Source: Verrucomicrobiota bacterium
Lineage (GTDB): Bacteria; Verrucomicrobiota; Verrucomicrobiia; Chthoniobacterales; UBA10450
Length of the DNA stretch: 64,000 bases
Assembly (NCBI GenBank): GCA_003220155.1
Contig: QHRO01000239.1
Location: forward strand, 22 to 64,021
Reading direction: 5' to 3'
In this document: positions 1 through 64,000 of the stretch, piece after piece
How positions within the stretch are numbered: position 1 is the first letter of the stretch
Layout of the letters: each line of letters opens with the position of its first letter
The notes under the pieces: model-generated
Told to the model about the DNA's origin: nothing
Database searches by the model: none
The model's input: only the letters and a program-made list of their open reading frames with translations
Made by a program: the position numbers and the translations under genes

Positions 1-13
1 CACACTCGGTGTT

Positions 14-598
14 GTGATGTTACTCTGCGGACTCGCGTTTGACGTGCCGCGACATCCCGATCTCATGAGCGCTCCGTGGCGTACCAATGTGCTCGAACCA
101 ATCGCCATTAGCTGCCTGGCGTGGCTCACGCCCGGATTGGGCGGCATTCCGGGATGGCTTGACCGGACGAGCCGCTATCTTCTTGCATTTGCGCTCATCA
201 TCTTTGGCATCGCCCACTTTCAGGTTCTCACCTTCATTGCCAGCATGGTGCCCGGCTGGATTCCCTGGCACTGGTTCTGGACTGTTTTCTTCGGCGTAGC
301 CTTCATCGCCGCGGGCGTAAGCTTCGCCACTGGATTTCTGCAGCGGTGGGCGGCTTTAGGTGTGGGACTGATGTTCGCGCTCTGGACCGTAACAATTCAT
401 CTGCCGCCTGTTCTCAACTTTTTCCGCATCCCCGGCGCAACTCAAGACCCGAACAAGTGGTCGGACGTCTTCATTGTCGTAGCGCTATGGGGAGGCTTCT
501 GGGCGCTGTTGCGCGATAGAAGAGATTTAAGCTTCGGGGCACATTCGAATCGGGCTAACCAGACGTTGCGGCGAACCGCGGACTGTTCACATGCGTAG
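14..598 (+). CDS. DoxX-like integral membrane protein (may be 5' truncated by the window edge)
   Basis: 194-aa ORF with no in-frame stop back to position 2. Four hydrophobic helices (LLAFALIIFGIAHF, FWTVFFGVAFIAAGVSF, LGVGLMFALWTVTI, VFIVVALWGGFWALL). Family call from memory only. Confidence 0.45.
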   Translation: MMLLCGLAFDVPRHPDLMSAPWRTNVLEPIAISCLAWLTPGLGGIPGWLDRTSRYLLAFALIIFGIAHFQVLTFIASMVPGWIPWHWFWTVFFGVAFIAAGVSFATGFLQRWAALGVGLMFALWTVTIHLPPVLNFFRIPGATQDPNKWSDVFIVVALWGGFWALLRDRRDLSFGAHSNRANQTLRRTADCSHA

Positions 599-662
599 GA
601 TTCACACCTTCATGAAAGCCCACTTGCAATTCGCGCGCTGGCTGATCTTTTTCTCGTTAGGG
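553..662 (+). repeat. attC-like site (degenerate)
   Basis: GGCTAAC at 553-559 overlaps the 3' end of the first ORF, and GTTAGGG is at 656-662. CTAACCAG and CTCGTTAG are partly complementary. Confidence 0.3.
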
Positions 663-735
663 GTCAACTGTCGCAGATAAATAGATTCGCAAACCAATCA
701 AGATTTAAGTTTATTTTATTTCAGAGTATCAATAA

Positions 736-1167
736 ATGAACAAAACGAAGTCTAAGCCGGCTGCAGAAGAATCAGAGGCCACACTGCCAGTGGATCTTCG
801 CAAAGCTCTCGCGGCTGCCCCGGTGGCGAAGGCTCAGTGGCGGGATCTTACGCCGATCGCGCGCAGGGATTTTATTAGTTGGATAGACTCGGCCAAACAA
901 CCGGAGACACGTAGACGCAGGATCGAGAAAGCCTGCTCGATGCTTGCGGCTGGAAAGCGACGCCCCTGCTGTTATTCAATAGTGTCATTGAGTCTTTACA
1001 CAGCCCTCGCGGCAACCCCGATGGCGAAGGCTCAGTGGAGCGATCTCACGCCAATCGAGCGCAGGGACTTTATTAGTTGGATAGACTCGGCCAAACAACC
1101 GGAGACACATAGACGCCGGATCGAGAAAGCCTGCTCGATGCTTGCAGCGGGAAAGCGACGCCCCTGA
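736..1167 (+). CDS. YdeI/OmpD-associated family protein, internally duplicated (two tandem domains)
   Basis: The motif AKAQWxDLTPIxRRDFISWIDSAKQPETxRRRIEKACSMLAAGKRRP occurs twice. This matches the C-terminal YdeI/bacteriocin-protection domain as I remember it. Confidence 0.7.
   Translation: MNKTKSKPAAEESEATLPVDLRKALAAAPVAKAQWRDLTPIARRDFISWIDSAKQPETRRRRIEKACSMLAAGKRRPCCYSIVSLSLYTALAATPMAKAQWSDLTPIERRDFISWIDSAKQPETHRRRIEKACSMLAAGKRRP
808..1166 (+). repeat. Tandem direct duplication, period 198 bp
   Basis: 808-968 and 1006-1166 are near-identical. Copy 1 has TGC where copy 2 has the TGA stop. Confidence 0.85.
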
Positions 1168-1531
1168 TGTTTTTCAATCTCTGAAGTGGTCCAATCTCGA
1201 GCAGCCGGAGGGCAACCAAGTGCTCGTCGTATAGGCGCAATTCGGCCGTGTCTTCGTGTATCACAACGGTGCGCAGTCTTACTATAGCGCCAGGGCGTTC
1301 CGTGGCTCGCTAAGGGTCTAGATTTATACCGTGAATTTAGCATTTCTTGAGGTTGGGGAAGTTTGTCGTCTGGAAGAACTGTTTTCAGATCCCTGTCGAT
1401 TGGGAAATCGATGCGCTGCAGCGAACCCAGCACTCTGTTGCGATCACCGACAACATGTGCACCTTAAATGTCAAAGTGCTGGGTCATGATTAAACTATTT
1501 CCAGAGATAGCCAGCCCCGAATGCTTTCGGG

Positions 1532-1614
1532 GCTGAGCTTGAGTTCGTTAAGTGCACTCAGCAGCAGCGACGCTGCAGTGAACCCGTGAGCAGTTGAGCT
1601 TGAGCTCGTTAGGC
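1532..1614 (+). repeat. Two direct copies of an attC right end (L'-R')
   Basis: GCTGAGCTTGAGTTCGTTAAGT (1532-1553) and GTTGAGCTTGAGCTCGTTAGGC (1593-1614), 61 nt apart. The left partners are unclear. Confidence 0.35.
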
Positions 1615-1640
1615 TCTTTTTGTGTAATCCTAGACCACAC

Positions 1641-2318
1641 ATGGGCTTCGATACTGCAGTCAAGTTGACCATCTACACCTTTACGGCTGAATCGGGCCGC
1701 ATTCCGTCAATCCAGGCCGTGGCTCAGCGCGTCCAGACCTCGACCGACGAGGTCGCTCAGGCCTATGCCCGCCTTCGCGCCAGTCGCCTCCTCTTTCTTG
1801 AGCCTGATGGGACTACCATCCGCATGGCTCCGCCATTCTCCGGCGTGCCTACCCAGCATCGCGTTGTCGTCGACGGCATCGAGTACTTTGCTAACTGCGC
1901 ATGGGACGCTCTCGGGATTCCCGCAGCCCTTCATCGTCCGGGAACGGTCCGCTCGCGGTGCGAACAGAGCCACGAACCGCTGAATCTGTCTGTCGGTCTC
2001 ACCGGACCTGAGCCTTCGACGTGGCTCTTTCACTGCCTGGTCCCTGCGGCCAAGTGGTGGGATGATCTGGTCTTTACCTGAAACAATATGCTCTTCTTTC
2101 GGTCGGAAGAACTCATTCGAGAATGGTGCAGGGCCCGAGCGGTCGAGCCCCGACCGATCGTGCGAATGGACCAATTATGGCAGCTGGCAGTGACTTGGTA
2201 TGGCGCCCGGCTCGAGCCCGTCTCCCGTCGCCCGGCAGCCAATGAGATGCGCGAGATCTTCGCCAGGCTCGGCCTGCACGACGCCTTTTGGGATCCCCAG
2301 GCAGACACCTTCCAGTGA
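1641..2318 (+). CDS. MerB-family (alkylmercury-lyase-like) protein with in-frame TGA at 2079-2081: candidate selenocysteine codon, or a nonsense mutation
   Basis: ORFs 1620-2081 and 2088-2318 share one frame. They are separated only by the TGA stop and two sense codons (AAC AAT). YFANCAWDALGIPAAL resembles MerB LYAWCALDTLIFPAL (Cys96/Asp99). VFT-TGA-NNMLFFRSEELIREW resembles MerB SFCCHVHFFASVPTAEDW (Cys159). Confidence 0.6.
2088..2124 (+). promoter_or_regulatory. SECIS-like hairpin downstream of the in-frame UGA
   Basis: Upper stem 2094-2100 (UUCUUUC) pairs with 2105-2111 (GGAAGAA): 7 bp including one G-U. The loop at 2101-2104 is GGUC. The stem starts 12 nt after the UGA. A possible lower stem is AUGCUC (2088-2093) with GAGAAU (2119-2124), which has one mismatch. 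Confidence 0.45.
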
Positions 2319-2325
2319 GAACGCA

Positions 2326-2418
2326 GCCTAACGACACGTATAGAGCGTGAGGTATCTTACTCGACAATGCCTCGCCTCCTCTCAAAGTGCCGGGTCCCTG
2401 GCCTTTTGCTCGTTAGGC
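2326..2418 (+). repeat. attC-like recombination site (93 nt)
   Basis: GCCTAACGA (2326-2334) is perfectly complementary to TCGTTAGGC (2410-2418). It starts 8 nt after the MerB-like stop and ends 11 nt before the next ATG. Confidence 0.6.
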
Positions 2419-2429
2419 ACAAGGGATTT

Positions 2430-2897
2430 ATGAACCAGATAATTGTACTCGCTGCAAATTTGGCGCTGGTCGCAGGGTTCGCTTCGGCGCAACCGGGGTC
2501 ATCAAAACTCGACACAGGAAAGGAATTGGTTGCCCAGCTTTATAAGGAACACTCTGGAAAGTCCGACCCATTGCAGTACCCAGCCAGCAAGAAACTACTT
2601 CCAAACTATTTTTACAAACCGCTCCTTGACCTCTATCTTAAGGACCAAGAGGACTCAAAAGGCGAAGTAGGTAAGATCGACTTCGACCCCCTCTACAATG
2701 CGCAGGATTTTGAAATCTCGGCTTTCAAGCTGGTCGTGCTCCCTAATAAAAAAGGCTCAGCGTACGTGGCCGCCCGATTTAAGAATATAGGGGTCGACCA
2801 AGAGATCATCTTCGCACTTCAGCGAACGAAAATGGGATGGCGCATCGCTGACATTCAATACCAGGACGGGCGTTCGCTTTGGAAAATATTGAAGTGA
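2430..2897 (+). CDS. Secreted DUF3828-like protein
   Basis: Signal peptide MNQIIVLAANLALVAGFASAQ. Contains DFDPLYNAQDF and a C-terminal GWRIADIQ motif. The start was moved from 2367 to the ATG at 2430, because the upstream codons lie inside the attC site. Confidence 0.55.
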   Translation: MNQIIVLAANLALVAGFASAQPGSSKLDTGKELVAQLYKEHSGKSDPLQYPASKKLLPNYFYKPLLDLYLKDQEDSKGEVGKIDFDPLYNAQDFEISAFKLVVLPNKKGSAYVAARFKNIGVDQEIIFALQRTKMGWRIADIQYQDGRSLWKILK

Positions 2898-2907
2898 TAG
2901 GGCTTGT

Positions 2908-2985
2908 GCCTAACAACGCGCTTCAGTCAACGTCACGCCGCCGCTGCGCGTCGGTGTGGGAGCGGCTGAGCTTCGTACGTTAGAC
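2908..2985 (+). repeat. attC-like recombination site (78 nt)
   Basis: GCCTAAC (2908-2914) and GTTAGAC (2979-2985). Internal arms CTTCAGTC/GGCTGAGC and CACGCCGCC/GTCGGTGTG give an imperfect palindrome along the whole length, with unpaired bases. Confidence 0.65.
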
Positions 2986-2998
2986 GTTTCCCTTTCTC

Positions 2999-3493
2999 AT
3001 GAAACGACACTTCTTCTTGTCCGCCGCTCTCGTTGCCCTGCTCGTCATTGCCGAGGTAGCACTTGCGTCTGATGTGGCAGTTTCATCGCAGGCATCAAAA
3101 GATGAGCAAACCATCTGGGAACTTGAGCGGGCATATTGGCGCTACGTTCAGGAAAATGATTTGTCGGCCTATTCCGGCCTGTGGCACAAGGATTTTCTGG
3201 GCTGGCCGTCAGTCAGTGCCGCGCCCGTTCACAAAGACCACATTACAGACTGGATTACCTCGCAAACCAGTAAGGGACTGGCGTTCAAGACCGGTGAATT
3301 CAAACCCGCCTCGATTCAGGTTACTGAGGACATCGCGGTCGCATGTTACTGGATAACGTTTAAGTGGCTGGACAAGGATGGCAATGGAGCGGCGAATACC
3401 ATCCGTATCACGCACGCGTGGCGCAGGACCGGAAACGATTGGCGCATTATAGGTGGAATGTCCATGCCGGAACCCGACACTCCCCGCAATTAA
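2999..3493 (+). CDS. Secreted NTF2-like (DUF4440/SnoaL-like) protein
   Basis: Signal peptide MKRHFFLSAALVALLVIAEVALA. Pattern WELERAYWRYVQENDLSAYSGLWHKDF. Confidence 0.6.
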   Translation: MKRHFFLSAALVALLVIAEVALASDVAVSSQASKDEQTIWELERAYWRYVQENDLSAYSGLWHKDFLGWPSVSAAPVHKDHITDWITSQTSKGLAFKTGEFKPASIQVTEDIAVACYWITFKWLDKDGNGAANTIRITHAWRRTGNDWRIIGGMSMPEPDTPRN

Positions 3494-3683
3494 TATCACA
3501 ATGAGAAGGCCTAAAAAGGCGCCGCAGCCAACTCCAAAAGCCAGGTTTATACTGACCTCCGAACTTCTATTCTCTGATCTCTCATTTTATGCTCGCTGTC
3601 GGTAGCAGTAGCTGATCTTGTTTTTCATTGAGCCATTTTCCAGACCATCCAATCAGTTTTAACGAACAGCAAGAAAGAACATT

Positions 3684-4436
3684 ATGACAAAGACGCGCAT
3701 CCCGCTGCTTTTGGTTTTGCTTGGTTTAGCTGGTAACAACCAGTTTGTCCGCGCCGCCGATCCGGATCACGCCGACCAACCAATCGTTCCTCCCACTGAA
3801 GCGATCTCCCGGCTCAAACAGGGCAATGGACGTTACACCAAAGGCAAACCGCAGCATCCACATGAGTCGATCAACGAAAGAACACGGTTGGCAACCAACA
3901 GCTATGAAAATGCGAGCTTGATCTATCCGGACATGACAAAGCGGCGCGAGGAGCTGGCAAAAAGTCAGCATCCGTTTGCTGTCGTTCTTGGCTGCTCTGA
4001 CTCGCGTGTCCCGCCTGAGATCGTGTTCGATCAAGGGCTGGGCGATCTATTTGTCCTGCGCGTGGCCGGCAACGTGATCGACGATCACAGCCTGGGCAGC
4101 ATCGAGTACGCGGTCGATCATCTGTCCGTGCGCCTGATCGTGGTGCTCGGACATCAGCGCTGCGGCGCGGTCAAGGCTGCGAAGGAGACGATCGCTGCCA
4201 AAGGCGAGGCACCCGCTCATATCCAGTCGCTGGTCACGGCGATCCAACCAGCGGTTGAAGCGACAGTCCAAGGCGACCTCGAGACGACGGTGCGTGAGAA
4301 CGTAAAGAATGTCGTGCAAGCATTACGTTCATCCGCGCCGGTTCTCAAAGCCAAGGTTGATTCCGGTGAGCTCAAGGTGGTCGGTGCTTATTACAGTCTC
4401 GATACCGGGTCGGTCGCTTTCCCGGAAGAAAAGTAA
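3684..4436 (+). CDS. Beta-class carbonic anhydrase, secreted
   Basis: Zinc-ligand motifs GCSDSRVPPE and GHQRCGAV, plus an N-terminal signal peptide. Confidence 0.9.
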   Translation: MTKTRIPLLLVLLGLAGNNQFVRAADPDHADQPIVPPTEAISRLKQGNGRYTKGKPQHPHESINERTRLATNSYENASLIYPDMTKRREELAKSQHPFAVVLGCSDSRVPPEIVFDQGLGDLFVLRVAGNVIDDHSLGSIEYAVDHLSVRLIVVLGHQRCGAVKAAKETIAAKGEAPAHIQSLVTAIQPAVEATVQGDLETTVRENVKNVVQALRSSAPVLKAKVDSGELKVVGAYYSLDTGSVAFPEEK

Positions 4437-4593
4437 ACCGTTCACAAAAGCGTAAAGCCATGAGCATCGATAGAACTGAAATCATCACGTGGATTCTGTT
4501 GATGAGCGCGGTGCTCACAGTATTCGCCCTCGTCAAGCTGAGACGAGCAACCCGATGCCACGCTGTAACGCTATGACGCTCGGCGCTTATCCT

Positions 4594-4600
4594 CGTTAGG
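4594..4600 (+). repeat. GTTAGGC core site upstream of a small ORF
   Basis: CCTCGTTAGGC lies 10 nt before the ATG at 4611. A possible short partner is CTGTAACG at 4563-4570, but that span is too short for a normal attC. Confidence 0.3.
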
Positions 4601-4610
4601 CCTTCTTCAT

Positions 4611-4832
4611 ATGAAGCTAACCAATAACAGCTATACCATCTCGATCGGCACCAAGAATTTCACTGAGCGTTATTACCGCGACAAGGCCGGTTGGTTAAAG
4701 GTGAGCGCGCGCGGCCGAACGTTCCGGATGACGGCGGAGCAGATTCTGAATCATGTCCTGCCTGCGGTAGCCGGCGTTAAACCGAACCTGACCATTAAAG
4801 TGGAACATCGCGACGCAACTCTTTCAAAATGA
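4611..4832 (+). CDS. Hypothetical small protein (73 aa)
   Basis: ORF directly after a GTTAGGC core. No family recognised. Confidence 0.35.
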   Translation: MKLTNNSYTISIGTKNFTERYYRDKAGWLKVSARGRTFRMTAEQILNHVLPAVAGVKPNLTIKVEHRDATLSK

Positions 4833-4960
4833 ACGGCGCCTCTGCGAACCAGCGCATGCACGACCTCGTGAAGTCGTCCTACGCTGACCTCAACTCTCAC
4901 GGGTGGGCGCAGGCAGTGAGTTACACGACTGAGGACTGGGTCACATCAACTCGACCCCAA
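4829..4960 (+). pseudogene. Truncated N-terminal remnant of an SgcJ/EcaC-type NTF2-like gene
   Basis: HDLVKSSYADLNSHGWAQAVSYTTEDWV parallels VREVVKAFVANYNNGDFKNAPTYTTDDWV of the 5866-6297 gene. HIN follows in a shifted frame, then homology stops at the DUF4239 gene. Confidence 0.45.
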
Positions 4961-4985
4961 AGTGCAGGTCGAAATTACGACATGT

Positions 4986-5765
4986 ATGCAATTTCTACTT
5001 AATTTGCCGTCAGCGATCTCATTTCTGATTGTCTCGGTTATTACCACCGCGGTCGCACTAGCCGGACTTCGGTTTGTGCGGAAGAAATATTCGACCGAAG
5101 CGTTGAAAGAGAACCACGAAGTAGCAGCGATAATCTTCAATGCGTTCGGCCTGCTTTACGGGGTAGTCGTCGCTTTTGTGGTGTTTGTTACCTGGAGTGG
5201 ATATGACGACGCCACCAAGAATCTGCAATTGGAAGCCAACGAGATCGATGATATTTTTCACATCTCGAAAGCATTCCCTAGCCCTGTCAATAAAATTATA
5301 CAGCAAGGATTAATAGATTATACCGCCTCCGTTTATAATGATGAGCTGAAAAGAATGTCACAGGGCGACGTAAATCTTCATTCCAACCGAGCGATGGCGA
5401 GGCTTATTACGGTGTTTTACGGAATAGATGAGAAATCGATTTCCAACAATGAGCTGTATGCCGAATCACTGAAGCGAATAAATAACCTCGCTCAGTACCG
5501 CCGACTCAGAATATTTGCAGGCAAGAACGAGGTGCCACCTGTGATCTGGTTAGTCCTACTTGTTGGCGGGACGATCACAGTTTCATACGCCTTTTTCTTT
5601 GGAATGAAGAACATAAAGGCGCAGTACATGATTACGGCCGCGCTCACGGTAACGATCACGTTGATTTTATTTCTGATATATATTCTTGACCATCCCTTTA
5701 CAGGGACAAGCAAAGTTAGTACGGAGCCTTTGAAACAGGTGATGGAGATAGTGCAGAAAGAATGA
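4986..5765 (+). CDS. DUF4239-family membrane protein
   Basis: N-terminal TM helix, AAIIFNAFGLLYGVVVAFVVFVTWSGYDDA, and two C-terminal TM helices. The start was chosen at the ATG at 4986. Confidence 0.55.
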   Translation: MQFLLNLPSAISFLIVSVITTAVALAGLRFVRKKYSTEALKENHEVAAIIFNAFGLLYGVVVAFVVFVTWSGYDDATKNLQLEANEIDDIFHISKAFPSPVNKIIQQGLIDYTASVYNDELKRMSQGDVNLHSNRAMARLITVFYGIDEKSISNNELYAESLKRINNLAQYRRLRIFAGKNEVPPVIWLVLLVGGTITVSYAFFFGMKNIKAQYMITAALTVTITLILFLIYILDHPFTGTSKVSTEPLKQVMEIVQKE

Positions 5766-5865
5766 GGGCAACGCGTCTCCGTGCCTGTTAAAATTTCCCT
5801 GGATCGGTGTTCTGTGATGACCATCAAAGGATAAAATTGCGAAGCTTCTTCTGTCCGCAGCTGGC

Positions 5866-6297
5866 TTGCTATGTCTGCTTGGGGTTGCATGGGGCGCTGA
5901 CGATGAACAGCTAGTGCGAGAAGTCGTGAAGGCCTTCGTCGCTAATTACAACAACGGAGATTTTAAGAACGCACCTACATATACAACCGATGACTGGGTG
6001 CATATCAATCCGGGAGGCGGAATTACGAGAGGACGAGATGAAGGTCTTAAAGAGGTAAGAGCCATTCACAAGACCATGTTAAAGGGAGTCTCAATCACGA
6101 TCGACAACGTGACGGTTCACTTTGTAACGCCTGACGTCGCCTTGGTTGATGCAGTTCATACGAGCGATAGTTACGTAACGCCGGAAGATGGTGTGAAGCA
6201 CGAGAACGAAAGGCAGATAAAGACCTACTTGATAGTAAAGCGCAATGGCAAGTGGTTGTTGGTGCTTGACCAGAACACCATCATTTCCAATCCATGA
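5866..6297 (+). CDS. SgcJ/EcaC-family NTF2-like protein
   Basis: TDDWVHINPGGG ... NGKWLLVLDQNT. The hydrophobic leader continues upstream with no canonical start, so the start is uncertain. Confidence 0.65.
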   Translation: MLCLLGVAWGADDEQLVREVVKAFVANYNNGDFKNAPTYTTDDWVHINPGGGITRGRDEGLKEVRAIHKTMLKGVSITIDNVTVHFVTPDVALVDAVHTSDSYVTPEDGVKHENERQIKTYLIVKRNGKWLLVLDQNTIISNP

Positions 6298-6314
6298 ACG
6301 GTGTTCTGGGAGGA

Positions 6315-6424
6315 GGCCAACAGGATCGCTGGCCGGGTCAAGACATCGACAACATGACTACTGACCACAGACCACGAAGTATGCTCGCTTTCGCCGGCGG
6401 TAGCTGAGCTCCGTCTCGCTAGGC
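6315..6424 (+). repeat. attC-like site (degenerate)
   Basis: GGCCAAC at 6315-6321, 18 nt after the stop. GCTGAGCTCCGTCTCGCTAGGC ends at 6424, 11 nt before the next ATG. Confidence 0.3.
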
Positions 6425-6435
6425 GAAATTCCATT

Positions 6436-6863
6436 ATGGCTCTCCTGTCTCATCTTGATGCCTTTTGCAATTGGCTCCGCACTCGTGTACGCGCGCATGT
6501 TTCCATTGGAAGACCTGATAAGGCACTTACCGGTATATACGTTTTGCCATGGTACGCGGTGCCGAATCTACAAAAGCGAAATATGCCTCGGATGCCTGGC
6601 CTCGAGGAAACTGTTGGTGACTTTGAGGCGCAAACCTTCGACATCCACTTTCTGCTATGGCGACGCCTGCCGACACTGTTGAAGCGTTCGCGAGCTTGGA
6701 AGCCGCACAACAGGCGATCCATGATAATCCTATCTTGATCTTGAATGCCGCTGGCGCACAGCTCAAGGTGATAGCAGAGCAAGTCCCCAACGGTGATCTG
6801 GCAGCCATATTTACGGCCGCGAGGCTGGAGCTAACTATTTGCTTAGCTTATGTGTTGAGGTGA
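6436..6863 (+). pseudogene. DUF4255 (Pvc16 N-terminal domain)-like gene, frameshifted near 6652
   Basis: Frame 1 gives IGRPDKALTGIYVLPWYAVPNLQKRN...FDIHFLLW. Frame 0 continues TPADTVEAFASLEAAQQAIHDNPILI. Together these resemble DUF4255 as I remember it. Confidence 0.4.
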
Positions 6864-7052
6864 CGTATTTTCTCAGGCTAACGCCATGCCGCTTAGAGGC
6901 GGGTACAGCGAACTCCTGGCCGGCGCAAACGTCGCCGTCTTGCTCTGTCTTAGAACTGATCCCCGTGGCTGGAGGCACTGGGATGCTTTACCTCACGCGC
7001 CGCAAGAAGTTGAGCATGTCGCCAAGGTCCGCGGCGAGTTCGTGGGAAGTAC

Positions 7053-8426
7053 ATGCTGATGGCTTGCACTTCCTTGAAGCTGGCAGGGTGGGTTATTGCC
7101 GCTGCTATCGTTTTCGGCAGCGTCGGATGTAACCGATCGCGCGAGGACGCGCATGCGCGCGAAGTCGCAACCCGGGTTCGCACTGAGTTTCTGCATGCGT
7201 GGACTAATTACGAGAAGTACGCCTGGGGACATGATGCGTTAAAGCCGCTGAGCAAGACGCCGCAAGATTGGTACGGCCAATCGCTGCTGATGACGCCGGT
7301 CGATGCCTTGGACACGCTCATCCTGATGAAGCTGGATAAGGAAGCCGCGAAGGCGAAAGAGCTCATCGTGAAGAATCTTTCGTTCGATCGCGACGTTTAC
7401 GTCAAGAATTTCGAAATCACCATCCGTTTGCTCGGTGGCTTGCTCTCGAGTTATCAACTAACGAATGATAAACAACTGCTCGATCTGGCTGACGATTTAG
7501 GCAATCGGCTGTTAGCCGTTTTCAATTCGCCTACGGCACTTCCTTACGTTTACGTGAATCTGAAAACCGGCCAGGTTCGCGATGCGAAAACGAACCCGGC
7601 CGAGACGGGGACGCTGTTGCTGGAATTCGGGACGCTGAGCAAACTAACCGGTAAACCGATCTACTACGAAAAAGCCAAGCGTGCTTTGGTGGAGACATTC
7701 AAGCGCCGCTCGTCGATCGGTCTGGTTGGCTCGACCATCAACGTCGAGACCGGTGGGTGGATGGATGCAGATAGTCACATCAGTGGCGGAATCGATTCTT
7801 ACTACGAATATCTCTGGAAATGCTGGCTCTTATTCGGCGACAAAGATTGTCAGAAGATGTGGCACGCGAGCATTCCCGCGGTTAACAAATATCTTGCCGA
7901 CGAAGTCCGTGGCGAATTGTGGTACGGCCACGCCGACATGAACACAGGCAGGCTCACTGCATCGCAATATGGCGCGCTCGACGCTTTCTTTCCGGCTGTG
8001 CTGACGCACTCCGGCGACGTCGCGCGGGCGCGGCGACTCCAGGATTCATCGTTCAAAATGTGGAACATGCACGGGATCGAACCGGAGATCATCGATTACA
8101 AAACGATGCAGATTGTTTACAACGGCTACCATCTGCGTCCCGAGATCGTGGAATCGACCTATTATCTGCATCACTTCACACACGATCCGCGATACCGAAA
8201 GACGGGAGAGAAGATCTTCGAGGACTTTGTGAAATATTGCCGGGTGGATGCTGGCTACACCGCGCTTCAGGATGTGGTCACGAAAGCAAAGCGCGATGAA
8301 ATGGAAAGCTTCGTCCTGGCCGAGACCTTCAAATACCTTTATCTTCTCTTCGCTCCGCCGGATACTTTGGATTTCGACAAAGTCGTGTTCAATACTGAGG
8401 CGCACCCTTTGAGGCGAACGGATTGA
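7053..8426 (+). CDS. Glycoside hydrolase family 47 (class I alpha-1,2-mannosidase-like) lipoprotein
   Basis: EFLHAWTNYEKYAWGHDALKPLS, FEITIRLLGGLLSSY, ETGTLLLEFGTLSKLTG, ESFVLAETFKYLYLLF. Lipobox GSVGC. Confidence 0.8.
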   Translation: MLMACTSLKLAGWVIAAAIVFGSVGCNRSREDAHAREVATRVRTEFLHAWTNYEKYAWGHDALKPLSKTPQDWYGQSLLMTPVDALDTLILMKLDKEAAKAKELIVKNLSFDRDVYVKNFEITIRLLGGLLSSYQLTNDKQLLDLADDLGNRLLAVFNSPTALPYVYVNLKTGQVRDAKTNPAETGTLLLEFGTLSKLTGKPIYYEKAKRALVETFKRRSSIGLVGSTINVETGGWMDADSHISGGIDSYYEYLWKCWLLFGDKDCQKMWHASIPAVNKYLADEVRGELWYGHADMNTGRLTASQYGALDAFFPAVLTHSGDVARARRLQDSSFKMWNMHGIEPEIIDYKTMQIVYNGYHLRPEIVESTYYLHHFTHDPRYRKTGEKIFEDFVKYCRVDAGYTALQDVVTKAKRDEMESFVLAETFKYLYLLFAPPDTLDFDKVVFNTEAHPLRRTD

Positions 8427-8459
8427 CGTGACTACAGACTACTGACTACAGACTATCTT
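8424..8459. repeat. Heptamer-periodic tract (CTACWGA x4) filling the whole intergenic spacer
   Basis: TGA CGTGA CTACAGA CTACTGA CTACAGA CTATCTT ATG. Confidence 0.8.
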
Positions 8460-8945
8460 ATGCAAGTATCGCGTTATTTATCATTGATTCTGCTCGGAAT
8501 GATTCTGGATAGTTGTTCTGAGCGACAGTTCGATTCCAAAACCGAAGGGGAAAAATTGTTGGCCAGGGACGCAGAATGGGCGGATCTCGCCACGGCAGGC
8601 AAGGATATCGAAAAGGTTGTCTCTTACTGGAGCGATGATGCTGTCCTCATTTTCCCGGGACAGCCTGTGCTCGAGGGCAAGGCGGCGATTCGTGCTTACG
8701 TTGCCGCCAGCTTTGATACCCCCGGATTCAAGATCCATTGGGTCTCGCAAAAACCTGTATTCTCCCCCGATGGCAAGCTTGCCTATATGCGCGGGACGGA
8801 CGAGCTCACTCTGCCTGGGCTAAATGGCGGTACGATGACGCTGCACCTTCGTGGAATATCGGTCTGGCGTTTGGATCCGGATAAGCAATGGCGCTGCGTC
8901 CTGGATATTTCAAATGAGGCACCGCCTACTAGCCCGAGCTCTTAG
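8460..8945 (+). CDS. NTF2-like (DUF4440) lipoprotein
   Basis: Lipobox LDSC. LLARDAEWADLATAGKDIEKVVSYWSDDAVLIFPGQP. Confidence 0.6.
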   Translation: MQVSRYLSLILLGMILDSCSERQFDSKTEGEKLLARDAEWADLATAGKDIEKVVSYWSDDAVLIFPGQPVLEGKAAIRAYVAASFDTPGFKIHWVSQKPVFSPDGKLAYMRGTDELTLPGLNGGTMTLHLRGISVWRLDPDKQWRCVLDISNEAPPTSPSS

Positions 8946-8975
8946 CCTGCGCGGCCTGTCCAATGGTCATTTGCT

Positions 8976-9035
8976 GTAGCGGCGGTCTATGACCGCCGAA
9001 ACTATCCGAAATCGGCGGTCATAGACCGCCGCTAC
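8976..9035. repeat. REPIN-like doublet: two inverted GTAG-headed hairpins
   Basis: GTAG CGGCGGTC TAT GACCGCCG, a 14-nt spacer, then CGGCGGTC ATA GACCGCCG CTAC. A second copy of the family is at 24091-24150. Confidence 0.85.
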
Positions 9036-9086
9036 AATTTTGCCTTATAGAACTTGGGTATCCCTTTCCCGCTGCCCACACCGAAA

Positions 9087-9109
9087 CCGGGATCACCGAT
9101 CCCGGCTAC
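9087..9109 (-). repeat. GTAG-headed REP hairpin
   Basis: Reverse strand reads GTAG CCGGGATC GGT GATCCCGG. The same unit is at 62468-62490. Confidence 0.8.
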
Positions 9110-9380
9110 AGTAAGCATGCTGAAGACGACTGACCAGAATTCTACTGGGGGCGATTGCGAAGGAAACTGAGGGTCGCCCGCTTTGGCTAGGCGCAAGTTT
9201 CCCTCGGCCTCCGGAAAGTCGGGATGAAGGCGCAGCGCCTGTTCAACTTGCGCAATCGCCTCGAGGAGCGTTGCCTTCGCGCATAAAAATCTTTCCCAGA
9301 TAGTTATGAGGCTGGGCGAGCTTCGGGCTCCGGACCAAAGCATCGGCCCGCGTTCTCTTCGACGTCGAGTTGCGCACTTT

Positions 9381-9463
9381 GTCATGTCGAGCGAAAGTCG
9401 AGACATCTCTCGCTACTCGTCTGTCACGAAGTTAGAGATTCCTCGACTGCCCTCGGAATGACA
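9381..9463. repeat. MITE-like inverted-repeat element (GTCATxxCGAGCGAAGTCGAG family)
   Basis: GTCATGTCGAGCGAAAGTCGAGACATCTCT ... AGAGATTCCTCGACTGCCCTCGGAATGAC. Confidence 0.75.
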
Positions 9464-9509
9464 AAAAGAGCGCTCACCCGAAATAGACCTCCTTTGTGTT
9501 GCGGCTGAA

Positions 9510-9890
9510 ATGAAACCAGATCGTAATTCGCATGAAACAGGCGCCCGCCTTCCATGTCGCGATCATCCAGCCCTCTGTCTTAGTCTGTTTGCCTTCATGT
9601 TCGTTCCTGCTGTCGTGGGCGAGATTGCGCTGGGGCGGTGGCTGACTCAGTTCATGCCGCATCCCGGATTGGTTGCCATGCTGTGTTTTGCACCAGTAAT
9701 GGTCATCCTGTTCATTATCGGAATGCTTACTGGAGGTACCATCTGGCTTTTGCTGATGAAGCGCTTTGTGCAGCAGAACATATTGGCGACATTTTTTCTC
9801 GGAGGTCCGCGCGTCCCGGTCTTCTCCAATCTTTGCTCGAAGATATTTTCCTGGAGTTACGGTCAGAACCGACCGAAAACCGAAGTATGA
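9510..9890 (+). CDS. Hypothetical small membrane protein
   Basis: Two or three hydrophobic helices. No family recognised, and the start is uncertain. Confidence 0.3.
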   Translation: MKPDRNSHETGARLPCRDHPALCLSLFAFMFVPAVVGEIALGRWLTQFMPHPGLVAMLCFAPVMVILFIIGMLTGGTIWLLLMKRFVQQNILATFFLGGPRVPVFSNLCSKIFSWSYGQNRPKTEV

Positions 9891-9900
9891 GCTTGCTCTC

Positions 9901-9936
9901 TGAGATAGCTGATGGCTGATAGCTAATTGCTGATGG
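9901..9936. repeat. Heptamer-periodic tract (GCTGATR family)
   Basis: TGAGATA GCTGATG GCTGATA GCTAATT GCTGATG. The same unit occurs at 10395-10408. Confidence 0.75.
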
Positions 9937-10033
9937 CGAAGGGACGCGCTCCGCGCATCCAGGACTCGCCGCGGCGCGGTGTATTTGCATGACTATCGAT
10001 TAGAGGACCACAAAGTCACATCATGCTGTAACC

Positions 10034-10406
10034 ATGGAACGAGTAACTGGAATCGGCAGCGTGTTCTTTCGGGCGAAGGATCCCGAAACCCTGTCGGCGT
10101 GGTATGACGATACGTTCGGCGTAAGTCGAGCGCCACGCGATTACAGCACAGCACCATGGATGCAACAGGTGGGGAGCGACCGTTTTCGCGCCATTTCCCA
10201 GCGAGACCGATTATTTCGGCAACCCAAGCCAGGCATGGATGATCAATTTTCGAGTAGCTAATCTGGATCGTATGATCGCACAGTTGCGGGCGAAAGGGAT
10301 CGAAGTATCGCTTGATCCGGAGATTTATCCATACGGTCGTTTTGCTCGTTTAACTGATCCCGAGGGAAATCCGATCGAGCTCTGGGAGCCCAAGGCTGAT
10401 AGCTGA
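10034..10406 (+). pseudogene. VOC/glyoxalase-family gene with a +1 frameshift near 10175
   Basis: N-terminal part MERVTGIGSVFFRAKDPETLSAWYDDTFGV. The shifted frame gives GATVFAPFPSETDYFGNPSQAWMINFRVANLDRMIAQLRAKGIEV...YPYGRFARLTDPEGNPIELWEP. Confidence 0.7.
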
Positions 10407-10435
10407 TGGTTGTTGCGGATAGAAAACTAGCGGCC

Positions 10436-10520
10436 GCAAGCCGGCTCCGCAGAGCGTCGCCCTACCAGTGAAAATTTTCGTGGAGAGGCGTTGGTAGGGC
10501 GAGACTCCGTCGAGCCGCTC
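10436..10520. repeat. Pair of GTAGGGCGA-type REPs, heads facing inward
   Basis: ...GCGTCGCCCTAC (CTAC at 10462-10465) and GTAGGGCGAGACTCC... (GTAG at 10494-10497). Confidence 0.6.
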
Positions 10521-10532
10521 AGCCTTTCGCAG

Positions 10533-12281
10533 TCACTCATGGAGCCGGTAGGCTTCTACCAACGCGACACCGGTCGTACCGTTGTTTCCGCACACGATCA
10601 CGGTGTAATTCCCGGCGGCGAGCGAAGCGATGATAGCTGATTCGCGATTGTCAGTCGGGTTAAGCAATGTCGCTTTGATTCCTGTCGGCGTGTTGTCCTT
10701 CCAATCGTTGTCGAATGCGATCAAAGCTCCGTTAGCATCGCGCAATTCAAGGGTCGGATCTTGCAATGGTTGCGCAATTCCGAAACTGCCCAGTGTCGGT
10801 CCGATCGCACGCAGCACGATCACGGGTGGTTCGCCATTGCCGATAATCAATCCACCGATCAGGACATTCTCGCCCGTGCCAACGAAACCACGCGTACTGA
10901 GATTTCCGAAAATCGAGGTCGAGGCGTCTAATTGGTAAAGATCAACCAGCGCGACACCCGTTCCGCTATTTTTTCCGCTCACTACCGCGGTGTAAGAGCC
11001 GGGAGCGAGGGTGGCAATGATGGCCGATTCCAAATCATTGGGCGGAGCAAAACCGCTGGCTGCGATTTCGGTCTCTTGCCTATTCCGCCAATTGTCGTTA
11101 GAGTCGACTACAACGTTGCTGCTGTTAACTATGGTAATGGTTGGATCCGCCAGCGCGCCACTCACTCCAAGGGTGCTCAAGGTTGGCCCGAGCGCGCGCA
11201 CAATGACCTTTTTTGGCTGGTTCCCGCTAATAATGAAGCCAGCGATCAGCACATTTTGTCCGGTGCCAACCATTCCCCGGGACGAAATGTTGGTCGCTTT
11301 TCCGAGCGGCGCGATCGGGCCGCTCAGCAGTCGATTCGCTTCGTTGGCGAGCTCAAAATGACCACCAGTGGTCGGATGAATATCATCCCAGAAAAGATAT
11401 TGATCCGGATTGACCCCAGATGCGCCTTGGGCCGAATCAATTGTGTTGACGAAGTTGTAATGTGCGGGCTGGCCCAGGACACGGATCACATCGAGCCAGA
11501 CATCGAAGGGGTAAACCTGAATGGTAATCCCGCTCCCGTGGAGTCCGCTTTTGGTCGAAGCAATGACGGATTTGAGATGATCGCGATAAATCGCAGAAGC
11601 GTAGTCAAGTGCCAGGACCCGGGTTGGATCGCCGAAAGAATTTGGCACCGCGCCTAGGGGTGGAACATTGGGCACGAGGAAATTTCGGGCGCCAGCGTTG
11701 GCCAGCCGCACAATCAGACCTCCGACGCGATTAGCGGTGTCGATTACGCTCTGTGCGCTATGGTCATCAAAGAGATCGTTGCCGCCGCCCCAAAGAATGT
11801 ACAAGGCATTAGCGTCGGCGGCGTGGCTGGCCAGATAATCGTTAATTTGTTTGCCCATGTTATCGATGGTGATGGTGAAATCGCCACCGCCGAATGGAAA
11901 TGGGTTATTGATGATGGTTCGGTCTTGCGTGCCGTCCTTGGTGGTGGCGCCGCCAAATGCATAATCGGTTCCCCCATCGAGACTGTTTTTTGCGACTGCC
12001 AAACCGAGGAATGTTTTTTCCAGTTGCTCGTGCCAGGTACCGACATACAAATTTGCCGCCGGTGACGTGTTAGTATCGTCGGTAAACCGATAATCGCTGT
12101 AGTTGAAGTTACTGCTCGGATAACTGAAGCCAACCAGGTCGCGCGCGCGATGCGCGATGTTTCCATCATCAGAAAGGCTGTCGCCGAAAACGATGACCTG
12201 GGTAAATACCGGCGCCTGAGCGTTAACGAGAATTGGAGTCGCCAGAAAAATGGCGACGCTCAAAAGTTTTCTTATTCCCAT
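10533..12281 (-). CDS. Secreted SGNH/GDSL hydrolase with two tandem C-terminal ~120-aa domains
   Basis: Signal peptide, then VIVFGDSLSDDGN (GDSL block) and WDDIHPT. The C-terminal repeat is NxSxRGxVGTGxNVLIxGxII...ALGPTL...DPTxxxxN...NDNW...ESAIIAxLAxGxYTxxVxGxNxxTGVALV, present twice. Confidence 0.8.
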   Translation of the reverse strand: MGIRKLLSVAIFLATPILVNAQAPVFTQVIVFGDSLSDDGNIAHRARDLVGFSYPSSNFNYSDYRFTDDTNTSPAANLYVGTWHEQLEKTFLGLAVAKNSLDGGTDYAFGGATTKDGTQDRTIINNPFPFGGGDFTITIDNMGKQINDYLASHAADANALYILWGGGNDLFDDHSAQSVIDTANRVGGLIVRLANAGARNFLVPNVPPLGAVPNSFGDPTRVLALDYASAIYRDHLKSVIASTKSGLHGSGITIQVYPFDVWLDVIRVLGQPAHYNFVNTIDSAQGASGVNPDQYLFWDDIHPTTGGHFELANEANRLLSGPIAPLGKATNISSRGMVGTGQNVLIAGFIISGNQPKKVIVRALGPTLSTLGVSGALADPTITIVNSSNVVVDSNDNWRNRQETEIAASGFAPPNDLESAIIATLAPGSYTAVVSGKNSGTGVALVDLYQLDASTSIFGNLSTRGFVGTGENVLIGGLIIGNGEPPVIVLRAIGPTLGSFGIAQPLQDPTLELRDANGALIAFDNDWKDNTPTGIKATLLNPTDNRESAIIASLAAGNYTVIVCGNNGTTGVALVEAYRLHE

Positions 12282-12393
12282 GATTGATCCCTCTTACTAA
12301 AACGAAATTGAACTGCCTTTCGGATGCAATCTGTGCATGTCGCAAATCCTCAAGAACATAGATGGTCAGTCGGTGGCAAAGAGGCGAGAATAC

Positions 12394-13902
12394 CTAGCTT
12401 CCCAGAGCCCGCAGAAAATCGGCAAAGTTGGCGCTCTCGCGCATGGCGGCATTCAATCGCTTCAGACTTTCGTCGGCCGGTTCCGGCAGCGCGATACGTC
12501 GGGAACACCCGGCACCGGACAACACAATCTCATTCCATTGAATCGATTCGATCTGATCGGTGAAACGCGCAACCGCGCGCCCCCGGAAGAAAGCGCGTGT
12601 GGTTTCCGGAGGAGAAAAAATTGCGCGGCGAATCTCATCTTCGTTGACCACCCGCCGCATCGAACCCTGGCGCAGCAACTCATAATATAATCCGCGCTCC
12701 AGATCGATATTGTGATACTCGAGGTCAATTGCCTGCAGCCATGGATCGCTCCATTGTAATTTTTCCTCCTCCTGCAACTCGTTCAGCAGAAATTTTTTCG
12801 CTGCCCAATCCGCCCGATCGCGACATAACATCACGTCTCGCTCCAAGTCATTGAGGACGCTTTCCCATTCGCGCAAAATCCAACCGCGCTCCTCCTCATC
12901 GCGCTCGACCTTCTGTGCCGCGTTCAAATAAAGCCGCTGCACATCAATCGCGGAAATCTTTCGTCCGTCGCGCAACTCGATGATCCAATCATAATTCTGA
13001 TCGCGACTAATCGATTTCGCGGCGTCAATCGGTTGCGCGATTTCCAACTGCGGCGCTTTGCCGCACTCGATCAAATCCAGCACCAGCGCGGTCGTCCCCA
13101 GCTTCATCGCCGTCGCCCATTCACTCATGTTCGAGTCGCCAATAATGACGTGAAACCGGCGATACTTGTTGGCATCGGCGTGCGGCTCATCCCGCGTATT
13201 CACCAGCGGGCGGCGATTCATCGTGTCGATGCTGACCAGGACGCTAAAGAAATCCGCTCGCTGCGAAATCTGAAACACACCGGGCTGACCGGCCGCGCTC
13301 TCCGCTTCAATCCCCATCTTGCCGGCGCCGGCAAAAATCTGTCGCGTGATCAGAAACGGCAGGGCGCCCGCGACGATGCGATCCCACGGGATGTCGCGCC
13401 GCATCAGGTAATTATCGTGGCAACCGTAGCTGTGACCGAGAAAGTCGGTGTTGTTTTTGTAAAGCCGGACGTGCTCACCGTCCGACAAATGCGCATTCCG
13501 GCGTCGCGCGCATTCGGCCAGAATCCGCTCGCCCGCTTTTTCCTGGGCCACAATCTCACGTAACGTCGTGCACTCCGGCGTGGAATATTCCGGATGAGCG
13601 TGATCGTTGTAAAAACGCGCGCCGTTCGATAACACGAGGTCGCTCTTGATTTCCTGAAAGGTCAGCGGCCGGTTTTTATCGATCTCATAGTAGGCCGATT
13701 CATCCGCGTCCTGACGCAATTCTTTGGCCCGAAAACCGCGCGCATCGCGATGCGGATCTTCGTGGCCGTAATCCCATTTCATCAACGCGCCGTGCTCGGT
13801 ATAACTGCGCACCAGCGCGATCGATTCCGCGACCACGTCCACCGACTCCGCGCCGTCCAGCGTGATCCCATATTCCGTCTCCAACCCAAAGACGCGTTCC
13901 AT
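12394..13902 (-). CDS. Pup/UBact ligase-deamidase family protein (Dop/PafA type)
   Basis: MERVFGLETEYGIT N-terminus and a 502-aa length (closer to Dop than to PafA). The start was moved from 13998 to the ATG at 13902, because the extra 32 codons are translated heptamer repeat. Confidence 0.8.
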   Translation of the reverse strand: MERVFGLETEYGITLDGAESVDVVAESIALVRSYTEHGALMKWDYGHEDPHRDARGFRAKELRQDADESAYYEIDKNRPLTFQEIKSDLVLSNGARFYNDHAHPEYSTPECTTLREIVAQEKAGERILAECARRRNAHLSDGEHVRLYKNNTDFLGHSYGCHDNYLMRRDIPWDRIVAGALPFLITRQIFAGAGKMGIEAESAAGQPGVFQISQRADFFSVLVSIDTMNRRPLVNTRDEPHADANKYRRFHVIIGDSNMSEWATAMKLGTTALVLDLIECGKAPQLEIAQPIDAAKSISRDQNYDWIIELRDGRKISAIDVQRLYLNAAQKVERDEEERGWILREWESVLNDLERDVMLCRDRADWAAKKFLLNELQEEEKLQWSDPWLQAIDLEYHNIDLERGLYYELLRQGSMRRVVNEDEIRRAIFSPPETTRAFFRGRAVARFTDQIESIQWNEIVLSGAGCSRRIALPEPADESLKRLNAAMRESANFADFLRALGS

Positions 13903-13990
13903 CGTTCCGAAACATAGCGCGATACCAAACCACGCGAAAATTTTACGGCGCTTTATTGTCCTGAACCTCCGACCCACGACTCTGAAATCT

Positions 13991-14046
13991 CGATTCACGA
14001 TTCACCGATCACGATGCTCGATGCTCGATGCTCATAACCGATACCG
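13991..14046. repeat. Heptamer-periodic tract upstream of the Dop/PafA gene
   Basis: In the gene sense: AGCATCG x3, TGATCGG, TGAATCG x2. Confidence 0.8.
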
Positions 14047-14104
14047 CGGCGCTTCGCGCCGTCCTCCTTGCTTCAACCTCTTCGCTCTGCTCTTATCTTC
14101 GCCA

Positions 14105-15462
14105 ATGTCCCGACTGACCGCCTGCTTGATTCTATTCGTCATCTGGGCCTTGATTTACCTTACCAACCTGGGGTCGTCCGAGTTCCGCAGTGAAGAAGGT
14201 CATCGCGTCCTGCCTGCGGTTCAGACGCTCGATAAGTAGCAACTACTGGCCCCCTACATTGCGGCACGGCCGTATTTTGAATAAGCCGCCGTTGCTTAAT
14301 TGGATTGTCGCTGCCTCGTTTAAGCTTTCCGGAGTTCGCAACGAATGGACCGCGCGTCTGCCATCGGCATTATTCACTCTGGCCGTCGCCCTTACCCTGG
14401 CGACGGTCGGACGAATCAGCCTTGGCCCAATCGGTTCCTTCATCGCACCACTCTGCTGGCTAACGAATCTTGGACTGCTCTCATTCTGTGGTTGCTGCTC
14501 TGGGAACAAAAGCGCTCACCCTGGCTTACCTTCGTCGTGTCCTGGATCTTTCTTGGTTAGGCCTGCTGGCGAAAGGTCCAAGTCACGTCCTGTTCTTTTA
14601 TCTTATCGTTGGCGCCGTTCTCTGGCGAAATCGTCACCTCCGCGACCTAACTCATCCGGCGCACTTCATTGGAGTCGTGGTAATGCTCGGAATTTTGTGA
14701 CCTGGCTGATTCCGTACTTTCGGGCGTTACCTTCTCGGTCGCCTTTACAAGCCTGGTCACGAGAAGCGGCGGTCGCATTTCACGGCGAAGAAGGCGAATC
14801 AGAGGATTGGTTACTAAACTTCCCCCGCGGCTTCGCCTATCTACTTCCCTGGGTACTACTTCTCCCGTTTATTCGATTGAGTAAAATAACGGACCCATTA
14901 CAGCGCAACGTAGCTTATGGATTAGCATGGGGGAGCATTATTCCATTTGTTATTGTTCTTCTGACTTCCGGAACACTCCCAAGATATATTTTGCCCTTGG
15001 AAGCACCATTTTGCTGGACCGTCGGAAGCGCTGTCGCTAATGGAGCCTCGCAATGGAGTATTAAAGGCATTCGAGTTCCGCAGGGGCCTAATCTTCTCCT
15101 TTGTCGCGATAGGCATTGTTGCGGCGATGATAATCTTTCCGCTGCGTTCCGTGACCTATTTAAAGAGGCACGAGCGAATTAAACCGATTGCCGGAGAAAT
15201 TAACGCGCTCCTCCCGTCTGAGCAACGGCTTTACGCAATCGACCCTGACTTTCAGCCGTATCTCTTTTATGTCCGCGCGCCTATAACCTACCTCACTACC
15301 TTGGGCGAATTACCAGCGGATGCGCATTATTTTTTATTTCAGCTCAGGCATCAACGAAAATTCGAAAGCAACCCGCGATGGGCGACCTTGCGACCGAAAC
15401 TCCTGGCTCATATATCGAGCTATCGTAACAAAGAAAGCTTGCTTTTCGCCATCGAGCACTGA
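14105..15462 (+). pseudogene. GT39/ArnT-like glycosyltransferase, multiple frameshifts and stops
   Basis: Pieces in three frames: MSRLTACLILFVIWALIYLTNLGSSEFRSEEGHRVLPA, then NYWPPTLRHGRILNKPPLLNWIVAASFKL, then GLLAKGPSHVLFFYLIVGAVLW, then LLPWVLLLPF...GTLPRYILPLEAPF, then RLYAIDPDFQPYLFYV. Confidence 0.6.
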
Positions 15463-15592
15463 CGACGGACCACGGACTTCCCCGCGTCGCCTTGCACAAT
15501 CCAATAATCGACAACCGATAACCGAAGCGCGCGGCGCTTCGCGCTCCGCCTTTTTATTTGACGCCATTGAACCTGCGAGAAGAATCATCCGC

Positions 15593-16279
15593 ATGAACAC
15601 CCGCATTATTTCAGCACTTATCGCTCTTGTCGCGATTGCCTTTATCGCTTCCATCGCCTCCGCACAAACGCCAGCTCCACAGCCGAGCGCTCCCCCAACC
15701 ACCGTTACCAGCCCGGTCGTTTCTGCCCCCGCTACGACCACGGCTTCACCGAACGAAGCCGAGATGATGAAGCAAATGATGGAGCTGGCCAAGCTCAACG
15801 AAAATCATAAGCTTCTCGCTGACCTTGCCGGTTCCTGGAGCACTTCAGTAAAAATGATGGAACCCGGCAAGGAACCTTCCGTTTCCAAGGGTAACGTCAC
15901 TTTCAAGTCCATCATGAATGGCCGCTATATCATCGGCGATCATTCCGGAAGCATGAAAATGCCCGGGGCTGATGGCAAAATGAAAGACTTCGCCTTTAAG
16001 GGGATGTCGATCGACGGCTACGACAACGTGAAACAGAAATTCATTTCATCGTGGATGGATAACCTGGGCACTGGGATCATGACCATGGAAGGGACGTACG
16101 ACCCCGCGACAAAAACATTTACCTATACCGGCGAGACGGAGATGATGCCGGGGATGAAGACTCCGGTTCGCGCCGTAGTCAAGATCACGGACAAGAACCA
16201 TCACACCTTTGAATGGTACGAGAACCGTGGTGGCCAGGAAACGAAGACGTTGGAGATCAGCTACACTCGCAAAAAGTAG
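15593..16279 (+). CDS. DUF1579-family secreted protein
   Basis: Signal peptide MNTRIISALIALVAIAFIASIASAQ. GMSIDGYDNVKQKFISSWMDNLGTGIMTMEGTYD...HTFEWY. Confidence 0.7.
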   Translation: MNTRIISALIALVAIAFIASIASAQTPAPQPSAPPTTVTSPVVSAPATTTASPNEAEMMKQMMELAKLNENHKLLADLAGSWSTSVKMMEPGKEPSVSKGNVTFKSIMNGRYIIGDHSGSMKMPGADGKMKDFAFKGMSIDGYDNVKQKFISSWMDNLGTGIMTMEGTYDPATKTFTYTGETEMMPGMKTPVRAVVKITDKNHHTFEWYENRGGQETKTLEISYTRKK

Positions 16280-16331
16280 CGGTATAGTTGTTATTGTTCT
16301 CTGACTTCTATCCTCTGATTCAGCCACCGAT

Positions 16332-17282
16332 ATGACCCGTCGAAAATTTCTGGATACGACTCTGGCAGGCGGAGCTACGCTGATTGCAGGAGGGTCGACC
16401 ATGATCTTTGCGGCGAATTCGCCAGCGGTAACTGAGCCAGGCACCAGTTCCGTTTTCCGATTGGGGGGCGATCTTCCGGTCAACCGCCTCGGCTTTGGCG
16501 CGATGCGCATCACCGGAGAGGGCATTTGGGGGTGGCCGGCTGACCGCGGCAACACCCTCAAAGTTCTGCGACGTGTCGTCGAGCTAGGCGTCAATCTAAT
16601 CGACACGGCTGACGCCTACGGACCGGAAACAAGCGAACTGCTGATTGCAGAAGCTCTGCATCCTTATCCAAAAGACCTGGTGATTGCGACCAAAGGCGGC
16701 CTAACGAGACCTGGACCTGGACAATGGGTGCCGAACGGCCGCCCGGAATACCTCACCCAATGTGTGGAGAAGAGTCTAAAACGACTCCGACTCGAGCGAA
16801 TCGATTTGTATCAACTGCATCGCATCGATCCGAAAGTGCCGATGGAAGAATCGCTCGGAGCACTCAAGAAGATGCAGGAGGCTGGAAAGATTCGGCATAT
16901 CGGATTATCTGAAGTTTCGCCGGCAGAAATCGATCGAGCGCGCAAGGTCCTGCCAATTGTGAGCGTGCAGAACCAGTATAACATTGGCAACCGTAGGTGG
17001 GAAAAAACTTTGACCTATTGCGAGAAGGAAAGGTTGGGTTTTATGCCGTGGTCACCGATTGGCGGAAACAGGGGCTTGAAGGACAACGCGCTGGAAGCGG
17101 CGGCCAAGGATTATCACGCCAGCGTTGTGCAACTCGCTCTCGCCTGGCTTCTGCACCGGTCTCCCGTGATATTGCCGATCCCCGGCACGTCTTCCGTCGC
17201 GCATCTGGAAGAGAACATGGCTGCCGCCAAGCTGCAGTTAACGGCCGAGGAGTGGAAACGCGTTGATACCCTAGCGAGTTAG
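16332..17282 (+). CDS. Aldo/keto reductase with Tat-type signal
   Basis: MTRRKFLDTTLAGGA leader, then GFGAMRITG...NLIDTADAYG...IDLYQLHRID...IGLSEV. Confidence 0.9.
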   Translation: MTRRKFLDTTLAGGATLIAGGSTMIFAANSPAVTEPGTSSVFRLGGDLPVNRLGFGAMRITGEGIWGWPADRGNTLKVLRRVVELGVNLIDTADAYGPETSELLIAEALHPYPKDLVIATKGGLTRPGPGQWVPNGRPEYLTQCVEKSLKRLRLERIDLYQLHRIDPKVPMEESLGALKKMQEAGKIRHIGLSEVSPAEIDRARKVLPIVSVQNQYNIGNRRWEKTLTYCEKERLGFMPWSPIGGNRGLKDNALEAAAKDYHASVVQLALAWLLHRSPVILPIPGTSSVAHLEENMAAAKLQLTAEEWKRVDTLAS

Positions 17283-17404
17283 CAATTGTAAAGAGATCAC
17301 CAGCGATAATCTTCGGTAGGACGGTTGCCGCGGATGCGAAGCGTCTACAGAATTGCGCCCGCGCAGGAAATTGCTATCCATTATTGAACCAACTCGAAAA
17401 AATT

Positions 17405-17917
17405 ATGAAAAAGATCGCATTAATACTAACTTTGCCTCTGGCCCTTTCGCTGGTCGCGGTGGCCGCACAGAAAAAGGACGCATCCAAGAAGTCAACTGAA
17501 TCGGCCACGAGTGAACAACATGTCGTTCTCAATCCTGCAGACTTAAAATGGGGGGATGCGCCTCCCGGATTACCAGCCGGAGCGAAACTGGCGGTGCTCG
17601 CTGGCGATCCAAACAAGAAGGGACTATTCACGGTGCGGCTGCAAACGCCGGCTGGTTACAAGGTTCCGCCACATACGCACCCAACCGCTGAGCATATCAC
17701 GGTGATTTCCGGCACGTTTAACATCGGCACGGGAGATAAGTTCGATGAAGCAGCCGGGAAAGAGTTGGGCGCTGGCGGCTATCTGGTCATGCCGGCCGGG
17801 ATGAAGCACTATGCTTGGACGCCGGCGGAAACAATTATCCAAGTCCACGGCATGGGTCCGTTTGTGATCAAGTATGTGAATCCGGCAGACGATCCGCGTA
17901 ACGCGAAGAAGGAGTGA
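17405..17917 (+). CDS. Secreted cupin-domain protein
   Basis: Signal peptide MKKIALILTLPLALSLVAVAAQ. PPHTHPTAEHITVISGTF...MPAGMKHYAW. Confidence 0.6.
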   Translation: MKKIALILTLPLALSLVAVAAQKKDASKKSTESATSEQHVVLNPADLKWGDAPPGLPAGAKLAVLAGDPNKKGLFTVRLQTPAGYKVPPHTHPTAEHITVISGTFNIGTGDKFDEAAGKELGAGGYLVMPAGMKHYAWTPAETIIQVHGMGPFVIKYVNPADDPRNAKKE

Positions 17918-18267
17918 ACTAACAGCGCGATTAGTGTTGCCGGGGGGCAATTCCACCGCGTTAGACTTTTGAGCGCGGTGCTCGCATTGAAGCAACGCCG
18001 AGAAAAACGCAGCCCACCCCCGCGCAAGAGAAGGCCACTTCACCCGCGCCGATGGCATCGCCAACTCCGGCTAACGATTCTTTGGACTCATTAATGCATC
18101 CGCCGTCCTCGTTAAAACTAAACCCGTCCGCTGACACGTCCCCGCCGCACTCAAGCCCTTCGCCGACCGCGACGCCAGAGATATCGCTGCAACTGGCACC
18201 AGCTCCGTCGCCGGCTCCATCTCCACAGTAACAGAGGTCGAAGATCGCAGGTCAGTTCAACTCGCCT

Positions 18268-19067
18268 TTGACGCTCGTGTGCCAAGGTAGTTGCGTGAAA
18301 GACGAGCACGCTAGATTTTCCGGCTCCATCCCGGCAGCATACGATCGCTACCTGGTGGCGCGCTTACCGATAAAGACGACTACTTCCGTTCTGGAATTGG
18401 CCTGCCGGACCGGGATTTTAACACGCGTGTTGCACACTTACCTGCCATCGAAGGTGAAACTAATCGCGACGGATTTAAACGATCCCATGTTCCGCCAGGC
18501 CGCGGCCAAGTTTGGAAAAGGCCGAGAGGGCACGATGGTTGGAAGCCGACGCGTGTGATCTGCCTTTCCATGATCGGAAGTTCGACGCGGTTGTATGTCA
18601 GTTCGGAATTATGTTTGTGCCGGACAAGGCTCTGGCTGCGCGCGAAGCTTATCGTGTCCTAAAGCGTGATGGCGTTTTTCTCTTTAACCTGTGGGACGCA
18701 CTGAAGCACAACAAATTAGGAGAGCTCGCACATCGAACTATCACAAGCTACTTCAAGAAGGATCCCCCAACATTCTACCAGGTTCCTTTAGTTACCATAA
18801 TCGAACTGAAATCCGGCGAGTATTAAAGCAGGCTGGGTTTTGGAGATTAAAACCGAATTTATCGCCAAGATCGGCAAGGCGACGCGGGCGAAAGATGTCC
18901 CGAGAGGCTTAGTAGAGGGGAACCCTGTGGCGGTGGCGATTGCGAGGCGGGACCCTTCATTGCTTCCCGCAATTACCAACGCGATGGCCGCTGCAATTTC
19001 GCGTCGCTTTGGAAAACAAAACATTCGCGCACCGATGCGGGCAATTGTGGTCCGGGCCTGCGTTTAA
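18268..19067 (+). pseudogene. Class I SAM-dependent methyltransferase, several frameshifts
   Basis: VLELACRTGILTRVL (motif I) in one frame, DLPFHDRKFDAVVCQFGIMFVPDK...LKRDGVFLFNLWD in a second, SYHNRTEIRRVLKQAGFW in a third, and a fourth frame carries RGLVEGNPVAVAI...MRAIVVRA. Confidence 0.65.
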
Positions 19068-19099
19068 GAATCTCCAACCCAGTACACTATAAAAGGACG

Positions 19100-19192
19100 A
19101 CATTTGCAGCCCTTTTGGCATTTACCGCCATCCTTCGCGCAGCAAATAACACTACTGGCAACGCTCTGATAGAAGTCTATGCGCTGAATTAA
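19100..19192 (+). pseudogene. Orphan C-terminal fragment of the SGNH-hydrolase repeat domain
   Basis: FTAILRAANNTTGNALIEVYALN-stop parallels YTVIVCGNNGTTGVALVEAYRLHE at the end of the 10533-12281 gene. Confidence 0.35.
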
Positions 19193-19212
19193 TCGCGGCG
19201 TGTTTGACTAGC

Positions 19213-19283
19213 TAGAGATTCTTCGACTGCGCTCGGAAGGACAGGAAAAGAGATACCAGACCGCGGTCGGCGACCGCAGCTAC
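19213..19283. repeat. Solo MITE arm plus a GTAG-headed REP
   Basis: AGAGATTCTTCGACTGCGCTCGGAAGGACAG, then CCGCGGTC GGC GACCGCAG CTAC. Confidence 0.6.
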
Positions 19284-19300
19284 AGCTGCACCCAGCCCGG

Positions 19301-21100
19301 CTATTTCAGCACCGCTTCAATCGCGGAAGGATCATCGAGCAGTATCCACTCGATAATGGAAACTGGCAGACTGCCGTTCTTAACCAAATCATCGTGGAAT
19401 TGCCCGAGACGAAAATTCGCGCCCATTTTGTCATAGTATTTGCCGAGCAGATTCATGATCTGCCATTTGCCGGTGATGTACCAGATTTTCTGTGTTGGCT
19501 GCGTTGCGGCGCCCGCCGCCTCGCCCTCCGCCGCTTCACGATCAAGCCCGCCCGCCTCCATAAAATAGTTCACCGCCTGTTCGAACGTCCATTTGCCGGT
19601 GTGCAAATTGACGTCCACGCCAATACGCGCGGCCCGATAACGCGACAGCCGCAAAATTTGTCCCTGCGCGGCCGAGCCTTCGGGATATAGCCCGGTGCGC
19701 ATCAGCATTTCTTCACCGTAGAGGGCCCAGCCTTCGACAAAGACGCCGTTCTGATTTTGCCTCCGAATCTCATTGGGTAAATGATTCGCGATCGAGAGTT
19801 GCATAAAGTGACCGGGGATTCCTTCGTGCCCAAGAATCGGCCGCGGATCTTCGATCGCGGCACGCAAGTAAAAATTCTTCGACTTCGGATTGTAGGTGGG
19901 AATAAAAAAGAACCCGACCGGGTCCTTATCGTAAACCCCAGGTGGATTCATGAAGCCGCCCGGGCTCGTCGGCTTGAACGCTTCTGGCAACTGCCGAATC
20001 TCAAACTTCCCGAGGTAATCCGGCAAAGTGATAAGTTGATGCGATTTCAAAAAATCGATCATCTCGGCCTCGCGGCTTTCATACGCCTTCAGGAATGCCT
20101 CTTGATCGGGCGGAACACTTTTCGCGCGCTCCGGATTGGGATCGGCCATGGATGGATCAGGAAGTAGCGCTTCGAGCGCGCGATAACGCGCCAGTTCTGC
20201 GCGACCTAGCATCTCTACTTGAACCGCGTTCAGTGGTAGCAGCAAGACGTGCTTAAGGTAGTAGTTGTAGTTGGCCTCGCCCATCGGGGCGAAGTCCACC
20301 ATCCGCGGCAATTTCTTTTCCAATCTATCGGCAAAGCCATGGATGGCCGCGAGCGCGCCGTCGCGCGACTTCTCAAAATCCGCGCGTTCCGCCTCGGATA
20401 AATCTTTGGCCAACGGCGCTGTGCTTTCCTTAAACAGCGGATCGATATTACGCGCCGACTGAATCGCGAGTTGGGCATAGAGCCTTACTGGTTTCTGCAA
20501 ATTCTTCTCTGCTTCCGCGAACAGTCCTGGCATGGCTTTGAATCGCGCCGCCGCCGAAAGCGCGCGATTCCGTGGCGTGTCGTATTCCTTCTTCAGCAGG
20601 GAAAAGATGGCGCTACTACATTCGTTGACATACGTGAGCGGATTCGTCTGCTCGAGCTTCAGAACACGTTCCCCAAAATCGACTTCTTCGAGCTGCGCAC
20701 GAAAAAGCAGCCAATCGATCCGATCATCTTTCGTCCACTTCTCGATCTTCGTCGCCCGCACTTGATCGAGCAACTTGCGCACGTGCTGGGCGCGCTCGGC
20801 GATCTTGGCGGCAGAATAATCTGTCAGGCGATTGTCCCAGGTATGCAGACCCGCTTCGCTGCTGGCAACAGGATAATTTTCGTTCCGCCAGTTGTAATAG
20901 TCGTCGGCGAGTTTGTGCAACGCGGCGGAGTCCGCGGCGGGTGCTTTGCTTTCGCCAGTAATGGGTGGCGCGGTTTTTGTAATCAAAGCCTTATTGGAGA
21001 CATCGGGCCTCACTTCACGCGGGGAACGCGCTTGGGCGAAGCAAAATTGCACCGCAGCGACGAAGCAGACAAAGAGTAAAAAACGTAGAGTCGTTTTCAC
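19301..21100 (-). CDS. DUF885-family secreted protein
   Basis: Signal peptide, EANYNYYLKHVLLLP, HEGIPGHFMQLS. Confidence 0.75.
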   Translation of the reverse strand: MKTTLRFLLFVCFVAAVQFCFAQARSPREVRPDVSNKALITKTAPPITGESKAPAADSAALHKLADDYYNWRNENYPVASSEAGLHTWDNRLTDYSAAKIAERAQHVRKLLDQVRATKIEKWTKDDRIDWLLFRAQLEEVDFGERVLKLEQTNPLTYVNECSSAIFSLLKKEYDTPRNRALSAAARFKAMPGLFAEAEKNLQKPVRLYAQLAIQSARNIDPLFKESTAPLAKDLSEAERADFEKSRDGALAAIHGFADRLEKKLPRMVDFAPMGEANYNYYLKHVLLLPLNAVQVEMLGRAELARYRALEALLPDPSMADPNPERAKSVPPDQEAFLKAYESREAEMIDFLKSHQLITLPDYLGKFEIRQLPEAFKPTSPGGFMNPPGVYDKDPVGFFFIPTYNPKSKNFYLRAAIEDPRPILGHEGIPGHFMQLSIANHLPNEIRRQNQNGVFVEGWALYGEEMLMRTGLYPEGSAAQGQILRLSRYRAARIGVDVNLHTGKWTFEQAVNYFMEAGGLDREAAEGEAAGAATQPTQKIWYITGKWQIMNLLGKYYDKMGANFRLGQFHDDLVKNGSLPVSIIEWILLDDPSAIEAVLK

Positions 21101-21147
21101 AGCCGGATGCTACCCCACTCGGTGAATGGTGACAGTATCTTTTCTGT

Positions 21148-21263
21148 TTCTGGGGAGCGCAGGTTGCTAGCCTGCTGCGGCCGTTAGCTTTCCGGCCGAA
21201 ATGTTCAGAATGTTTTCGGCAAGCTGCCGAAAACGGCAGGCTGGCAGCCTGCGCTCCCCAGAA
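21148..21263. repeat. 116-nt compound palindrome abutting the mpa stop codon
   Basis: TTCTGGGGAGCGCAGGTTGCTAGCCTGC ... GCAGGCTGGCAGCCTGCGCTCCCCAGAA. The inner hairpin is TTTTCGGCA AGC TGCCGAAAA. Confidence 0.8.
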
Positions 21264-21264
21264 C

Positions 21265-23022
21265 TCAGATCACACCGCCAAGATTCGCGCCGCGCTGAGC
21301 GGCATTCGGGCGCACCGGCGCAATTTTCACGACGTACTCCGGGTCGTAATCGATCAGCTTCAGCCAATCTTCCGTGATGTCCGTCGGCGGGAAAATATCA
21401 TTTTCCGCGTATTCGGCGTGAAAAGACATTTGCAAATCCTGTTCGGTGATGCCTTCGCCAACTCCGGGCGAAACATCCAAGGGCGTTTCCCTTAAGGTTT
21501 CATCGCGGGATCCCTCGACTTCGCTTGCGCTCCGCTCGGGATGACGGGCAGTTTGATTCGCGATAGCGCGCTTGATCGCCATCCCTTTTGCCCGCTCAAC
21601 CACCGACGCGATGATGGCGCCGCTAATCAGGTTGCCGCGATACAAAACTTCTTTGCGCCCGCTCCGCAATGTCACTTCCAGGAATTTGTTCTCGTCGCGT
21701 TTGGCAAATTGCCAATCCACCAACCGTTCGATCAGCTTTTCAATCGCCGCCCCAATATTGTCAGCTTCTTTGGCCAGCGCGCCGTCGTACGGTAAATCGT
21801 TAGTTAAGTAAATCCGGTAGATTTCCCGCGCCCCTTCCTTGTTCGGACGGTCGACTTTGATTTTCCGGTCGATGCGGCCAGGGCGAAGAATCGCTGGATC
21901 GATTAAGTCGGCGCGGTTCGAAGCCAGAATAATGACGACGTCGTTTAGTGAATCGATCCCGTCCATCTCCGAGCAGAACATTGGTACCAAAGTCGAGAGG
22001 ATGTTGGAGTAACGCGAGGCGCGCCGCGTCCCGAGAATACTTTCCGCTTCGTCGATAAACAGGAATGGCATGAACCCTTCCCGGCGCTTCTCCCGTGCGG
22101 TCGCGAAAATTTCGCGCACCATCCGCTCCGATTCGCCTACCCACATGTTCAAAATCTCCGGGCCCTTCACGTGCATGAAGTATTCGCGGACGTCTTTTTC
22201 GGCTGCTTTCTCGCGCAACTGCCGAGTCAAATTGTAAGCGGTCGCCTTTCCGATCAGCGTCTTGCCGCACCCGGGTGGCCCGTAAAGCAGAAATCCTTTC
22301 GGAGTCGCATGGTGAAATTTTTCGAACAAATGCGGATGCAAGAGCGGCAGCTCGATCGCATCCTTGATCGCTTCAATGGCTCGCTCCTGTCCGCCGACCT
22401 TCGACCAGGGCAGTTCCGGCACGTTATCGAGATAATGCTCGTGCGAGCCGGGTGCCGACATCATTTCCAGCGCCATGCGATAATTGGAATCCACCCGCAC
22501 TTCGTCGCCTTGTTTCAGCGCCGTTTTCGCCAGCTGCGCGGAACGTTGCAGAACTAACGATTGCGTTCCGTGTTCATTGCCGACGCGTAGTCGATCGGTT
22601 CCGATCACTTCGGTAATTTTCGTGACCGGCCCGGCCGGTTCGAAGCCGAGATCGCCCACGATGACGAATGCTTCATTCACCAGCACGCGGGTCCCCTTTT
22701 TCAACTTCGCCATCGGAATTCGTGGATCGACATTGCAGTAATAATCCGCCCCGCCCACGACAATGTGTGCCGTCTCCTTGCCGACGTTGCCGAGAAAAGT
22801 GCCGATGCGATTGGCCGGCGAGGTCACCTTTTTGATGACTTCCTCAAGTTTCTCGATCGTTTGGCGTGCTTCGATAAAGACTTCTTCGCGCTGGCAAATT
22901 TCCATGCGCAGGTCGAGCAGCTCGCGACGCACGGCGTCGCCGGGCGGGAGTGTCGCGATTAAAAGATCGATGCGATCGAGCAAATCGAATTCCCTTTCTC
23001 CCTCGTGGCGCTCGTCGCTCAT
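21265..23022 (-). CDS. mpa: Proteasome-associated AAA ATPase Mpa/ARC homologue
   Basis: N-terminal coiled coil, OB-like VGGADYYCNVDP...VLVNEAFVIVG, Walker A GPPGCGKT, Walker B LFIDEAE. The C-terminal region DITEDWLKLIDYDPEYVVKIAPV resembles Mpa but ends NLGGVI. Confidence 0.88.
   Translation of the reverse strand: MSDERHEGEREFDLLDRIDLLIATLPPGDAVRRELLDLRMEICQREEVFIEARQTIEKLEEVIKKVTSPANRIGTFLGNVGKETAHIVVGGADYYCNVDPRIPMAKLKKGTRVLVNEAFVIVGDLGFEPAGPVTKITEVIGTDRLRVGNEHGTQSLVLQRSAQLAKTALKQGDEVRVDSNYRMALEMMSAPGSHEHYLDNVPELPWSKVGGQERAIEAIKDAIELPLLHPHLFEKFHHATPKGFLLYGPPGCGKTLIGKATAYNLTRQLREKAAEKDVREYFMHVKGPEILNMWVGESERMVREIFATAREKRREGFMPFLFIDEAESILGTRRASRYSNILSTLVPMFCSEMDGIDSLNDVVIILASNRADLIDPAILRPGRIDRKIKVDRPNKEGAREIYRIYLTNDLPYDGALAKEADNIGAAIEKLIERLVDWQFAKRDENKFLEVTLRSGRKEVLYRGNLISGAIIASVVERAKGMAIKRAIANQTARHPERSASEVEGSRDETLRETPLDVSPGVGEGITEQDLQMSFHAEYAENDIFPPTDITEDWLKLIDYDPEYVVKIAPVRPNAAQRGANLGGVI
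21447..21545 (-). mobile_element. 99-nt MITE-like repeat inserted in frame inside mpa
   Basis: In the gene sense: GTCATCCCGAGCGGAGCGCAAGCGAAGTCGAGGGATCCCGCGATGAAACCTTAAGG...GGCATCAC. It matches the intergenic copy at 31582-31665 (GTCATCCCGAGCGAAGCCGAAGGATCCCGCAGAAGTTACCTTAAAG...GGGATGAC). It encodes HPERSASEVEGSRDETLRETPLDVSPGVGEGIT. Confidence 0.7.
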
Positions 23023-23096
23023 CCGTTTTTCACCCGATTAGACTATACGATGCGCGAGATTGTTCGACAATCCCCGCAGTCGCCTCCTTTTGAAGC

Positions 23097-23462
23097 ATGA
23101 AACGGCCCACGACTATTCAACAGCAGGAATCGTTCACCGTTGCGGAGTCAACTTGCCCGATGCAACCGAACATGGACTTTCCATCGGTGCGGCAAACAGG
23201 CTTGGAGCCTGTTTTCGAAATTTGCGGCACGCCGAAAGCCCGTTGGGCGCACAGGATTAAGGCCTGTGTTCTTCCGCCGACCGCCATCGACGCGTTTTTA
23301 GAGCAGCGCTACGACGTTCACGCTTACCGAACATCAGGAAGTGGTTCTGACCTAAAGGGTAGCATAGACGCGCGTTTCGCGGTGGCTGCGTTGACAAAAT
23401 CCGAGCTGAATGCTATCGGTCACGCAACTTTACTCGCGTCCCTTGACGGTAAAGTAGGATAA
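23097..23462 (+). CDS. Hypothetical protein (weak call)
   Basis: 121-aa ORF in an otherwise empty 460-nt gap. No family recognised and no clear ribosome-binding site. Confidence 0.2.
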   Translation: MKRPTTIQQQESFTVAESTCPMQPNMDFPSVRQTGLEPVFEICGTPKARWAHRIKACVLPPTAIDAFLEQRYDVHAYRTSGSGSDLKGSIDARFAVAALTKSELNAIGHATLLASLDGKVG

Positions 23463-23481
23463 AGTTCAATAGTCTGTTATT

Positions 23482-24087
23482 ATGTTACTGAACAGTCAGG
23501 TCCTGGTGCTCAACCGTCTCTGGCAGGCGGTGAACATCTGCTCGGCGCGCCGGGCTTTTGCCCTGGTCTATGCCGGGCACGCCCAGGTCGTGGCCACTGA
23601 TGGCGCAAATAATTTCCTGACTCACGACTTCGATAGCTGGCGCGATTTTTCCGCGCAATCACCAGAGCCGAAAATGGTGACGACGATTTCGTGGAAGATC
23701 CGCGTCCCACGCGTAATTGTGCTGCTACTGTTCGATCGGTTGCCTAAAAAGGAAGTGAAGTTCACCCGGCACAACGTTTTCGAACGGGACAAGAATACCT
23801 GCCAGTATTGCGGACATGTTTTTGAACGGAGCGAGCTCAATCTGGATCACGTCCTGCCGCGAGACCGCGGCGGGCTAACGACATGGGAGAACGTGGTTTG
23901 CTCTTGCATCGAGTGTAACACCCGCAAGGGCAACCGGCTCCCGCATGAAGCGCACATGACGCTGATTCGCAAGCCAAAGCGACCGAAATGGCGACCATTC
24001 GTGCAGGTGACCTTTACGACACAACAGCACGAAAGCTGGCGGCATTTCGTCGATCTGGCGTACTGGAACGTTGAGTTGAGCGATTGA
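23482..24087 (+). CDS. HNH endonuclease family protein
   Basis: CQYCGHVFERSELNLDHVLPRDRGGLTTWENVVCSCIECNTRKGNR. Confidence 0.8.
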   Translation: MLLNSQVLVLNRLWQAVNICSARRAFALVYAGHAQVVATDGANNFLTHDFDSWRDFSAQSPEPKMVTTISWKIRVPRVIVLLLFDRLPKKEVKFTRHNVFERDKNTCQYCGHVFERSELNLDHVLPRDRGGLTTWENVVCSCIECNTRKGNRLPHEAHMTLIRKPKRPKWRPFVQVTFTTQQHESWRHFVDLAYWNVELSD

Positions 24088-24090
24088 GTT

Positions 24091-24150
24091 GTAGGGGCGC
24101 TCTATGAGCGCCGAAGCTTAGCCGAATCGGCGGTCATAGACCGCGGCTAC
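24091..24150. repeat. REPIN-like doublet, same family as 8976-9035
   Basis: GTAG GGGCGCTC TAT GAGCGCCG, a spacer, then CGGCGGTC ATA GACCGCGG CTAC. Confidence 0.8.
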
Positions 24151-24165
24151 AGATGCACGATTTGC

Positions 24166-25587
24166 CTACTGCAACGCATCAAAAATCGGCTGGGGATAAA
24201 CGCCGAGTAAAAACGTTCCCGCGATCATCGCTATGATTGCGAAGCGAGTGAGCGGGCTAATGATAATTTTGTCGGCTGAAGATGGAGGCGCGTCCCAGTA
24301 AATCGCTCGCACCACTTTGAAGTAATAGTAGAAGCCGGCGCCGACCGTGATGACGGCGACGACAACGAGGCCGAAATGTTGAGCAGAAACGGCGGCGTCG
24401 AAGACAAGAAACTTGCCGAGAAAGCCGGCGGTGAAAGGCACACCTGCGAGCGAAGCCATGGCCACCAGCATGGCGAAGGCGAGAAATGGTGAACGCTGGG
24501 AAAGTCCGGCGAAGTTCTCCAATTGGTCACCTTCGCCCTGGCTAACGAGAACCAGGACGGCGAAACTCAGTAAGGTCATCAGTAAATAAGCCACGAGATA
24601 AAAGGCAACGGCGCGCCCGGAAAACGAGACTACCGCCACGAGTAGATAACCAGCGTGCGCAATGCTTGAATAGGCAAGTAGACGCTTGACGTTCGTTTGC
24701 GGCAGCGCCGCCAGGTTGCCGTAGATAAGAGTGAGGACGGCGATCGCAACGAGCAGAGTGCGCATTTGCGGCAGAATCAAAAATGGCTCGAGCACGCGCA
24801 GAAGAACGATAAACCCGGCGGCTTTCGAACCGACCGACAGGTACGCTGTCACCGGGGTAGGCGCGCCCTGGTAAACATCCGCTACCCAAATATGAAACGG
24901 GACGGCAGCGATTTTGAAGCCGAGTGCGACAATGACGAGGACACCGCCGAAAAGAGCGGCGTTGTGCTCAAGGCCGGGCCGCGAAAATACCGTCGTAATT
25001 TTTTGGAGATTCGTTTCGCCGGTTGCGCCAAAGATCCAGGTGATCCCGTAAACTAGAAAACCCGTCGCGAGCGCGCTGAGCACCAGATATTTCACGGCGG
25101 CTTCCAGCGAGGCCGGATTACGCCGAGTAAAACCAACCAGCACATAAAAGGAAATCGTAACCAACTCCAGAGAAACGAAAATCAGGACGAAATCAATGGC
25201 CGAAGCCATCCACATCAGGCCGGCGCAGGTGAAAAGTGGGATCGTGAAAAATTCGCCGAGACCGGCCTGCGGTGTCGCACCCTGAACGCCGATCGAGACC
25301 GAGGGTGCGAAATCGAGCATCATCACCAAAACGCCCGCGGTGGTGGCGAGGGCGATCCGTTTAAAGAAAAGCGAGAGCGCGTCGGCGGAGTAAAAGGTCC
25401 ACAGCGGAGCCGAGGCAGTGGACGACTGAGGCGCGACAAAGAATGTGGCGATGAAAATCACCGCCAGGCCGAACAAGGCGGCATAGCCGAGCACACGGCG
25501 GTCGAGTTGGGAAGCGAAAGATTCGACCAAGAGAATGATGGTGCCGAGGATAATTACCGCAACTTCGAGATAAGGCGCTGGAATCAT
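24166..25587 (-). CDS. nuoN: NADH-quinone oxidoreductase subunit N
   Basis: Polytopic antiporter-like subunit with LLAYSSIAHAGYLL. Last gene of the nuo run. Confidence 0.88.
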   Translation of the reverse strand: MIPAPYLEVAVIILGTIILLVESFASQLDRRVLGYAALFGLAVIFIATFFVAPQSSTASAPLWTFYSADALSLFFKRIALATTAGVLVMMLDFAPSVSIGVQGATPQAGLGEFFTIPLFTCAGLMWMASAIDFVLIFVSLELVTISFYVLVGFTRRNPASLEAAVKYLVLSALATGFLVYGITWIFGATGETNLQKITTVFSRPGLEHNAALFGGVLVIVALGFKIAAVPFHIWVADVYQGAPTPVTAYLSVGSKAAGFIVLLRVLEPFLILPQMRTLLVAIAVLTLIYGNLAALPQTNVKRLLAYSSIAHAGYLLVAVVSFSGRAVAFYLVAYLLMTLLSFAVLVLVSQGEGDQLENFAGLSQRSPFLAFAMLVAMASLAGVPFTAGFLGKFLVFDAAVSAQHFGLVVVAVITVGAGFYYYFKVVRAIYWDAPPSSADKIIISPLTRFAIIAMIAGTFLLGVYPQPIFDALQ

Positions 25588-27062
25588 TGGCTCGCGGTGA
25601 AGTAATTACGGAAGGCGGGCGCGATTCGTTGTACGGCAATTTGAGGGAAAAATCCGAACAGAATTGATGCTGCAACGAGTAACGCAATGGGAAAACGAAA
25701 CCCGGAACGAATATCGGCGACTACTACCTCAGGTTCCGGAGAGCTGCCGAAAAAGGCGCGGCGATAGGCGCGCAACATGTAAACCGCCGAAATTACCACG
25801 CCCCAAAGCGCGAGAAATGCCGCCCATTGAAAGATATGAAAATGTTGATAATTGAATCCGTTTCGAAAAGCACCGAAGACGACCATGATTTCGGCCGCGA
25901 AATTCGAGAACCCGGGCAGCCCGATGGCGGCGAACACGCCAAGACCGAAGGCGAACGCCGCCAGCGGCATTTGTTTTGCCAGGCCACCCATCGCATCAAA
26001 GTCGAGAGAGGGAACGCGTTTACGAATTTCGCCGGTAATAGCGAAAAGGAGAGCGATAGAGAGGCCGTGCGCGAACATCAAAATTGCCGCGCCGGTAGTG
26101 CCGAGGATATTCGCGCTGGCGATGCCGAGAAAAATGTAGCCCATGTGCATGACGCTGGAATAACCGAGCATCCAATCGAGCCGGCGTTGCGCGATCGTGA
26201 CCAGGCCAATGTAAATAATGTTCGCCAGCAGAAGGACCAAGAGCAATCCCGACCAGTGCCGTGCCCCATCAGGCAGGAGCGGCAAGGCAAGGCGGAGCAA
26301 TCCGTAGAGTCCAAATTTCTTCAAAACTCCCGCGTGCAACATCGCCGCTGGCGCCGGGGCAGAGGCATACGCTTCGGGCGCCCAGGTATGGAACGGAACT
26401 AACGAGATTAATGTTCCAAAGCCGATCAGCAGGACGAGGTAAATGGAGGATTGCATGGCCGGCGCAATCTGGCCGGCGGAAGCGGCGGCTTGCAAGACTC
26501 GAAGATCGAGGCTGCGTGCGCTCGAAGGCACTGCGCGATAGAGCATGATCAAGCCGACTAGCAGGATGACACTTCCGAGCGCAAGATAGATCGTCACCTT
26601 CCAGGCGGCGGCGCGCCGATTGCCCGTCCCCCAAATTCCAATGAGCAGGAAAGTGGGAATCAATGCCAGCTCATGAAAGGCGTAGAAGAAAAACAAGTTA
26701 AGCGAAGCGAAAGCGCCGATAGCGCCGCCGGCAATGAGGAGCAGGCAAGCATAGAACGCGTTCTCGTGATGCTCGATTTCACCGGTAAACCAGACCGCGG
26801 CGAGGAGGACGATCGCGCCGAGTAAGATCATGAGAAGACTAAGTCCGTCCACGCCAAGGGCGAAGTTGAGGCGCAGCTCAGTTGAAATTGGAATGGTGAA
26901 GACGAATTGAAAACCGGGTGCAATGGAATCGAAACCGAAAAACAGCAGCACGCTGGTCAATAAGGTGAGGGCGGACGCGGCGAGCGCAGTCGTGCGTGCG
27001 GGAAGACCGAGCATGATCAATACGGCCGCAACGATTGGCGCAAATGTGACGAGAAGGAGCAT
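25584..27062 (-). CDS. nuoM: NADH-quinone oxidoreductase subunit M
   Basis: MLGYSSVMHMGYIFLG. 4-nt overlap with nuoN. Confidence 0.88.
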   Translation of the reverse strand: MLLLVTFAPIVAAVLIMLGLPARTTALAASALTLLTSVLLFFGFDSIAPGFQFVFTIPISTELRLNFALGVDGLSLLMILLGAIVLLAAVWFTGEIEHHENAFYACLLLIAGGAIGAFASLNLFFFYAFHELALIPTFLLIGIWGTGNRRAAAWKVTIYLALGSVILLVGLIMLYRAVPSSARSLDLRVLQAAASAGQIAPAMQSSIYLVLLIGFGTLISLVPFHTWAPEAYASAPAPAAMLHAGVLKKFGLYGLLRLALPLLPDGARHWSGLLLVLLLANIIYIGLVTIAQRRLDWMLGYSSVMHMGYIFLGIASANILGTTGAAILMFAHGLSIALLFAITGEIRKRVPSLDFDAMGGLAKQMPLAAFAFGLGVFAAIGLPGFSNFAAEIMVVFGAFRNGFNYQHFHIFQWAAFLALWGVVISAVYMLRAYRRAFFGSSPEPEVVVADIRSGFRFPIALLVAASILFGFFPQIAVQRIAPAFRNYFTASQ

Positions 27063-28855
27063 TAGCGGAAGAGGGCGAAGTAAATGATCCAGACAATTCC
27101 AAGTCCGAAAATAAACGCGTAAGCTTGCAGATTTCCGACCTGCATCAGGCGGAGTAAGGCTCCCAAACTCCAGGTGGCACCACTAGTTCCTCGCACCGCG
27201 GTGGCATCGATAACCCAGCGATCGATGAAGGCAGAGATACGGGCAGGGAGTTCCTGCGTGGCGTTAATCAAAGCGCGATAAAATTCATCGAAGTAGAATT
27301 TTTTGCGCAATATTGCCAACGAGAACGGATCGGATTCACGGCCACGATAAAGAAAAATTGCACCGGTGGCGCCCAACAACATGGCGACGAGCGCAAGGCC
27401 GGGAACGAATTGGGCGGCATCCCGTTCATGAGGAACAGTGAGAAAATGGCGAGCGAAAAAGTTGAATCCCCCGATCAGCGCGAGCACTGCTAGAACCACG
27501 AGCGGAATGAGCATGCTGGTGGGCGCTTCACGGCTTGTCCTTGCAACGGACGAGCGTGGCTTGCCGAAGAAAACAACGACGAACAATCGCATCATGTAGA
27601 ACGCGGTCAGAAACGCGGTGAGGAGCGCGAGGGCAAAGATTGTGGGGTTCCGGTTGTAGGCGAGCGAGAGGATGGCGTCCTTACTAAAAAATCCCGCAAA
27701 TGGCGGGCAGCCGATAAGCGCAAGCATGCCAACACCGAAAGTGATAAAAGTGAGGAAGAGATTGCGACCTTGTCCGCCCATCTTCCAAATGTCCTGCTCA
27801 TGATGAAGTGCAACGAGAACGGAACCGGCGCCGAGAAAGAGCAGTGCTTTAAAGAAGGCGTGAGTAAACAAATGGAACATGGCAGCTTCGCCCGAGGCGA
27901 GACCGACCGCCATGATCATGTAGCCGAGCTGAGAAAGCGTCGAGTAAGCCAAAATGCGTTTGATGTCGTCCTGTTGCGTAGCGATGAGGGCAGCCATCAC
28001 TGCCGTGATTGTGCCAATCCATGCGATTACACCGAGTGCGTCCGGAGAAGCTTGAACGAGAAATCCCACCCGCACCAGCATGTAAACGCCGGCCGCGACC
28101 ATGGTCGCGGCATGGATGAGGGCCGAGATCGGCGTCGGACCTTCCATCGCGTCGGGCAGCCAGACGTGAAGCGGAAACTGCGCAGACTTTCCGACGGCGC
28201 CACAAAAGATCAGTAGCACACAAATCGTTAGAAACGTCGGGTTACTGGTGACACGCCAGAGTTGTGGAATGATGTCGTCGAAAACGACTGACCCAGTCGC
28301 GCCCCAAACCATCAGGATCCCAAGCATGAATCCGAAATCGCCAATTCGATTGGTAATAAACGCTTTTTTGGCGGCGGCGGCCGCGCTATCGCGCTCGAAC
28401 CAATGACCGATGAGCAAGTAGGAGCAAAGGCCGACCAATTCCCAAAAAATAAACATCATCACGAAATTATTCGCCAGCACAATGCCGAGCATTGAGAACA
28501 TGAAGAGCGAGAGCGAGGCGAAGTAGCGGGAGTTGCCCGGGTCATCGCGCATGTAGCCAAGCGAGTAGATGTGAATGAGAGCGCCTACTCCGCTAACGAG
28601 AACAAGCATCGTCTTGCTCAAGGAATCGAGGGTAAAGCCGATCGGCACTCGGAGGAACCCGTGGATTTCAATCCATGGGATTTCAGTAACGCTTATTTCC
28701 GGTTTCGCAAAAACGATACAGCTGCAAACGAAACTAATTAATACCGTGACGACGGAAATAAACGCACTCAAGCTGTGCGTCCGGCGAGTGACAAGGGCGA
28801 TGATCGCAGCGCCGGCCAGCGGCGCGAGCAAAACAAGCCACGGGATAACGCTCAT
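27062..28855 (-). CDS. nuoL: NADH-quinone oxidoreductase subunit L
   Basis: 597 aa. ILAYSTLSQLGYMIMAVG, WLPDAMEGPTPISALIHAATMV. Confidence 0.9.
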   Translation of the reverse strand: MSVIPWLVLLAPLAGAAIIALVTRRTHSLSAFISVVTVLISFVCSCIVFAKPEISVTEIPWIEIHGFLRVPIGFTLDSLSKTMLVLVSGVGALIHIYSLGYMRDDPGNSRYFASLSLFMFSMLGIVLANNFVMMFIFWELVGLCSYLLIGHWFERDSAAAAAKKAFITNRIGDFGFMLGILMVWGATGSVVFDDIIPQLWRVTSNPTFLTICVLLIFCGAVGKSAQFPLHVWLPDAMEGPTPISALIHAATMVAAGVYMLVRVGFLVQASPDALGVIAWIGTITAVMAALIATQQDDIKRILAYSTLSQLGYMIMAVGLASGEAAMFHLFTHAFFKALLFLGAGSVLVALHHEQDIWKMGGQGRNLFLTFITFGVGMLALIGCPPFAGFFSKDAILSLAYNRNPTIFALALLTAFLTAFYMMRLFVVVFFGKPRSSVARTSREAPTSMLIPLVVLAVLALIGGFNFFARHFLTVPHERDAAQFVPGLALVAMLLGATGAIFLYRGRESDPFSLAILRKKFYFDEFYRALINATQELPARISAFIDRWVIDATAVRGTSGATWSLGALLRLMQVGNLQAYAFIFGLGIVWIIYFALFR

Positions 28856-28993
28856 AAGAATTTTGGCCCACTAAACACGCGACAAGACACTAAATTGTCA
28901 GAGGTAAACATCGCGCCGACAATGGCATAGCTTTCATCCTTCCAAATCAATTGCGCCTTTTCAGCTGTTCGTGTCATTCGTGTATTTCGTGGG

Positions 28994-29314
28994 CTAAAAT
29001 TTCAAACTATTAATGTCCTCGACATGAGTGGTGCGGCGGGCGCGATAGAGCGCGACAATAATGGCGAGGCCGACTGCGACTTCGGCGGCAGCAACGGTGA
29101 TGATGAAGAAGACGAGCACCTGCGCGTTGTAATTGGGCAAGCCATCGTCGCCGAGACGAAAACGCGAAAAGGCGACAAGAGAAAGATTGGCCGCGTTCAA
29201 CATCAGCTCGAGCGCCATGAAAATGATGATGACATTGCGCCGCAACAGGACGCCGCTGAAACCGATGGCGAACAATATTCCGCTGACGGTCAGGTAATCG
29301 CCGAGAGTAGTCAT
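28994..29314 (-). CDS. nuoK: NADH-quinone oxidoreductase subunit K
   Basis: 106 aa, three TM helices, [16 protein letters not shown]. Confidence 0.88.
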
Positions 29315-29814
29315 CGCAATCGGCGTTTGCTCAAAACGATGACGCCGATGGTCGCGACAAGAATCAGCACCGCAATTACCTGGAAAGGCAGGTTGTAGTT
29401 TCCAAACAGCACTAACCCAACGTTGCGAACATCATCAACGTGCTCGGAAGCGAGCGGCGGAAAGGCTTGTTTAGCCATTCGCGTGCTGCCAATGACGGCA
29501 AGAATTTGCACCAGCAAAGAGAACGCGACCAGAAACCCGCCCACAAAAGCAACCCAATTCATCTTGCGACGTTCTTCGGCGCGGAGATCGAGCAGCATGA
29601 TGATGAACAGAAACAGCACCATCACTGCGCCGGCGTAGACCAGCACCTGGATGATTCCGATAAAAAATGCGTCTAGAGACATAAACAAGGCAGAAAGCCC
29701 AAGAAAACAAATGACCAGGCTGAGCGCGCTCGCGATGGGGTTGCGGTTAATGACGACGAGCGCGCCGAAGACCAGCATCACGATGGCGAAGAGCCAGAAG
29801 AGGAAGGAGGGCAT
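29311..29814 (-). CDS. nuoJ: NADH-quinone oxidoreductase subunit J
   Basis: Subunit-J-like TM pattern. The start was moved to M16 (29814) because codons 1-15 of the 29859 ORF lie in the 29831-29913 inverted repeat. Confidence 0.8.
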
Positions 29815-29830
29815 CAAGTTAAGTGGAGTG

Positions 29831-29913
29831 CTGGAGTAATGGAGTAGTAAGCGAAACAAAACGCGCCCGCGATCTTTCCACTACGCCAACACGCCATTAC
29901 TCCATTACTCCAG
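29831..29913. repeat. Inverted repeat between nuoI and nuoJ
   Basis: CTGGAGTAATGGAGTA (29831-29846) is perfectly complementary to TACTCCATTACTCCAG (29898-29913). Confidence 0.85.
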
Positions 29914-29920
29914 TGTTTGG

Positions 29921-30451
29921 TTACTTCTTTTCATTCCACTTCAGAACGACACCATGAATAACGCCACCGATCTCGAGCAGCTTCTCCTTGTTGTGCACCA
30001 TTTCCGCACGAGTGAGTCCGGTAATAGCATAATCTTTACGCAAAAAGATTGCTTGCTCGGGGCAAACTTCCTCACACATCCCGCAGAAAATGCAGCGAAT
30101 CATGTCAATATCGAACTCACGCGGATACTTTTCGACCTTGCTGAAGCGATCTTTGGCCGGAATTTCGCCCGGCTCGATTTTGATGGCGCGCGGCGGACAG
30201 ATGAATTCGCAGAGCTGACAGGCGACGCAGCGGATGCGCCCCGCCTCGTCTTTCACCAAGGCCGGTGCGCCGCGGTAATGTTCCGGCAGTTGCGCGTCCC
30301 ATTTTTGCTCCGGATACTGCATGGTCACCCTGGTGCGGCCAAGGAGCATATCTTTCAAATGCCGGAGGGTGATCGCCATCCCTGCCGCGATCGCCGGCAA
30401 ATACAATCGCTCGGACCAAGTGAGTTTCGGTCGTGGAACGGTGATAGCCAT
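29921..30451 (-). CDS. nuoI: NADH-quinone oxidoreductase subunit I
   Basis: Two 4Fe-4S motifs, CVACQLCEFICP and CIFCGMCEEVCP. Confidence 0.9.
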   Translation of the reverse strand: MAITVPRPKLTWSERLYLPAIAAGMAITLRHLKDMLLGRTRVTMQYPEQKWDAQLPEHYRGAPALVKDEAGRIRCVACQLCEFICPPRAIKIEPGEIPAKDRFSKVEKYPREFDIDMIRCIFCGMCEEVCPEQAIFLRKDYAITGLTRAEMVHNKEKLLEIGGVIHGVVLKWNEKK

Positions 30452-30502
30452 ATCAACTCCTACTCCTGCTCGTAATCACATTCATGCTCGATCGAAAGAA
30501 GG

Positions 30503-31573
30503 TTATCGGTCAACAAACCCAATAATGGCGGCGGCCAAGAAAATGTTCACGAGTGCGATCTCGAAGAAGAAAACCCAGCCCAGCCGCATCAACTGATCGT
30601 AGCGGAAACGCGGCAGAGTGAAGCGGATCCACATAAAAACAAAAAGAAGCGCCGCAATTTTGGCGAAGAACACGAAGATGTTAATGAGACCAAAAATCCA
30701 CCCGCGGGAACCGTCTGGGACGCCGGGAAAATGCCAGCCCCCAAGGAAAAGAGTAACGATAATGGCGGAGCCAGTGATCATGGCAGCGTACTCCCCAAGG
30801 AAAAAGAGAGCAAACTTCATCGAGCTGTATTCGGTGTGATAGCCTCCGACCAATTCCGTTTCCGCTTCCGGCAGGTCGAAGGGCAGCCGGTTTGTTTCCG
30901 CGAATACAGCGATGGCAAAGACCCCGAACGATATCCACATCGGAACAGCCAGCAGCCAACCGACCGGATTTTTCCAGTTCCCGGCAAATGGCAATATCAT
31001 CCAGCCATGATCGATCTGATATTGCACAACTTCCGTTAGCCGGAGGTTGCCGATGAGGAGAAAGATTGGTACCACGGCGAGACCTAACGAGAGCTCGTAC
31101 GAGATCATTTGCGAGCTTGAGCGCACCGCGCCGAGGAAGGGATATTTTGAATTCGAGGCCCAACCGGCGATGACGATTCCGTAAACACCGAGCGAGGCGA
31201 TTGCAAAAACGAAAAGCACGCCAACGTTGATGTCCGCGATCACCATTGGCACGCCGAAGAGGGTGCTGCCAAATGGCACCACTGCGATGGTAGTGATAGC
31301 CGGCACCATCGCGAGACAAGGCGCGAGCCAGTAATAAAGCTTGTTCACGTGCGCGGGCGTGAAATCTTCCTTGAGCAAAAATTTCATCGCATCAGCGATC
31401 GGTTGAAATAAGCCGGCCGGCCCGACCCGATTCGGTCCGAGGCGATCTTGAATCAACGCGCTGACTTTTCGCTCGGCGTAAACCGCGTAGGAAACCATCG
31501 GCAGAATAACGAGAAAAACGATGCCAACGATTTTCAGCAGTGTGATGAGAATGAAGGATACGGTCGGGTTCAT
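30503..31573 (-). CDS. nuoH: NADH-quinone oxidoreductase subunit H
   Basis: AERKVSALIQDRLGPNRVGPAGLFQPIADAMKF and NRLPFDLPEAETELVGGYHTEYS. Confidence 0.9.
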   Translation of the reverse strand: MNPTVSFILITLLKIVGIVFLVILPMVSYAVYAERKVSALIQDRLGPNRVGPAGLFQPIADAMKFLLKEDFTPAHVNKLYYWLAPCLAMVPAITTIAVVPFGSTLFGVPMVIADINVGVLFVFAIASLGVYGIVIAGWASNSKYPFLGAVRSSSQMISYELSLGLAVVPIFLLIGNLRLTEVVQYQIDHGWMILPFAGNWKNPVGWLLAVPMWISFGVFAIAVFAETNRLPFDLPEAETELVGGYHTEYSSMKFALFFLGEYAAMITGSAIIVTLFLGGWHFPGVPDGSRGWIFGLINIFVFFAKIAALLFVFMWIRFTLPRFRYDQLMRLGWVFFFEIALVNIFLAAAIIGFVDR

Positions 31574-31581
31574 TCGTCCGT

Positions 31582-31665
31582 GTCATCCCGAGCGAAGCCG
31601 AAGGATCCCGCAGAAGTTACCTTAAAGCTTTCGCAACGGGATCTCTCGACTGCGCTTGGGATGAC
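31582..31665. repeat. MITE-like inverted-repeat element between nuoH and nuoG
   Basis: GTCATCCCGAGCGAAGCCGAAGGATCCC ... GGGATCTCTCGACTGCGCTTGGGATGAC. Confidence 0.8.
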
Positions 31666-31670
31666 CGTAT

Positions 31671-33395
31671 TCATTTTGATGCGTGCAGCGGCGGGCGCTC
31701 AAAAATCTCTTCGTCGGTCGGCTCGCCGGGAGGCAATGGAGTGTTCGTGTTCTCAGGCGTGGCCATTATCTTCACGCCTAGATCGCCAATTTTGCTCAAG
31801 CTCAACCCTGCCAATGGCGGAATCGATTCCGCCATTTGCCGAAACACATCTTCGATCGAGCCAAGACCATTGCTGCCGGTAAGCTCCTGAAGGAGATCGC
31901 GCAAGATCTCCCAATCCTCGCGCGCTTGCCCGGGGGGCCGCACGGCCCGATTCAATCGTTGCAAACGGCCGCGACCATTGATCATCGAGCCGCGTTTTTC
32001 GGCGTAAGCGGCGGAAGGCAGGACCGAAGTGGCGTGGGCGGTGGCCGTATTGCGCAAAATATTCATGGTGATGAAAGAGGGCAGCCTCTTCAGTTGCTCG
32101 ATCGTAATTCCAAATTGAGTCGGGTCTTCACCGAGGACGACGAGCGCTTTAGTACGACCTTCCGCCACACTCGCGGCGATCGCCGTTAGGTTCGTCCCCG
32201 TTTTGCCTTCCAAACCGAGAATAATTTTCGCGCCGTTCGTATTCGGATTGCGATCCTGGCTCAGCAGAATGTCGTCCCCCTCTCCTTTTCTGGGAATGAT
32301 ATCGATGAGTGAGACGTTCAACTGCTGGGCAAGACGCGCGGTCAGCCAGAGCTCTTCATTTGTCATCCGGCCCGAGGCGACGATGGCGATGTCCCATCCG
32401 GTGAAATGGCGCAGTTGCCAAGCAGTATGGGAGATGACCGTTTTCCAATCGGAAGGTTGTAATTTGTTGCCTGAAAAAACTTCCGGCTCGAGCAGCCGTT
32501 CAGGGCTCGTTAGGTATTCGAAGTTGAGCCGGCCGTAATCACACATCCAGACGGAATTAACGGCGACGTTTTCGCGTGGTGTCTGGCGGTAGACCACATC
32601 TTCGCGCGAGCCAACGAGCGTATTGCAACCGGTCGCGCAACTCGTGCAAATACTTTTGGTTTCCTTCAAAAACCAGACGCGCATTTCGAATCGAAAGTGT
32701 GAAGAGGTAAGCGCGCCTACCGGGCAAATATCGACGGTATTAAGCGAGTAATTATTTTCGAGTGGCTTGTCGGGATGCGCCGTCAGAATAGTGTGGCCGC
32801 CCCGTTCGGTGAAGCCAAGCACATCGTCCTTTGCGATTTCCTGGCAAAATCGAATGCAGCGCGAGCAAAGGATACAGCGCTCGTCGTCGAGCGTGACCCG
32901 CGGACCAATCTGGACCCTTTTCGGTTTCTTGACCTTGTTCTCGAGAAAGCGTGAGTCCGCGCGCCCATAATCGACACTGAATTCCTGAAGGCGACACTCG
33001 CCCGCCTGATCGCAAATGGGGCAATCGAGCGGATGATTGATGAGCAAGAATTCCATGACGCCACGGCGACATTCCTCGACCACCGGCGAACTCGTGCGCA
33101 CGCCAATGCCTTCGGCCACATCCTGTGCGCAGCAAATTTGCGGGCGCGGCATCCAGTTGATCACTGGCTTGCCATCCGCGCCCAGCTCAAACTTCCGGTC
33201 CGGGCCCATCCGTGGCAGGCCCATTTCGATCAGGCACATCCGGCAATTTCCGGGCGAGCTTAGTTTAGGATGGTAACAGTAACGCGGAATATAAACACCG
33301 ACTTGCGCGCACGCTTCAATCACGCGCGTGCCTTTCGGAAATTGATGCCAGACGCCATCGATCTGGACGTTAACTAATGGAAGGTTCTCAGCCAT
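31671..33395 (-). CDS. nuoG: NADH-quinone oxidoreductase subunit G (short form)
   Basis: CYHPKLSSPGNCRMCLIEMG, HPLDCPICDQAGEC, CILCSRCIRFC. The start was set at MAENLPLVNV. Confidence 0.88.
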   Translation of the reverse strand: MAENLPLVNVQIDGVWHQFPKGTRVIEACAQVGVYIPRYCYHPKLSSPGNCRMCLIEMGLPRMGPDRKFELGADGKPVINWMPRPQICCAQDVAEGIGVRTSSPVVEECRRGVMEFLLINHPLDCPICDQAGECRLQEFSVDYGRADSRFLENKVKKPKRVQIGPRVTLDDERCILCSRCIRFCQEIAKDDVLGFTERGGHTILTAHPDKPLENNYSLNTVDICPVGALTSSHFRFEMRVWFLKETKSICTSCATGCNTLVGSREDVVYRQTPRENVAVNSVWMCDYGRLNFEYLTSPERLLEPEVFSGNKLQPSDWKTVISHTAWQLRHFTGWDIAIVASGRMTNEELWLTARLAQQLNVSLIDIIPRKGEGDDILLSQDRNPNTNGAKIILGLEGKTGTNLTAIAASVAEGRTKALVVLGEDPTQFGITIEQLKRLPSFITMNILRNTATAHATSVLPSAAYAEKRGSMINGRGRLQRLNRAVRPPGQAREDWEILRDLLQELTGSNGLGSIEDVFRQMAESIPPLAGLSLSKIGDLGVKIMATPENTNTPLPPGEPTDEEIFERPPLHASK

Positions 33396-33439
33396 TTCCT
33401 CTGCTTCTACGAAATCCCTCACCTGGCGCTTCGCGTCCT

Positions 33440-33458
33440 CCTCTCCCCACGGGAGAGG
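33440..33458. repeat. 8-bp/3-nt-loop hairpin, CCTCTCCC family
   Basis: CCTCTCCC CAC GGGAGAGG followed by ATTGAGGTGAGGG. Related to 38326-38352. Confidence 0.7.
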
Positions 33459-33568
33459 ATTGAGGTGAGGGCAAGTGGTGCTTTATCAGGCTCATGCTCC
33501 TCATCGAAAAGGATCGAGCATGAGTACGAGCAGGAGCGTGAGCATGAGCATGAGGAAAAGAATCCATA

Positions 33569-35578
33569 TCAAATCGTCCCGGCGGCGCCGGCTTTCTCCC
33601 AACCAGGATCATGCGCCAGGGGAACGGTTGAGATTTTTCCCCTGGCGATGAGTTCCTCAGGTGTGTATTCCGGCGGCAATGGCGGCGGCGCGGATTTTGT
33701 TGCGCGCGCGGCGAAATCTTCCGGAAATTTCTCGACAAAACTTTGGGTGGGCCAGGCGCAGGCTTCTCCGAAGGCGCAGATGGTGCGGCCGGCAATGTTA
33801 TCCGCTACCGTTTTCAGAGTCGCTGGATCCTGCATCACCCCGCCGCCGAGCAGCATTCGATCCGTAATCTTTTTCATCCAGAGCGCGCCCTCACGGCAGG
33901 GGGTACATTGTCCACACGATTCGTGGGCATAGAACTCGTTAATGTTGTTAAGGGCCCAGACCATGTCACGCGAATCATCCAGCACAATGACGCCACCAGA
34001 GCCCGCCATCGAGCCGCAGGCAGCGAGGGAATCGAAATCCATCGGAATTTCATCGATGGAAATTTCACGCTCCAAGGTCGCGCCATCCCCTTGCTTCTCC
34101 TTTATTTTAAAGCGTTCGTCGGCACGCAATACCTTGGCCGAGCTTCCGCCGGGAATGACGGCTCGGAGTTGTCGCCCGAACTTCATCCCTCCGGCCATTT
34201 CATAGATCAACTGTCCCATCGTTACCGCGCCGACTTCGATCTCAAAGTAACCGGGACGGACTACGTCGCCGCTAACGCAAACAATCCGGGTGCCGGTATT
34301 GCCAGGCCGGCCAAGTCGCGAATATTCCGCGCCGCCCATCGCAATGATATGCTTCACGTGACAGAGCGTTTCGACGTTGTTGACGATGGTCGGACACATG
34401 TAGAGGCCCAGCGCTGCGGGGAAGTAAGGCGGTTTGATCCGCGGATACGCGCGCTTGCCTTCGAGCGATTCGATCAGCCCCGTTTCCTCACCGCAAATGT
34501 AGGCGCCGGCGCCGCGATGAATGAAGATTTCCACATCAAAATGGGAACCGAGAATATTCTCACCCAGAAATTTCTTCTCCCGCGCTTCCTCGATGGCGCG
34601 CTCGAGGATCTTCGCGCCCTCGGGAAATTCGCCCCTTATATATATGTAAGCGGTGTGGACATTGAGGGCATAACAGGAAATCAAGATACCCTCGAGCAGC
34701 TGGTGCGGATCCTGGTGAATGATGTAGCGGTCCTTGAACGTTCCGGGTTCCGATTCGTCCGCGTTGCAAATCAAATACACCGGCTTCTTCTCGTCAGGTT
34801 TGATAAAGCTCCACTTCACCCCGGTCGGGAAACCGGCGCCACCGCGTCCGCGCAACGCCGAAGTCTTAACCTCGTTAAGAATGTCCGTCCGCGACATGGT
34901 AACGGCCTTCTTCAACTGTTCGTAGCCGCCGTCATCCAGGTAACAATCGATGTTGGGCGTCCAATCCGGACAGCCGATGTTTTTGAAAACAAGCCGGTGT
35001 TCGAGAGGATGAGGTAAGGTTTGATGGGTGACGTTTGATCCGCCTTCGCCCGGCTCCGGCGCGATAGGTCTTTGATTGAGAAAAAGACCGGCCACTGAAT
35101 TAGGATCGACGTTTTCGTGTAATTCATCGTTGACCATGCAGACTGGGGCAGTGCCGCAGCTGGCCAAACATTCCACGAATTCGACACTAACTTTCCCATC
35201 CTTGCTAACGACAATTGGATCGTGAGCACCGTTGTGTCCGTGCCTAATGCCAGCGGTCGCACAAAGATTTTCCATAAGACGGTAGCTGCCAGCCATCGCA
35301 CAACTAAGTGTCCGACAAACGCGAATATGGGTTTTGGCCGCGCGTTTTTGCCGCAACATTGGATAGAAGGTTACCAACTCGAGAATGTTGATCAGCTGTA
35401 ACTCGAGCTTGCCCGAAATCCAATGAATACCCTCATCGCTGATGAAACCGAAATGTTCCTGCCAAAGATGCAGCAATGGCAAAGCCGCGCTTCGTTTTCG
35501 CTCGGGCGGGTATTGAGCAATGGCTGCGTTCACTCGCCGCGTCAATTCCGCCGGAATTTTGGTCGCGATCGAAGTCAT
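33569..35578 (-). CDS. nuoEF: Fused NADH-quinone oxidoreductase subunits E and F
   Basis: The N-terminal ~165 aa are NuoE-like (CRTLSCAMAGS...ECLASCGTAPVCMVN). The rest is NuoF-like (GRGGAGFPTGVKW, ESCGQCTPCREG) with a Pro-rich C-terminal tail. Confidence 0.88.
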   Translation of the reverse strand: MTSIATKIPAELTRRVNAAIAQYPPERKRSAALPLLHLWQEHFGFISDEGIHWISGKLELQLINILELVTFYPMLRQKRAAKTHIRVCRTLSCAMAGSYRLMENLCATAGIRHGHNGAHDPIVVSKDGKVSVEFVECLASCGTAPVCMVNDELHENVDPNSVAGLFLNQRPIAPEPGEGGSNVTHQTLPHPLEHRLVFKNIGCPDWTPNIDCYLDDGGYEQLKKAVTMSRTDILNEVKTSALRGRGGAGFPTGVKWSFIKPDEKKPVYLICNADESEPGTFKDRYIIHQDPHQLLEGILISCYALNVHTAYIYIRGEFPEGAKILERAIEEAREKKFLGENILGSHFDVEIFIHRGAGAYICGEETGLIESLEGKRAYPRIKPPYFPAALGLYMCPTIVNNVETLCHVKHIIAMGGAEYSRLGRPGNTGTRIVCVSGDVVRPGYFEIEVGAVTMGQLIYEMAGGMKFGRQLRAVIPGGSSAKVLRADERFKIKEKQGDGATLEREISIDEIPMDFDSLAACGSMAGSGGVIVLDDSRDMVWALNNINEFYAHESCGQCTPCREGALWMKKITDRMLLGGGVMQDPATLKTVADNIAGRTICAFGEACAWPTQSFVEKFPEDFAARATKSAPPPLPPEYTPEELIARGKISTVPLAHDPGWEKAGAAGTI

Positions 35579-35591
35579 ACGAATCGGTCGC

Positions 35592-35870
35592 CTATTTTGG
35601 AAGCGTGCTAGATTTTGCCGCTACCTTGTCGTCTTTAAACAACACCGTCACGGTGCCGTTAGGTTGGCGATAAAGATAAGTTGTGCGCTTTAGCAGCATG
35701 AAATCCTTGCTTTCGACGCTTGTCGGGGGGCCCAGGATTGATTCCACCTGCTTCTTACTCATCCCTTCGGTCACCTGGTCGACATTGGCCTGGGTGAGGC
35801 GTTGTCCACTGCATGAAAAGAGCGACGCGCTAACGAGAAGCCCGATAATCTGGTGGCGAACGCTCTTCAT
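35592..35870 (-). CDS. Small lipoprotein (SmpA/OmlA- or BamE-like fold suspected), paralogue 2
   Basis: Lipobox LFSC. LTQANVDQVTEGMSKKQVESILGPPTSVESKD. Confidence 0.6.
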   Translation of the reverse strand: MKSVRHQIIGLLVSASLFSCSGQRLTQANVDQVTEGMSKKQVESILGPPTSVESKDFMLLKRTTYLYRQPNGTVTVLFKDDKVAAKSSTLPK

Positions 35871-36163
35871 TGTCTGCCAAGATTGGTGTCCTTACTATCC
35901 ACTTCGTCGTTCTTAAACGTGATCTGGGCGAACTTCCGTCCGTCTTCGTAACGCCAGATCGTCTTCTTGAAGACGAGCATGTCTTTCGTCTCCATCGACG
36001 TTGGTGGTCCCAAGATTTTTTCCACCTGTGCCTTGCTCATGCCAGTAGTGATCTGGTTGTAATTGTCGAGGGTCAGCTTCGATCCGGTCAGGAGATTGCG
36101 GTTGCACGCGGCCAAAACCAGGATCGCCAAAAGTGCTACCGAGATTATTTTCATCGATCGCAT
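35867..36163 (-). CDS. Small lipoprotein (SmpA/OmlA- or BamE-like fold suspected), paralogue 1
   Basis: Lipobox LAAC. LTLDNYNQITTGMSKAQVEKILGPPTSMETKD. It overlaps the nuoD stop by 13 nt and the next gene by 4 nt. Confidence 0.6.
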   Translation of the reverse strand: MRSMKIISVALLAILVLAACNRNLLTGSKLTLDNYNQITTGMSKAQVEKILGPPTSMETKDMLVFKKTIWRYEDGRKFAQITFKNDEVDSKDTNLGRQ

Positions 36164-37422
36164 TCTCCCATTACGAAATCTAAACTGCCTAAAATCGCCA
36201 CCACATCACTCATCATGCAACCCGGCAGCAATTCCGACAGGATGCTGAGGTTGACAAACGATGGCGCGCGAATTTTGAGCCGGTGTGGAACACCACCGCC
36301 ACGGCTATTGATGTAAAAACCGAGCTCACCCTTCGGGTTCTCGGCCGCGAAATAAATTTCACCCGGCGGCGCTTTCAAACCTTCAGTCACGACAATGAAA
36401 TGGTGAATCAACTCTTCCATCTTTGTCATCACCCGCGATTTCGGCGGCAACATATTTTTCCAGTCGGCCACGTTGATCGGGCCGCTTGGCAATTTGTCGA
36501 TCACCTGACATAGAATTTTCGCGCTCTGCCGCATCTCTTCGATCCGGACTAGATAGCGATCATAGCAATCGCCTGTCGTTCCGGTCACTACTTCGAAATC
36601 ATATTGATCGTAATCGAGATAAGGATGTTTTCGCCGCAAATCGTGTTCGATTCCGCTGCCACGCAGGTTCGGGCCCGACAGCGCATAAGCGACGGCGCGG
36701 TCTCGCGGGATCACGCCGATGTCGCGAGTGCGATCGACAAAAATGCGGTTGCGCGTTAGGAGATTATCGCATTCATCAAGCTTGGGGCCAAACGTCTCGA
36801 GGAATTTTGCCAATTGCGGAATGAAATTCGCTGGCAAATCGCGAATCTGTCCGCCAACGCGGGTGTAGCTGGTTGTGAAACGCGCGCCGGTTAGCAATTC
36901 ACACAAGTCGTAGATTTTTTCGCGTTCCTCAAAAGTATACAGAAACACCGTCATCGCGCCGAGATCGAGCGCCATCGCGCCCAGGCCCATCAGATGGGCG
37001 GAAATACGGGCGAGTTCGCAGCAGATCACGCGAATGGCTTTGCCGCGTGGCGGAATTTCCCAGTCCATCAATTTTTCCACCGCCAGGGCGTAAGCGACAT
37101 TGTTGGCGAGCGGTGCGAGATAATCGAGACGGTCAGTGTAGGGAACAAACTGGTTGTATTGCATGTTCTCCGCGATTTTTTCGTCGCCACGATGAAGGAA
37201 TCCGACGTCCGGGGTCGCTTTGGTGATGATCTCGCCATCAAGTTCGAGTACCAGTCGCAACACCCCGTGAGTGGCCGGGTGCGATGGTCCCATGTTGAGC
37301 ACCATCTTTTCGCCGATGTCATCGCCCGCTTGCTCAGCCTGTTGATTACGCATCGCCGCATCCGCCGCGACCACGCGAGTCACCGGATCAGGATTCTCAA
37401 TTTCGCGCGTGGTAAAGGGCAT
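36151..37422 (-). CDS. nuoD: NADH-quinone oxidoreductase subunit D
   Basis: LNMGPSHPATHGVLRLVLELDGE...GFLHRG...C-terminal DFVMGECDR. Confidence 0.9.
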   Translation of the reverse strand: MPFTTREIENPDPVTRVVAADAAMRNQQAEQAGDDIGEKMVLNMGPSHPATHGVLRLVLELDGEIITKATPDVGFLHRGDEKIAENMQYNQFVPYTDRLDYLAPLANNVAYALAVEKLMDWEIPPRGKAIRVICCELARISAHLMGLGAMALDLGAMTVFLYTFEEREKIYDLCELLTGARFTTSYTRVGGQIRDLPANFIPQLAKFLETFGPKLDECDNLLTRNRIFVDRTRDIGVIPRDRAVAYALSGPNLRGSGIEHDLRRKHPYLDYDQYDFEVVTGTTGDCYDRYLVRIEEMRQSAKILCQVIDKLPSGPINVADWKNMLPPKSRVMTKMEELIHHFIVVTEGLKAPPGEIYFAAENPKGELGFYINSRGGGVPHRLKIRAPSFVNLSILSELLPGCMMSDVVAILGSLDFVMGECDR

Positions 37423-37825
37423 AGCGGGGGCGTGTGTTTATGCTCGCGAGTCGCGTCGCGCGCGCAAGCGCAAAAGGTCGGAGCCAGCAATCCGAGGCAC
37501 TCAAGCTATCGTCGGTGTATACGAACCTCGCCAGGAAATTTTTCGGACCGGTTCCCCCAAGGCGGCCTTGCTTGATCCAGTCGCGACCTGCTCTATCGGG
37601 GAAAAATGCGCCGTGATGATCTGGGGCACGCGCTGCCAATCTGTAGCGAGAATCTGGAGGTATATTCGGGAGTGGCTCCTACACCATTTTAGCTTGGGAA
37701 TCAAGGGCTTACACAGCTGAAGAAGGCCACTGCAGATTTTCCTTCCCGGTAGAGGCGGCTTTGCTATAATTTCTATAAGTTAATACCAATTGCCCCCTCA
37801 AAGGCAGCAGTGTCGTCCCACTTCC

Positions 37826-38269
37826 ATGAAAACTCGCATCGCCCGCCATGTGGCAATTTATCTTTTTATCGCCCTCAGCGGCTATGGCATTGGTGCTTGT
37901 CGCCAGAATGTGACGCTTAATCCGAGTGAGGACGATCTCCTCGTCCTCAACGGTTGCGTCGTCTCGGCTTGCAACTATCTGGCAGCAATCAAAACCCAGC
38001 ACACCTTGGAGAAAAACTTTTGGGCGAAAATTCTTCTGGTCCGTTATGCCAACCATCCAGCCGGCCACGCCTATTGCGTTTGGGAAACGGACGGCACGGT
38101 CTACGGATACGATCGGAACGCCGGCGGCTTCCTTATTCCGGTTTACACCCGGGACGCAAAATCAATTGCGATTGTTTTGGCTCAGGAATTATCGAAGCAT
38201 CTTCACGAGAACCTCTCAGTGAGCCACGCGGATTTCGTGCAGCCGTCGAGCAAGGTGTACCGCTTCTAG
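37826..38269 (+). CDS. Hypothetical lipoprotein
   Basis: MKTRIARHVAIYLFIALSGYGIGAC lipobox. Conserved-looking Cys (VSACNYL) and His (AGHAYCVWE). No family assigned. Confidence 0.4.
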   Translation: MKTRIARHVAIYLFIALSGYGIGACRQNVTLNPSEDDLLVLNGCVVSACNYLAAIKTQHTLEKNFWAKILLVRYANHPAGHAYCVWETDGTVYGYDRNAGGFLIPVYTRDAKSIAIVLAQELSKHLHENLSVSHADFVQPSSKVYRF

Positions 38270-38325
38270 CGCCTTTCCAACAAGGTCGGGCGGCGAGTTT
38301 TCGGTTCCCGCCGCCCCTCGCCCTG

Positions 38326-38352
38326 CCCTCTCTCCTCGTGGAGGAGAGAGGG
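38326..38352. repeat. 12-bp/3-nt-loop hairpin, CCCTCTC family
   Basis: CCCTCTCTCCTC GTG GAGGAGAGAGGG followed by TTAAGGTGCGG. Confidence 0.75.
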
Positions 38353-38482
38353 TTAAGGTGCGGTGAATCGTGTGTCACTATCGCCCCAGCAGCTGACTGC
38401 TTTAACCAGTCAAGTTTCCCATGCTGCTACCCAAACTGGAGTTTGGGAACGAGACTAAGAAACGGACCGTTGCCCTGAACGG

Positions 38483-39088
38483 CTAACGACTCTCAGGCTT
38501 CGCGTCGCTCCACTTCTTCTTCTCAAACGCTTTTCGCCCGGAACCAACCTCAAACATCTCAAACTCGGTCGGTTTCTGCTGATAATATTTTTGATGATAC
38601 TCTTCCGCCGGCCAGAATTTCATTGCCGGCAGAATCTCGGTTACAATCGGTTTATCGAACCGGCCGGAAGCGGCCAGTTTCGCTTTTGATGCTTCCGCAA
38701 TTTTTCTCTCTTCGTCGTTCTGCACAAAGATAGCGGCACGATAGCTCGGTCCGATATCGGTGAACTGGCCGTCCGATTGCGTGGGATTGATCTGCCGCCA
38801 GTAAATGTCGAGTAACTGATCGATGTTAATTTTCGCGGGATCGTAAGTGATTTCGATCGATTCGCGATAGTTCGTCTTTTCCGAACCGACAAGTGCGTAA
38901 GTCGGGTTCGGTTCCGTCCCGCCGCAATAACCGACGACCGTCTTAATCACGCCCGGCGCCTTATCGAAAGCCGGCTGGATACACCAGAAGCAGCCGCCGG
39001 CGAAGACAGCGGTGCGCGATTGCGGGAGCGGATTGGCCATGAGCAGCTGCGTGAGGAAAACATGAGCCAGTAGAACGAGGCGTTTCAT
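38483..39088 (-). CDS. msrA: Peptide-methionine (S)-S-oxide reductase, secreted
   Basis: GGCFWCIQPAF active-site block, YHQKYY, and an N-terminal signal peptide. Confidence 0.9.
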   Translation of the reverse strand: MKRLVLLAHVFLTQLLMANPLPQSRTAVFAGGCFWCIQPAFDKAPGVIKTVVGYCGGTEPNPTYALVGSEKTNYRESIEITYDPAKINIDQLLDIYWRQINPTQSDGQFTDIGPSYRAAIFVQNDEERKIAEASKAKLAASGRFDKPIVTEILPAMKFWPAEEYHQKYYQQKPTEFEMFEVGSGRKAFEKKKWSDAKPESR

Positions 39089-39199
39089 GGGGAATTAGAC
39101 AGCGCGCGTGCGTGAATGTTTCAAGTAGGAACGGTCCACTAAACGTCACCAGAAAACGCAGTGATCACTACCGACCCGCTTTATCCTCGGTTCAGCAAC

Positions 39200-39556
39200 T
39201 CACAAGTCGCGGAAATTCTTGTTGGGTGTGAGCCAGGAGGCATCCGGTGTCAGGCCTTGCGCGCGAGCCGCGTTATAAAGCGCGACCATCTCGTCCACTA
39301 CCAGGTGCAGCGCATCGCCTTCGCTATCGCTCTCATCAGCATGGGCGGTCGGCGCAGGAGCTGCGACCTGCGGGATCGATAGATCGTGACTTCGCCGCAC
39401 AACAAGTCTGCCGGAGTGAAGCGGGCGATAAAGCCGCAGAATAATTTCAGTCGGAATATCGCGGAGGCGAAATCGAAACTCCGATGTGAACATCATGGCC
39501 TCTCGCACTGCAGGATCGGTAAGCGCCTCTTCTCTGCTCCAGCTCATGAATGGCAA
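39200..39556 (-). CDS. Hypothetical protein
   Basis: 118-aa ORF. No family recognised. Confidence 0.3.
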   Translation of the reverse strand: MPFMSWSREEALTDPAVREAMMFTSEFRFRLRDIPTEIILRLYRPLHSGRLVVRRSHDLSIPQVAAPAPTAHADESDSEGDALHLVVDEMVALYNAARAQGLTPDASWLTPNKNFRDL

Positions 39557-39609
39557 TTTAATCCGGGACAGCGTCTTCTCGCAATAACGATCTGGAAATC
39601 AAGGCGAAG

Positions 39610-40287
39610 ATGCGAGCGATTATGGTCGATTCGCAGGCCGCCAGGCTGGAAACTTGCCCACCTAACATGCGAGGTCGAGCGAGACTGAACACAAACGAGG
39701 CCGCCGTCGAATATGTACCGAAATCTCTGACCAGCGCGCTGGAGTTCGACAGAATTTTTTCGCATTTTGCGTCGGTCGAGATCGATCTCGGCTGCGGCGA
39801 CGGCACTTTTCTCACCGCCATGGCGCGAGAAAACCCGAAGCACAATTTTCTCGGGATCGAACGGCTGCTTGGACGTGTGCGCAGTGTTTGCCGCAAAGTT
39901 GCGCGGTTGGATTTAAAGAATGCGCGGGTCTTGCGAATGGAATCTTCCTATGCGGTAACGAACTTGTTGCCCGCCGGGTCTGTTACGGCGTTTCATCTTT
40001 TATTTCCCGATCCATGGCCAAAACGGCGACATCATCGCCGACGCGCTTTCACCCACGAATTTCTGTTCTCGATTCATCGCGCTCTGATTGCCGAAGGATT
40101 ATTTAACATTGCCACGGATCACACGGAATATTTTCAGCAGATCGAAAAGGTCGTCGCCGAGACCGACATATTTGTCATCTCGCGCGAGCAAAAGAATTTT
40201 CCGTCCACTACCTTCGAACAGAAATTAGTCGCTCGCGGGCTTCCCGTTCATCGACTGCTGCTGCGAAAAGTTTCGCCGCTTAAGTAA
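39610..40287 (+). CDS. trmB: tRNA (guanine-N7)-methyltransferase
   Basis: EIDLGCGDGTFL, NFLGIERL, HLLFPDPWPKRRHHRRR. The start is uncertain. Confidence 0.85.
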   Translation: MRAIMVDSQAARLETCPPNMRGRARLNTNEAAVEYVPKSLTSALEFDRIFSHFASVEIDLGCGDGTFLTAMARENPKHNFLGIERLLGRVRSVCRKVARLDLKNARVLRMESSYAVTNLLPAGSVTAFHLLFPDPWPKRRHHRRRAFTHEFLFSIHRALIAEGLFNIATDHTEYFQQIEKVVAETDIFVISREQKNFPSTTFEQKLVARGLPVHRLLLRKVSPLK

Positions 40288-42536
40288 GCCCGTGCTGTCC
40301 ATTCTTCATCGCCAAACTGAACCTCGACCGCACCGGTCTGGTCCTGGCGGAAAAGTTTGATGCCGCGATGCGCGATTTCATTCGCCCATTCCTCGGTGAT
40401 CTGTTCGGCAACGGGAGACTCGCGGGAGGTGGCAACGATAAGTTTCGGCTTTACTGCCTCCAGAAATCGAGGTGTAGCTGACCCGCCAGAATGATGCTGA
40501 CCCTTGATCAAAATGTCGCTCTGCAAATTGTCACCTGTTTCGAGCAGGGCCGCTTCCGCCTTCGCGCCCGCATCGGACTCGAAAAGGACGCGTATTTCTT
40601 CGTCAAAGACGAGCTGTACAATCAATGGCGCGTCGTCCGCCGCAGTAACTTTAATGTTTGTCGTCGGGTAAAGTATCTCCGCGCGCACGTTGCGGCCAAA
40701 GAGGAGCGAATCGCCACGAATTAGGTGTCGTGGTTTTGTTTTCCCGGGCTGAAGCGCATCCGATAACCGGCGTTGGACAGCGGACCGAACATCAAGCGGG
40801 TTCTCATAGATTTCGCGCGGCGCGAAATCAGCGACCGTGTCAGCGGCACCGCCGATGTGTTGCGCATCTCCGTGAGTGAGCAGAATTCCTTCGATGCGAT
40901 TGATGCCACGGCTGTGCAGGAACGACTTCAGCGTACGTTCGTAATTGCGTTGGCTACCACAATCGATCAACCAATCGTAATTATTCGTGCGGATGTGCGC
41001 GGCACCGCCAGTTCCTTCGTCGAGAACGGTGATCGTGATCGGCGCATGCCGCTCAGTGAATCGCGCCAGGTAGACATGCCCCGCCGGTAGCATGGCAAAG
41101 AAATGGACGAGGCCGAGGACAGCGCGCGACATCAACCAATTGGCATTATTGAAGAGAATTGAGAGAGCGGAGGAAATCGGCGCGGCCATGAGCGACAACA
41201 TGGCGAGCGCGAGAACGAAATAAGCGATCGGTACTACCACGAGATTGGCGAAGAGAGATACCGGCGTGACGAGATAAAAATACCAATAGATAAGCAGCAG
41301 CGATCCAATCCAGGCCGCCAGCGAAACCGATGCAGCGCGAGCGAGACCGCGGCCTACCGCAGCAAAGAATCGCCGCGGCCGACTCAATAACAGACGTGGC
41401 AAAAATGGATCCGGGGCAACGATTCGTTCAAAGCGAACAAACATTGGATCGGCCAACAGCACGATGGCGCCCACCACGGCGAATGACAGTTGAAACCCGC
41501 TCGTAAAAAGCTGGTTTGAATCGAATAGTAAAATGAGAAATGCGGCCGCAGCCAGGCTGTTGAGAGCGAGAACTTTTCGATCAAAGAAGATTCCACCGAG
41601 CAGAAGCGCGCTCATGACCGCGGCTCGGACGCTCGCGGTATGCAGACCGGTGATGGCAGCGTAGAAAAAAAGCAGAGGAATGATGAGAGCGGTCGCAACC
41701 TTGCGCGGCAGGCGTAGGACCATCGCGAACGTCCAAAGTAATCTCGCGACAATGCCAACGTGCAAGCCAGCAACGGCAAACAAATGCAACGTTCCCGTTT
41801 GTTGAAATGGCTCCTCGATATCATCGTGCGTTTGATGACGAAGCCCGAGGGAAGTGCCGCAAATGAGGCTGACAACATCCGGGGAATCTTCGAGGTCGCG
41901 ACTGAGCATGCGTTGCATCCATTCGCGTGAACGCGCCGCCACCCGCAGGATGGAGAATCCACTGCCCGGCGCGAGAATCCGACCATTTTCCGGATAGCGA
42001 ACGATGAATAAATTTTTCACATCGCGTCGCGCAAGGTAGGCACGCATGTCGAATTCACCGGGATTTCGCGGTGGCTCGATTGGTTGGAAAGTTCCAAAAA
42101 GCGCCAGTTCGTCACCGACATTCGGCCGGCCTCGCCAGCGAACAAAAACCGTCGCGTTCGTTTGAAAATCCTGGCCATTGATTCTGGCTTTATGCAATCT
42201 CAAAAGGAAACTGGCGTTGCCGGTCGCTTCGATTTTTGGTTCGGTGGTGACAATGCCGATCACGTTTGCAGGACGCGTCTCTGCTCCGGCGATTTGAACA
42301 AGCTCATCGCCTGGTGTGTTGGCGATTCGCGCACTGTGCAGCGCGAAAAATGTCGCGCCGACCAGCGCAAAAACGAGCGGCGCAAAACTCCAGCGCAACC
42401 CTGCCAGTGCGCCTAGAATCGCAATGAACAGGATCGGGCCGGTGATCGCAGAAAAATAATCGGCGGCGACGATACCGGTCACCGCAGCCAAAACGAGTCC
42501 GACAAATGGCTGCCGCATCACGCCGCGGTCGATCAA
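40248..42536 (-). CDS. comEC: ComEC/Rec2 DNA internalisation protein
   Basis: 762 aa. Polytopic competence domain (LHLFAVAGLHVG) plus a C-terminal metallo-beta-lactamase domain (LLTHGDAQHIGG). Confidence 0.85.
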   Translation of the reverse strand: MIDRGVMRQPFVGLVLAAVTGIVAADYFSAITGPILFIAILGALAGLRWSFAPLVFALVGATFFALHSARIANTPGDELVQIAGAETRPANVIGIVTTEPKIEATGNASFLLRLHKARINGQDFQTNATVFVRWRGRPNVGDELALFGTFQPIEPPRNPGEFDMRAYLARRDVKNLFIVRYPENGRILAPGSGFSILRVAARSREWMQRMLSRDLEDSPDVVSLICGTSLGLRHQTHDDIEEPFQQTGTLHLFAVAGLHVGIVARLLWTFAMVLRLPRKVATALIIPLLFFYAAITGLHTASVRAAVMSALLLGGIFFDRKVLALNSLAAAAFLILLFDSNQLFTSGFQLSFAVVGAIVLLADPMFVRFERIVAPDPFLPRLLLSRPRRFFAAVGRGLARAASVSLAAWIGSLLLIYWYFYLVTPVSLFANLVVVPIAYFVLALAMLSLMAAPISSALSILFNNANWLMSRAVLGLVHFFAMLPAGHVYLARFTERHAPITITVLDEGTGGAAHIRTNNYDWLIDCGSQRNYERTLKSFLHSRGINRIEGILLTHGDAQHIGGAADTVADFAPREIYENPLDVRSAVQRRLSDALQPGKTKPRHLIRGDSLLFGRNVRAEILYPTTNIKVTAADDAPLIVQLVFDEEIRVLFESDAGAKAEAALLETGDNLQSDILIKGQHHSGGSATPRFLEAVKPKLIVATSRESPVAEQITEEWANEIAHRGIKLFRQDQTGAVEVQFGDEEWTARAYLSGETFRSSSR

Positions 42537-43012
42537 TCGCTCACGACGAGATCGAGCTTAACGTCGTACCGGTCGAGCGGAAGCGATTCGACGATCTGAA
42601 AACTAAAAGCGATCCCGATTTTAATGGCGCGCGCGGCGCGATGAGCAAGAAAGCGATCGAAAAAGCCGGCACCCCGTCCGATCCGCGCCCCTGCGCGCGT
42701 GAAAGCGATCCCGGGCACGAGGACAAGGTCGATCGGCGCGAAAATCGCAACATCGTGCTGACCGCGTGCGGTCGGCAAAATCACGATGATTTCGCTGCCG
42801 CGCCGGCGCAAGTCCGCGCTCAATGGCGCGATCTCAGGTTCGTAAGGAAACGGTTCGAAGACGACAACCACTCGGGCCCGCTTCCAAACCGGCAGCTCGA
42901 GCACGCGGTTACAGATTTTTAACGATCGGCCGCGCCGATCTTCCGCATCGAGCGTCCGCAACTGTTCCTGCATGTGTGCCCGGAGCTCCTGCTTGGATTC
43001 ATCGATGTTCAT
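42533..43012 (-). CDS. 5-formyltetrahydrofolate cyclo-ligase
   Basis: LVLVPGIAFTRAGARIGRGAGFFDRFL. 4-nt overlap with comEC. Confidence 0.8.
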   Translation of the reverse strand: MNIDESKQELRAHMQEQLRTLDAEDRRGRSLKICNRVLELPVWKRARVVVVFEPFPYEPEIAPLSADLRRRGSEIIVILPTARGQHDVAIFAPIDLVLVPGIAFTRAGARIGRGAGFFDRFLAHRAARAIKIGIAFSFQIVESLPLDRYDVKLDLVVSD

Positions 43013-43033
43013 CGCGGCAAAATTTTTTGAACT

Positions 43034-44014
43034 GTGGTCGCGAGCTTATATGCTTCTCCGCAAGTGCCGATTCCTTTTTCAAAAAAAACGCGGGTTGTGC
43101 GACAGGCCACCGCGGATGGCGCGGAGAAAAAAACATCGACGCGCGTAACCTTAAAGCCAGGCATTGATTGGCATCGGCGGAATTTTTTGGCCGAAGTCCT
43201 CATCCCGTCCCTTTTTACCAAACGCTCCGGTGAACGCGCAGTCCCGCGTTTTCCCAAAATCCGGCCAGGCGAATTTTGCATCACCTGGATCGGGCACGCC
43301 TCCTTTCTCATTCAGACACACGATCGCAATATCCTGGTCGATCCGAACTGGGCGAAATGGTTGAAGGTGATCAAGCGGTTGAAGCGGCCGGGAATCGAGC
43401 TGCATCATTTGCCGGATATCGATTTGGTGTTGGTGACACACGCGCATTTTGATCACCTCGACCGACGAACGCTGCGGCGGATCGCTTCCGATCAACCGAT
43501 CGTCGTGCCGGTTGGCGTTGGCACGCTCGTTCACGATCTCGGCTTCAATATCGTGCATGAGCTCGATTACTGGCAGACGGTGCCGCTCGAGGCATTGAAA
43601 ATTTCGCTGACGCCTTGTCATCACTGGGGGGCGCGTTTTCTGGCGGATCTGCATCGCGGGTTCGGCGGTTTCGTTATTGAAGCGAATGGTCGATCGATCT
43701 TTCACTGCGGCGACAGCGCCTATTTCCCGGGCTTTAAGGAAATCGGCGAACGCCATGAGATCGAGATCGCGCTGTTACCGATCGGCGCTTACGACCCTCC
43801 GAGCGGACGCGAGGTCCACATGAATCCAGAGGAAGCGGTGCAGGCCTTTCTGGAATTGCGCGCGAAAAAATTAGTGCCGATGCACTACGGCACCTTCCGT
43901 CTCGGCTACGAACCGCTGGACGAACCGCTTACGCGCCTACTGGCACGCGCGAAAGAGGCCGGCATTCACGACGACGTGCTGGTCATGACCGAAGGCCAGC
44001 CGGTGGTGCTCTAG
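43034..44014 (+). CDS. MBL-fold metallo-hydrolase
   Basis: ITWIGHASFLIQ and VLVTHAHFDHLD. The true start is probably downstream of 43034. Confidence 0.75.
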   Translation: MVASLYASPQVPIPFSKKTRVVRQATADGAEKKTSTRVTLKPGIDWHRRNFLAEVLIPSLFTKRSGERAVPRFPKIRPGEFCITWIGHASFLIQTHDRNILVDPNWAKWLKVIKRLKRPGIELHHLPDIDLVLVTHAHFDHLDRRTLRRIASDQPIVVPVGVGTLVHDLGFNIVHELDYWQTVPLEALKISLTPCHHWGARFLADLHRGFGGFVIEANGRSIFHCGDSAYFPGFKEIGERHEIEIALLPIGAYDPPSGREVHMNPEEAVQAFLELRAKKLVPMHYGTFRLGYEPLDEPLTRLLARAKEAGIHDDVLVMTEGQPVVL

Positions 44015-44020
44015 GCACTC

Positions 44021-44090
44021 GTGAATCGTGAATTGTGAATCGTGAATACGAACAGCAATCACTGATCACTGTTCACCGATCACCATTCGC
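44021..44090. repeat. Heptamer-periodic dyad tract
   Basis: GTGAATC GTGAATT GTGAATC GTGAATA CGAACAG CAATCAC TGATCAC TGTTCAC CGATCAC. The two halves are imperfect reverse complements. Confidence 0.85.
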
Positions 44091-46293
44091 GCGCTGCGAC
44101 TGGGTCGGTGTGCTTGCCGCCGCTACGCTCACCATCATTTTTTCTCTTCTCCTGCTCGCGCACGATCCGCTCATTTTTTGGAACGACGATTACGAAATCT
44201 CTGTGCTGCCAGTTTTCGCCGATATGGCGCGAGCATGGAATCATGGCGAGTTTCCGCTCCTTAGCCCCTACTCTTGGATCTGTGGAAATCTCGCGGGCGA
44301 ATTTCAATATGGTGTTTTCTCCGTTTTCATTAATGCGCTGATTGTCTGCGTTTGGAAATTGCCGCTGACTTTTTCGCAACAAGCAGCTGTCGTTTCCATC
44401 GCACATCTCGCTGTCCTCAGTGCCGGAGCGTTTTTGCTCGCGCGTGGCCGGAAACTGTCGATCCCGTTATCCACCCTTGTCGCACTCGTCGCGTCACTAA
44501 ACGGCTGGATCATTTGCTGGGGCGCGGGCGACTGGTTTGGGGCGCTCGGCGCATTCGCCTGGCTGCCGTGGGCGTGGTGGGCAGCGGAGCGGACGCTTGA
44601 TCCAACGCGTTCGCACTGGCGTTTTCTTTGGCCGGCGCCTTTCGTTTATCTGCTGATCACAGGGGGCTTTCCTTATACCGTCTTGATGTTGGCGTTAGTG
44701 GTCGCGTGGCTAGCGCTGCGCGCCGTGTTCGAGATAGGCACGACGGACACTGCCAGTCCCGCTCGGATCAGCCCAGGCGCGCTTGCGCGGCTAACAAGAA
44801 CTTGGCCGCTGCTCGCTGGCGTTACAATCGGTTTCGGACTCGCTGCCCCGGCCTGGCTGGCGCTGCTCGACTACGTCCACGGCTCCGCCCGCGAATCGCT
44901 TCATCCCTCCGCTCATTGGCAATGGCTCGTCCCGTGGAATGCATGGCCAGGCTTAATCCTGCCATCGTGGACGGTGAATTGGTCGAATTTTTCCTCGCGG
45001 TTCGTGCCGCATGGCGCGACGGAACTTGCCTCCGGTCTCGTGCCACCGGCAGCATTACTCGCGGGATTTTTTTCAAATGGCCGCGCTTTGTTGAAAAGAA
45101 TTCGTTGGGAACTGGCTCTGCTTCTCGTCCTGTTCACTCTCGCGATGCTTCCCACTGCCGGAGTTTTCCGCTGGAGTTTCCGCTGGCTACCGCTCCTCCA
45201 TCTGGTCCTCGCCCTTTGCGCCGTCGAAGCATTCGCATCGTTTTCGCAAAAACAACGACGCTTTGGTGCCCTCCTCATGCTCCTGCTCATAGTCATGCTC
45301 ATAATCGGCGCTTTAGTTTTGCGAACCGGCGGCGAACATCTCTTCCCGCTCGCCTGGATTTTCCTAGGCCTCGCGCTGGGTTGGTTCGTAATCGAGTCGC
45401 TCCAACTTAGTTTCTTGCGCGCATGGGCGCCGGCGGCCGTCGTCTTCGCAACGCTTCTCGCGACCTACCTCTGCACTTCGCCAAACTCCGACATACCCAA
45501 ATACAATCTTGCCCAATCCTTGTTAGAACCACAGCCACTCGATCCGCAGCGTCTTTATCTCAGCGTTTACCCGCCACCGGAAAATTTTTATCGAGTGGAG
45601 GCTAAACCGGCCCCGGTCGGTCAGGTTGTCCGGCCCGGCAGCACTTCGATGTGGGCGGGCTTGCGTTTCGTCAACGGTTACAGTCCAATCCGTCCCGCCG
45701 GGGTGGCGCGCGAATTTGCCAGCGCCATTCATGGCGAAGTCGATCCCGACCTGGCAAAATGGCTTTTGCAGCGCGAGGCCGGTGAAAATGGACTGCTCGA
45801 GCGCATTGGCATTGATGGAATCATTGTCGCCCGAGAACTCGATTTCATTCCGCAACCGGCAGCCGAATGGGAATTGGCAACCGAGAACGACGAGGGTCGC
45901 GTTTTTCAACGCCATGGCGAGGCGATGCCAATAGTTCGTTCCGTGAATTTTCTTGGAAAAAACTCGATCGCAAAAATCATAGACATCGTCCGAGGGCGAA
46001 ATTGGGTGAGCGCATCAGTTGCGGCTCCCGATGGGGATCGGCCAGCCCTGATCGCATTCTCCCGTCCTTTTTTTCCAGGCTATCGGGCACGAATTGGTGG
46101 GCGCAATCTTGCCGTCTTTTCTGAGCGCAATTTGATTCCGCTGGTAGAAATCCCGCCGGGAATGCATGGTCGCCTGATCCTTTATTACCGGCCTGATTGG
46201 TTGATTTACGGGGGGGCGCTTGCAATCACCTCAGCCGCCGTTTGGCTCATCTCCGCTTTCTTTGCACTGCGACGGCCAATTCAGCCCGTATAA
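44035..46293 (+). CDS. Large polytopic membrane protein (YfhO/GT-C-like glycosyltransferase suspected)
   Basis: About 12 or more TM helices followed by a soluble C-terminal domain. The listed GTG start lies inside the heptamer tract, so the real start is probably near 44100. Confidence 0.55.
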   Translation: MNREYEQQSLITVHRSPFARCDWVGVLAAATLTIIFSLLLLAHDPLIFWNDDYEISVLPVFADMARAWNHGEFPLLSPYSWICGNLAGEFQYGVFSVFINALIVCVWKLPLTFSQQAAVVSIAHLAVLSAGAFLLARGRKLSIPLSTLVALVASLNGWIICWGAGDWFGALGAFAWLPWAWWAAERTLDPTRSHWRFLWPAPFVYLLITGGFPYTVLMLALVVAWLALRAVFEIGTTDTASPARISPGALARLTRTWPLLAGVTIGFGLAAPAWLALLDYVHGSARESLHPSAHWQWLVPWNAWPGLILPSWTVNWSNFSSRFVPHGATELASGLVPPAALLAGFFSNGRALLKRIRWELALLLVLFTLAMLPTAGVFRWSFRWLPLLHLVLALCAVEAFASFSQKQRRFGALLMLLLIVMLIIGALVLRTGGEHLFPLAWIFLGLALGWFVIESLQLSFLRAWAPAAVVFATLLATYLCTSPNSDIPKYNLAQSLLEPQPLDPQRLYLSVYPPPENFYRVEAKPAPVGQVVRPGSTSMWAGLRFVNGYSPIRPAGVAREFASAIHGEVDPDLAKWLLQREAGENGLLERIGIDGIIVARELDFIPQPAAEWELATENDEGRVFQRHGEAMPIVRSVNFLGKNSIAKIIDIVRGRNWVSASVAAPDGDRPALIAFSRPFFPGYRARIGGRNLAVFSERNLIPLVEIPPGMHGRLILYYRPDWLIYGGALAITSAAVWLISAFFALRRPIQPV

Positions 46294-46423
46294 CCAGCGG
46301 CTTTTCTACAAGATAAGAGTTAACAATTTGATGTTGCAGGTGCGACAGTGAACTGTTAACTCGGCAGGATTTAGAAAATGGCGGAGCGGTCCTGCGCGAT
46401 CGACGATGCTCCCTTTACTTTGT

Positions 46424-46579
46424 AATGTCGAGCGAAGTCGAGACATCTCTAGTTATTGTCCGAAAGTACCAAAGAGGAGCGGTTTCCAACCGCCGTTTGG
46501 TTAAAGCCGGCGGCTTGGAAGACGCCGCTCCTTTGTAAATACAAATAGCTAGAGATTCCTCGACTTCGCTCGGAATGAC
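46424..46579. repeat. Nested MITE-like element
   Basis: Outer arms AATGTCGAGCGAAGTCGAGACATCTCT and AGAGATTCCTCGACTTCGCTCGGAATGAC. Inner palindrome CAAAGAGGAGCGGTTTCCAACCGCCG...CGGCGGCTTGGAAGACGCCGCTCCTTTG. Confidence 0.8.
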
Positions 46580-46660
46580 AAAAAGGGGCCGCTTACCATG
46601 GGATTGCTACTGCGAGAACGCTACGAACCCTTCCGGCGACGAGGGCGTCGCTGCTACGGG

Positions 46661-47698
46661 TCACGAGATCGGGATCCATTCGTTGCGGGCGCGGGAATCG
46701 GCAACTGCTTGCACAACTCGCATGTAACGCAACCCATCTTCAAAAGTCGGATACGGTCGCTCATGACCGCCCCCTTTCACGGCATCGAGGAAATCATTCT
46801 CGACCGCCCATTCCTTGGCGAGTTCCTTCGGCACATCCACTTCTTGCAAGGCGCGGTCGCCCACCCGACCGGTCTTGATCACGTCAGCCGTGAAATCGTA
46901 GATTAACGTTCCGGCCGAACCGTAAACTTCCAGCCGGTCGCCGGTAGCGTGAGCATGGATACCGCTGAACTCGAGCACGCCTTCGGCGCCATGGGCGAAG
47001 TGGCAAAGCACCGAGAGCGCGTCGGGGATAATGACGTTGTAACCCTGGCGGTCGGGATACAAAATTTTCCCGCGCGCGAACAATCCATCGATATTGCCGA
47101 ACCAACGCTGCAGCACTTCGACATAAATCCCGAGCGTCATCACATTGAGCCCGCTGATTTCGATACGCTGCCGCCAGTGGGCCGGCGCGTTCGGGTTCAA
47201 ATAATTCCCATGAAAACTTTGCAGCCGAATAGTGTGCAGTTGTCCTAGAAAATTTTCTCCAAGCAATTTCTTAACGACAAGATCGCCGCGCAAACCGTAG
47301 GGCGGCGGGCAGAGCATGGTCACCTGTTTCGGAAAGCGGCGCGAGGCCGCCAGCATTTCTTCTGCTTCCGCGCGATCGTTCGCCATGCGCGCCTGGCAAA
47401 AAACGTGTTTGCCCGCTTCGAGTGCAGAAACGGTGACGGCGGAATGCATGTAGGGCGGCGTCCCAATCCAGATGATATCGATGTCAGGCAAAGCCACGAG
47501 GTCGGGCCAGTTAGCGATGGGCACAGCGGTTGGAACATTTTCCTGGCAAAACTTTTCCGCGCTTTCGTAAGTGGAGTTTGAAATCGCGACGATTTCCAGA
47601 TCGGACCGACGTTTGAAAGCGGGCAGATGCCGTTGTTTTACGATCCCGCCCGCGCCGATGATTCCAATCCGTAATTTGCGATTGCCGTTTCGACTCAT
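46661..47698 (-). CDS. Gfo/Idh/MocA-family oxidoreductase
   Basis: LRIGIIGAGGIVKQRHLPAF Rossmann N-terminus. Confidence 0.85.
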   Translation of the reverse strand: MSRNGNRKLRIGIIGAGGIVKQRHLPAFKRRSDLEIVAISNSTYESAEKFCQENVPTAVPIANWPDLVALPDIDIIWIGTPPYMHSAVTVSALEAGKHVFCQARMANDRAEAEEMLAASRRFPKQVTMLCPPPYGLRGDLVVKKLLGENFLGQLHTIRLQSFHGNYLNPNAPAHWRQRIEISGLNVMTLGIYVEVLQRWFGNIDGLFARGKILYPDRQGYNVIIPDALSVLCHFAHGAEGVLEFSGIHAHATGDRLEVYGSAGTLIYDFTADVIKTGRVGDRALQEVDVPKELAKEWAVENDFLDAVKGGGHERPYPTFEDGLRYMRVVQAVADSRARNEWIPIS

Positions 47699-47765
47699 TG
47701 TATGTGCTTGGTAGAAGAATCTTTGACCACAGTGGAGGCATCCTGTTCAACTCTGAAATGTTCCT

Positions 47766-47880
47766 GTAGCACAGGCATCTTGCCTGTGGGGCCGGTGGGC
47801 ATCTTGCCCGCCGATTGCTCTCGTGCTGCCATAAACGGGCAGGATGCCCGTTTGCCCCACAGGCAAGATGCCTGTGCTAC
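47766..47880. repeat. REPIN-like element (115 nt), GTAGCACAGGCA family
   Basis: GTAG CACAGGCA TCT TGCCTGTG GGGCCGGTGGGCATCTTGCCCG ... CGGGCAGGATGCCCG ... CACAGGCA AGA TGCCTGTG CTAC. Confidence 0.85.
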
Positions 47881-47981
47881 GAGTGAAGAATCGCTTGACC
47901 ATTGTGGGCCGAGAAAGCACTTTACGCTCCCGTTTTTTCATAACCCCGGCGATTGGATCAATCGCCCATACCCCTTGCCTC

Positions 47982-48251
47982 ATGTCTAAAGTTTGCAGCA
48001 TCACTGGATCCCGTGTCACGCGCGGCAGCATCATTCATCGCCGTGGTATGGCGAAAAAGAAAGGCGGCGTCGGTCGCCACGTCACGAAAAATGTGCGGCG
48101 CGAATTTCATCCGAACCTGCACGAGCACCGAATCTGGGTATCGGAGTTGAGAAAATTCGTGCGCATCCGGGTGACGGCGCGAGGACTCAAGACGATTAAC
48201 AAGAATGGGGCGTATCAGGCGTTAAAGAAAGCCGGCATCATCGCGGGCTAG
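47982..48251 (+). CDS. rpmB: 50S ribosomal protein L28
   Basis: MSKVCSITGSRVTRGSIIHRRGMAKKKGGVG...FHPNLHEHRIWV. Confidence 0.9.
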   Translation: MSKVCSITGSRVTRGSIIHRRGMAKKKGGVGRHVTKNVRREFHPNLHEHRIWVSELRKFVRIRVTARGLKTINKNGAYQALKKAGIIAG

Positions 48252-48273
48252 GACTGGAGCGGCGGCAGGTCAA

Positions 48274-48663
48274 ATGCAATTGACCATTCTGAAATCGAAG
48301 ATTCATCGCGCCATGGTGACGGGCGCGAGTTTGCATTACGAAGGCAGTCTCACGGTCTCGTCCGATCTGGCTGAGCTGGTTGATCTGCGCGAATACGAGA
48401 AGATTCTTGTAGGCAACCTCACCAATGGCGAACGCTTTGAGACCTACGTGATTTACGGTGAGCGACACAAAGGGTTGATCGAACTCAACGGCGCGACCGC
48501 GCACCTCGGGAAAATCGGCGATCGCATCACGATCATGAATTTTGGGAGTTATTCGGCCGAGGAAGCAGCCAGGCACCAGCCGCGTATTCTCGTAATCGAT
48601 GAGAAGAATCGGGTTGTGCGGCAGGAAGGCATCGAGCCGTCGCTCAAGGTCGTCGGCGAGTAG
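48274..48663 (+). CDS. panD: Aspartate 1-decarboxylase
   Basis: MQLTILKSKIHRAMVTGASLHYEGSLTV (Gly-Ser self-cleavage site). Confidence 0.92.
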   Translation: MQLTILKSKIHRAMVTGASLHYEGSLTVSSDLAELVDLREYEKILVGNLTNGERFETYVIYGERHKGLIELNGATAHLGKIGDRITIMNFGSYSAEEAARHQPRILVIDEKNRVVRQEGIEPSLKVVGE

Positions 48664-48670
48664 TTGCTTT

Positions 48671-48877
48671 GTCATCCCGACCGAATGCGAGGGACCTCAC
48701 AACAGGTCAGGCGCATTCGGACACTCGCGAGTGCCCCTCGGTCCGAGCCGGACTGGCTGTGTCTGCGCGGCTCGGGATGATGGGCGATAGAACTTCGGAA
48801 GATGTTCCGTCGCTCGTTTCGTCTCGGGAGCCCTCGGTCGGAACCGGACTGGCATTTGCCGCGCGGCTCGGAATGAC
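48671..48877. repeat. Cluster of GTCATCCCGA-type repeats, including two ~62-nt direct copies
   Basis: Hairpin CCGAATGCG...CGCATTCGG (48681-48720). Direct copies at 48721-48781 and 48815-48877 (…CCCTCGGTCSGARCCGGACTGGC…GCGCGGCTCGGRATGA). Confidence 0.75.
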
Positions 48878-50362
48878 GGAGGACGCATCATTACTGGCGG
48901 CAGCAACAACGCTTTCCTCAGCTGTCGCTACCGTGGTGGCTGGCGCCGTTTCCGTTGTAGCAGTCGGCGTCGCTGCCCCCTGTTCTGCTGCGACTTCGCC
49001 AGCTTCCTGTTTCGGTGGCTTCGCCCGCGGCAAATCGAGCGAACCGTCATTGAATTCGATGATGTGTCCCTCACGAATCATCCAATGCAAATCGGACGCG
49101 AGCGCCAGTTTCGTTTTCTCGGCTTCGGCCACCTCGGTATCCAGTCCAATTAACTTTTCTGCGAGTTCCTTGCGGTTAATTCGGGGCGAGGCTCTAAGTG
49201 TTTCCAGAATCTGACGTACCGAATCGGAAACCGCAGTTTCATCAATCGCTTTCAACCGAATGGGCGAGACGAAAAGCATTCCTTTGCGATGCCGGAAAAT
49301 TTGCAGGCCTGCACCGCGGAAACGGCCGGCCAGCTCCTGCATCATGTTGGAGGGCGAACGGACCTCCGCTGACCAGGCATTTTCGATTAGCCGCGCGATC
49401 CCGCGATCCTGTAATTTGCGACTAGTAACGCCGTCAATCTCCGCCTCGGCCGTTTCCGAAATCAGCGCCGGAAGATATTTCTCGCGAAAATGCCGTTCCG
49501 CTTCCGTTTCGGCATTAAAGGTTTGGGGCGGTTCCTCTTGCTGCGTGGTGAACGTGATCACTTTGCGCGCTTCTTCCTTCCATTGCTCGACCAACGCGAG
49601 ATCGCTCACGATTTCGATTTGCCGTTGAAAATCAGTGAAGCTCAGGCGCCGGCTGAAACGTTGTTCGTAAAGACGGCGAAGCTGGGGCTGGTAACCATGA
49701 TGATTAGTTGGTCCCAGCAAAGTTCCGGTTGTCCGTTCGCGCGCAACACTGTTGAAATCGCCCTTGATCGGATCGTGCAAGGTCACATTGGTGGTGTAAA
49801 ACTTCTCCCGCAGCAGGCGAAAGGCGGAGTTTTCGAGAGCGAAGCGATTCGTCGAGATGGCATTCGATTCGCCCAGACGAAAGAGCGGGGTTGCGTCCTT
49901 CGTTTTTATCCGGACGTGATAGCGCTCCGGTTTTTGCAGAAAGAGACGCGCCAGCGCATAAACAGAATACGCCGCGGCGCCAGTCTTGATCTGGGCTGCG
50001 ACATTTTCAAATGCGGCTGCTTGCGGAAGAAAATGGACGTCGAGCTGCGGCAATGGAGGTGGCGTCGAAGCTTGGCGTGGCGCCGGAAAAAAATCCCGGG
50101 AACGTTTCCGATCCTTGCGCTCAAGCGGCTTGCGATCGTCTCGCTCTCCTCGATCATGCCGGCGGCGAGTCTTCTCGGCGTCACGGCGGTGACGCGATGG
50201 ACGAGGGCGTCGATCCGTGCCCTCGCGCGGCCAGTGGGCCTGCTCATCTTCTCCTTCAAATCCGGCATGACGCGCCACGGACCAATCTTCCTTCACCCAT
50301 GCGGGAAGGAATTTCAGGTCGATTAAATCGAGTGGCACGCCGGGCGCTGGCACCCTTCTCAT
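48707..50362 (-). CDS. Conserved-looking hypothetical protein; the last ~58 codons read through the repeat cluster
   Basis: 551-aa ORF with an Arg/Asp/Lys-rich N-terminal third. The C-terminus has the duplicated peptide (V/I)IPSRAxxASPxxTEG, which is encoded by the repeats. Confidence 0.5.
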   Translation of the reverse strand: MRRVPAPGVPLDLIDLKFLPAWVKEDWSVARHAGFEGEDEQAHWPREGTDRRPRPSRHRRDAEKTRRRHDRGERDDRKPLERKDRKRSRDFFPAPRQASTPPPLPQLDVHFLPQAAAFENVAAQIKTGAAAYSVYALARLFLQKPERYHVRIKTKDATPLFRLGESNAISTNRFALENSAFRLLREKFYTTNVTLHDPIKGDFNSVARERTTGTLLGPTNHHGYQPQLRRLYEQRFSRRLSFTDFQRQIEIVSDLALVEQWKEEARKVITFTTQQEEPPQTFNAETEAERHFREKYLPALISETAEAEIDGVTSRKLQDRGIARLIENAWSAEVRSPSNMMQELAGRFRGAGLQIFRHRKGMLFVSPIRLKAIDETAVSDSVRQILETLRASPRINRKELAEKLIGLDTEVAEAEKTKLALASDLHWMIREGHIIEFNDGSLDLPRAKPPKQEAGEVAAEQGAATPTATTETAPATTVATAEESVVAAASNDASSVIPSRAANASPVPTEGSRDETSDGTSSEVLSPIIPSRADTASPARTEGHSRVSECA

Positions 50363-50613
50363 CTACTGCATCAGGTCGAGAAGTAAACCGGAGCGCACAC
50401 TCGTTTAAAACGATGAAGGGGTTGAAGCGGTCAGAGCAAATCGTCCAGCCTTCTGCGCATACTTCAACGATGATCCCAATCCCCGCAGCCGACACGACCG
50501 CCACTACAGATGAATCCGTTGCGGCTGGAAATTCATTGACAAGAATTTGAATTGATTTACTTGCCATCCTGTTCAGGCCGCGTTATCGCGGGCGGACGAA
50601 ACAACCGAATTTT

Positions 50614-50865
50614 ATGGCCGACAAATCAATCGAAGAGAAGGTTAAGGACATCATCGTCGAACAACTGGGCGTTAACCCGGAACAGGTAACGCCGCAGGCT
50701 TCGTTTATCGAGGATTTGGGGGCGGACTCGCTTGACATCGTGGAGTTGGTGATGGCGTTCGAGGAGGAATTTTCGGTGGAAGTGCCCGATGAAGACGCCG
50801 AGAAATTGCAGACCGTCGGCGACGTCATCAAATACATCCAGGAACGGGCGAAGCCGAAGGAGTAG
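50614..50865 (+). CDS. acpP: Acyl carrier protein
   Basis: [20 protein letters not shown] phosphopantetheine site. Confidence 0.92.
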
Positions 50866-51271
50866 CCGAATCCCTCGCCTGACTGAAAGGGTAATTCTAG
50901 CGCCAACGGCGCGATCTTTGATGGAAGCCCGGGGCAAGCCTCAGGATCGGTCGTCAACTAAATTCAATAGCGCTGAAAGCGCGCCTCACTTCGGCGCCTT
51001 TCCATCATCAATCGCTGTCTGCAATCCACCGCTCCGTCAGCCCGAACGCCGAATGCTTTCGGGGTGAGGGACCTCGCGAGTGAGTGGTGGTCGTACAAAC
51101 AATCTTGTGTGATCCAAGACCTTAGGTGAGGTCCCTCCTGTGCTGGGGATGACGGAGTGGCAGGCGAGAAATTTCGTCGCCCAGCGCACAAACCTTGGCG
51201 ACTCGGCAGCCCCCGCTTCCAGTCAGCTACGTTTTTGGTTGCACCGCGCAATTGGAATCACAGTGTAGAGG

Positions 51272-52396
51272 GTGCAGTACTTCACCGAGCCCTTATTTCG
51301 CATCGGCGGAAATTACGTCACCGCCGCCGGACTGATTGCGTTCGTTGTCTTTTTCGCAGTTGGCGTGTCCCTGGCCAAGATTTTTCAAAGCGAAAAATTC
51401 CGGCGTTTGCTGACCCGCCTCAAACTCGGAAAAAACTTCGCGTCGATCATCCCGACGATTTTCGGTCTCGCCACACTCATCTTTTTTACCATCACCGCCA
51501 TTAACGCTGCCGGTGTTCCGTTGGCGTGGAATCGGCCGCTGCCCGGCATTTCGCTTACTCTCGTTCAAATTTTCCTGCTCGTTGCCCTGCTCCTCGGGGT
51601 CTTTTGGATATCGGCGCGCACGAAATCATTTCTGTTTGACCGTTTTCTCGTAAACAGCGGGCTGGATCGCTCGCTGCAATACGCCATCTCGCAAATCGTC
51701 AGCAACATCGTCCTGGTCGTTGGCGTTTTCATTGTGCTGGACAACGCGGGTATTCATCTCGGCACACTGACAGTTTTTGCCGGTGCGGTCGGCGTCGGGA
51801 TTGGCTTCGGATTGCAAAACATCGCCAGCAATTTCATTAGCGGCCTGGTCATTCTGGCGGAACGCCCGATCACGATTGGCGATCGGGTAGAGGTGGCGGG
51901 GGTCGCCGGTCAGGTGCAGCAAATTCGAGCACGCAGCACCGTTATTCTAACCAACGACAACATCACCATGATCGTGCCGAATACGAAGTTTATTGATTCG
52001 CCGGTGACAAACTGGACTTATGGCGACCCGCGCGTCCGTTTTCGCATTCCCATCGGTGTCGCCTATGGCAGCGATCTGGAGACGGTACGGAATGCATTGC
52101 TGGAAGTAGCGCGGGAAAACTCGCACGTGCTAGAGGACCCGAAGCCGACGGTATTTTTGGAAACGTTCGGCGACAGCGCGATCAACCTTGAATTGGTGGT
52201 GTGGAGTAAGGAAATGAGTTATCGGCCGCGCCGGTTCCGGAGCGATTTGAATTTCGCCATCGCGCAAAAGTTGCGCGAAGCCGGCATCGAAATCGCCTAT
52301 CCGCAGCGTGATGTGAATTTCCGCGGCGGCGTAGTGCGCGTGGAAATGACGCCGTCAGAAAAAACGCCGCAGCGCGCGGTTGCGGACGGCGCATAA
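51272..52396 (+). CDS. MscS-family mechanosensitive channel
   Basis: NFISGLVILAERPITIGDRVEVAGVAGQVQQIRARSTVILTNDN. Confidence 0.85.
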   Translation: MQYFTEPLFRIGGNYVTAAGLIAFVVFFAVGVSLAKIFQSEKFRRLLTRLKLGKNFASIIPTIFGLATLIFFTITAINAAGVPLAWNRPLPGISLTLVQIFLLVALLLGVFWISARTKSFLFDRFLVNSGLDRSLQYAISQIVSNIVLVVGVFIVLDNAGIHLGTLTVFAGAVGVGIGFGLQNIASNFISGLVILAERPITIGDRVEVAGVAGQVQQIRARSTVILTNDNITMIVPNTKFIDSPVTNWTYGDPRVRFRIPIGVAYGSDLETVRNALLEVARENSHVLEDPKPTVFLETFGDSAINLELVVWSKEMSYRPRRFRSDLNFAIAQKLREAGIEIAYPQRDVNFRGGVVRVEMTPSEKTPQRAVADGA

Positions 52397-52399
52397 GAG

Positions 52400-53560
52400 A
52401 TGGCGACATTTTCTTTTAAAGACGGCACCGCTGCTGTCGTCTCGCCCGACGAGCTTCAGCAATATGAAGACTGGCCCAGCGCCTTTCACGACTGCTGCAA
52501 AGACCATCGCTTCTACGAAATCATTGAGGAAACACTGGCCAATGATTTCGAATATCAATACCTGATCCTGCGCGATCTCAACGGAAAGATGCGCGGCATC
52601 CAGCCTTTCTTTTTTGTGCAGCAAAATCTGGTAGAAGGAATTCCAGGCGGAGCACGACGGCTGGTAGATTCCATTCGGAGAAAATTTCCCCGGTTTCTCA
52701 CCATGCGCGTGCTGATGGTCGGCTGCGCCGCCGGTGAAGGTCATCTCGGCGCCCTCGGCCCCGCTGATTCAATCTGGATCGCCGAAGCGCTGCATGAGTG
52801 TCTGCCTCAAGTCGCGCGCGCGGCCAAAGCGTCACTGGTCGTTTTGAAGGATTTTCCCTCGAAGTACCGCAACACTCTCGCTAGATTTTCCGACAACGGT
52901 TTTACCCGCGTTCCGAGCATGCCGATGACGCGGCTAGCACTTAACTTTCGTGACTTTGACGATTACCTCGCGCATTTGAGCTATGGCACGCGCAAGAGTT
53001 TGCGGCGGAAGTTTCGCAAAACCGAGCGCGCAGCCAAAATCGAACTCGAAATCGTTAGCGACATCACCCCGCATCTTGACGAGGTCTATCCCCTTTACCT
53101 GGCGGTGCATGAGCGTTCGCCAATGAAATTCGAAAAGTTAACTAAGGAATATCTTTCCAAGCTCAGCCAGCACATGCCGGAACGGGTGCGTTTTTTCATC
53201 TGGCGACTCGATCGCCACATCATCGCCTTCAGCATTTGCATGGTGCACGCTGGTACGATTTATGACGAATATCTCGGCCTGGACTATTCGGTCGCGCTCG
53301 ATCTTCACCTTTATTTTTACACGCTGCGCGACATCCTGCGCTGGGCCATCGATAATCACCTGACCTTTTATTGTAGCAGCCCGCTCAATTACGATCCGAA
53401 GCTGCATCTCGGTTGCGATCTCGCACCGCTCGATCTTTACGTGAAGCATACCCAGCCGTTATTGAATCCAATTTTTCGACAAGTGTTCAGATTGCTGGAG
53501 CCAACGCGACACGATCCGGTGCTGCCGAAATTCTCCAACGCGGCCGAGCTTTACGAATGA
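52400..53560 (+). CDS. FemAB-like GNAT (Acetyltransf_6/BioF2-like) protein, paralogue A
   Basis: YLAHLSYGTRKSLRRKFRK...IWRLDRHIIAFSICMVHAGTIYDEYLGLDY...SSPLNYDPKLHLG. Confidence 0.65.
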   Translation: MATFSFKDGTAAVVSPDELQQYEDWPSAFHDCCKDHRFYEIIEETLANDFEYQYLILRDLNGKMRGIQPFFFVQQNLVEGIPGGARRLVDSIRRKFPRFLTMRVLMVGCAAGEGHLGALGPADSIWIAEALHECLPQVARAAKASLVVLKDFPSKYRNTLARFSDNGFTRVPSMPMTRLALNFRDFDDYLAHLSYGTRKSLRRKFRKTERAAKIELEIVSDITPHLDEVYPLYLAVHERSPMKFEKLTKEYLSKLSQHMPERVRFFIWRLDRHIIAFSICMVHAGTIYDEYLGLDYSVALDLHLYFYTLRDILRWAIDNHLTFYCSSPLNYDPKLHLGCDLAPLDLYVKHTQPLLNPIFRQVFRLLEPTRHDPVLPKFSNAAELYE

Positions 53561-54747
53561 CGTGGCAGCTCGAGCGCACGTGTGCGAAAGGCCGCGTCGC
53601 GGAAATACAACTTTCGTGCGGTCGCGCGCTTGTCTTCGAGCATGCTCGCGATGTCCCAATGGAATTTTGGGCGCGCGGTTTTTCGGACACGCCAAAAGAT
53701 TTTCAATATTACGAGTTGGTCGAACAGACGATGGGTTCGGCCTTCGAATATCGTTATCTCGCGGTGTTCGATCAGACCAACCGACCAGTCGCCTTGCAAC
53801 CGCTTGTCCTTACCACCCAGGACCTGGCCGTTTCCGCTAGCGAAGCCCTCGTGCGATTCGTGGCCAAATTGCGTACACTCTGGCCGCGTTTTTGCCAAAG
53901 CCGCATGGCCCTCGCCGGCTGTCTCGTGGGTGAAGGGGAAACAGGCGCGATTGAGTCTTTGGAAGTCGCAATTCCGCTGGTGGCCGAAGCGCTGGAAAAA
54001 TATGCGCGGGGCCAGGGCATCTCCTTAGTGGCGTTCAAGGATTTTTCCACAAAAATGCGGCACGCCTTTTCCTATCTAAGCCGCTCTGGTTACTCTCGTC
54101 TCGCTGGTTTTCCGCCGCTAACTCTCGAGCTCAATTTTGCGTCGTTCGATGAATACATGGCAATGCAATTGAGCAGGGCGACCCGCAAAGATTTACGCCG
54201 CAAATTCCGCGCGGCCGATGATGCCTCGCCTCCGCTTGCGCTTGAAGTCTGGACTGATGCGGAGCAGATCATTGATGAAATTTATCCGCTTTATCTCGCT
54301 GTCGCTCAGACCAGCGCGATCCGGTTCGAGGTTTTCACTCGCGAATATTTTCTTGAAGCGGGGCGATGCGCGCCGGGAAAATTCCGCTATTTCATTTGGC
54401 GACAAGGTTCCCGTGCGGTCGCCTTTAGTTTTTGCACGATCTGGAATGGAACACTCTACGATAACGATATCGGTCTGGATTATACGGTCGCCTACGAGCT
54501 AAATCTTTATTACGTCACGTTTCGCGATCTGCTGAATTGGGCGCTAAGCAACGGGCTGCGGCGCTACGCCAGCGCCCCCTTCAGTTACGACCCGAAGTTG
54601 CGTCTGCGCCTCCAACTGCAACCGGTGGATGTTTACGTGAAACATACTTCGCCCTGGCTCAATCCATTGATCAAAGTATTGGCCCTGCTTTTTGAACCGG
54701 CGCGCACTGATCCGGTGTTGCGGCGCCAGCTTCACCTTCTCCGATGA
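53557..54747 (+). CDS. FemAB-like GNAT (Acetyltransf_6/BioF2-like) protein, paralogue B
   Basis: Same architecture: YMAMQLSRATRKDLRRKFR...IWRQGSRAVAFSFCTIWNGTLYDNDIGLDY...SAPFSYDPKLRL. ATGA overlap with paralogue A. Confidence 0.65.
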   Translation: MTWQLERTCAKGRVAEIQLSCGRALVFEHARDVPMEFWARGFSDTPKDFQYYELVEQTMGSAFEYRYLAVFDQTNRPVALQPLVLTTQDLAVSASEALVRFVAKLRTLWPRFCQSRMALAGCLVGEGETGAIESLEVAIPLVAEALEKYARGQGISLVAFKDFSTKMRHAFSYLSRSGYSRLAGFPPLTLELNFASFDEYMAMQLSRATRKDLRRKFRAADDASPPLALEVWTDAEQIIDEIYPLYLAVAQTSAIRFEVFTREYFLEAGRCAPGKFRYFIWRQGSRAVAFSFCTIWNGTLYDNDIGLDYTVAYELNLYYVTFRDLLNWALSNGLRRYASAPFSYDPKLRLRLQLQPVDVYVKHTSPWLNPLIKVLALLFEPARTDPVLRRQLHLLR

Positions 54748-55151
54748 TTCAAAAAACGAAGGAACTTTTGCTCAATCCATGGTTCCAGCTCGTCCTAAGC
54801 GTGCTCTTTGTCACGACCTCGGAAGTGTTCCTTAAACGCGGGGCCGTGCAAGCACCGCGCTTACCGGAAGAAGTGAACTGGACCGGTGTTTCTGGTCTGG
54901 CTTCGCTCGACGTCTGGTACGGAATTTTGTTCGTGATCGCGAGCTTCGTCAACTGGCTCTACGTCCTGCGTTTCATTCCGCTGACAATTGCCTTCCCCCT
55001 CTCCAACTTTGTTCATGTGCTCGTGCCGTTGAGCTCGTGGTTTTTTCTCAATGAATATATTTCGGCCCAGCGTTGGTGCGGGATCGCGCTCGTCCTCCTC
55101 GGCGTTTTGATCGTGGCCAAGCCGGTCGCGCGAATGGAGGAGAAATTGTGA
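54744..55151 (+). CDS. Small DMT/EamA-type membrane protein (ArnE/ArnF-like)
   Basis: 135 aa, four TM helices, ATGA overlap with the upstream gene. Confidence 0.55.
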   Translation: MIQKTKELLLNPWFQLVLSVLFVTTSEVFLKRGAVQAPRLPEEVNWTGVSGLASLDVWYGILFVIASFVNWLYVLRFIPLTIAFPLSNFVHVLVPLSSWFFLNEYISAQRWCGIALVLLGVLIVAKPVARMEEKL

Positions 55152-55480
55152 CGCTTTTTTCCGCGCTTCTCATTTTCGTTGCGCTGATCCTTTTTGTCGG
55201 TGCCCAGCTCTTTCTAAAGCACGCGATGGAAAGCGACTTTCGCAGCGCGCGGTTCACAAAATGTTTCGCCATCGGTCTCTCGACCATGACCGCTTCATTT
55301 TTTATTACCCTGGGATTGCTCCAGCATTTCGACCTCAGCTATCTCTACCCTTTTCAGGGATTGAGTGTCGTCATCATCAGTCTTCTGGCCGCGGCGATTT
55401 TGCGGGAAAAGTTAACGCCGCGTCTTTTCTTCGGCGCCGCGCTGATCAGCGCCGGCGTCGTGCTCGTCTCATTGAGTTAA
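55148..55480 (+). CDS. Small DMT/EamA-type membrane protein (ArnE/ArnF-like), partner
   Basis: GTGA start/stop overlap, about 110 aa, four TM helices. Confidence 0.5.
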   Translation: MTLFSALLIFVALILFVGAQLFLKHAMESDFRSARFTKCFAIGLSTMTASFFITLGLLQHFDLSYLYPFQGLSVVIISLLAAAILREKLTPRLFFGAALISAGVVLVSLS

Positions 55481-56320
55481 TGCGGGCCAGAGCGCCTCGA
55501 AAGCCCGGCGATTGATCGCGCGAATCGTATTGGGCGAGGGAAAATTAAATTTTGGATGATCGAATTCCGAAGTGAATCGCTGTTTCCGGCGCGCATAGGA
55601 CGGCAGCGAGTAAGCACCGCACATGTCTCCGGCAAGGATGTGCGCATGGTGACGTAAGATCGCCAACGCCCAGCGAACGTCTTCGAAATCGAACCTCCCG
55701 TTTTCCCAGTTGGTCCAGGCAAAATCCGGCGCCAGACAATCCAGATCGATCGTTACGTAAATATTCGAGCCGGTCAGACCGGCGGCGAACTTCTCGAATT
55801 GTTCCCGCCAATTTTCGCGCAGGATCGCGCCCCGCCGTTTCCGTGCCCGCGCCGGCCGATCATCCGCCCATGGGTGGACCACCAGCGTGCCGGCGCGTTC
55901 CGCTTTGCGATTTCCGAAAAGTTGATGCGGCCACCAACACTCGAAATTTCCGCAGCCCCAAATCGCAACCTGCCGGACATGTGGCAACTCCAACGCGCGA
56001 TTGATCCAGCCGCCGCAACACCAGCGCGGGGGCCGGACGTCCCAATCGGGATGATTATCAAAGGAGACGAGCGTGACCGGTTGGTGTGTCAATCGAAGCC
56101 ACAATCCGGTCAAATGATGAAAGTCCCCCGAGCCGCAGAGGATAAATTTGGCGAGTTGCGGCCTGATCTCGCCATAAAATTGTTCGATCATCCGCGGCGA
56201 AGTAGAAAAACGGAGGCGCGGTCCCCACTTCGTCGCATCAATGGTTGGCAAACCGTGCGGGATCTCGCGCCAGGCGGCGTCGAGATCAAGGTGAACGGCC
56301 GAATGGGCTGGGCTATTCAC
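55469..56320 (-). CDS. Arginase/ureohydrolase-fold family protein
   Basis: CGSGDFHHLT, SFDNHPDWD and VTIDLDCLAPDF resemble the GGDHS / DAHxD / SxDxDxxDP metal-binding blocks. Confidence 0.55.
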   Translation of the reverse strand: MNSPAHSAVHLDLDAAWREIPHGLPTIDATKWGPRLRFSTSPRMIEQFYGEIRPQLAKFILCGSGDFHHLTGLWLRLTHQPVTLVSFDNHPDWDVRPPRWCCGGWINRALELPHVRQVAIWGCGNFECWWPHQLFGNRKAERAGTLVVHPWADDRPARARKRRGAILRENWREQFEKFAAGLTGSNIYVTIDLDCLAPDFAWTNWENGRFDFEDVRWALAILRHHAHILAGDMCGAYSLPSYARRKQRFTSEFDHPKFNFPSPNTIRAINRRAFEALWPALTQ

Positions 56321-58254
56321 GGCTTCCGCCGTGATTGAAAACGCGATTCGCTCGCGCGCGCGACGCGCAAATTTTCTGCTGCCTCAGCGAAGTCCGGCTT
56401 GAGTTCGAGCGCCTGATCGAACTGCACGATTGCCTGCGAAGTCTGACCTTGCCGCAGAAAGGTTAGTCCAAGCCCATTCACTGCGTCAACGTGACCTGGC
56501 GCTTGCTTGATCACAGTCTCAAATTCGGAACGTGCTGCACTCAAATCACCGCGGGCAAGAAGAGCTTTGGCAAGGGCGAAGCGCGCTTCGATAAAAGTGG
56601 GCTCCTTCTCTAGCGCCTTGCGCAAATCCGAGATTGCATCGTCTACTTTTCCTTGCGCCTGCAAATAAAAGCTGCGCCGATAAAGTGCCGGTGGAAAATT
56701 TGGATTGATCTCGAGCGCGGCCGCAACTTGCCTGGCAGCTTCCTCACCACGACCCAAACGTTCCAAGGTGTAAGAGTAGTAGGATCGCAAGTCGGCGTTT
56801 TTCGGATCCAGGGGCAGCGCCGCTTCGTAGTGCACAGCGGCAGCGTCAAATCTCAATTGATTTTGCCGCAGCAAAGCCAGGCTATAATGTGCGCCCACAT
56901 GTTTCGGATCGAAACTTAAAGTGGTCTCAAATTCGCGGGCCGCAGCGTCGAGCTGGCCGTCACGCTGAAGGCTTTTGGCGTACTCGTAATGCTGGCGCGC
57001 GCCTATCGGTAAATCTTGCACTACCCAGGCGGTGCGCTGCAACGCCGGCACCGCGCTATGCAGCTGCCACAGCCACAACGCCCCTAGCGGGACGACGAAC
57101 GCCGCCACCCATTTCGCGCCGTGCAAAAGCCAGCCGTGAAAAATTCCGTGCGGGGAAACTTCGGCCGTGCCGCCGCTCAGCCCCAGTGATTGCCGAGTCG
57201 AACTCTCCCGCACTTTCCAGATAAAACCGTCATAATAAAAATGGAGCAATGCAGAGGCGGAAACCACGCCGGTAAGCACGTGCTTGATCGTTTCGATTTG
57301 CAGACGCGAATTGAAATAGGCGAGCGAGCCGTAGGCAAAAATGAGGCCGAGATAAAGTCCAACCAGCGAGCCGCTGCGGCGGAAAACAAAGCGCATGAAT
57401 CCGCCGATGTTCTGATCTTTTTCGACACGGTTGCGATTATAAATCCAGACCAAAGAAAGGTACTGCACGTCGTGAAAGACTTCGAACAACGCGATCCCGA
57501 CGAGAAGATTTGAAACGCCGTTGTTGCAGTACCACCAGAAGCTGATGCTGGTGATCAATAGCGCGAGCTTGACCGGGTTCGGTCGCTTCGCCTGCGTCGA
57601 CATCCAGACAAAATTCGCAACGAACAAAATCGAGACGGCGAGCGCGAAAAAAACAAAGCCACGTTGCGCCGCTTGCAAGACCCACGGCTGAATGAAGGGT
57701 CCGCCGCAGGAATAGAACAGGTCCAATGTGTCCGTCATTCGCATTGGCGACAACACAACCGCCGTCGCAAACCAGATTGCGCAAAGCCAGAAGTCGAGCC
57801 GGCGATTAAGGGCAGCGAACGAACCGGTTTTCGCGTCGTAAATGCGACAAAAACCGTAGGTCTGCATCATCCCATGCCAGACGCCCCAAAAGAAAACAAC
57901 CAGAATGATTCCCTTCAGGTCCCACCAGTAAAACGCGACGCAGGTCACCAGGAGAAAGAGCGGGGCAAAAATGAAACGCCAGCGGAAACGTTCGAACAAG
58001 GCGCGGTCGCCGTATGCTCGGATCATTCCCGGGAGGTGATGTCCCATCGCGCCAAAAGCGGCGACGAAAAGATAAATGTCTTGTGCGCTCCAGCGCGATT
58101 GCGCGAGCGCGAACACCGGCAGAATGAGCAGCGGCGTGCCGACGTAAAGAATGAGGTCGCGCCAGCTATTCAGGATCCAAAGGTTCGGGCGCGACCGCGC
58201 CGCAGGAACTGCCGGAACGGTTTGTGGCCGCGAAAAAGCGGTGACGTGTTGCAT
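56317..58254 (-). CDS. Polytopic membrane domain with His motifs fused to C-terminal TPR repeats
   Basis: About 390 aa of TM helices with GHHLPG, WHGMMQTYG, EVFHDVQYL and LHFYYDGFIWK. About 250 aa of TPR repeats follow. Confidence 0.6.
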   Translation of the reverse strand: MQHVTAFSRPQTVPAVPAARSRPNLWILNSWRDLILYVGTPLLILPVFALAQSRWSAQDIYLFVAAFGAMGHHLPGMIRAYGDRALFERFRWRFIFAPLFLLVTCVAFYWWDLKGIILVVFFWGVWHGMMQTYGFCRIYDAKTGSFAALNRRLDFWLCAIWFATAVVLSPMRMTDTLDLFYSCGGPFIQPWVLQAAQRGFVFFALAVSILFVANFVWMSTQAKRPNPVKLALLITSISFWWYCNNGVSNLLVGIALFEVFHDVQYLSLVWIYNRNRVEKDQNIGGFMRFVFRRSGSLVGLYLGLIFAYGSLAYFNSRLQIETIKHVLTGVVSASALLHFYYDGFIWKVRESSTRQSLGLSGGTAEVSPHGIFHGWLLHGAKWVAAFVVPLGALWLWQLHSAVPALQRTAWVVQDLPIGARQHYEYAKSLQRDGQLDAAAREFETTLSFDPKHVGAHYSLALLRQNQLRFDAAAVHYEAALPLDPKNADLRSYYSYTLERLGRGEEAARQVAAALEINPNFPPALYRRSFYLQAQGKVDDAISDLRKALEKEPTFIEARFALAKALLARGDLSAARSEFETVIKQAPGHVDAVNGLGLTFLRQGQTSQAIVQFDQALELKPDFAEAAENLRVARASESRFQSRRKP

Positions 58255-58352
58255 GTGGAGGAGCGCGCTAATTATTCCCTAGAAGCGGCGAAAATCAACG
58301 CTGACGCGCCCTCCGCCAGCTGGAGATGCGCGCAAACGTGGTTGGCGCTGCG

Positions 58353-58817
58353 ATGAAAAGAAGAACGATGCCATCGAACAACAGCGCAAAATCCGAGGAA
58401 CGCGATTTTTTTTGTCGGGTCCGCGATAGATTTCGTCACTTCGCGCACAGGTCTGCCGAGGTGCTGGGATCGGCCTGGGCCTTTATCGGCGCTATTTTTA
58501 TCATTGCCGTATGGGGTTTAACCGGACCGGCCTTCTACTTTTCCGATACCTGGCAACTGATTATTAATACTGGAACTACTATCGTCACTTTTCTCATGGT
58601 CTTCCTCATTCAAAACACGCAGAACCGCGACGCCAAGGCGATGCACCTAAAGCTCGATGAATTAATCCGCGCCATCCAAGGGGCGCGCAATCGGCTGGTT
58701 GACCTGGAAAAATTATCGGATGACGAGCTAAAAAGACTCGAGGAACAGTTCACCCGCGTGCGCAACAAGGCAGCGCAACGCGAGTCCGAAATGGATGCGG
58801 TCGAAGACGAAGATTAG
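58353..58817 (+). CDS. Low-affinity iron permease family protein
   Basis: FSDTWQLIINTGTTIVTFLMVFLIQNTQNRDAKAMHLKLDELIRA. Confidence 0.7.
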   Translation: MKRRTMPSNNSAKSEERDFFCRVRDRFRHFAHRSAEVLGSAWAFIGAIFIIAVWGLTGPAFYFSDTWQLIINTGTTIVTFLMVFLIQNTQNRDAKAMHLKLDELIRAIQGARNRLVDLEKLSDDELKRLEEQFTRVRNKAAQRESEMDAVEDED

Positions 58818-58887
58818 GCTTCGCTCCGCGCTGGAAGCCAGCCTGACTCGACCAACGTCACCAGCTTGCCGTTTTCCTAATCATTAG

Positions 58888-58932
58888 CGGGCAACATGCC
58901 CGCCGGCCCCGCAGCCAAGACGGCCGTGCTAC
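58888..58932 (-). repeat. Half copy of the GTAGCACRGC REPIN family
   Basis: Reverse strand reads GTAG CACGGCCG TCT TGGCTGCG GGGCCGGCGGGCATGTTGCCCGC. The TAG stop of nth lies within its GTAG head. Confidence 0.65.
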
Positions 58933-59594
58933 GCTTTCTTTGCTTCACCGGTGCGCAGGAAAATTCTGCCACTCGGGCAGAGTGCAAACACTTCGCAGTT
59001 TACGCAATCCGGCTTGCGCGCGAAACAGCGGCGACGTCCGTGCCAGATGAGCCAGTGACTCCAAAGCGTCCAATCGCGCCGCGGCACAATTTTCATCAAG
59101 TCGCGCTCGATTTTCTCGGCATCGCTGTTTTTCGTTAGTCTAAAGCGCTGCGACAAACGAATAACGTGCGTATCGACCACGATCCCTTCGTTTTTCTCAA
59201 AAGCATTCCCGAGCACGACGTTCGCCGTTTTCCGCCCGACGCCGGGCAGCGCACACAATTCTTCCATCGAATTAGGAACTTTCCCCGCGTGCTTCGAGAC
59301 GATGGCCTGGCATGCGCCGAGAATGCTCCTGGTTTTGCTTCGAAAGAAACCGGTCGAGCGAATTTCGTTTTCGAATGTTGCCGGCCTTGCCTTGGCGAAT
59401 GCCCGCGCGTCGGGATATTTCTTGAACAGCGCAGGCGTAACCATGTTCACCCGCTTATCCGTACATTGCGCGCTTAAAATGGTTGCGATCAAAAGCTGCA
59501 ACGGATTTGTGAAATCGAGCTCGCAATGCGCGTCGGGATAAACTTTGCGGAAGCGCTGCGCCAAAGCGAGCGCACGTTCGCGCGTAGTAGTCAT
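58929..59594 (-). CDS. nth: Endonuclease III
   Basis: LLIATILSAQCTDKRVN, LPGVGRKTANVVLG, C-terminal Cys cluster CFARKPDCVNCEVFALC. The start was set at MTTTRER. Confidence 0.88.
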   Translation of the reverse strand: MTTTRERALALAQRFRKVYPDAHCELDFTNPLQLLIATILSAQCTDKRVNMVTPALFKKYPDARAFAKARPATFENEIRSTGFFRSKTRSILGACQAIVSKHAGKVPNSMEELCALPGVGRKTANVVLGNAFEKNEGIVVDTHVIRLSQRFRLTKNSDAEKIERDLMKIVPRRDWTLWSHWLIWHGRRRCFARKPDCVNCEVFALCPSGRIFLRTGEAKKA

Positions 59595-59639
59595 CGTTTT
59601 AATTTTCGGAGACCTCATCTGGAAATCTTGGCTGCCGGT

Positions 59640-59790
59640 CGCGGCCAATCGGAACATAGGCATTCCTGCCTGTGCGCCCAGCGGGTTTCCAACCCGGCTG
59701 CTTCAGCGCCCGCAACCGTTACATCAGCGGAGTAAAACTTCGCTGGGCACACAGACTGAAAAGTCTGTGTGCCGCGGCAGGGGCCAAACA
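59640..59790. repeat. Compound palindromic element
   Basis: CTGTGCGCCCAGCG pairs with CGCTGGGCACACAG. There is a perfect 12-bp hairpin GGCACACAGACT GAAA AGTCTGTGTGCC. Confidence 0.7.
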
Positions 59791-59803
59791 ATCCGCCGCT
59801 GTG

Positions 59804-60118
59804 TCATGGCGTTTCGACCCGTTCCCGCGGCACCGATTTGCCGCGGACGCGCGAAACCAGAATTTGGCCTCGGCGCCAAACCCGGCGTGCCCAGGCGAAT
59901 TCGCTGGCCAGAATGGCGAAACCAAGGGGGACGATGATAATTGCGGGGCCGGGCAGAACGATCATCACAACGCCGATCAAGACCACGCTGAAGCCAATGG
60001 TGCCGATGAGAAATCTGCGCAAGCGCGGCCGCGATTCGAGCCCGAAACGCGCGATACACTTCTGAAGCCAACGATTCACAACGGAGCCTCCACCAGTTAC
60101 ACTTTCGCGCAACGCCAA
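59804..60118 (-). CDS. PGPGW-type small membrane protein
   Basis: VLIGVVMIVLPGPAIIIVPLGFAILASEFAWARR. Confidence 0.55.
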   Translation of the reverse strand: MALRESVTGGGSVVNRWLQKCIARFGLESRPRLRRFLIGTIGFSVVLIGVVMIVLPGPAIIIVPLGFAILASEFAWARRVWRRGQILVSRVRGKSVPRERVETP

Positions 60119-60125
60119 CTAGCTG

Positions 60126-61397
60126 CTATCGGGCGATGAATGGCGTCAACTTCTGTTCGAGATGCGGCGGCACGTGTGCCGTAATCACGGCCTGATCACC
60201 GTCGTACTGCAAGTCGAGGACGTGACCAACGCGATGAATTTCCGCGATCAAATTCGATTCGCTTAACGGCACGCGGAAGTGCGAGCGGAGTCGCCAGGCA
60301 CTGAGAGCCGCTTGCAAGGCATCGACAAACTGATCGATCCCGTGCCCGGCCTTGGCGGAAATAGCGACACTTCCGGGAAATCGCCGGCAGTAGATCGAGG
60401 CCAGGTCCGGATTTTCCAGGAGGTCGATTTTGTTGAAAGCAATCAGCGTCTGTTTGCCGAAAGCATCGAGTTCTTTGATGACACTGTCGACCGCTGCCAT
60501 TTGCTCATCCACTCGCGGGTGACTCAGGTCGACCACGTGAATGAGCAGATCGGCTTCGCTCACTTCTTCGAGCGTGGCTTTGAAGGATTCGATCAGGGTG
60601 TGCGGCAGTTTGCGCAAAAATCCCACCGTGTCGGTGAGCAGAACACGCTGTTTGTTCGGCAGAGTGAAACTGCGCGTGGTCGGATCAAGAGTGGCGAAAA
60701 GTTTATCGACTGCGAGGACGTCCGCTCCGGTCATCAGGTTCAACAACGTGGATTTTCCAGCATTGGTATAACCGACAACAGCCGCAACGGGCCATTGATG
60801 CCGCTTGCGGCCCTGTCGCTGCGTGCTGCGGACTCTACGGACGCCTTCCAACTCGCGTTCGAGTCGCGCGATCCGTTCCTGCACCCGGCGGCGATCGACC
60901 TCCAACTGCGTTTCGCCCGGCCCTCGCGTCCCAATCCCGCCGGTCTGTCGCGAAAGGTGGTGCCACATTCTCGTTAGTCGCGGCAAAAGATACTGCAATT
61001 GCGCTAGTTCGATTTGCAACCGGCCCTCGCGACTCCGCGCGCGTTGCGCGAAAATATCGAGAATGAGCTGGGTACGATCGAGGACCTTGCGCGACAACAG
61101 ATTTTCCAGATTACGCCCCTGCGCCGGGGAAAGTTCGTCGTTAAAAATTACCGACGTCACTCCCTGGCTTTGCACTGACTCTTTGATCGCCTCCGCTTTT
61201 CCTTTGCCGATGTAGAATGGCGCGGTCGGCTTGGGCAGTTTCTGGGTCACGGTATCGACCACTTCCGCGCCGGCCGAGCTGGCCAGCTCGCGCAATTCCT
61301 CCATCGAGTCGCGCAGATCCCATTTGGAAACGCCATCCTGCTCGAGCCCAATCAGCAGCGCGCGCTCTGCTCGCTTCTTCGGTTTGGTCTCGATCAT
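60126..61397 (-). CDS. hflX: GTPase HflX
   Basis: ERALLIGL..., G1 motif GYTNAGKSTLLN, DTVGF. The start at MIETKPKK gives an ATGA overlap with miaA. Confidence 0.88.
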   Translation of the reverse strand: MIETKPKKRAERALLIGLEQDGVSKWDLRDSMEELRELASSAGAEVVDTVTQKLPKPTAPFYIGKGKAEAIKESVQSQGVTSVIFNDELSPAQGRNLENLLSRKVLDRTQLILDIFAQRARSREGRLQIELAQLQYLLPRLTRMWHHLSRQTGGIGTRGPGETQLEVDRRRVQERIARLERELEGVRRVRSTQRQGRKRHQWPVAAVVGYTNAGKSTLLNLMTGADVLAVDKLFATLDPTTRSFTLPNKQRVLLTDTVGFLRKLPHTLIESFKATLEEVSEADLLIHVVDLSHPRVDEQMAAVDSVIKELDAFGKQTLIAFNKIDLLENPDLASIYCRRFPGSVAISAKAGHGIDQFVDALQAALSAWRLRSHFRVPLSESNLIAEIHRVGHVLDLQYDGDQAVITAHVPPHLEQKLTPFIAR

Positions 61398-62302
61398 TCC
61401 TGGGCGCGACGAAACATTTGCGTGATCGCGCGGACTGCTTCCCGATGTGAAAACGGTGTCAAATTCAACTGTGAAAAAGTAGTTTGATGGCGAAACCAGG
61501 TCAACTGCCGCTTGGCGTAGCGGCGGGTCGCTTGTTGGATCTTCGCGATACATTCTTCACGTGAAATCTGACCCGCAATCAAAGCACGAATTTCTTTTAA
61601 TCCCAGAGCGCTGGCTGCAGTCTGCCCGATATCTTGTAGCGCGCGAACTTCTTCTTCGACGCCATCGCGAAACATCGCGTTCACCCTCTCATTAATTCGT
61701 TGGTAAAGATCGTCGCGGTGGCGCAGAAGGAGCACGCCGTTAGTAGCTGTAGCTGCGGGCGCTGACTGCGGCTCGCGGACAGCGTCCGTGGCTACAACAC
61801 GGCTCGGGATGACGGAGGCAGCGATCTCGATCGCACGAATAACGCGTCGCGGATTCTTCAGATCCGTGCGGGCCGCAAGTTCTGGACTGAGTTTCTGAAG
61901 CCGCTCGGCTAATTCTTTTTGTGGTAAACGGTTCAATTCCTCGCGCAGCTTCGGATCGGGCGGTGGAACTTGATCGAACCCGTGCGTGATCGCCTTCAGA
62001 TAAAGTCCGCTCCCTCCAACAACGATCGCGTTTTTCTTGCGTGAATGAACATCGGACAGGGCAGCGCGCGCCAGCTCGCGAAAGCTTGCCGCCGACATTG
62101 TCTCGAATAACGAGATTTGACTGAGCAGATGATGGCGCACCCGTCGTTGTGCTTCCGCGTCGGGTTTGGCGGTCAAAACATCCAAGCCGCGATAAACTTG
62201 AAATGCGTCGGCATTGACAATCTCGGCGTCGAATTGTTCTGCCAGTTCAATTGCCAGCGCCGTTTTTCCGACGGCGGTCGGACCCACCAGGAAGAAGGGC
62301 AT
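61394..62302 (-). CDS. miaA: tRNA dimethylallyltransferase
   Basis: FLVGPTAVGKTALAIELA...IVNADAFQVYRGLDVLTAKP. Confidence 0.9.
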   Translation of the reverse strand: MPFFLVGPTAVGKTALAIELAEQFDAEIVNADAFQVYRGLDVLTAKPDAEAQRRVRHHLLSQISLFETMSAASFRELARAALSDVHSRKKNAIVVGGSGLYLKAITHGFDQVPPPDPKLREELNRLPQKELAERLQKLSPELAARTDLKNPRRVIRAIEIAASVIPSRVVATDAVREPQSAPAATATNGVLLLRHRDDLYQRINERVNAMFRDGVEEEVRALQDIGQTAASALGLKEIRALIAGQISREECIAKIQQATRRYAKRQLTWFRHQTTFSQLNLTPFSHREAVRAITQMFRRAQE

Positions 62303-62310
62303 TCAGAATT

Positions 62311-62367
62311 GTAGGGCAACCGCATCGGTTGCCAATCTACCATGCAGAGGCGAAGCGTCTGCCCTAC
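62311..62367. repeat. REPIN-like doublet, GTAGGGCA family
   Basis: GTAG GGCAACCG CAT CGGTTGCC ... GCAGAGGCGAAGCGTCTGCC CTAC. Confidence 0.75.
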
Positions 62368-62421
62368 AGAATAAACCGGACGCGGAAAGCATGGTAAGGG
62401 CGCGGGGCATCTTGATTGAAT

Positions 62422-62490
62422 CCCGGCATCACCGATGCCGGCTACGACGTGGGTCGCGCAGATTTTGGTAGCCGGGATCGGTGATCCCGG
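62422..62490. repeat. Two GTAGCCGG REPs, heads facing inward
   Basis: CCGGCATC ACC GATGCCGG CTAC, 22 nt, then GTAG CCGGGATC GGT GATCCCGG. Confidence 0.8.
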
Positions 62491-62575
62491 CCCCACGCGG
62501 CGCTCGGATAATGCGCCAAGGAAAAGCGGGAGTCACGCTTCCCGCGACTCCCGCTTTCAAGTCCGATTCCGTCGA

Positions 62576-63082
62576 TTAGTTGCGTGCGTGTTCGTTCGAT
62601 TTCGCGCCGCTCACTACCAGCTTGCGGCCAAGGAATTCCTTGTCATGCAACTCGGTCACCGCTCGCTTCGCTTCGTCCACGGTTTGCATTTGGACGAAAG
62701 CGAAACCCTTCGAGCGCTGATTATGCTTGTAGCTCACCACTTCGGCGCTTTGCACGTGGCCAACACCGTTGAAGAGGTCAAACAAGTCGCTCTCCGTCGC
62801 ATCGAATGACAGATTTCCGACGTAAAGCCGCGGCGTAGTAACTTCGACCGGTTCCGGTTTACGTGGGGTGCGCGCCTGAGGGCGCGATTGCGATCCGTTG
62901 CGTTGTGCTGTTTTGGCTGCGCCTTTGTCGGGCGCTGCGAAAAAATCCGCGATTCGTGACCAGAACCCTTTCTTCTGTGGCGCCGCTTTGGCGTCTGAAT
63001 ATCGACGCCCCTGGCCATCGCCTCGGCGGCGGGAACGCCCGCGCCCGCGGCGCGAACTTCTCCCGGATGTATAAGATTTCAT
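62576..63082 (-). CDS. RNA-binding protein with C-terminal RRM and N-terminal Arg/Gly-rich region
   Basis: RLYVGNLSF (RNP2) and KGFAFVQM (RNP1). N-terminus is SGRSSRRGRGRSRRRGDGQGRR. Confidence 0.8.
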   Translation of the reverse strand: MKSYTSGRSSRRGRGRSRRRGDGQGRRYSDAKAAPQKKGFWSRIADFFAAPDKGAAKTAQRNGSQSRPQARTPRKPEPVEVTTPRLYVGNLSFDATESDLFDLFNGVGHVQSAEVVSYKHNQRSKGFAFVQMQTVDEAKRAVTELHDKEFLGRKLVVSGAKSNEHARN

Positions 63083-63386
63083 GTTTATCCTTAATGAATT
63101 TCTGATGATTGATCAGGCGGAGCGCATCGGTAGATGCACGGCCGGCAGCGCGCGAACTTCGCGAGGTCCATTCATGTGGACGAGCAATCGCCGCCGGAAA
63201 CTCCGCCTCATATTGCCGGCGCGACCCTAATTGACATCGCGCTACAGTCAGCCAACGAAACAGGGGACATGCGAGCGTTCGCATCATAAATTCCAAAATC
63301 TGAGTCGTCGGATGCGGAAGATCAAAGCCTGCCGGCACCGTTAACGATCCCATTATCGACGGGCTGACGGCGATTGCAAGCGCCGC

Positions 63387-64000
63387 TTACTTATTACGCG
63401 GTCCGAGCAATTTGTCGCGCACCGAGTAATAACGGGACTTGAAATACTGCTTTGGTCGTTCCTCCCGGATCGGGCGTGCCCAATGGTGCAAGAAACTTCG
63501 GTGCGACATCCGCGGCGCGTAGCCAAAGTGCGGCATCAACTCGCGACAATGCCATTCCACCCAGCCAATTTCGTCCACCGACAACTCGCTTTGCCAACTG
63601 GCCGCCCGTTCCCCGCTCACCTCGCTGAACTCGCGCTCGGTTGCAGAATTTCCCGGCCAAAATTTTCCCGCTTTTGTCGGAGTCAACACTACACTGCGAT
63701 CAAAGCTGATTTCGAGAAAGTCGCAGACGCGTTGCATCGGCGGGGCTGGATCCGCGACCAAATCCTCATAGCGGGTGACCATTCCGGAAATTTCTTTTCG
63801 TTCCGCGCATAAAGCCAACTGCGCCGCCTGCAACCAGTGCGAAACGCAGTAGTAAACCGAAAACTCACGGGTTTTTCGCGTTTTTTCTAAGGCAATTTGC
63901 GCCGCCAGAATCGCGCGCGGATCGCGCATCGTGATCAGAAGTTTCGCGTGCGGAAACCGCTCGAGAATCTGTGGAATGAAACGCCGATTCGCCGGCGTTT
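63387..64000 (-). CDS. Sulfotransferase family protein (5' end beyond the window)
   Basis: The frame stays open to the window edge: NRRFIPQILERFPHAKLLITMRDPRA...YEDLVADP. Confidence 0.65.
   Translation of the reverse strand, partial: TPANRRFIPQILERFPHAKLLITMRDPRAILAAQIALEKTRKTREFSVYYCVSHWLQAAQLALCAERKEISGMVTRYEDLVADPAPPMQRVCDFLEISFDRSVVLTPTKAGKFWPGNSATEREFSEVSGERAASWQSELSVDEIGWVEWHCRELMPHFGYAPRMSHRSFLHHWARPIREERPKQYFKSRYYSVRDKLLGPRNK

Follow-up and report, generated by a model that had tools for sequence, protein, structure and literature searches.

A series of about ten short ORFs, all on the plus strand and with attC-type sites between them, occupies positions 1-7031 of the window (the whole stretch of 64,000 nucleotides that was analysed) and raises the question of whether these functionally unrelated genes are the cassettes of an integron. 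The original prediction had described the series and read it as an integron-type cassette array of a non-proteobacterial lineage. Both points were borne out: the ORFs belong to diverse Pfam families, with three orphans in the Pfam search, the host is a member of the Verrucomicrobiota, and neither the attC model, nor the motif distribution, nor the integrases of relatives refuted the integron reading. The stretch very probably forms the distal end of a sedentary chromosomal integron's cassette array, carried by a soil Verrucomicrobium of the Chthoniobacterales near 'Candidatus Udaeobacter' (Table 1). Integron cassette arrays are a well-known kind of element and, since relatives carry a matching integron integrase, that of the window is genuine but ordinary.

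Table 1. Features of the array and of its right-hand flank (CM, covariance model)
Feature	Position	Strand	Details
DoxX-like membrane protein gene, 3' part	1-598	+	Cassette ORF; window begins inside
attC of DoxX cassette, partly decayed	553-662	+	R'' GGCTAAC, R' GTTAGGG; CM 34.6 bits, E 2e-6
OmdA/YdeI-like cassette ORF	736-1167	+	PF13376 matched twice, E 2e-41
Long decayed attC of OmdA cassette	1399-1553	+	R'' lost; R' GTTAAGT at 1547-1553
attC 3' half, GTTGAGCTTGAGCTC-GTTAGGC, without own ORF	1567-1614	+	Repeat families D2 and D9
MerB-like cassette ORF, selenocysteine candidate	1641-2318	+	In-frame TGA at 2079-2081
attC, perfect R box (GCCTAAC / GTTAGGC), L box lost	2326-2418	+	CM 17.4 bits, E 0.03
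DUF3828-like secreted protein, cassette ORF	2430-2897	+	Weak PF12883 match, E 0.0014
Best-preserved attC	2908-2985	+	R'' GCCTAAC, L'' GCT[T]CAG[T]C, L' GCTGAGC, R' GTTAGAC; CM 29 bits, E 5e-5
DUF4440/SnoaL-like (NTF2 fold) cassette ORF	2999-3493	+	PF14534, E 9e-12
Decayed attC, GCCTAAA ... GCTGATCTTGTTTTTC-ATTGAGC	3509-3633	+	CM 16.6 bits, E 0.047
Beta-carbonic anhydrase (Pro_CA) cassette ORF	3684-4436	+	PF00484, E 2e-44
attC 3' half ending GTTAGGC (4595-4601)	4562-4601	+	Repeat family D2; CM only 6.5 bits
Orphan ORF, 73 aa	4611-4832	+	No Pfam match; gene call in L113
PF14023 membrane protein	4986-5765	+	PF14023, E 2e-50; start from L113 gene call
Second DUF4440/SnoaL-like ORF	5866-6297	+	PF14534, E 2e-10
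attC, 5' arm mostly deleted, 3' arm GCTGAGCTCCGTCTC-GCTAGGC	6316-6424	+	CM 28.1 bits, E 8e-5
Last cassette, overlapping orphan ORFs 6436-6738 and 6657-6863	6436-6863	+	No Pfam match
Terminal decayed attC (GGCTAAC ... ACAGCGAAC ... GTTGAGCATGTCGCC)	6875-7031	+	Read by eye
GH47 glycosidase gene, conserved right-hand chromosomal flank, outside array	7053-8426	+	PF01532, E 2e-124

A lineage-specific attC covariance model, trained solely on sites of related genomes and on no window sequence, bore out the expected attC matches by finding five in the window at E<0.05 (the sites with an E value of this model in Table 1), all on the plus strand and all between ORFs, and none at E<1 in the other 57 kb (7-64 kb). 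A sequence-only nhmmer profile from the relatives concurred, adding 1409-1553, with its matches confined to the array region; the 20-nt L'-R' end was recovered independently by a repeat search as a five-copy family (D2). The degenerate GTTRRRY was not enriched in the window (71 found, 89 expected) and GTTAGGC was unremarkable across it (7 copies, 4.2 expected). Five of the seven GTTAGGC copies lie within 1608-4601 with the correct polarity, minus-strand copies standing directly past stop codons and plus-strand copies 9-26 nt upstream of start codons.

The pairing of the attC family is upheld by compensatory changes across 24 related sites from other genomes, with both-sided changes in 14 of the 24 pairs of the alignment and a covariation score of 0.342 against 0.121 in shuffles, none of 500 reaching the former value. 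The R''/R' and L''/L' structure is paired in 90% of the cells, a percentage inflated by the choice of the training sites partly for arm complementarity; sliding the 3' partner by 1-3 columns leaves 21-41% paired. The R''/L'' arm has an invariant unpaired base: an A stands there in 23 of 23 relatives' sites, hence a T on the bottom strand. The family sites are hairpins of 90-128 nt that combine R and L boxes with unpaired bases, and their consensus spans about 120 nt (GCCTAAC-CA..CG-aTGgAGCgAAC ... GcT.A.C-TTgtTCTC-GTTAGGC). Related array loci hold 65 clustered matches in 360 kb, all on the cassette strand, against 11 in 467 kb of other loci of the same clade; with the remainder of the window free of it as well, the motif shows no REP-like spread over the sequences scanned.

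No integrase was found in the window by tblastn with IntI1 and the IntI of the relative L013 (best E 0.057), nor in the closest contigs over the 1.4-4.7 kb that extend leftwards from the position of the window; the genes there encode a lipase, a repeat protein and, on the opposite strand, a MocR-type regulator, and no attC separates them from DoxX. Integron integrases were found in relatives. In L013 the orthologous DoxX cassette has an intI 4.2 kb upstream, on the side to which the original prediction had pointed; this intI is divergently oriented, the canonical layout, and reaches 465 bits on TIGR02249 (cut-off 265). GTTAGGT follows intI, 2 nt before the first ORF, and cassette/attC units then run to the DoxX cassette. 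Aligned with IntI1 over 314 residues, this IntI shows 53% identity and no gap, the stretch ALERK...RRHH included, and the integrase type has 8000 homologues at E<=1e-30, many labelled 'integron integrase' by JGI. In L119 an intI of this type stands beside at least 17 attC sites in 10 kb, scoring up to 115 bits. Gene and array diverge in L013 and L119, and in L011 intI reads in the direction of the DoxX-bearing array. A sister genome has the same DoxX-like cassette flanked by the attC family of the window, next to a true integron integrase.

The DoxX-like gene, whose own Pfam match is weak (E 0.009, under Pfam's cut-off), recurs as a cassette across many MAGs of Chthoniobacterales / 'Candidatus Udaeobacter'. 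Its homologue, 82-96% identical in nucleotides, stands behind an attC R' core in six related genomes (L011, L013, L014, L016, L022 and L029) and in front of an attC or an attC remnant in several, including L009, L010, L013, L016, L026 and L106. Homology to more than 20 genomes ends at the DoxX attC, and divergence between genomes starts directly past G|TTAGGN. The OmdA cassette precedes DoxX in L019 and follows it in the window and in L028; within its ORF, 198 nt are duplicated in tandem (785-980 and 983-1178, repeat family D1), the single-copy form being of 77 aa in L116 and L117. An Imm-NTF2-2 cassette with an 80-bit attC lies immediately left of DoxX in L116, and L106 has one cassette followed by an AcrB-type gene. 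In L026 a far shorter and different cassette set, with a homologue of the carbonic anhydrase (43% identical) in the cassette after DoxX, separates DoxX from the same GH47 flank; the GH47 gene is 85% identical in nucleotides, and homology to that flank begins at 7032, the right end of the array. On the sequences compared, cassette content and order vary among genomes, with breakpoints at the R' core.

It is possible, if rather doubtful, that the window holds a true orphan attC cluster, its integrase cut off by rearrangement or its intI lost, and that the array is a purely decaying fossil. Most population contigs have the repeat protein left of DoxX, with no attC between and with DoxX homology beginning exactly at the start codon, and in most other genomes the repeat-protein gene stands in non-array contexts; however, the 3' end of an attC occurs further left in L106, which matches this left flank at 90% identity, and in L116, whose array shows ~98.5-98.8% nucleotide identity to the window (99% for the MerB N-terminal protein), intact attC sites (39 and 80 bits) directly adjoin DoxX on its left. 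The lack of intI in 64 kb, the decay of the window sites and the location of the homologous stretch of L011 on the 3' side of intI, not the attI side, would suit an orphan cluster, but IntI genes of the L013-type family are very common in the same soils. Clusters of attC sites without an integron integrase (CALIN) are, moreover, still mobilisable in trans (Cury et al. 2016, PMC4889954). The orphan cluster is a sub-case of the main explanation rather than an alternative to it.

The reading of the palindromes as generic extragenic repeats (REP/BIME-like) or transcription terminators that resemble attC cores by accident is extremely improbable and already largely refuted: the sites are imperfect intergenic palindromes, two 3' ends were flagged terminator-like and GTTRRRY is not enriched, but neither are terminator-like sites (9 found, 7.3 expected), and zero copies in the other 57 kb, the strict single-strand polarity (65/65 in relatives), the physical linkage to integron integrases and the gene-content breakpoints at the core site all oppose it. 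Hardly any credence can be given either to modules of another site-specific system, such as Xer/dif-like elements or a tyrosine-recombinase shufflon, since the short inverted repeats around single genes are hairpins built of R and L boxes plus unpaired bases and measure 90-128 nt, whereas dif sites have 28 nt, and all share one orientation. The relatives' tyrosine recombinase, although related to XerC/D, reaches 465 bits on the integron-integrase model; on XerC/D it gets 131-137 bits, far under the cut-offs of those models.

As the far end of a sedentary chromosomal integron, the stretch looks distal and partly fossilised, because its sites score 17-35 bits against 50-115 in relatives and several are reduced to 3' halves; the original prediction had missed that most of them are decayed. 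Between 3 and 7 of the 7 R-box pairs survive per site, and 1-11 of the 17 in the L box. With most sites lacking pairing or a whole arm, most cassettes have probably lost their mobility and are becoming fixed among the ordinary genes of the chromosome; 2908-2985 is the one site that looks usable, with 2326-2418 and 553-662 as further possibilities. By the established integron mechanism, the unit would be a promoterless ORF with an attC behind it, which would fold as a single-stranded hairpin with R box, L box and unpaired bases. An IntI-family tyrosine recombinase would cut the R' core between G and TT, and the cassette, excised as a circle, would be reinserted normally at the attI adjoining intI. 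The integrase of the window genome, if kept, would lie beyond the left edge of the window.

Individual sites differ in what they keep. The DoxX site (nhmmer E 7e-11) retains 5/7 R-box and 10/17 L-box pairs, and between-genome homology stops at its R' core; the sequence at 553-559 is off RYYYAAC at base 2, and the core predicted at 656-662 exists with a final base outside GTTRRRY. The OmdA site covers profile positions 9-121 in nhmmer (E 1.4e-3), and its interior GAACCCAGCAC...GTGCTGGGTC matches an attC subfamily found before DoxX in L013, L015 and L016. The 3' half at 1567-1614 reaches only 5.3 bits with the covariance model (nhmmer E 0.37). Site 2326-2418 has the architecture originally described, GCCTAACGA (2326-2334) pairing with TCGTTAGGC (2410-2418), and keeps 7/7 R-box and 1/17 L-box pairs; the ATG of the DUF3828-like ORF is 11 nt past its R' core. 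At 2908-2985 the claimed GCCTAAC (2908-2914) and GTTAGAC (2979-2985) were read directly, with 6/7 R-box pairs and an L box with two unpaired bases on the R''/L'' arm. Bottom-strand folding of these two sites gave the R''/R' pairing (the 9-nt ends at 2326-2418), but the energies were no better than shuffled (z -1.19 and +0.61). Site 3509-3633 (nhmmer E 4.6e-5) keeps 5/7 R-box and 9/17 L-box pairs.

The right-hand core motifs that had been listed are present, one of them misplaced by a nucleotide: the core given as 4594-4600 is at 4595-4601, 9 nt upstream of the next ATG. The one at 6418-6424 exists as GCTAGGC, without GTT, in a site with 3/7 R-box pairs (nhmmer E 3.5e-8). The recurrent GCTGAGCT or GTTGAGCT does precede the cores at 1547, 1608, 2979 and 6418. 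At the ORF boundaries 4832/4986 and 5765/5866, around PF14023, neither the covariance model nor nhmmer gave any attC trace; the gene between them had been announced as DUF4239, and the family is right, its Pfam name here being 'Bestrophin-like'. The terminal site gave no significant model match, and GGCTAAC (6875-6881) was confirmed after the stop codon at 6861-6863.

Among the closest known systems are the sedentary chromosomal integrons, such as those of Vibrio cholerae (superintegron/VCR), Xanthomonas, Pseudomonas stutzeri and Treponema denticola. The likeness lies in the chromosomal location, the long arrays (in relatives such as L119), attC sites alike within the lineage through the shared consensus, cassettes whose functions are mostly unknown or miscellaneous and among which no resistance gene is recognisable, and an IntI-family integrase divergent from the array (L013 and L119). 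In contrast, the host here is a Chthoniobacterales Verrucomicrobium whose attC family has its own consensus, the window stretch has decayed sites and boundaries without a site, non-cassette genes (lipase, MocR-type regulator) occur in or beside the array in some relatives, and intI can share the orientation of the DoxX-bearing array (L011). IntegronFinder's rules would class the visible stretch as a CALIN, with at least two attC sites on one strand, at most 4 kb apart, and intI not nearby; that class is operational and implies no mechanism, and in sister genomes orthologues of the cassettes are linked to intI. Class 1 mobile integrons (IntI1, 59-base-element attC) resemble the system in the identity of the relatives' integrase to IntI1, in core sites that fit RYYYAAC / GTTRRRY and in the unpaired bases on the R''/L'' arm, but the array here is not on a transposon or plasmid, has no resistance cassettes, and its attC sites are longer and homogeneous. 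The bottom strand of the aadA7 attC site has a G at the first unpaired base, whereas this base is variable in the Chthoniobacterales family.

The cargo includes, as had been claimed, a well-supported selenocysteine candidate in the MerB-like cassette. The MerB Pfam profile was matched on both sides of the in-frame TGA, which aligned with the catalytic Cys of MerB2 (PDB 5c17), and the TGA and the downstream ORF are kept in homologues 71-76% identical.

The first 7031 nucleotides of the window are a member of the integron cassette arrays, among which the sedentary chromosomal integrons are nearest to it. Short ORFs, all on the plus strand, follow one another in series across this stretch, and the attC sites lie in one orientation at the 3' ends of single ORFs. 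Sites were located with a covariance model derived from 24 attC sites of relatives, none taken from the window, and run with its filters off; being lineage-specific, it stands in for the attC models of HattCI and IntegronFinder, the latter a general one. The original prediction, which claimed an integron array, is borne out by five matches to this model in the window (E 2e-6 to 0.047), all intergenic, on the plus strand and spaced 0.5-2.7 kb apart. They are corroborated by a profile built on this alignment from sequence alone, which also joins 1409-1553 as one long decayed site (E 1.4e-3).

Genes and attC sites of window 1-7031 (positions in the window; bit scores from the lineage-specific covariance model)
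Feature	Position	Strand	Remarks
DoxX-like membrane protein		+	window starts inside gene; weak Pfam match
OmdA/YdeI protein		+	internal 198-nt tandem duplication; Pfam
MerB-like protein	1641-2318	+	in-frame TGA at 2079-2081; Pfam
DUF3828-like protein		+	weak Pfam match
DUF4440/SnoaL (NTF2-fold) proteins		+	two in array; Pfam
Beta-carbonic anhydrase		+	Pfam
PF14023 membrane protein		+	DUF4239 in the original prediction; Pfam
Orphan ORFs		+	three in array
attC	553-662	+	34.6 bits; cores one base off
attC	1399-1553		core degenerate or missing
attC remnant	1567-1614		3' half
attC	2326-2418	+	17.4 bits; perfect R box only
attC	2908-2985	+	29.0 bits; R''/R' exact, both boxes and two unpaired bases kept
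attC	3509-3633	+	16.6 bits; core degenerate or missing
attC remnant	4562-4601		3' half; core degenerate or missing
attC	6316-6424	+	28.1 bits; core degenerate or missing
attC remnant	6875-7031		recognisable by eye alone; core degenerate or missing

The motifs first quoted for this stretch are present in its sequence, with four small corrections: the core placed at 4594-4600 lies at 4595-4601, and the cores at 656-662 and 6418-6424 and the inverse core at 553-559 read GTTAGGG, GCTAGGC and GGCTAAC, respectively. Over the whole window the degenerate GTTRRRY consensus is not enriched (71 seen, 89 expected) and the count of GTTAGGC is unremarkable (7 against 4.2 expected). Five of these seven copies lie within 1608-4601, those on the minus strand just after stop codons and those on the plus strand 9-26 nt before start codons, and a repeat search independently yielded a five-copy family (D2) that corresponds to the last 20 nt of the sites. 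The R' cores of the window are located 9-26 nt upstream of start codons (73 nt for OmdA) and the R'' cores 8-19 nt downstream of stop codons, the R'' at 553-559 falling inside the listed ORF 14-598. Complementary RYYYAAC and GTTRRRY ends are exact at 2326-2418 and 2908-2985. No attC trace was found at the boundaries 4832/4986 and 5765/5866. Promoter-like sites and terminators occur in the window at background level, the former without enrichment, and Rfam gave no match there at gathering thresholds; single-site folding-energy z-scores (-1.5 to +0.9) were uninformative, with the exception of a hairpin in 1490-1620. Two candidates were discarded: ORF 1331-1489, which overlies a decayed attC, is considered spurious, and the pair 14458-14562, from a simple scan, is regarded as a chance match, having reached only 7.2 bits with the model, on the other strand. 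The tandem copies that double the OmdA/YdeI domain occupy 785-980 and 983-1178 and are 88% identical. Since a single-copy form of 77 aa is carried by L117 and by L116, a contig close to the window, the duplication is polymorphic in the population; BLAST points to a single copy in two further loci, L115 and L031, too.

In the relatives, the structure scored has an R box of 7 bp, separated by a gap from an L box of 17 bp that is interrupted on its 5' (R''/L'') arm by two unpaired columns. The 24 sites were chosen partly by arm complementarity, which inflates the proportion of paired cells, 90% as compared with 21-41% when the partner was slid by 1-3 columns. Such a choice creates no compensatory changes in a fixed register, and both-sided changes were present in 14 of the 24 base pairs, 12 of them belonging to the L box. 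The covariation score was 0.342, compared with 0.121 in shuffled alignments, and was matched by none of 500 shuffles. The four central pairs of the R box are invariant, with 94% of its cells paired. Of the two unpaired columns, one shows A without exception (23 of 23 sites), hence T on the bottom strand, and the other is variable (G, C or A). Published attC sites carry unpaired bases on this same arm. What is conserved as a structure in the relatives is an imperfect hairpin with an L''/L' stem and extrahelical bases. In the window the full hairpin is found at 2908-2985 alone; the other sites keep 1-11 of the 17 L-box pairs, the R box retains 3-7 of 7, and scores are 17-35 bits versus 50-115 bits in relatives. 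Judged from these site sequences, the window stretch would be the old, integrase-distal end of an array with eroding sites.

A dispersed repeat of the REP type, distributed independently of ORF boundaries, was the alternative raised with the original prediction. It is ruled out by the scarcity of model matches outside arrays and by their single-strand polarity: 65 matches were obtained at array loci of relatives, all on the cassette strand, just 11 in other loci of this clade (467 kb), and none with E<1 in the remaining 57 kb of the window.

Genomes differ in cassette content and order, and the junctions fall at the G|TT of R'; such differences in presence, absence or order from the window were observed in L019, L026, L028, L106, L116 and L013. 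The full-length DoxX-like protein, searched against species-representative genomes, gave 24 loci (66-96% protein identity), nearly all from MAGs of Verrucomicrobiota, Chthoniobacterales or 'Candidatus Udaeobacter', the closest being that of Verrucomicrobia bacterium AV114 (96% nucleotide identity over 812 nt). Nucleotide homology of the window to more than 20 genomes ends at the DoxX attC, and 3' of G|TTAGGN the genomes carry different sequences. The OmdA cassette is located 3' of DoxX in the window and in L028, and 5' of DoxX, with an attC between them, in L019. The relative L026 shares the GH47 flank with the window (homology from 7032), but its cassette set is shorter and different; L106 has a single cassette followed by an AcrB-type gene. 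On the left, two types of flank exist in the population of the window, namely a repeat-protein gene without attC (the contig L001 and others) and an Imm-NTF2-2 cassette between attC sites of 39 and 80 bits (L116). The window itself is a mosaic: its DoxX segment (1-560) is 94.6-96.8% identical to population contigs, and 560-7100 is 99-100% identical to L001, L002, L003 and L113, the switch occurring near 450-560, just upstream of the attC. L005 and L006 were rejected as strain variants with a different neighbour, since in the alignment their arrangement matches and only the gene call differs. At 8460-8945, just past GH47, there is a third DUF4440/SnoaL-like gene, outside the array and without attC trace.

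An integron integrase, which the original prediction expected in the genome or its relatives, was found upstream of the orthologous DoxX gene in the MAG locus L013 and beside an attC array in a second MAG locus, L119. In L013 (CAVRYN010000005.1) a gene of 328 aa, on the strand opposite to the DoxX orthologue, is found 4.2 kb upstream of the latter. The protein it encodes is an integron integrase, with a TIGR02249 score of 465 bits (cut-off 265) versus 131-137 bits on XerC/D. A gap-free alignment with IntI1 (53% identity), of which the NCBIfam score is independent, covers both the stretch specific to IntI and the catalytic motifs. A GTTAGGT, 72 nt away from the start of intI, precedes the first cassette ORF by 2 nt, and downstream of this motif comes a run of ORF-plus-palindrome units; the DoxX gene has a palindrome before it and a truncated one after it. 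GTTAGGC occurs eight times in this locus (1.1 expected), seven of them on the plus strand. Homologues of this integrase are very common in soil data (8000 at E<=1e-30), the top 120 being 73-91% identical and many of them labelled 'integron integrase' by JGI. Two such loci were read, L119 and L120, neither of the lineage of the window; L119, part of a 573-kb MAG contig, has the same integrase and, within 10 kb, at least 17 divergently oriented attC sites. The orientation of intI is not constant: it diverges from the DoxX-bearing array in L013 (4787-5851) and is on the same strand in L011 (2-626), where the array lies on its 3' side, and in L119 (10001-18268) the lipase/MocR block found elsewhere to the left of DoxX is on the intI 3' side, away from the main array; either an inversion or a second array next to intI may account for these differences. 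A tRNA-like stretch next to the L011 intI was not a tRNA gene by ARAGORN. Within the L013 array, broken ORFs on the minus strand between two attC cores (7180-8270) look like a degraded insertion sequence.

For the genome of the window, no intI adjoins the array in the 64 kb or in the 1.4-4.7 kb of left flank present in the closest contigs. Short contigs from soil metagenomes (up to 5.7 kb), found by exact-protein matches, share the gene order of the window, and contigs extending to the left carry the repeat protein, a lipase and, on the opposite strand, a MocR-type regulator. The 3' end of another attC appears further left in L106, and in L011 the repeat-protein/MocR/lipase block follows the intI 3' end and an attC. 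When metagenomes were scanned with the repeat protein, the best 80 loci were nearly all non-array contexts without intI. This protein (L001 3-899, L106 3131-4375, L032-L110) has recurring '...G..HG(F/L/I)' units and no Pfam match, and is very common in soil metagenomes: of the first 600 pattern matches, 505 proved to be relatives, with 81-99% identity in the best 80; divergent paralogues (about 28-35% identity) occur as cassette-like genes upstream of DoxX in L009, L011, L017 and L026. A 56-nt palindrome (ACTCAAC...GTTGAGC) at L001 851-906, also present in L003 and L007, fits RYYYAAC/GTTRRRY and overlaps the repeat-protein stop codon; it is not recognised by the attC model and may be a terminator or a chance match.

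The term CALIN (Cury et al. 2016, PMC4889954) covers attC sites that number two or more, cluster within 4 kb and have no intI close by, and the window stretch agrees with this operational definition, its leftward surroundings being covered in part, through related contigs. The results place a well-defined chromosomal integron family in Chthoniobacterales and 'Candidatus Udaeobacter', very abundant uncultured soil bacteria, with a homogeneous attC consensus of its own and a widely shared DoxX-like cassette; the literature searched contained no link between Udaeobacter and integrons. Its sites form a natural gradation, the strong ones reaching 115 bits and the decayed ones scoring 17-35 bits or surviving as halves, which could be of use for studying the loss of cassette mobility. 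The value of the family lies in annotation and in surveys of the soil mobilome, and knowledge of integrons is unchanged by it. Verrucomicrobia are already listed among the integron-bearing phyla (PMC4889954), and public pipelines already label the integrase homologues.

The in-frame TGA of the MerB-like gene aligns with the catalytic Cys of MerB2 (PDB 5c17). That the gene encodes a real selenoprotein of an uncatalogued clade, with UGA at the catalytic-Cys position, is a tentative reading to which slightly less than an even chance is given. The TGA and the frame downstream are kept in two homologous loci, L111 (10037-10702) and L112 (10013-10681), down to about 71% identity, and in both loci the 75-76 codons beyond the TGA show a conservation (72%) equal to that of the part before it. 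For more than 100 homologue clusters (70-99% identity) the called protein is 146-156 aa long and ends at this same codon. From 12 nt downstream of the UGA the sequence can form a hairpin with a loop of GGUC, which is also paired in the L111 and L112 homologues; its folding energy is not significant, and its conservation could be explained by coding constraints. A family of MerB-like selenoproteins with a C-U motif, SaoL, is already catalogued; the window protein has a T-U context and falls below the NCBIfam cut-offs of both SaoL and MerB. If it is a selenoprotein, the product of an integron cassette would rely on the selenocysteine machinery of the host and, with the graded attC decay, the locus would record cassettes becoming fixed chromosomal genes in a lineage that ranks among the most abundant in soil. 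Trp (TGG) occupies the UGA position in one full-length relative, and a Cys lies nearby in two.

Follow-up and report, generated by a model that had tools for sequence, protein, structure and literature searches.

A MerB-family gene with a conserved in-frame UGA and a SECIS-like hairpin in a Verrucomicrobiota bacterium: a candidate selenoprotein distinct from SaoL

The window analysed here, which is the whole stretch of 64,000 nt taken from the forward strand of contig QHRO01000239.1 (positions 22–64,021; GenBank assembly GCA_003220155.1) of a Verrucomicrobiota bacterium (UBA10450), contains at 1641–2318 of its plus strand a MerB-family coding sequence with a TGA within its frame. The open reading frames 1620–2081 and 2088–2318 share that frame, and the TGA at 2079–2081 (plus strand) is the sole interruption of 1641–2318, which is translated as 146 residues, the TGA, a further 78 residues and a terminal TGA at 2316–2318 of the same strand. 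This agrees with the initial annotation of this DNA, which had described one frame with a single break and protein-like sequence going on past it. When read through, the product would have 225 residues, with selenocysteine (Sec) predicted at residue 147, in the column of the catalytic Cys159 of MerB. A putative bacterial SECIS core hairpin follows at 2094–2111 of the plus strand, and attC-like sequences lie on both sides of the gene. Another 38 pairs of reading frames bridged by a TGA were found in the window, none of them convincing on inspection.

The read-through protein matches the Pfam MerB profile PF03243 with 104.4 bits (cut-off 27; E=5.5e-30) over residues 66–188, a match that covers profile positions 1–126 of 126 and runs across the TGA at 2079–2081. 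In phmmer alignments with PDB sequences, the motif NCAWD pairs with WCALD of MerB, so that Cys86 (TGC, 1896–1898 of the plus strand; alignments with 3f2g, 3fn8 and 5c17) is the equivalent of the catalytic Cys96, and Asp89 (GAC, 1905–1907, plus strand) that of the proton donor Asp99, and the TGA column coincides with Cys159 of MerB (3f2g, 3fn8) and, in MerB2 (5c17), with the Cys that corresponds to it. The pairing given in the initial annotation is thus correct for the Cys96, Asp99 and Cys159 columns. Among the 83 cluster representatives of the Sec form, the first position is Cys in 80 and the second Asp in 79. An AlphaFold2 model of the full-length homologue P0002 (64% identical) forms one domain with a pLDDT of 96.6 and a pTM of 0.92, values that were obtained with an alignment of full-length homologues, an alignment of mostly truncated sequences giving a pLDDT of 63. 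Its top 11 Foldseek matches in the PDB are all MerB or MerB2 (E 1.5e-11 to 1.7e-7), with TM scores of 0.6–0.72 over some 200 residues, and these are the only significant PDB matches, which suggests that the read-through protein is a single MerB fold.

The window protein thus shares with the canonical organomercurial lyases MerB (EC 4.99.1.2) and MerB2 (3f0o, 3f0p, 5c17; NF033555, NF009710) a common fold (TM 0.6–0.72), an N-terminal winged-helix-like subdomain and the alignment of the triad formed by Cys96, Asp99 and position 159. On the other hand, the identity to MerB is about 20%, and the MerB equivalog models score the window protein at 51.2 bits (NF033555, cut-off 200) and 62.2 bits (NF009710, cut-off 193). 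Position 159, which is Cys in MerB, is the UGA codon in the window and would offer a selenol if decoded as Sec, and Cys160 of MerB is absent from the window protein. The genomic setting also differs, as MerB is carried on mer transposons or plasmids and the MerB-like gene is either chromosomal or borne on a cassette, with no merA, merR, merT or merP nearby.

The in-frame TGA occupies one and the same codon in the window and in each of the 80 related genome loci (81/81), and these 80 loci span at least 10 phylum-level groups, including Gemmatimonadota, Acidobacteriota, Verrucomicrobiota and Chloroflexota. The initial annotation had proposed to look among homologues for Cys, or for TGA with a conserved hairpin, at this column, and what was found is that the 80 loci, the window and seven distinct divergent metagenome copies all combine the TGA with the hairpin, with no TGC or TGT at this position. 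A reassigned genetic code was considered and rejected, given that TGA ends this gene (2316–2318) and others of the window (for example at 8424–8426), both stops having already been read as ordinary ones in the initial annotation, and that, among 78 homologous genes whose terminal stop could be read, 25 end in TGA, 30 in TAG and 23 in TAA. After the TGA, an in-frame spacer of exactly 2 codons (6 nt) precedes a conserved (M/I)L(F/L)FRSE motif. The median dN/dS is 0.287 downstream of the TGA and 0.286 upstream of it; the 3′ segment, for which a check of neutrality had been suggested, is therefore not evolving neutrally, and the codons past the UGA are under purifying selection. Four proteins were examined as apparently stop-free homologues and set aside: the Trp of P0002 is the TGA translated under another genetic code, and, by their protein sequences alone, P0012, P0084 and P0009 seem to result from gene calls with a frameshift or another alteration that goes around the TGA. 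None of the four constitutes evidence against the UGA.

The candidate SECIS hairpin consists in the window of a stem of 7 bp, including one G·U, formed by UUCUUUC (2094–2100) and GGAAGAA (2105–2111), and closed by the loop GGUC (2101–2104). The stem begins 12 nt past the UGA, with 19 nt between the UGA and the loop; both positions and fold are as the initial annotation had given them. The family sequence reads UUCUUCC-GGUC-GGAAGAA, and the core falls within the codons for F-F-R-S-E-E, an overlap with conserved codons because of which part of the conservation of the hairpin reflects the protein. Synonymous sites are frozen over the hairpin in the 79 sequences compared (CGG and TCG in 77/79 each, TTC in 77–78/79, GAA in 72/79) and the frozen positions are limited to it, as opposed to an Arg codon located 12 codons further along, which varies among CGG (14), CGC (14), CGA (13) and CGT (10). 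Pairing is found in 95.4% of the stem cells, compared with at most 70% when the partner strand is slid. Double compensatory changes occur at two stem pairs (6 double-change cells, so that the covariation comes from few sequences): the closing pair, C-G in most members, is A-U in L039 and L073 and U-A in L095, and an outer pair changes from U-A to C-G in L015, L092 and L098. In a further member, L100, the hairpin is re-registered as the perfect stem CUCUUUC/GAAAGAG. RNAalifold recovers the same helix, and the compensatory changes preserve the hairpin.

Bacterial SECIS elements have been modelled with a loop of 3–9 nt, a stem of 4–16 bp, a G in the first two loop positions and a distance of 16–37 nt from UGA to loop (PMC13188914), and the window hairpin falls within these structural limits with its 4-nt GGUC loop, its 7-bp stem and its 19 nt. 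The bSECIS model also asks for a minimum free energy no higher than −7.5 kcal/mol; calculated by the same method, the core hairpin of the window copy is weak by itself at −4.6 kcal/mol, the family consensus gives −7.5 and the mini-hairpin of fdhF −4.2. A 62-nt fold of the window that includes the hairpin has −12.6 and is not stabler than shuffled sequence (z = 0.41), and Rfam shows no known RNA family at the hairpin. The resemblance to the SECIS of Escherichia coli fdhF, which the initial annotation described as having a GGUC loop and a helix about 11 nt from the UGA, is borne out by the fetched fdhF sequence. In both genes the element lies within the coding region right after the UGA and carries a GGUC apical loop; in fdhF, where the UGA is codon 140, the stem starts 11 nt later and the loop is at +19, compared with 12 nt and +20 in the window. 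The MerB-like stem differs in being a plain 7-bp helix without the bulged U, in having a closing pair that is C-G in most members instead of the A-U of fdhF, and in lacking a clear counterpart of the lower helix of fdhF.

More distant relatives carry Cys at the position in question. Among the best 150 cluster representatives at 50% identity, 83 end exactly at the TGA site and 31 have Cys, and TGC without a hairpin was seen only in more distant paralogous clades with 26–43% identity. These Cys paralogues (e.g. P0122 and P0125, of 220–235 aa), whose identity of 26–43% extends over the full length, share with the Sec form a T-C-x-T-(M/I)-L-L-F-R motif, with Cys in the Sec column, and differ in having TGC in place of TGA, in using Arg and Ser codons other than CGG and TCG, with which no hairpin can form, and in carrying, in 12 of the 31, a Cys instead of Asp at the Asp99 position. 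At the DNA level, the two Cys forms L101 and L102 have the TGC and no hairpin. TGA in close relatives and TGC in distant paralogues is the classic Sec/Cys pattern. The initial annotation had proposed a candidate selenoprotein, and the conserved TGA, the hairpin, the selection downstream and the Cys homologues all support that reading. We thus consider it highly probable that 1641–2318 is a single gene for a MerB-family enzyme of 225 residues whose third active-site residue is Sec, encoded by the UGA at 2079–2081.

A tblastn search with E. coli SelA, SelB and SelD gave no match in the window or in any of the loci, neither ARAGORN nor Rfam detected a tRNA-Sec in the 64-kb window, and Pfam found no Sec genes among its 20 large ORFs, all in line with the earlier reading that no selA, selB, selC or selD is present in the window. 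Within ±10 kb of the other loci, the one Sec gene found is a tRNA-Sec in a Chloroflexia MAG (L060), located 0.5 kb from the MerB-like gene and matching Rfam RF01852 with 58.6 bits, above the gathering score. Known selenoproteins include some from Acidobacteria and Chloroflexi (PMC1794560). Sec decoding in the host of the window is something that we infer, since the window is devoid of Sec machinery, and the gene, being on a mobile cassette, could also have landed in a host that does not decode it. The lack of Sec machinery in the 64 kb would also fit a read-through without selenium, in which the residue inserted at the UGA is, for example, Cys, Ser or Trp, either because a SelB-like factor works with a non-Sec tRNA(UCA) or because the hairpin stimulates near-cognate suppression. 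Unusual tRNAs with a UCA anticodon, including allo-tRNAs and tRNA-Sec-like tRNA-Cys, reportedly occur in soil Acidobacteria and other bacteria, according to work by Mukai and co-workers in 2017 in Nucleic Acids Research, and they would lend this idea some substance. We regard it, however, as improbable: the GGUC loop is of the SelB type, the spacing is like that of fdhF and the structural bSECIS limits are respected, a tRNA-Sec stands beside the gene in L060, an exchange of Cys for Sec at a catalytic Cys is what typically marks a selenoprotein, and for the insertion of Cys a TGC would suffice, as the paralogues show.

Sec insertion would also be superfluous if the UGA were a true stop and the gene were split, that is, if the piece of 146 residues assembled with a separately initiated piece of 76 residues (from the ATG at 2088) into an enzyme lacking its third catalytic residue. 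In the main clade, all 79 sequences do have an ATG 2 codons past the TGA, gene callers predict a separate 76-aa ORF there, and the purifying selection downstream is equally compatible with two pieces. Yet some divergent members, namely L094, L096/L097 and L099, have Ile (ATC) in place of this Met and hence no restart codon; in L096/L097, whose contig is long enough, the frame still runs on for 73 codons past the TGA. Moreover, the internal stop is always TGA and never TAA or TAG, despite the mixed terminal stops; the spacer is invariably 6 nt and in frame; no Shine-Dalgarno-like sequence can be read before the ATG; and the break falls exactly at the catalytic Cys of the continuous homologues. 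The frozen synonymous sites and the compensatory changes of the hairpin would be left unexplained as well, and a split gene is thus very unlikely.

Regarding its surroundings, the MerB-like gene of the window is probably a captured cassette in an integron-like array. An attC-like 3′ core, CTCGTTAGGC, at 1605–1614 of the plus strand would close the preceding cassette and probably delimits the MerB-like one on the left. Exact plus-strand copies of CTCGTTAGGC lie at 1605, 2409 and 4592, copies with one mismatch at 653 and 6415, and each of them is found immediately 5′ of the next ORF. The probable right boundary is an attC-like site at 2326–2418 (plus strand), GCCTAACGA ... TCGTTAGGC, with inverted cores of 9 nt and 93 nt from end to end, which contains inverted cores of the RYYYAAC/GTTRRRY type (GCCTAAC at 2327–2333 and GTTAGGC at 2412–2418); similar inverted pairs are present around 553–662 and 2908–2983. 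This site begins 8 nt after the terminal TGA, that is, it sits after the second stop (2316–2318) and not after the UGA at 2079–2081. The attC-like sites come from looser core-motif searches, and a strict regular-expression detector that asks for 22 nt of ungapped complementarity found nothing. As for the apparent mobile cassette of the initial annotation, attC-like cores do flank the gene, and no integron integrase was recognized by Pfam among the 20 large ORFs of the window; intI may lie outside, since the array reaches the left edge of the window. The window copy might also be dead, a pseudogene or unexpressed cassette inactivated in its host by the nonsense codon, which would suit a promoterless cassette in an array with no Sec genes nearby in the window and no clear ribosome-binding site visible 5′ of 1641. 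Such a fate for the window copy is hardly credible, as the TGA goes back to the ancestor of the family and is no lesion, the 78 downstream codons are intact, as is the hairpin but for one G·U, and the identical 146-aa product is encoded by 23 contigs of several soil metagenomes, in which the downstream ORF is also preserved. An attC-like site after the stop codon is peculiar to the window copy (1/79 copies examined); the other 78 genome loci are free-standing chromosomal genes without a mer operon. All-against-all clustering of neighbours gave no conserved operon partners, with no neighbour family in more than 8/78 loci, and no Mer proteins appear among the Pfam-labelled neighbours of the MerB-like loci.

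A selenoprotein with a MerB-like sequence has been described before. SaoL (NF040728) is a MerB-like organometallic lyase in which Sec is aligned with Cys159 of MerB and the Cys96 and Asp99 equivalents are retained; its routine annotation was that of a protein cut short at the UGA, and it is the marker of the SAO locus, a conserved set of nine genes in strict anaerobes such as Clostridioides, Brachyspira and Syntrophobacter (Haft & Gwadz 2022, bioRxiv 10.1101/2022.07.06.499078). In the literature on Sec-containing MerB-like proteins, SaoL is the only one that we found described. The window gene is like SaoL in its Pfam MerB fold, in the UGA at the Cys159 column and in the Cys96 and Asp99 equivalents. 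The window protein, however, reaches 43.5 bits with NF040728, whose cut-off is 140, in a partial match limited to residues 25–118. The Cys-Sec (CU) dipeptide of SaoL is replaced by Thr-Sec (F/Y-T-U), with Thr before the UGA in the window and in 79 compared sequences, the two preceding residues in Sec-form representatives being FT (60), YT (11), HT (4) or FN (3). The nine-gene SAO neighbourhood is apparently missing as well, the window family being without any conserved neighbours, and the family is mainly found in MAGs of Gemmatimonadota, Acidobacteriota, Verrucomicrobiota and Chloroflexota, in contrast to the strict anaerobes of SaoL. Membership in SaoL was accordingly rejected on the HMM score, the CU dipeptide and the neighbourhood, and because of these results the window family is regarded as separate. 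A Sec-containing MerB-like family has hence been known since 2022, and the window gene, as far as sequence comparisons can tell, belongs to another such family.

Under the Sec reading, the hairpin at 2094–2111 is predicted to act as a SECIS that recruits SelB·GTP·Sec-tRNA(Sec) and delivers it to the UGA at 2079–2081, where the ribosome would insert Sec and then read 78 more codons up to the stop at 2316–2318. In the resulting protein, Cys86, Asp89 and Sec147 would bind the metal atom of an organometallic compound and supply its carbon with a proton, a protonolysis of the metal-carbon bond such as MerB performs on organomercurials; both the lyase chemistry and the substrate of the MerB-like product are proposed here by homology. 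A selenol at the metal site raises the question of whether it provides tighter binding of Hg, suits a different metal or confers higher nucleophilicity. Mercury may not be the substrate, since the very strong Hg-Se bond might hinder the release of the product.

Copies of the gene are carried by 524 species genomes, and clustering at 50% identity divides the family into at least 83 groups. The family is not modelled in NCBIfam, and a 2026 inventory of 119 prokaryotic selenoprotein families has the MerB fold represented by SaoL alone. Putting these observations together, we can tentatively imagine a large clade of selenium-dependent metal-carbon lyases, from mostly aerobic soil phyla (Gemmatimonadota, Acidobacteriota, Verrucomicrobiota and Chloroflexota) and absent from both the 2026 inventory and NCBIfam, that would act outside mer operons, either in a widespread breakdown of methylmercury or organometals, scored wrongly in merB surveys, or on an organometal(loid) other than mercury, and whose gene, self-contained because the SECIS lies within the ORF, would be a selenoprotein module moved by integrons between Sec-competent hosts; this joint reading is possible, if on the doubtful side. 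Genes similar to merB serve as markers of methylmercury demethylation, and a Sec-containing soil clade independent of mer would alter how such counts are read. The family would likewise add a widespread selenoprotein to soil phyla barely mentioned in the two recent selenoprotein surveys consulted and, if the cassette is what it seems, an example of a selenoprotein gene borne on an integron-type cassette. In public databases, the copies examined are recorded as an 'organomercurial lyase' or hypothetical protein of 146–156 aa ending at the UGA, and other copies show a mistranslated Trp at the UGA site or have been rescued by frameshifted gene calls.

The MerB-like gene occupies positions 1641-2318 (+) in a single frame of 146 codons, a TGA at 2079-2081 and 78 further codons up to a second TGA at 2316-2318, which confirms the initial annotation of one frame broken by the first TGA alone. 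With Cys put at this codon, the predicted protein matches the Pfam MerB family (PF03243, E=5.5e-30) along residues 66-188, so the match crosses the TGA. The initially proposed alignments proved right in a phmmer search against all PDB sequences: Cys86 and Asp89 of the NCAWD motif align with Cys96 and Asp99 of MerB, and the TGA column falls on the catalytic Cys159 of MerB (3f2g, 3fn8) and on the equivalent Cys of MerB2 (5c17). The fold is that of MerB as well: the AlphaFold2 model of P0002, a full-length homologue 64% identical to the window protein, was built from an alignment of full-length relatives and forms a single domain (pLDDT 96.6, pTM 0.92), which resembles no PDB structure significantly other than MerB2 and MerB (E 1.5e-11 to 1.7e-7, TM up to 0.72, ~200 residues).

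Far from being a lesion, the TGA characterizes the whole family. Screening 5.8 billion proteins yielded 4331 matches; of the 120 best, nearly all have 146-156 residues and terminate in ...DDLVFT, exactly at the TGA. One truncated member, HYT19253.1, is named 'organomercurial lyase' in GenBank. With one genome scanned per species, a relative turned up in 524 genomes, and the best 80, all MAGs, were read at the DNA level (Gemmatimonadota 36, Acidobacteriota 14, Verrucomicrobiota 11, Chloroflexota 8, Eisenbacteria 5, others six). Orthologues with TGC or TGT and no hairpin had been considered as evidence against a selenoprotein, but TGA occupies one and the same codon, 62 downstream of NCAWD, in the window and in all 80 loci. 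The terminal stops of the same genes are mixed (TAG 30, TGA 25, TAA 23), which argues that the invariant internal TGA does not act as a stop, since it would otherwise vary. Public gene calls conceal the UGA in several ways, including translation as Trp and apparent frameshifts. The 'full-length' P0002, with Trp at the site, is an artefact, as its contig (L081 191-868) has TGA and the JGI gene call reads it as Trp, apparently under a different genetic code. The same mistranslation may explain four more Trp representatives at the protein level (P0127, P0135, P0160, P0197), and the protein sequences of the 'full-length' P0012, P0084 and P0009 suggest gene calls that bypass the TGA through a frameshift or other alteration.

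The second recoding signal is the RNA hairpin, present as initially annotated: 2094-2100 pairs with 2105-2111 in a 7-bp stem, one pair being G·U, which begins 12 nt after the UGA and closes a GGUC loop starting at +20. The features initially attributed to the fdhF SECIS were also accurate: in the E. coli gene, codon 140 is the UGA, and a mini-hairpin begins 11 nt past it, with a GGUC loop starting at +19. Downstream of the TGA, two variable codons precede the stretch ATG CTC TTC TTC CGG TCG GAA GAA, the synonymous positions of which are frozen across the family, with third-position conservation of 0.91-1.0 at codons +5 to +9 versus about 0.3-0.7 in most flanking codons. The hairpin Arg is CGG in 77/79 sequences, whereas a comparison Arg 12 codons further downstream is spread over CGG (14), CGC (14), CGA (13) and CGT (10); Ser is TCG in 77/79, Phe TTC in 77-78/79 and Glu GAA in 72/79. 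The exceptions are compensatory: the closing C-G becomes A-U in L039 (AGT TCT) and L073 (AGG GAT), and U-A in L095 (TGG TCA) at the expense of replacing Arg with Trp, the outer U-A becomes C-G in L015, L092 and L098, and L100 forms a perfect stem in a shifted register (CUCUUUC-GGUCU-GAAAGAG). Among 44 distinct sequences, pairing is kept in 95.4% of cells, versus at most 70% with the partner slid 1-3 columns, and two pairs show double changes; RNAalifold independently predicts the same helix. The hairpin lies within the published structural limits for bSECIS elements (UGA-to-loop distance 16-37 nt, stem 4-16 bp, loop 3-9 nt with G in its first two positions; PMC13188914). The energy is borderline for the bSECIS criterion, at -7.5 kcal/mol for the consensus and -4.6 for the window copy, the same method giving -4.2 for the mini-hairpin of fdhF. 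No Rfam family matches the hairpin.

A split gene is the chief alternative; its second part would restart at the ATG two codons past the TGA. This explanation fails, since ATC (Ile) replaces that ATG in the divergent loci L094, L096/L097 and L099, and in L096/L097, where the contig is long enough, the frame is nevertheless kept for 73 codons. Moreover, the spacer is invariably of two in-frame codons, and a split gene would need neither an invariant TGA nor a compensated hairpin. Neutral evolution of the 3′ segment, which had been raised as a possible objection, was not seen: median dN/dS is 0.287 after the TGA and 0.286 over the preceding 120 codons. Judging from these sequence comparisons, the downstream segment is translated as a continuation of the same protein.

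With P0002 as query, HMMER was run exhaustively over 1.84 billion cluster representatives and yielded 1885 relatives. Among the best 150, 83 are putative Sec forms that stop exactly at the site, with identities to P0002 from about 70% to 35%, 31 are full-length with Cys at the site, and 4 have Trp, probably mistranslated like P0002. The Sec forms keep the equivalents of Cys96 (80/83) and Asp99 (79/83). For L101 and L102, the two Cys forms whose DNA was inspected, the site is TGC, Arg is CGC instead of CGG and no hairpin is possible. Such a split between clades with a catalytic Cys and clades with UGA plus hairpin is what typically marks bacterial selenoproteins, and this is very probably a genuine selenoprotein family. 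The Asp99 position is Cys in 12/31 Cys-form representatives and nearly always Asp in Sec forms, which hints that metal-site chemistry may differ in the Cys clades.

Sec at the catalytic Cys of MerB is not new in principle, as it was published for SaoL (NF040728; Haft & Gwadz 2022), the only MerB-like selenoprotein found described in the literature and the only MerB-fold entry in a 2026 inventory of 119 selenoprotein families. The window gene is neither SaoL (43.5 bits versus a cut-off of 140) nor a canonical MerB equivalog (51-62 bits versus 193-200), and it is therefore classed as a second Sec-containing clade of the MerB family, much more widespread than SaoL. It carries Thr-Sec at the site, in contrast to the Cys-Sec of SaoL, lacks SaoL's SAO neighbourhood, and occurs in different taxa (Gemmatimonadota, Acidobacteriota, Verrucomicrobiota, Chloroflexota and others). 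The original observation is thus confirmed, its selenoprotein interpretation is supported, and the computational case for the family is strong, and the result is of use in annotation, mercury biology and selenium biology. Mechanistically, two steps are most likely: SelB·GTP·Sec-tRNA(Sec) would bind the GGUC hairpin so that UGA 2079-2081 is decoded as Sec147, and Cys86 and Sec147 would then ligate the metal of a presumed organometallic substrate while Asp89 protonates the carbon, as in MerB.

The reported lack of selA, selB, selC and selD was borne out, with no tRNA-Sec in the 64-kb window, no SelA, SelB or SelD by tblastn, and no Sec machinery among 20 large ORFs scanned with Pfam. That the window's own host decodes the UGA as Sec is an inference. 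Both Acidobacteria and Chloroflexi are reported to have selenoproteins (PMC1794560). ARAGORN found one tRNA-Sec among 81 loci, in the Chloroflexia MAG locus L060 (11178-11264, (-)), 0.5 kb downstream of the MerB-like gene (Rfam RF01852, 58.6 bits versus a gathering score of 47). In L059 (3526-3622, (-)), ARAGORN called a 'tRNA-Gly (tcc)' of 97 nt whose anticodon sits at position 39; Rfam has no tRNA in this stretch at the gathering threshold.

No neighbour family is common to more than 8 of 78 loci, and neither a mer operon nor a SAO locus surrounds the gene in them. The sole operon-like context was seen in L096 (2481-5954) and L097 (1773-5252), with a MlaE/ABC/MlaD/ABC_trans_aux transporter operon directly upstream of the divergent Sec-form gene and a divergent PadR regulator after it. 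In the window, positions 550-6430 form an integron-like array of short same-strand ORFs (OmdA-like, MerB-like, SnoaL/DUF4440, beta-carbonic anhydrase, bestrophin-like) separated by attC-like sites (GCCTAAC...GTTAGGC at 2327-2418; GCCTAAC...GTTAG at 2908-2983), which end in CTCGTTAGGC (copies at 1605, 2409 and 4592). The proposed mobile cassette holds as far as such sites flank the gene, but no integrase was seen in the window, the array extending to its left edge. As the attC-like site begins 8 nt past the second stop, the cassette holds the whole read-through ORF; among the copies examined, only that of the window has such a site after the stop codon. In several soil metagenomes, a total of 23 contigs encode the identical 146-aa product amid varying neighbours, and the nearest genomic relatives are in a Candidatus Udaeobacter MAG (77% identity) and Gemmatimonadales MAGs (75-76%). 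The OmdA-domain ORF (PF13376, 736-1167) contains a tandem duplication of two 196-nt direct repeats (785-980 and 983-1178, 88% identical), and its length of 143 or 77 aa in related metagenome contigs indicates a variable repeat number. The 20 large ORFs scanned depict an ordinary chromosome, with a nuo (complex I) operon at about 24-37 kb, and a PafA-like Pup ligase (12394-13998) and a proteasomal AAA ATPase (21265-23022), which indicate a Pup-proteasome system in the host. A gene at 7053-8426 encodes an alpha-mannosidase-like member of glycoside hydrolase family 47 (Pfam E=1.9e-124), a mainly eukaryotic family. Finally, a perfect 25-nt inverted repeat with a 12-nt spacer (8975-9036), just past the SnoaL ORF at 8460-8945, could be a terminator-like or recombination-site-like element.

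Follow-up and report, generated by a model that had tools for sequence, protein, structure and literature searches.

A palindromic repeat inserted in frame in the mpa gene of a soil Verrucomicrobiota bacterium

The gene for a proteasome-associated ATPase in a Verrucomicrobiota bacterium contains a segment that resembles repeats scattered elsewhere in the same DNA. This locus raises the question of whether the segment is truly a copy of a dispersed repeat, how it came to lie in a conserved gene, and whether it does anything there. A preliminary description of the window (the 64,000-nt stretch of contig analyzed here) had proposed that a MITE-like repeat of 99 nt interrupts mpa in frame and forms a surface loop of the protein. 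Our verdict is that the insert is real, that it is an in-frame insertion resembling Rickettsia palindromic elements (RPEs), and that it adds a further case to a known phenomenon. The features on which this verdict draws are collected in Table 1.

Table 1. Coordinates within the window of the host gene, the insert and related features.
Coordinates	Strand	Feature	Remarks
21265..23022	-	Mpa/ARC-type proteasome-associated AAA+ ATPase gene, host of the insert	Intact ORF, 585 aa
21467..21545	-	Recognizable repeat remnant: left arm, spacer and start of right arm	79 nt; second base of codon R493 to codon P519
21509..21545	-	Left arm, GTCATCCCGAGCGGAGCGCAAGCGAAGTCGAGGGATC, including the internal extension of 10-11 nt common to all mpa copies	Exact pattern match
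21447..21466	-	Sequence flanking the element, codons G520-T526, GVGEGIT	20 nt; counted as element in the preliminary description
31582..31665		Intact 84-nt intergenic copy, closest in the window	Profile 78.6 bits, E = 7.6e-22
9381..9462		Copy of the related GTCATGTC.../...GGAATGAC subfamily	Weak full-length profile match, 20.8 bits, E = 8e-4
46424..46579		Related-subfamily copy whose arms enclose a nested foreign palindrome	Profile matches of the two arms, 18.7 and 17.7 bits
19213..19243		Right arm alone, related subfamily, AGAGATTCTTCGACTGCGCTCGGAAGGAC	Sequence reading
12526..13896	-	Pup ligase/deamidase family gene (PafA/Dop type), functional context for Mpa	PF03136, E = 2.1e-165 at G000:C61:12547-13917

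The host gene encodes a proteasome ATPase. Its product matches the Pfam families Prot_ATP_ID_OB_N (E = 1.1e-19), Prot_ATP_ID_OB_C (5.1e-12) and AAA (6.3e-30), and has the architecture of the NCBIfam family TIGR03689 (pup_AAA), namely a tandem pair of OB domains and, after it, a single AAA+ module. The TIGR03689 model itself matches with E = 1.6e-132 and a score of 442.9 bits, which does not reach its equivalog threshold of 504.75. The match ends at residue 491, just ahead of the insert, because the insert breaks the alignment. The protein aligns with the Mycobacterium tuberculosis Mpa structures 5KWA and 7PX9 (E about 1e-96), and shares with M. tuberculosis Mpa and actinobacterial ARC the coiled coil, two OB domains, AAA+ module and beta-grasp region. 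Its C-terminal 45 residues align weakly with Mpa positions 541-585. Mpa and ARC terminate in the 20S docking motif GQYL (HbYX-like), whereas the protein encoded in the window lacks this motif at its C-terminus and ends ...RGANLGGVI. Genes of the Pup ligase family accompany Mpa in this genome also (two genes, one of them inside the window). A single match to the PF00227 proteasome family may be of either the 20S or the HslV type.

The segment reported earlier does lie at 21447-21545 on the minus strand, inside the mpa ORF. It encodes residues H494 to T526 (HPERSASEVEGSRDETLRETPLDVSPGVGEGIT), and the ORF continues through it as a single intact frame without a stop codon. The insert is presumably translated, and the tryptic peptides predicted to derive from it include SASEVEGSR, DETLR and ETPLDVSPGVGEGITEQDLQ.

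Kinship with a dispersed palindromic repeat family, which had been proposed from inspection, is significant in both single-sequence and profile searches with nhmmer. With the insert alone as query, 26 further loci are recovered in the 3.35-Mb genome (E from 3e-7 to 1e-3). A profile of 66 full-length copies, from which the mpa copy was excluded, assigns that copy 37 bits (E = 7.5e-9), and positions 1-68 of its 83 positions align to 21467-21545. The 37-nt pattern of the left arm is expected to match nowhere in the window by chance. Among the other copies to which the insert had been related, the profile recovers 31582-31665, 9381-9462 and the arms of 46424-46579, while 19213-19243 falls under its threshold.

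The family has an 83-nt consensus and about 184 loci in the genome. Its members are small (83-93 nt), have no coding capacity, and consist of two inverted arms of ~30 nt, with the pattern GTCAT-NNN-GAGCG...CGA-N'N'N'-ATC, that flank a spacer of ~25 nt; the termini read GTCATCCCGAGCG...CGCTCGGGATGAC. Each arm also forms a covarying hairpin of its own. In 165 of 199 arms, which fall into four covarying types, the three bases behind GTCAT are complementary to the three ahead of ATC; in a shuffle control, such arms number 54 on average and 71 at most. Intact copies fold with z scores from -6.8 to -7.8, and the intergenic copy at 31582-31665 (-49 kcal/mol) has z = -6.8. At Rfam gathering thresholds, no family matches anywhere in the window, this intact copy included. 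The same intergenic copy is present at the orthologous site in genome G009 and absent from that site in G005, G007, G008, G011, G015 and G016, and we therefore regard the family as mobile. We found no sign of target-site duplication: 92 of 115 full copies lack an adjacent direct repeat, and direct repeats of 4-7 nt at offsets of up to 16 nt are no more common than in shuffled flank pairs. The copies also have no common target sequence. A TTCATT repeat around the copy at 31582, which preserves a stop and a start codon, is apparently a one-off.

Comparison with relatives revises the boundaries of the element. Of the 99 nt originally assigned to it, 79 nt (21467-21545) stand, and the last 20 nt do not, as they correspond to sequence that flanks the intact element in a relative. 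In that relative, L157, the element terminates ...CTCGGGATGAC, after which the sequence continues C GGA GTT GGT GAA GGC ATC ACC (GVGEGIT); the GVGEGIT codons come after the terminus ATGAC. EGIT is host sequence that is kept in alleles without the element; GVG is missing from clean empty alleles. The string GGCATCAC, earlier read as the right terminus, instead codes for the conserved host residues G-I-T. The right arm was also thought to be merely more diverged than the left, but it is in fact truncated. A 94%-identical relative has a full-length allele with 93 nt and both arms; compared with it, the terminal 15 nt of the right arm are deleted in the window copy, and the hairpin fold is lost.

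Where, then, does the added peptide lie in the protein? In M. tuberculosis Mpa, 5 residues separate the helices at 518-535 and 541-558 (that is, aligned positions 535 and 541), as opposed to 36 in the window protein, which bears out the earlier statement that Mpa has no equivalent of the ~33 residues. Placed on a published description of the domains of Mpa (PMC9599533), the insert adjoins the beta-grasp domain, and the alignment is best explained by an insertion site in the short connector that links the last AAA-lid helix to helix alpha13 of that domain. With 34 close homologues in the alignment, structure prediction yielded a poor model (mean pLDDT 40, pTM 0.28), and we used it solely for the helix-coil-helix pattern around residues 465-541. 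Because of the poor quality of this model, the view that the insert forms a surface-exposed, probably disordered loop draws on sequence alignment and composition.

The insert is specific to a lineage, as alignment of orthologues confirms. Only 5-6 residues occupy its position in M. tuberculosis Mpa, in all other genera of the family and in three species of the same genus (L020, L025 and L028), and the empty sites in the family have the form AIKRAIANQH-DEGI... with 6 residues. Within the genus, we find full, truncated, internally deleted and remnant copies. L157 carries a full 93-nt orthologous copy, and both L157 and L012 retain the two arms in the same frame and orientation; the L012 copy has a predicted RNA fold of -60.5 kcal/mol (z = -7.8), versus z = -1.05 for the window copy. 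L158 represents a 66-nt deletion between ATCCC direct repeats, and the linkers of L008-L011 match the right arm of L159. In some relatives, the same mpa linker contains a different, GTAG-type REP hairpin.

This distribution bears on the concern that a repeat was mis-assembled into the mpa contig. The genome is a fragmented metagenome-assembled genome of 354 contigs, and repeats are classic points of mis-assembly. However, about 60 of the best 120 protein clusters, from independent JGI, ENA and NCBI assemblies, have the insert at the same position and in frame, as do the GTDB representative genomes G017, G004, G011 and G002, and the flanking reading frame is continuous. An assembly artefact is therefore extremely improbable.

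The harder question is whether the site was occupied once or several times. Element-bearing alleles occur in each of the three clades in the genus tree, and the clean empty alleles of L020, L025 and L028 are nested among them. Given such scattered alleles, a single insertion requires either precise losses or transfer of alleles between lineages. Alternatively, family members with the extended left arm may have hit the mpa site repeatedly as a preferred target, and it is consistent with this idea that inserts from different clades are 80-85% alike, about as much as unrelated copies of the family. Similarly, the hemC loop has copies in G000 and G002 and none in the nearest relatives of G000, and a second, unrelated REP family entered the same mpa linker in other species. 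Against repeated insertion, all nine mpa alleles that keep the left arm share its orientation, its reading frame and the internal extension of 10-11 nt, and this extension is a minority feature found in about 4 of 66 aligned full-length rows from the genome. The remnants form a coherent deletion series, family copies share neither a common target sequence nor a target-site duplication, and short-tract recombination explains the patchiness without re-insertion. For example, the difference between L001 and L004 stays at 0-3 nt per 60 nt throughout the gene, save for a tract of ~200 nt surrounding the linker, in which the two have different classes of allele. We consider recurrent insertion unlikely, and we infer a single origin of the mpa insertion.

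If the element arrived as selfish DNA, has it since acquired a use? Outside the insert, mpa is under strong purifying selection (dN/dS 0.03-0.07). The inserted peptide has a dN/dS of about 0.6-1.2, and constraint at the peptide level is therefore missing. One observation is not predicted by simple neutral decay: at all codon positions, the nucleotides of the insert diverge 2.5-6 times more slowly than the fourfold sites of mpa (3/75 vs 0.24 and 15/75 vs 0.51; binomial P from 1e-8 to 1e-4). We attribute this slow divergence to a separate and younger genealogy of the linker tract. Constraint at the nucleotide level and gene conversion from paralogous copies are two other accounts that fit. Nevertheless, since the hairpin is lost in the window allele and the linker has its own genealogy, as the L001/L004 mosaic illustrates, we reject nucleotide-level constraint, including constraint on the hairpin, as the main explanation.

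The same data bear on exaptation, according to which the peptide or the nucleic acid would serve the host, for example by adjusting how the beta-grasp face docks on the 20S particle, or through a signal in the mRNA or the DNA. The slow divergence of the insert, its persistence over many species, and its position beside the domain through which M. tuberculosis Mpa contacts the 20S core particle (PMC9599533) could be read in this way. Yet the peptide evolves with the dN/dS given above, related species manage with linkers that are empty, remnant or of an entirely different kind, with hardly any variation in the rest of the protein, the hairpin is already gone from the window allele, and the younger linker genealogy accounts for the slow divergence more simply. 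Exaptation thus appears very unlikely to us, and we retain selfish insertion as the preferred reading.

The mpa insert has counterparts elsewhere in the genome. Including mpa, at least seven domain-encoding genes carry confirmed in-frame insertions, and three more genes are weaker candidates. The at least six others, confirmed with Pfam, are lpxB, hemC, uvrA, uvrC, a cysteine-desulfurase-like gene and a gene for a two-domain glyoxalase. Copies split the Pfam domains LpxB, Aminotran_5, Porphobil_deam and UvrC_RNaseH, and also lie within UvrA and between both Glyoxalase domains of another protein. Empty orthologous sites were seen for mpa and for hemC, whose copy is missing in the closest relatives; G000 and G002, which share copies in the hemC loop, are distant species. 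Two copies were discarded as coding insertions: the one at ORF C11:22015 sits between two UvrA-like reading frames and not clearly in either, and the one at C152:3461 is upstream of rtcB.

The term "MITE-like" describes this family loosely. Bacterial MITEs such as Correia elements and intragenic ERIC (reviewed in PMC10969869) are likewise small, multi-copy sequences with terminal inverted repeats, no coding capacity and some in-frame ORF fusions. However, the window family differs from them in showing no target-site duplication, with or without offsets, relative to the shuffled control. Because target-site duplication is lacking and each arm is a covarying hairpin, assignment to a REPIN or RPE type of element fits better.

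REPINs, according to Bertels and Rainey (2011), are reportedly REP doublets that form hairpins and are mobilized by RAYT transposases. They have two inverted hairpin-forming units of ~30 nt, a short spacer and no target-site duplication; they occur in hundreds of copies, mostly intergenic and classically extragenic, and have a canonical 5' GTAG. The window family resembles them in its inverted ~30-nt hairpin doublet, short spacer, lack of target-site duplication and mostly intergenic location of hundreds of copies, and the genome encodes Y1 (HUH) transposase-like genes (11 Y1_Tnp matches). In contrast to REPINs, its arms start with GTCA(T) instead of GTAG, and the copies discussed here sit inside coding sequences. 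A cognate RAYT was sought and not found, as no Y1_Tnp gene has arms of the family within 1.5 kb, save for a loose proximity at C127. When the flanks of eight Y1_Tnp genes were read, several were bordered by GTAG-type REP hairpins instead, and a link of this family to a RAYT was rejected because the flanks that were read carry this other REP type.

RPEs were reportedly described in Rickettsia by Ogata et al. in 2000 (Science 290:347). They are short, palindromic, noncoding repeats, some of which lie in frame in conserved genes (PMC10969869). Like the window family, they have many copies, a sizeable fraction of them in frame in unrelated conserved genes under purifying selection, to whose products they contribute a hydrophilic peptide at sites that the fold can accommodate. 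The differences are that RPEs inhabit obligate intracellular alpha-proteobacteria and are about 100-150 nt long, whereas the window family inhabits free-living soil Verrucomicrobia, measures 83-93 nt, and has arms that are themselves covarying hairpins. The likeness proposed here concerns the mode of action, in that the family works like RPEs, and not family membership. In the literature, we found neither Mpa among the reported RPE host proteins nor any paper that joins Udaeobacter with palindromic repeats.

Taken together, a single selfish in-frame insertion into the mpa connector, with later decay and shuffling of the linker, is in our judgment highly probable. In this history, a non-autonomous palindromic repeat, transposing via presumed single-stranded hairpin intermediates, would have inserted once, in frame and without target-site duplication, in an ancestor within the Udaeobacter-like genus of the Chthoniobacterales. 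Because the connector tolerates added length, the element could be carried as a hydrophilic, probably disordered linker of ~30 residues while the ATPase stayed under purifying selection. The copy would then have decayed by in-frame indels, the window lineage losing 15 nt of the right arm and with it the hairpin, and linker alleles would also have been exchanged between lineages by short-tract recombination. Selection would act here as a filter on selfish DNA, in which only open-frame insertions at permissive positions stay, and no adaptive domain would result.

The in-frame spread of palindromic repeats into conserved genes has largely been regarded as peculiar to Rickettsia. The lineage studied here, a member of a very abundant group of free-living soil bacteria, shows the same in-frame colonization in at least seven domain-encoding genes. 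A broader interpretation, which is speculative and probably goes too far, is that Udaeobacter-like soil Verrucomicrobia are a second, free-living case in which hairpin repeats have colonized housekeeping proteins on a large scale. Permissive protein positions, among them the connector of Mpa and the loop of HemC, would be recurrent landing pads for at least two unrelated families, lineages living side by side would trade linker alleles by very short recombination tracts, and the inserts would be semi-independent replicators within genes, perhaps kept as nucleotides and not as peptides. In practical terms, curated HMM equivalog models fail on such genes, as TIGR03689 does here, and repeat-derived peptides risk misleading annotation and alignment. 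The Mpa position, at which about 30-45 additional residues are tolerated, is a useful place to tag or engineer this ATPase. The mpa site also offers an unusually complete natural series of empty, full, truncated and remnant alleles, as well as replacement by a second family, and this series shows a path from selfish DNA to protein linker.

The mpa gene of the window carries, in frame, a copy of an 83-nt palindromic repeat, composed of two inverted arms that start with GTCAT. The preliminary description had assigned the segment 21447-21545 to such a repeat, and the sequence quoted there is identical to the minus strand, inside one intact open reading frame. Its proposed kinship with the repeat family proved formally significant in both single-sequence and profile searches of the genome (3.35 Mb, 354 contigs). 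Arms of the type GTCAT[CTG][CT][CT]GAGC number several hundred in this genome. The intergenic copy at 31582-31665, used alone as query, has 135 genome matches (both strands counted), and the mpa segment by itself retrieves 26 further loci (E from 3e-7 to 1e-3). A profile made from 66 full-length copies, with the mpa copy left out, has a palindromic consensus of 83 nt and matches the mpa copy with 37 bits (E = 7.5e-9); its 354 matches in the genome (both strands) merge into about 184 loci. Rfam contains no family for these elements.

The boundary of the element is revealed by L157, a locus whose Mpa is 94% identical to that of the window and which carries a complete 93-nt element, GTCATCCCGAGCGGAGCGCAAGCGCAGTCGAGGGATCCCGCC...CCGGGATCCCTCGACTGCGCTCGGGATGAC, at the same site. 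Directly after it stands C GGA GTT GGT GAA GGC ATC ACC, encoding GVGEGIT. Because the element of L157 ends before GVGEGIT, positions 21447-21466, the last 20 nt of the segment as first drawn, lie outside the element; their EGIT codons are host sequence, conserved in element-free alleles. Compared with L157, the window allele lacks 15 nt of the right arm (ACTGCGCTCGGGATG) and differs by a few substitutions. The right arm, which had been thought merely diverged, thus lacks its terminal 15 nt, and 21447-21466 is not an arm. The left arm holds a 10-11-nt extension that is shared by about 4 of the 66 rows in the full-length alignment. With the loss of the right arm, the hairpin of the window copy has been destroyed: the segment has no folding advantage over shuffled sequence (z = -1.05), compared with -60.5 kcal/mol (z = -7.8) for the full allele of L012 and -49 kcal/mol (z = -6.8) for the intergenic copy.

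Domain matches identify the host protein as an Mpa/ARC-type AAA+ ATPase associated with the proteasome. Pfam recognizes AAA and both proteasomal-ATPase OB domains. NCBIfam TIGR03689 matches with E = 1.6e-132 as far as residue 491 (profile position 463 of 512) and scores below its equivalog cut-off because the match breaks off immediately before the insert. Two Pup-ligase family proteins are encoded in the genome, one of them within the window (12526-13896). The ATPase ends in ...NLGGVI (21265-21290), without the GQYL docking motif of actinobacterial Mpa, and the proteasome family PF00227 has a single match in the genome (C284:39988-40548). Close homologues and repeat-carrying genomes bear the database names soil Chthoniobacterales or Candidatus Udaeobacter.

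The mpa element and confirmed or candidate in-frame copies elsewhere in the genome (C, contig)
Feature	Position	Strand	Remark
Mpa/ARC-type proteasome ATPase gene	21265-23022	-	single intact ORF, 585 aa
Recognizable element in mpa	21467-21545	-	profile model positions 1-68 of 83
Copy in lpxB	C2:4444-4561		LpxB domain split or lengthened (Pfam)
Copy in class-V aminotransferase (cysteine-desulfurase-like)	C126:15060-15161		domain split or lengthened (Pfam)
Copy in hemC (porphobilinogen deaminase)	C270:1853-1936		domain split or lengthened (Pfam)
Copy in uvrC	C89:1178-1287		UvrC RNase-H domain split or lengthened (Pfam)
Copy in uvrA	C238:2424-2543		between DNA-binding domain and C-terminal ABC region
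Copy in glyoxalase gene	C44:6089-6205		between the two Glyoxalase domains of one protein
ResB-like, weaker candidate	C284:19486-19579		Pfam match on one side only
ImuB-like, weaker candidate	C315:3873-3982		Pfam match on one side only
GT2, weaker candidate	C203:53340-53394		Pfam match on one side only

Genome-wide searches in 60 relatives recovered the mpa locus for 25 species within the genus and for 11 further genera of the family. All other genera whose locus was read, as well as L020, L025 and L028 of the same genus, have AIKRAIA-xxx-(D/E)EGI..., with six residues between conserved helices; the window protein has 36 there, versus 5 in M. tuberculosis Mpa (between aligned positions 535 and 541). 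The insert is therefore lineage-specific, as had been expected. Placed with the alignment and the domain description of M. tuberculosis Mpa (PMC9599533), the site is the connector from the last AAA-lid helix (after the beta16-17 hairpin) to helix alpha13 of the beta-grasp domain. An AlphaFold model of poor quality (mean pLDDT 40) shows helix 465-493, coil 494-526 and helix 527-541.

Within the genus and the 120 closest database clusters, this linker is highly polymorphic, with nearly invariant flanks. The full element, with both arms and the peptide HPERS...RDPS(T/A)ALGMT, is present in 13 of the 120 clusters (for example, L012 and L157). In 47, including the window, L002, L003 and L006, the left arm is retained and the right arm truncated or decayed. 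Two clusters have, as in L158, a 66-nt internal deletion between ATCCC direct repeats. In L019, the left arm is fused straight to the terminal ATGAC, and L016 has only a left arm. L159 has a right arm with a 24-nt "long-arm" variant that is also present in unrelated copies of the window's genome, and the short linkers of L008-L011, among about 20 other short-linker clusters, match this long right arm (AVRAGLADSPGMT). Because the nine alleles that retain the left arm all have the element in one orientation and one reading frame and carry the minority extension of that arm, there is good evidence for a single, ancestral insertion. In a protein tree with the linker masked, each of the three genus clades nevertheless contains element-bearing alleles, and clean empty alleles are nested between these.

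Another allele class, found in about 38 of the 120 clusters, contains a second repeat, a GTAG-plus-hairpin REP with GTAGCCGGGGTCG(C/G)TGACCCCGG. The linker reads SADSAVAGVADPGFS in L004, L005 and L023 (mpa of the related genomes G009, G015 and G005) and VAVAGVGDPG in L007 (G016). In these four loci, the in-frame hairpin GTAGCCGGGGTCGSTGACCCCGG lies at the position of window 21447-21560, with the peptide AVAGVADPG. The 23-mer of this REP is present 1-12 times per genome in four of five genomes searched, including the mpa copies of G009 and G016; reversed-pattern controls gave no matches.

Outside the insert, dN/dS is 0.03-0.07, which means that the ATPase has stayed functional since the insertion. 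The 25 codons of the insert give a dN/dS of 0.6-1.2, and the encoded peptide is therefore not itself constrained. Unexpectedly, nucleotide divergence in the insert is lower than at fourfold sites of this gene (3/75 versus 0.24, 14/75 versus 0.44 and 15/75 versus 0.51; binomial P from 1e-8 to 1e-4), and the 40 codons on each side diverge normally. One possible cause is constraint on the nucleotide sequence, or gene conversion by paralogous copies. The likely explanation is that the linker genealogy is younger than that of the backbone. The mpa genes of the window and G009 differ by 0-3 nt per 60 nt throughout (fourfold divergence 0.04), with about 200 nt at the linker as the exception; there, the window has the palindromic-element allele, as in G017 and G004, and G009 a wholly different allele, as in G015. 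The pair is a mosaic produced by short-tract recombination. Because the two genes differ in allele class only around the linker, linker alleles pass between lineages in short tracts, which also accounts for their patchy distribution.

In full copies, the terminal inverted repeats are perfect and are directly bordered by pyrimidines to the left and by purines to the right; no target-site duplication was found, with or without offsets. Each arm forms a small hairpin: the triplet after GTCAT complements that before ATC in 165 of 199 arms (shuffled controls: mean 54, maximum 71), with four covarying types (CCC/GGG, GTC/GAC, TCC/GGA and CCT/AGG). As inverted doublets of hairpins without target-site duplication, the elements are closer to REPINs than to classical MITEs. 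The genome has 11 matches to Y1 (IS200/RAYT-like) transposases, including C298:21508-21852, C80:27285-27569, C182:3472-3756, C127:1235-1537, C203:13673-13936 and C351:9802-10068. Arms of the palindromic family (GTCATCCC) lie beside none of these 11; GTAG-type hairpins border several RAYT-like Y1 genes among those whose flanks were read.

Presence and absence at orthologous sites show, on genome comparison, that the palindromic family has been mobile within the genus. The 31582-31665 copy is present in the window's genome and G009 and absent from G005, G007, G008, G011, G015 and G016, and the hemC copy is missing from the nearest relatives. The former lies between two minus-strand genes (31574-31670). 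In G015 and G005, where the site is empty, these genes overlap by their stop and start codons (ATGA); the filled allele has TTCATT on both sides and so keeps both codons. The HemC loop after the T.GD motif (L160-L178) holds a family copy in the window's genome and the distant G002, is clean and empty in the closest relatives, and has possible remnants (PSRTGVF) elsewhere, a patchiness like that at mpa. In the copy at 46424-46579, of the GTCATGTC/GGAATGAC subfamily, the arms enclose an unrelated palindrome (...GGAGCGGTTTCCAACCGCC...GGCGGCTTGGAAGACGCCGCTCC...). Arms identical over 29 nt, together with some full-length elements, were also found in MAGs labelled Nitrospirota, Patescibacteria, Saccharimonadales, Thermomicrobiales and a deltaproteobacterium (contig of 2.3 Mb), with binning errors as a caveat (loci L046, L071, L073, L078, L095 and L109). 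This suggests that the family is distributed across phyla or that the bins are contaminated.

Among 30 ORF-spanning copies screened, Pfam scans confirmed several coding insertions: with mpa, at least seven among the approximately 184 loci, or 10 with the weaker candidates. Their peptides include the types VIPS.VEGSR...ARDD and GHPERS... The hallmark of Rickettsia palindromic elements is their in-frame spread into conserved genes, for which ERIC and other MITEs provide sporadic examples (reviewed in PMC10969869); our literature search found no paper tying Udaeobacter to palindromic repeats. The phenomenon is therefore known in kind, and what is new is the phylum, the free-living host and the host protein. 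The allelic series makes the mpa site unusually informative.
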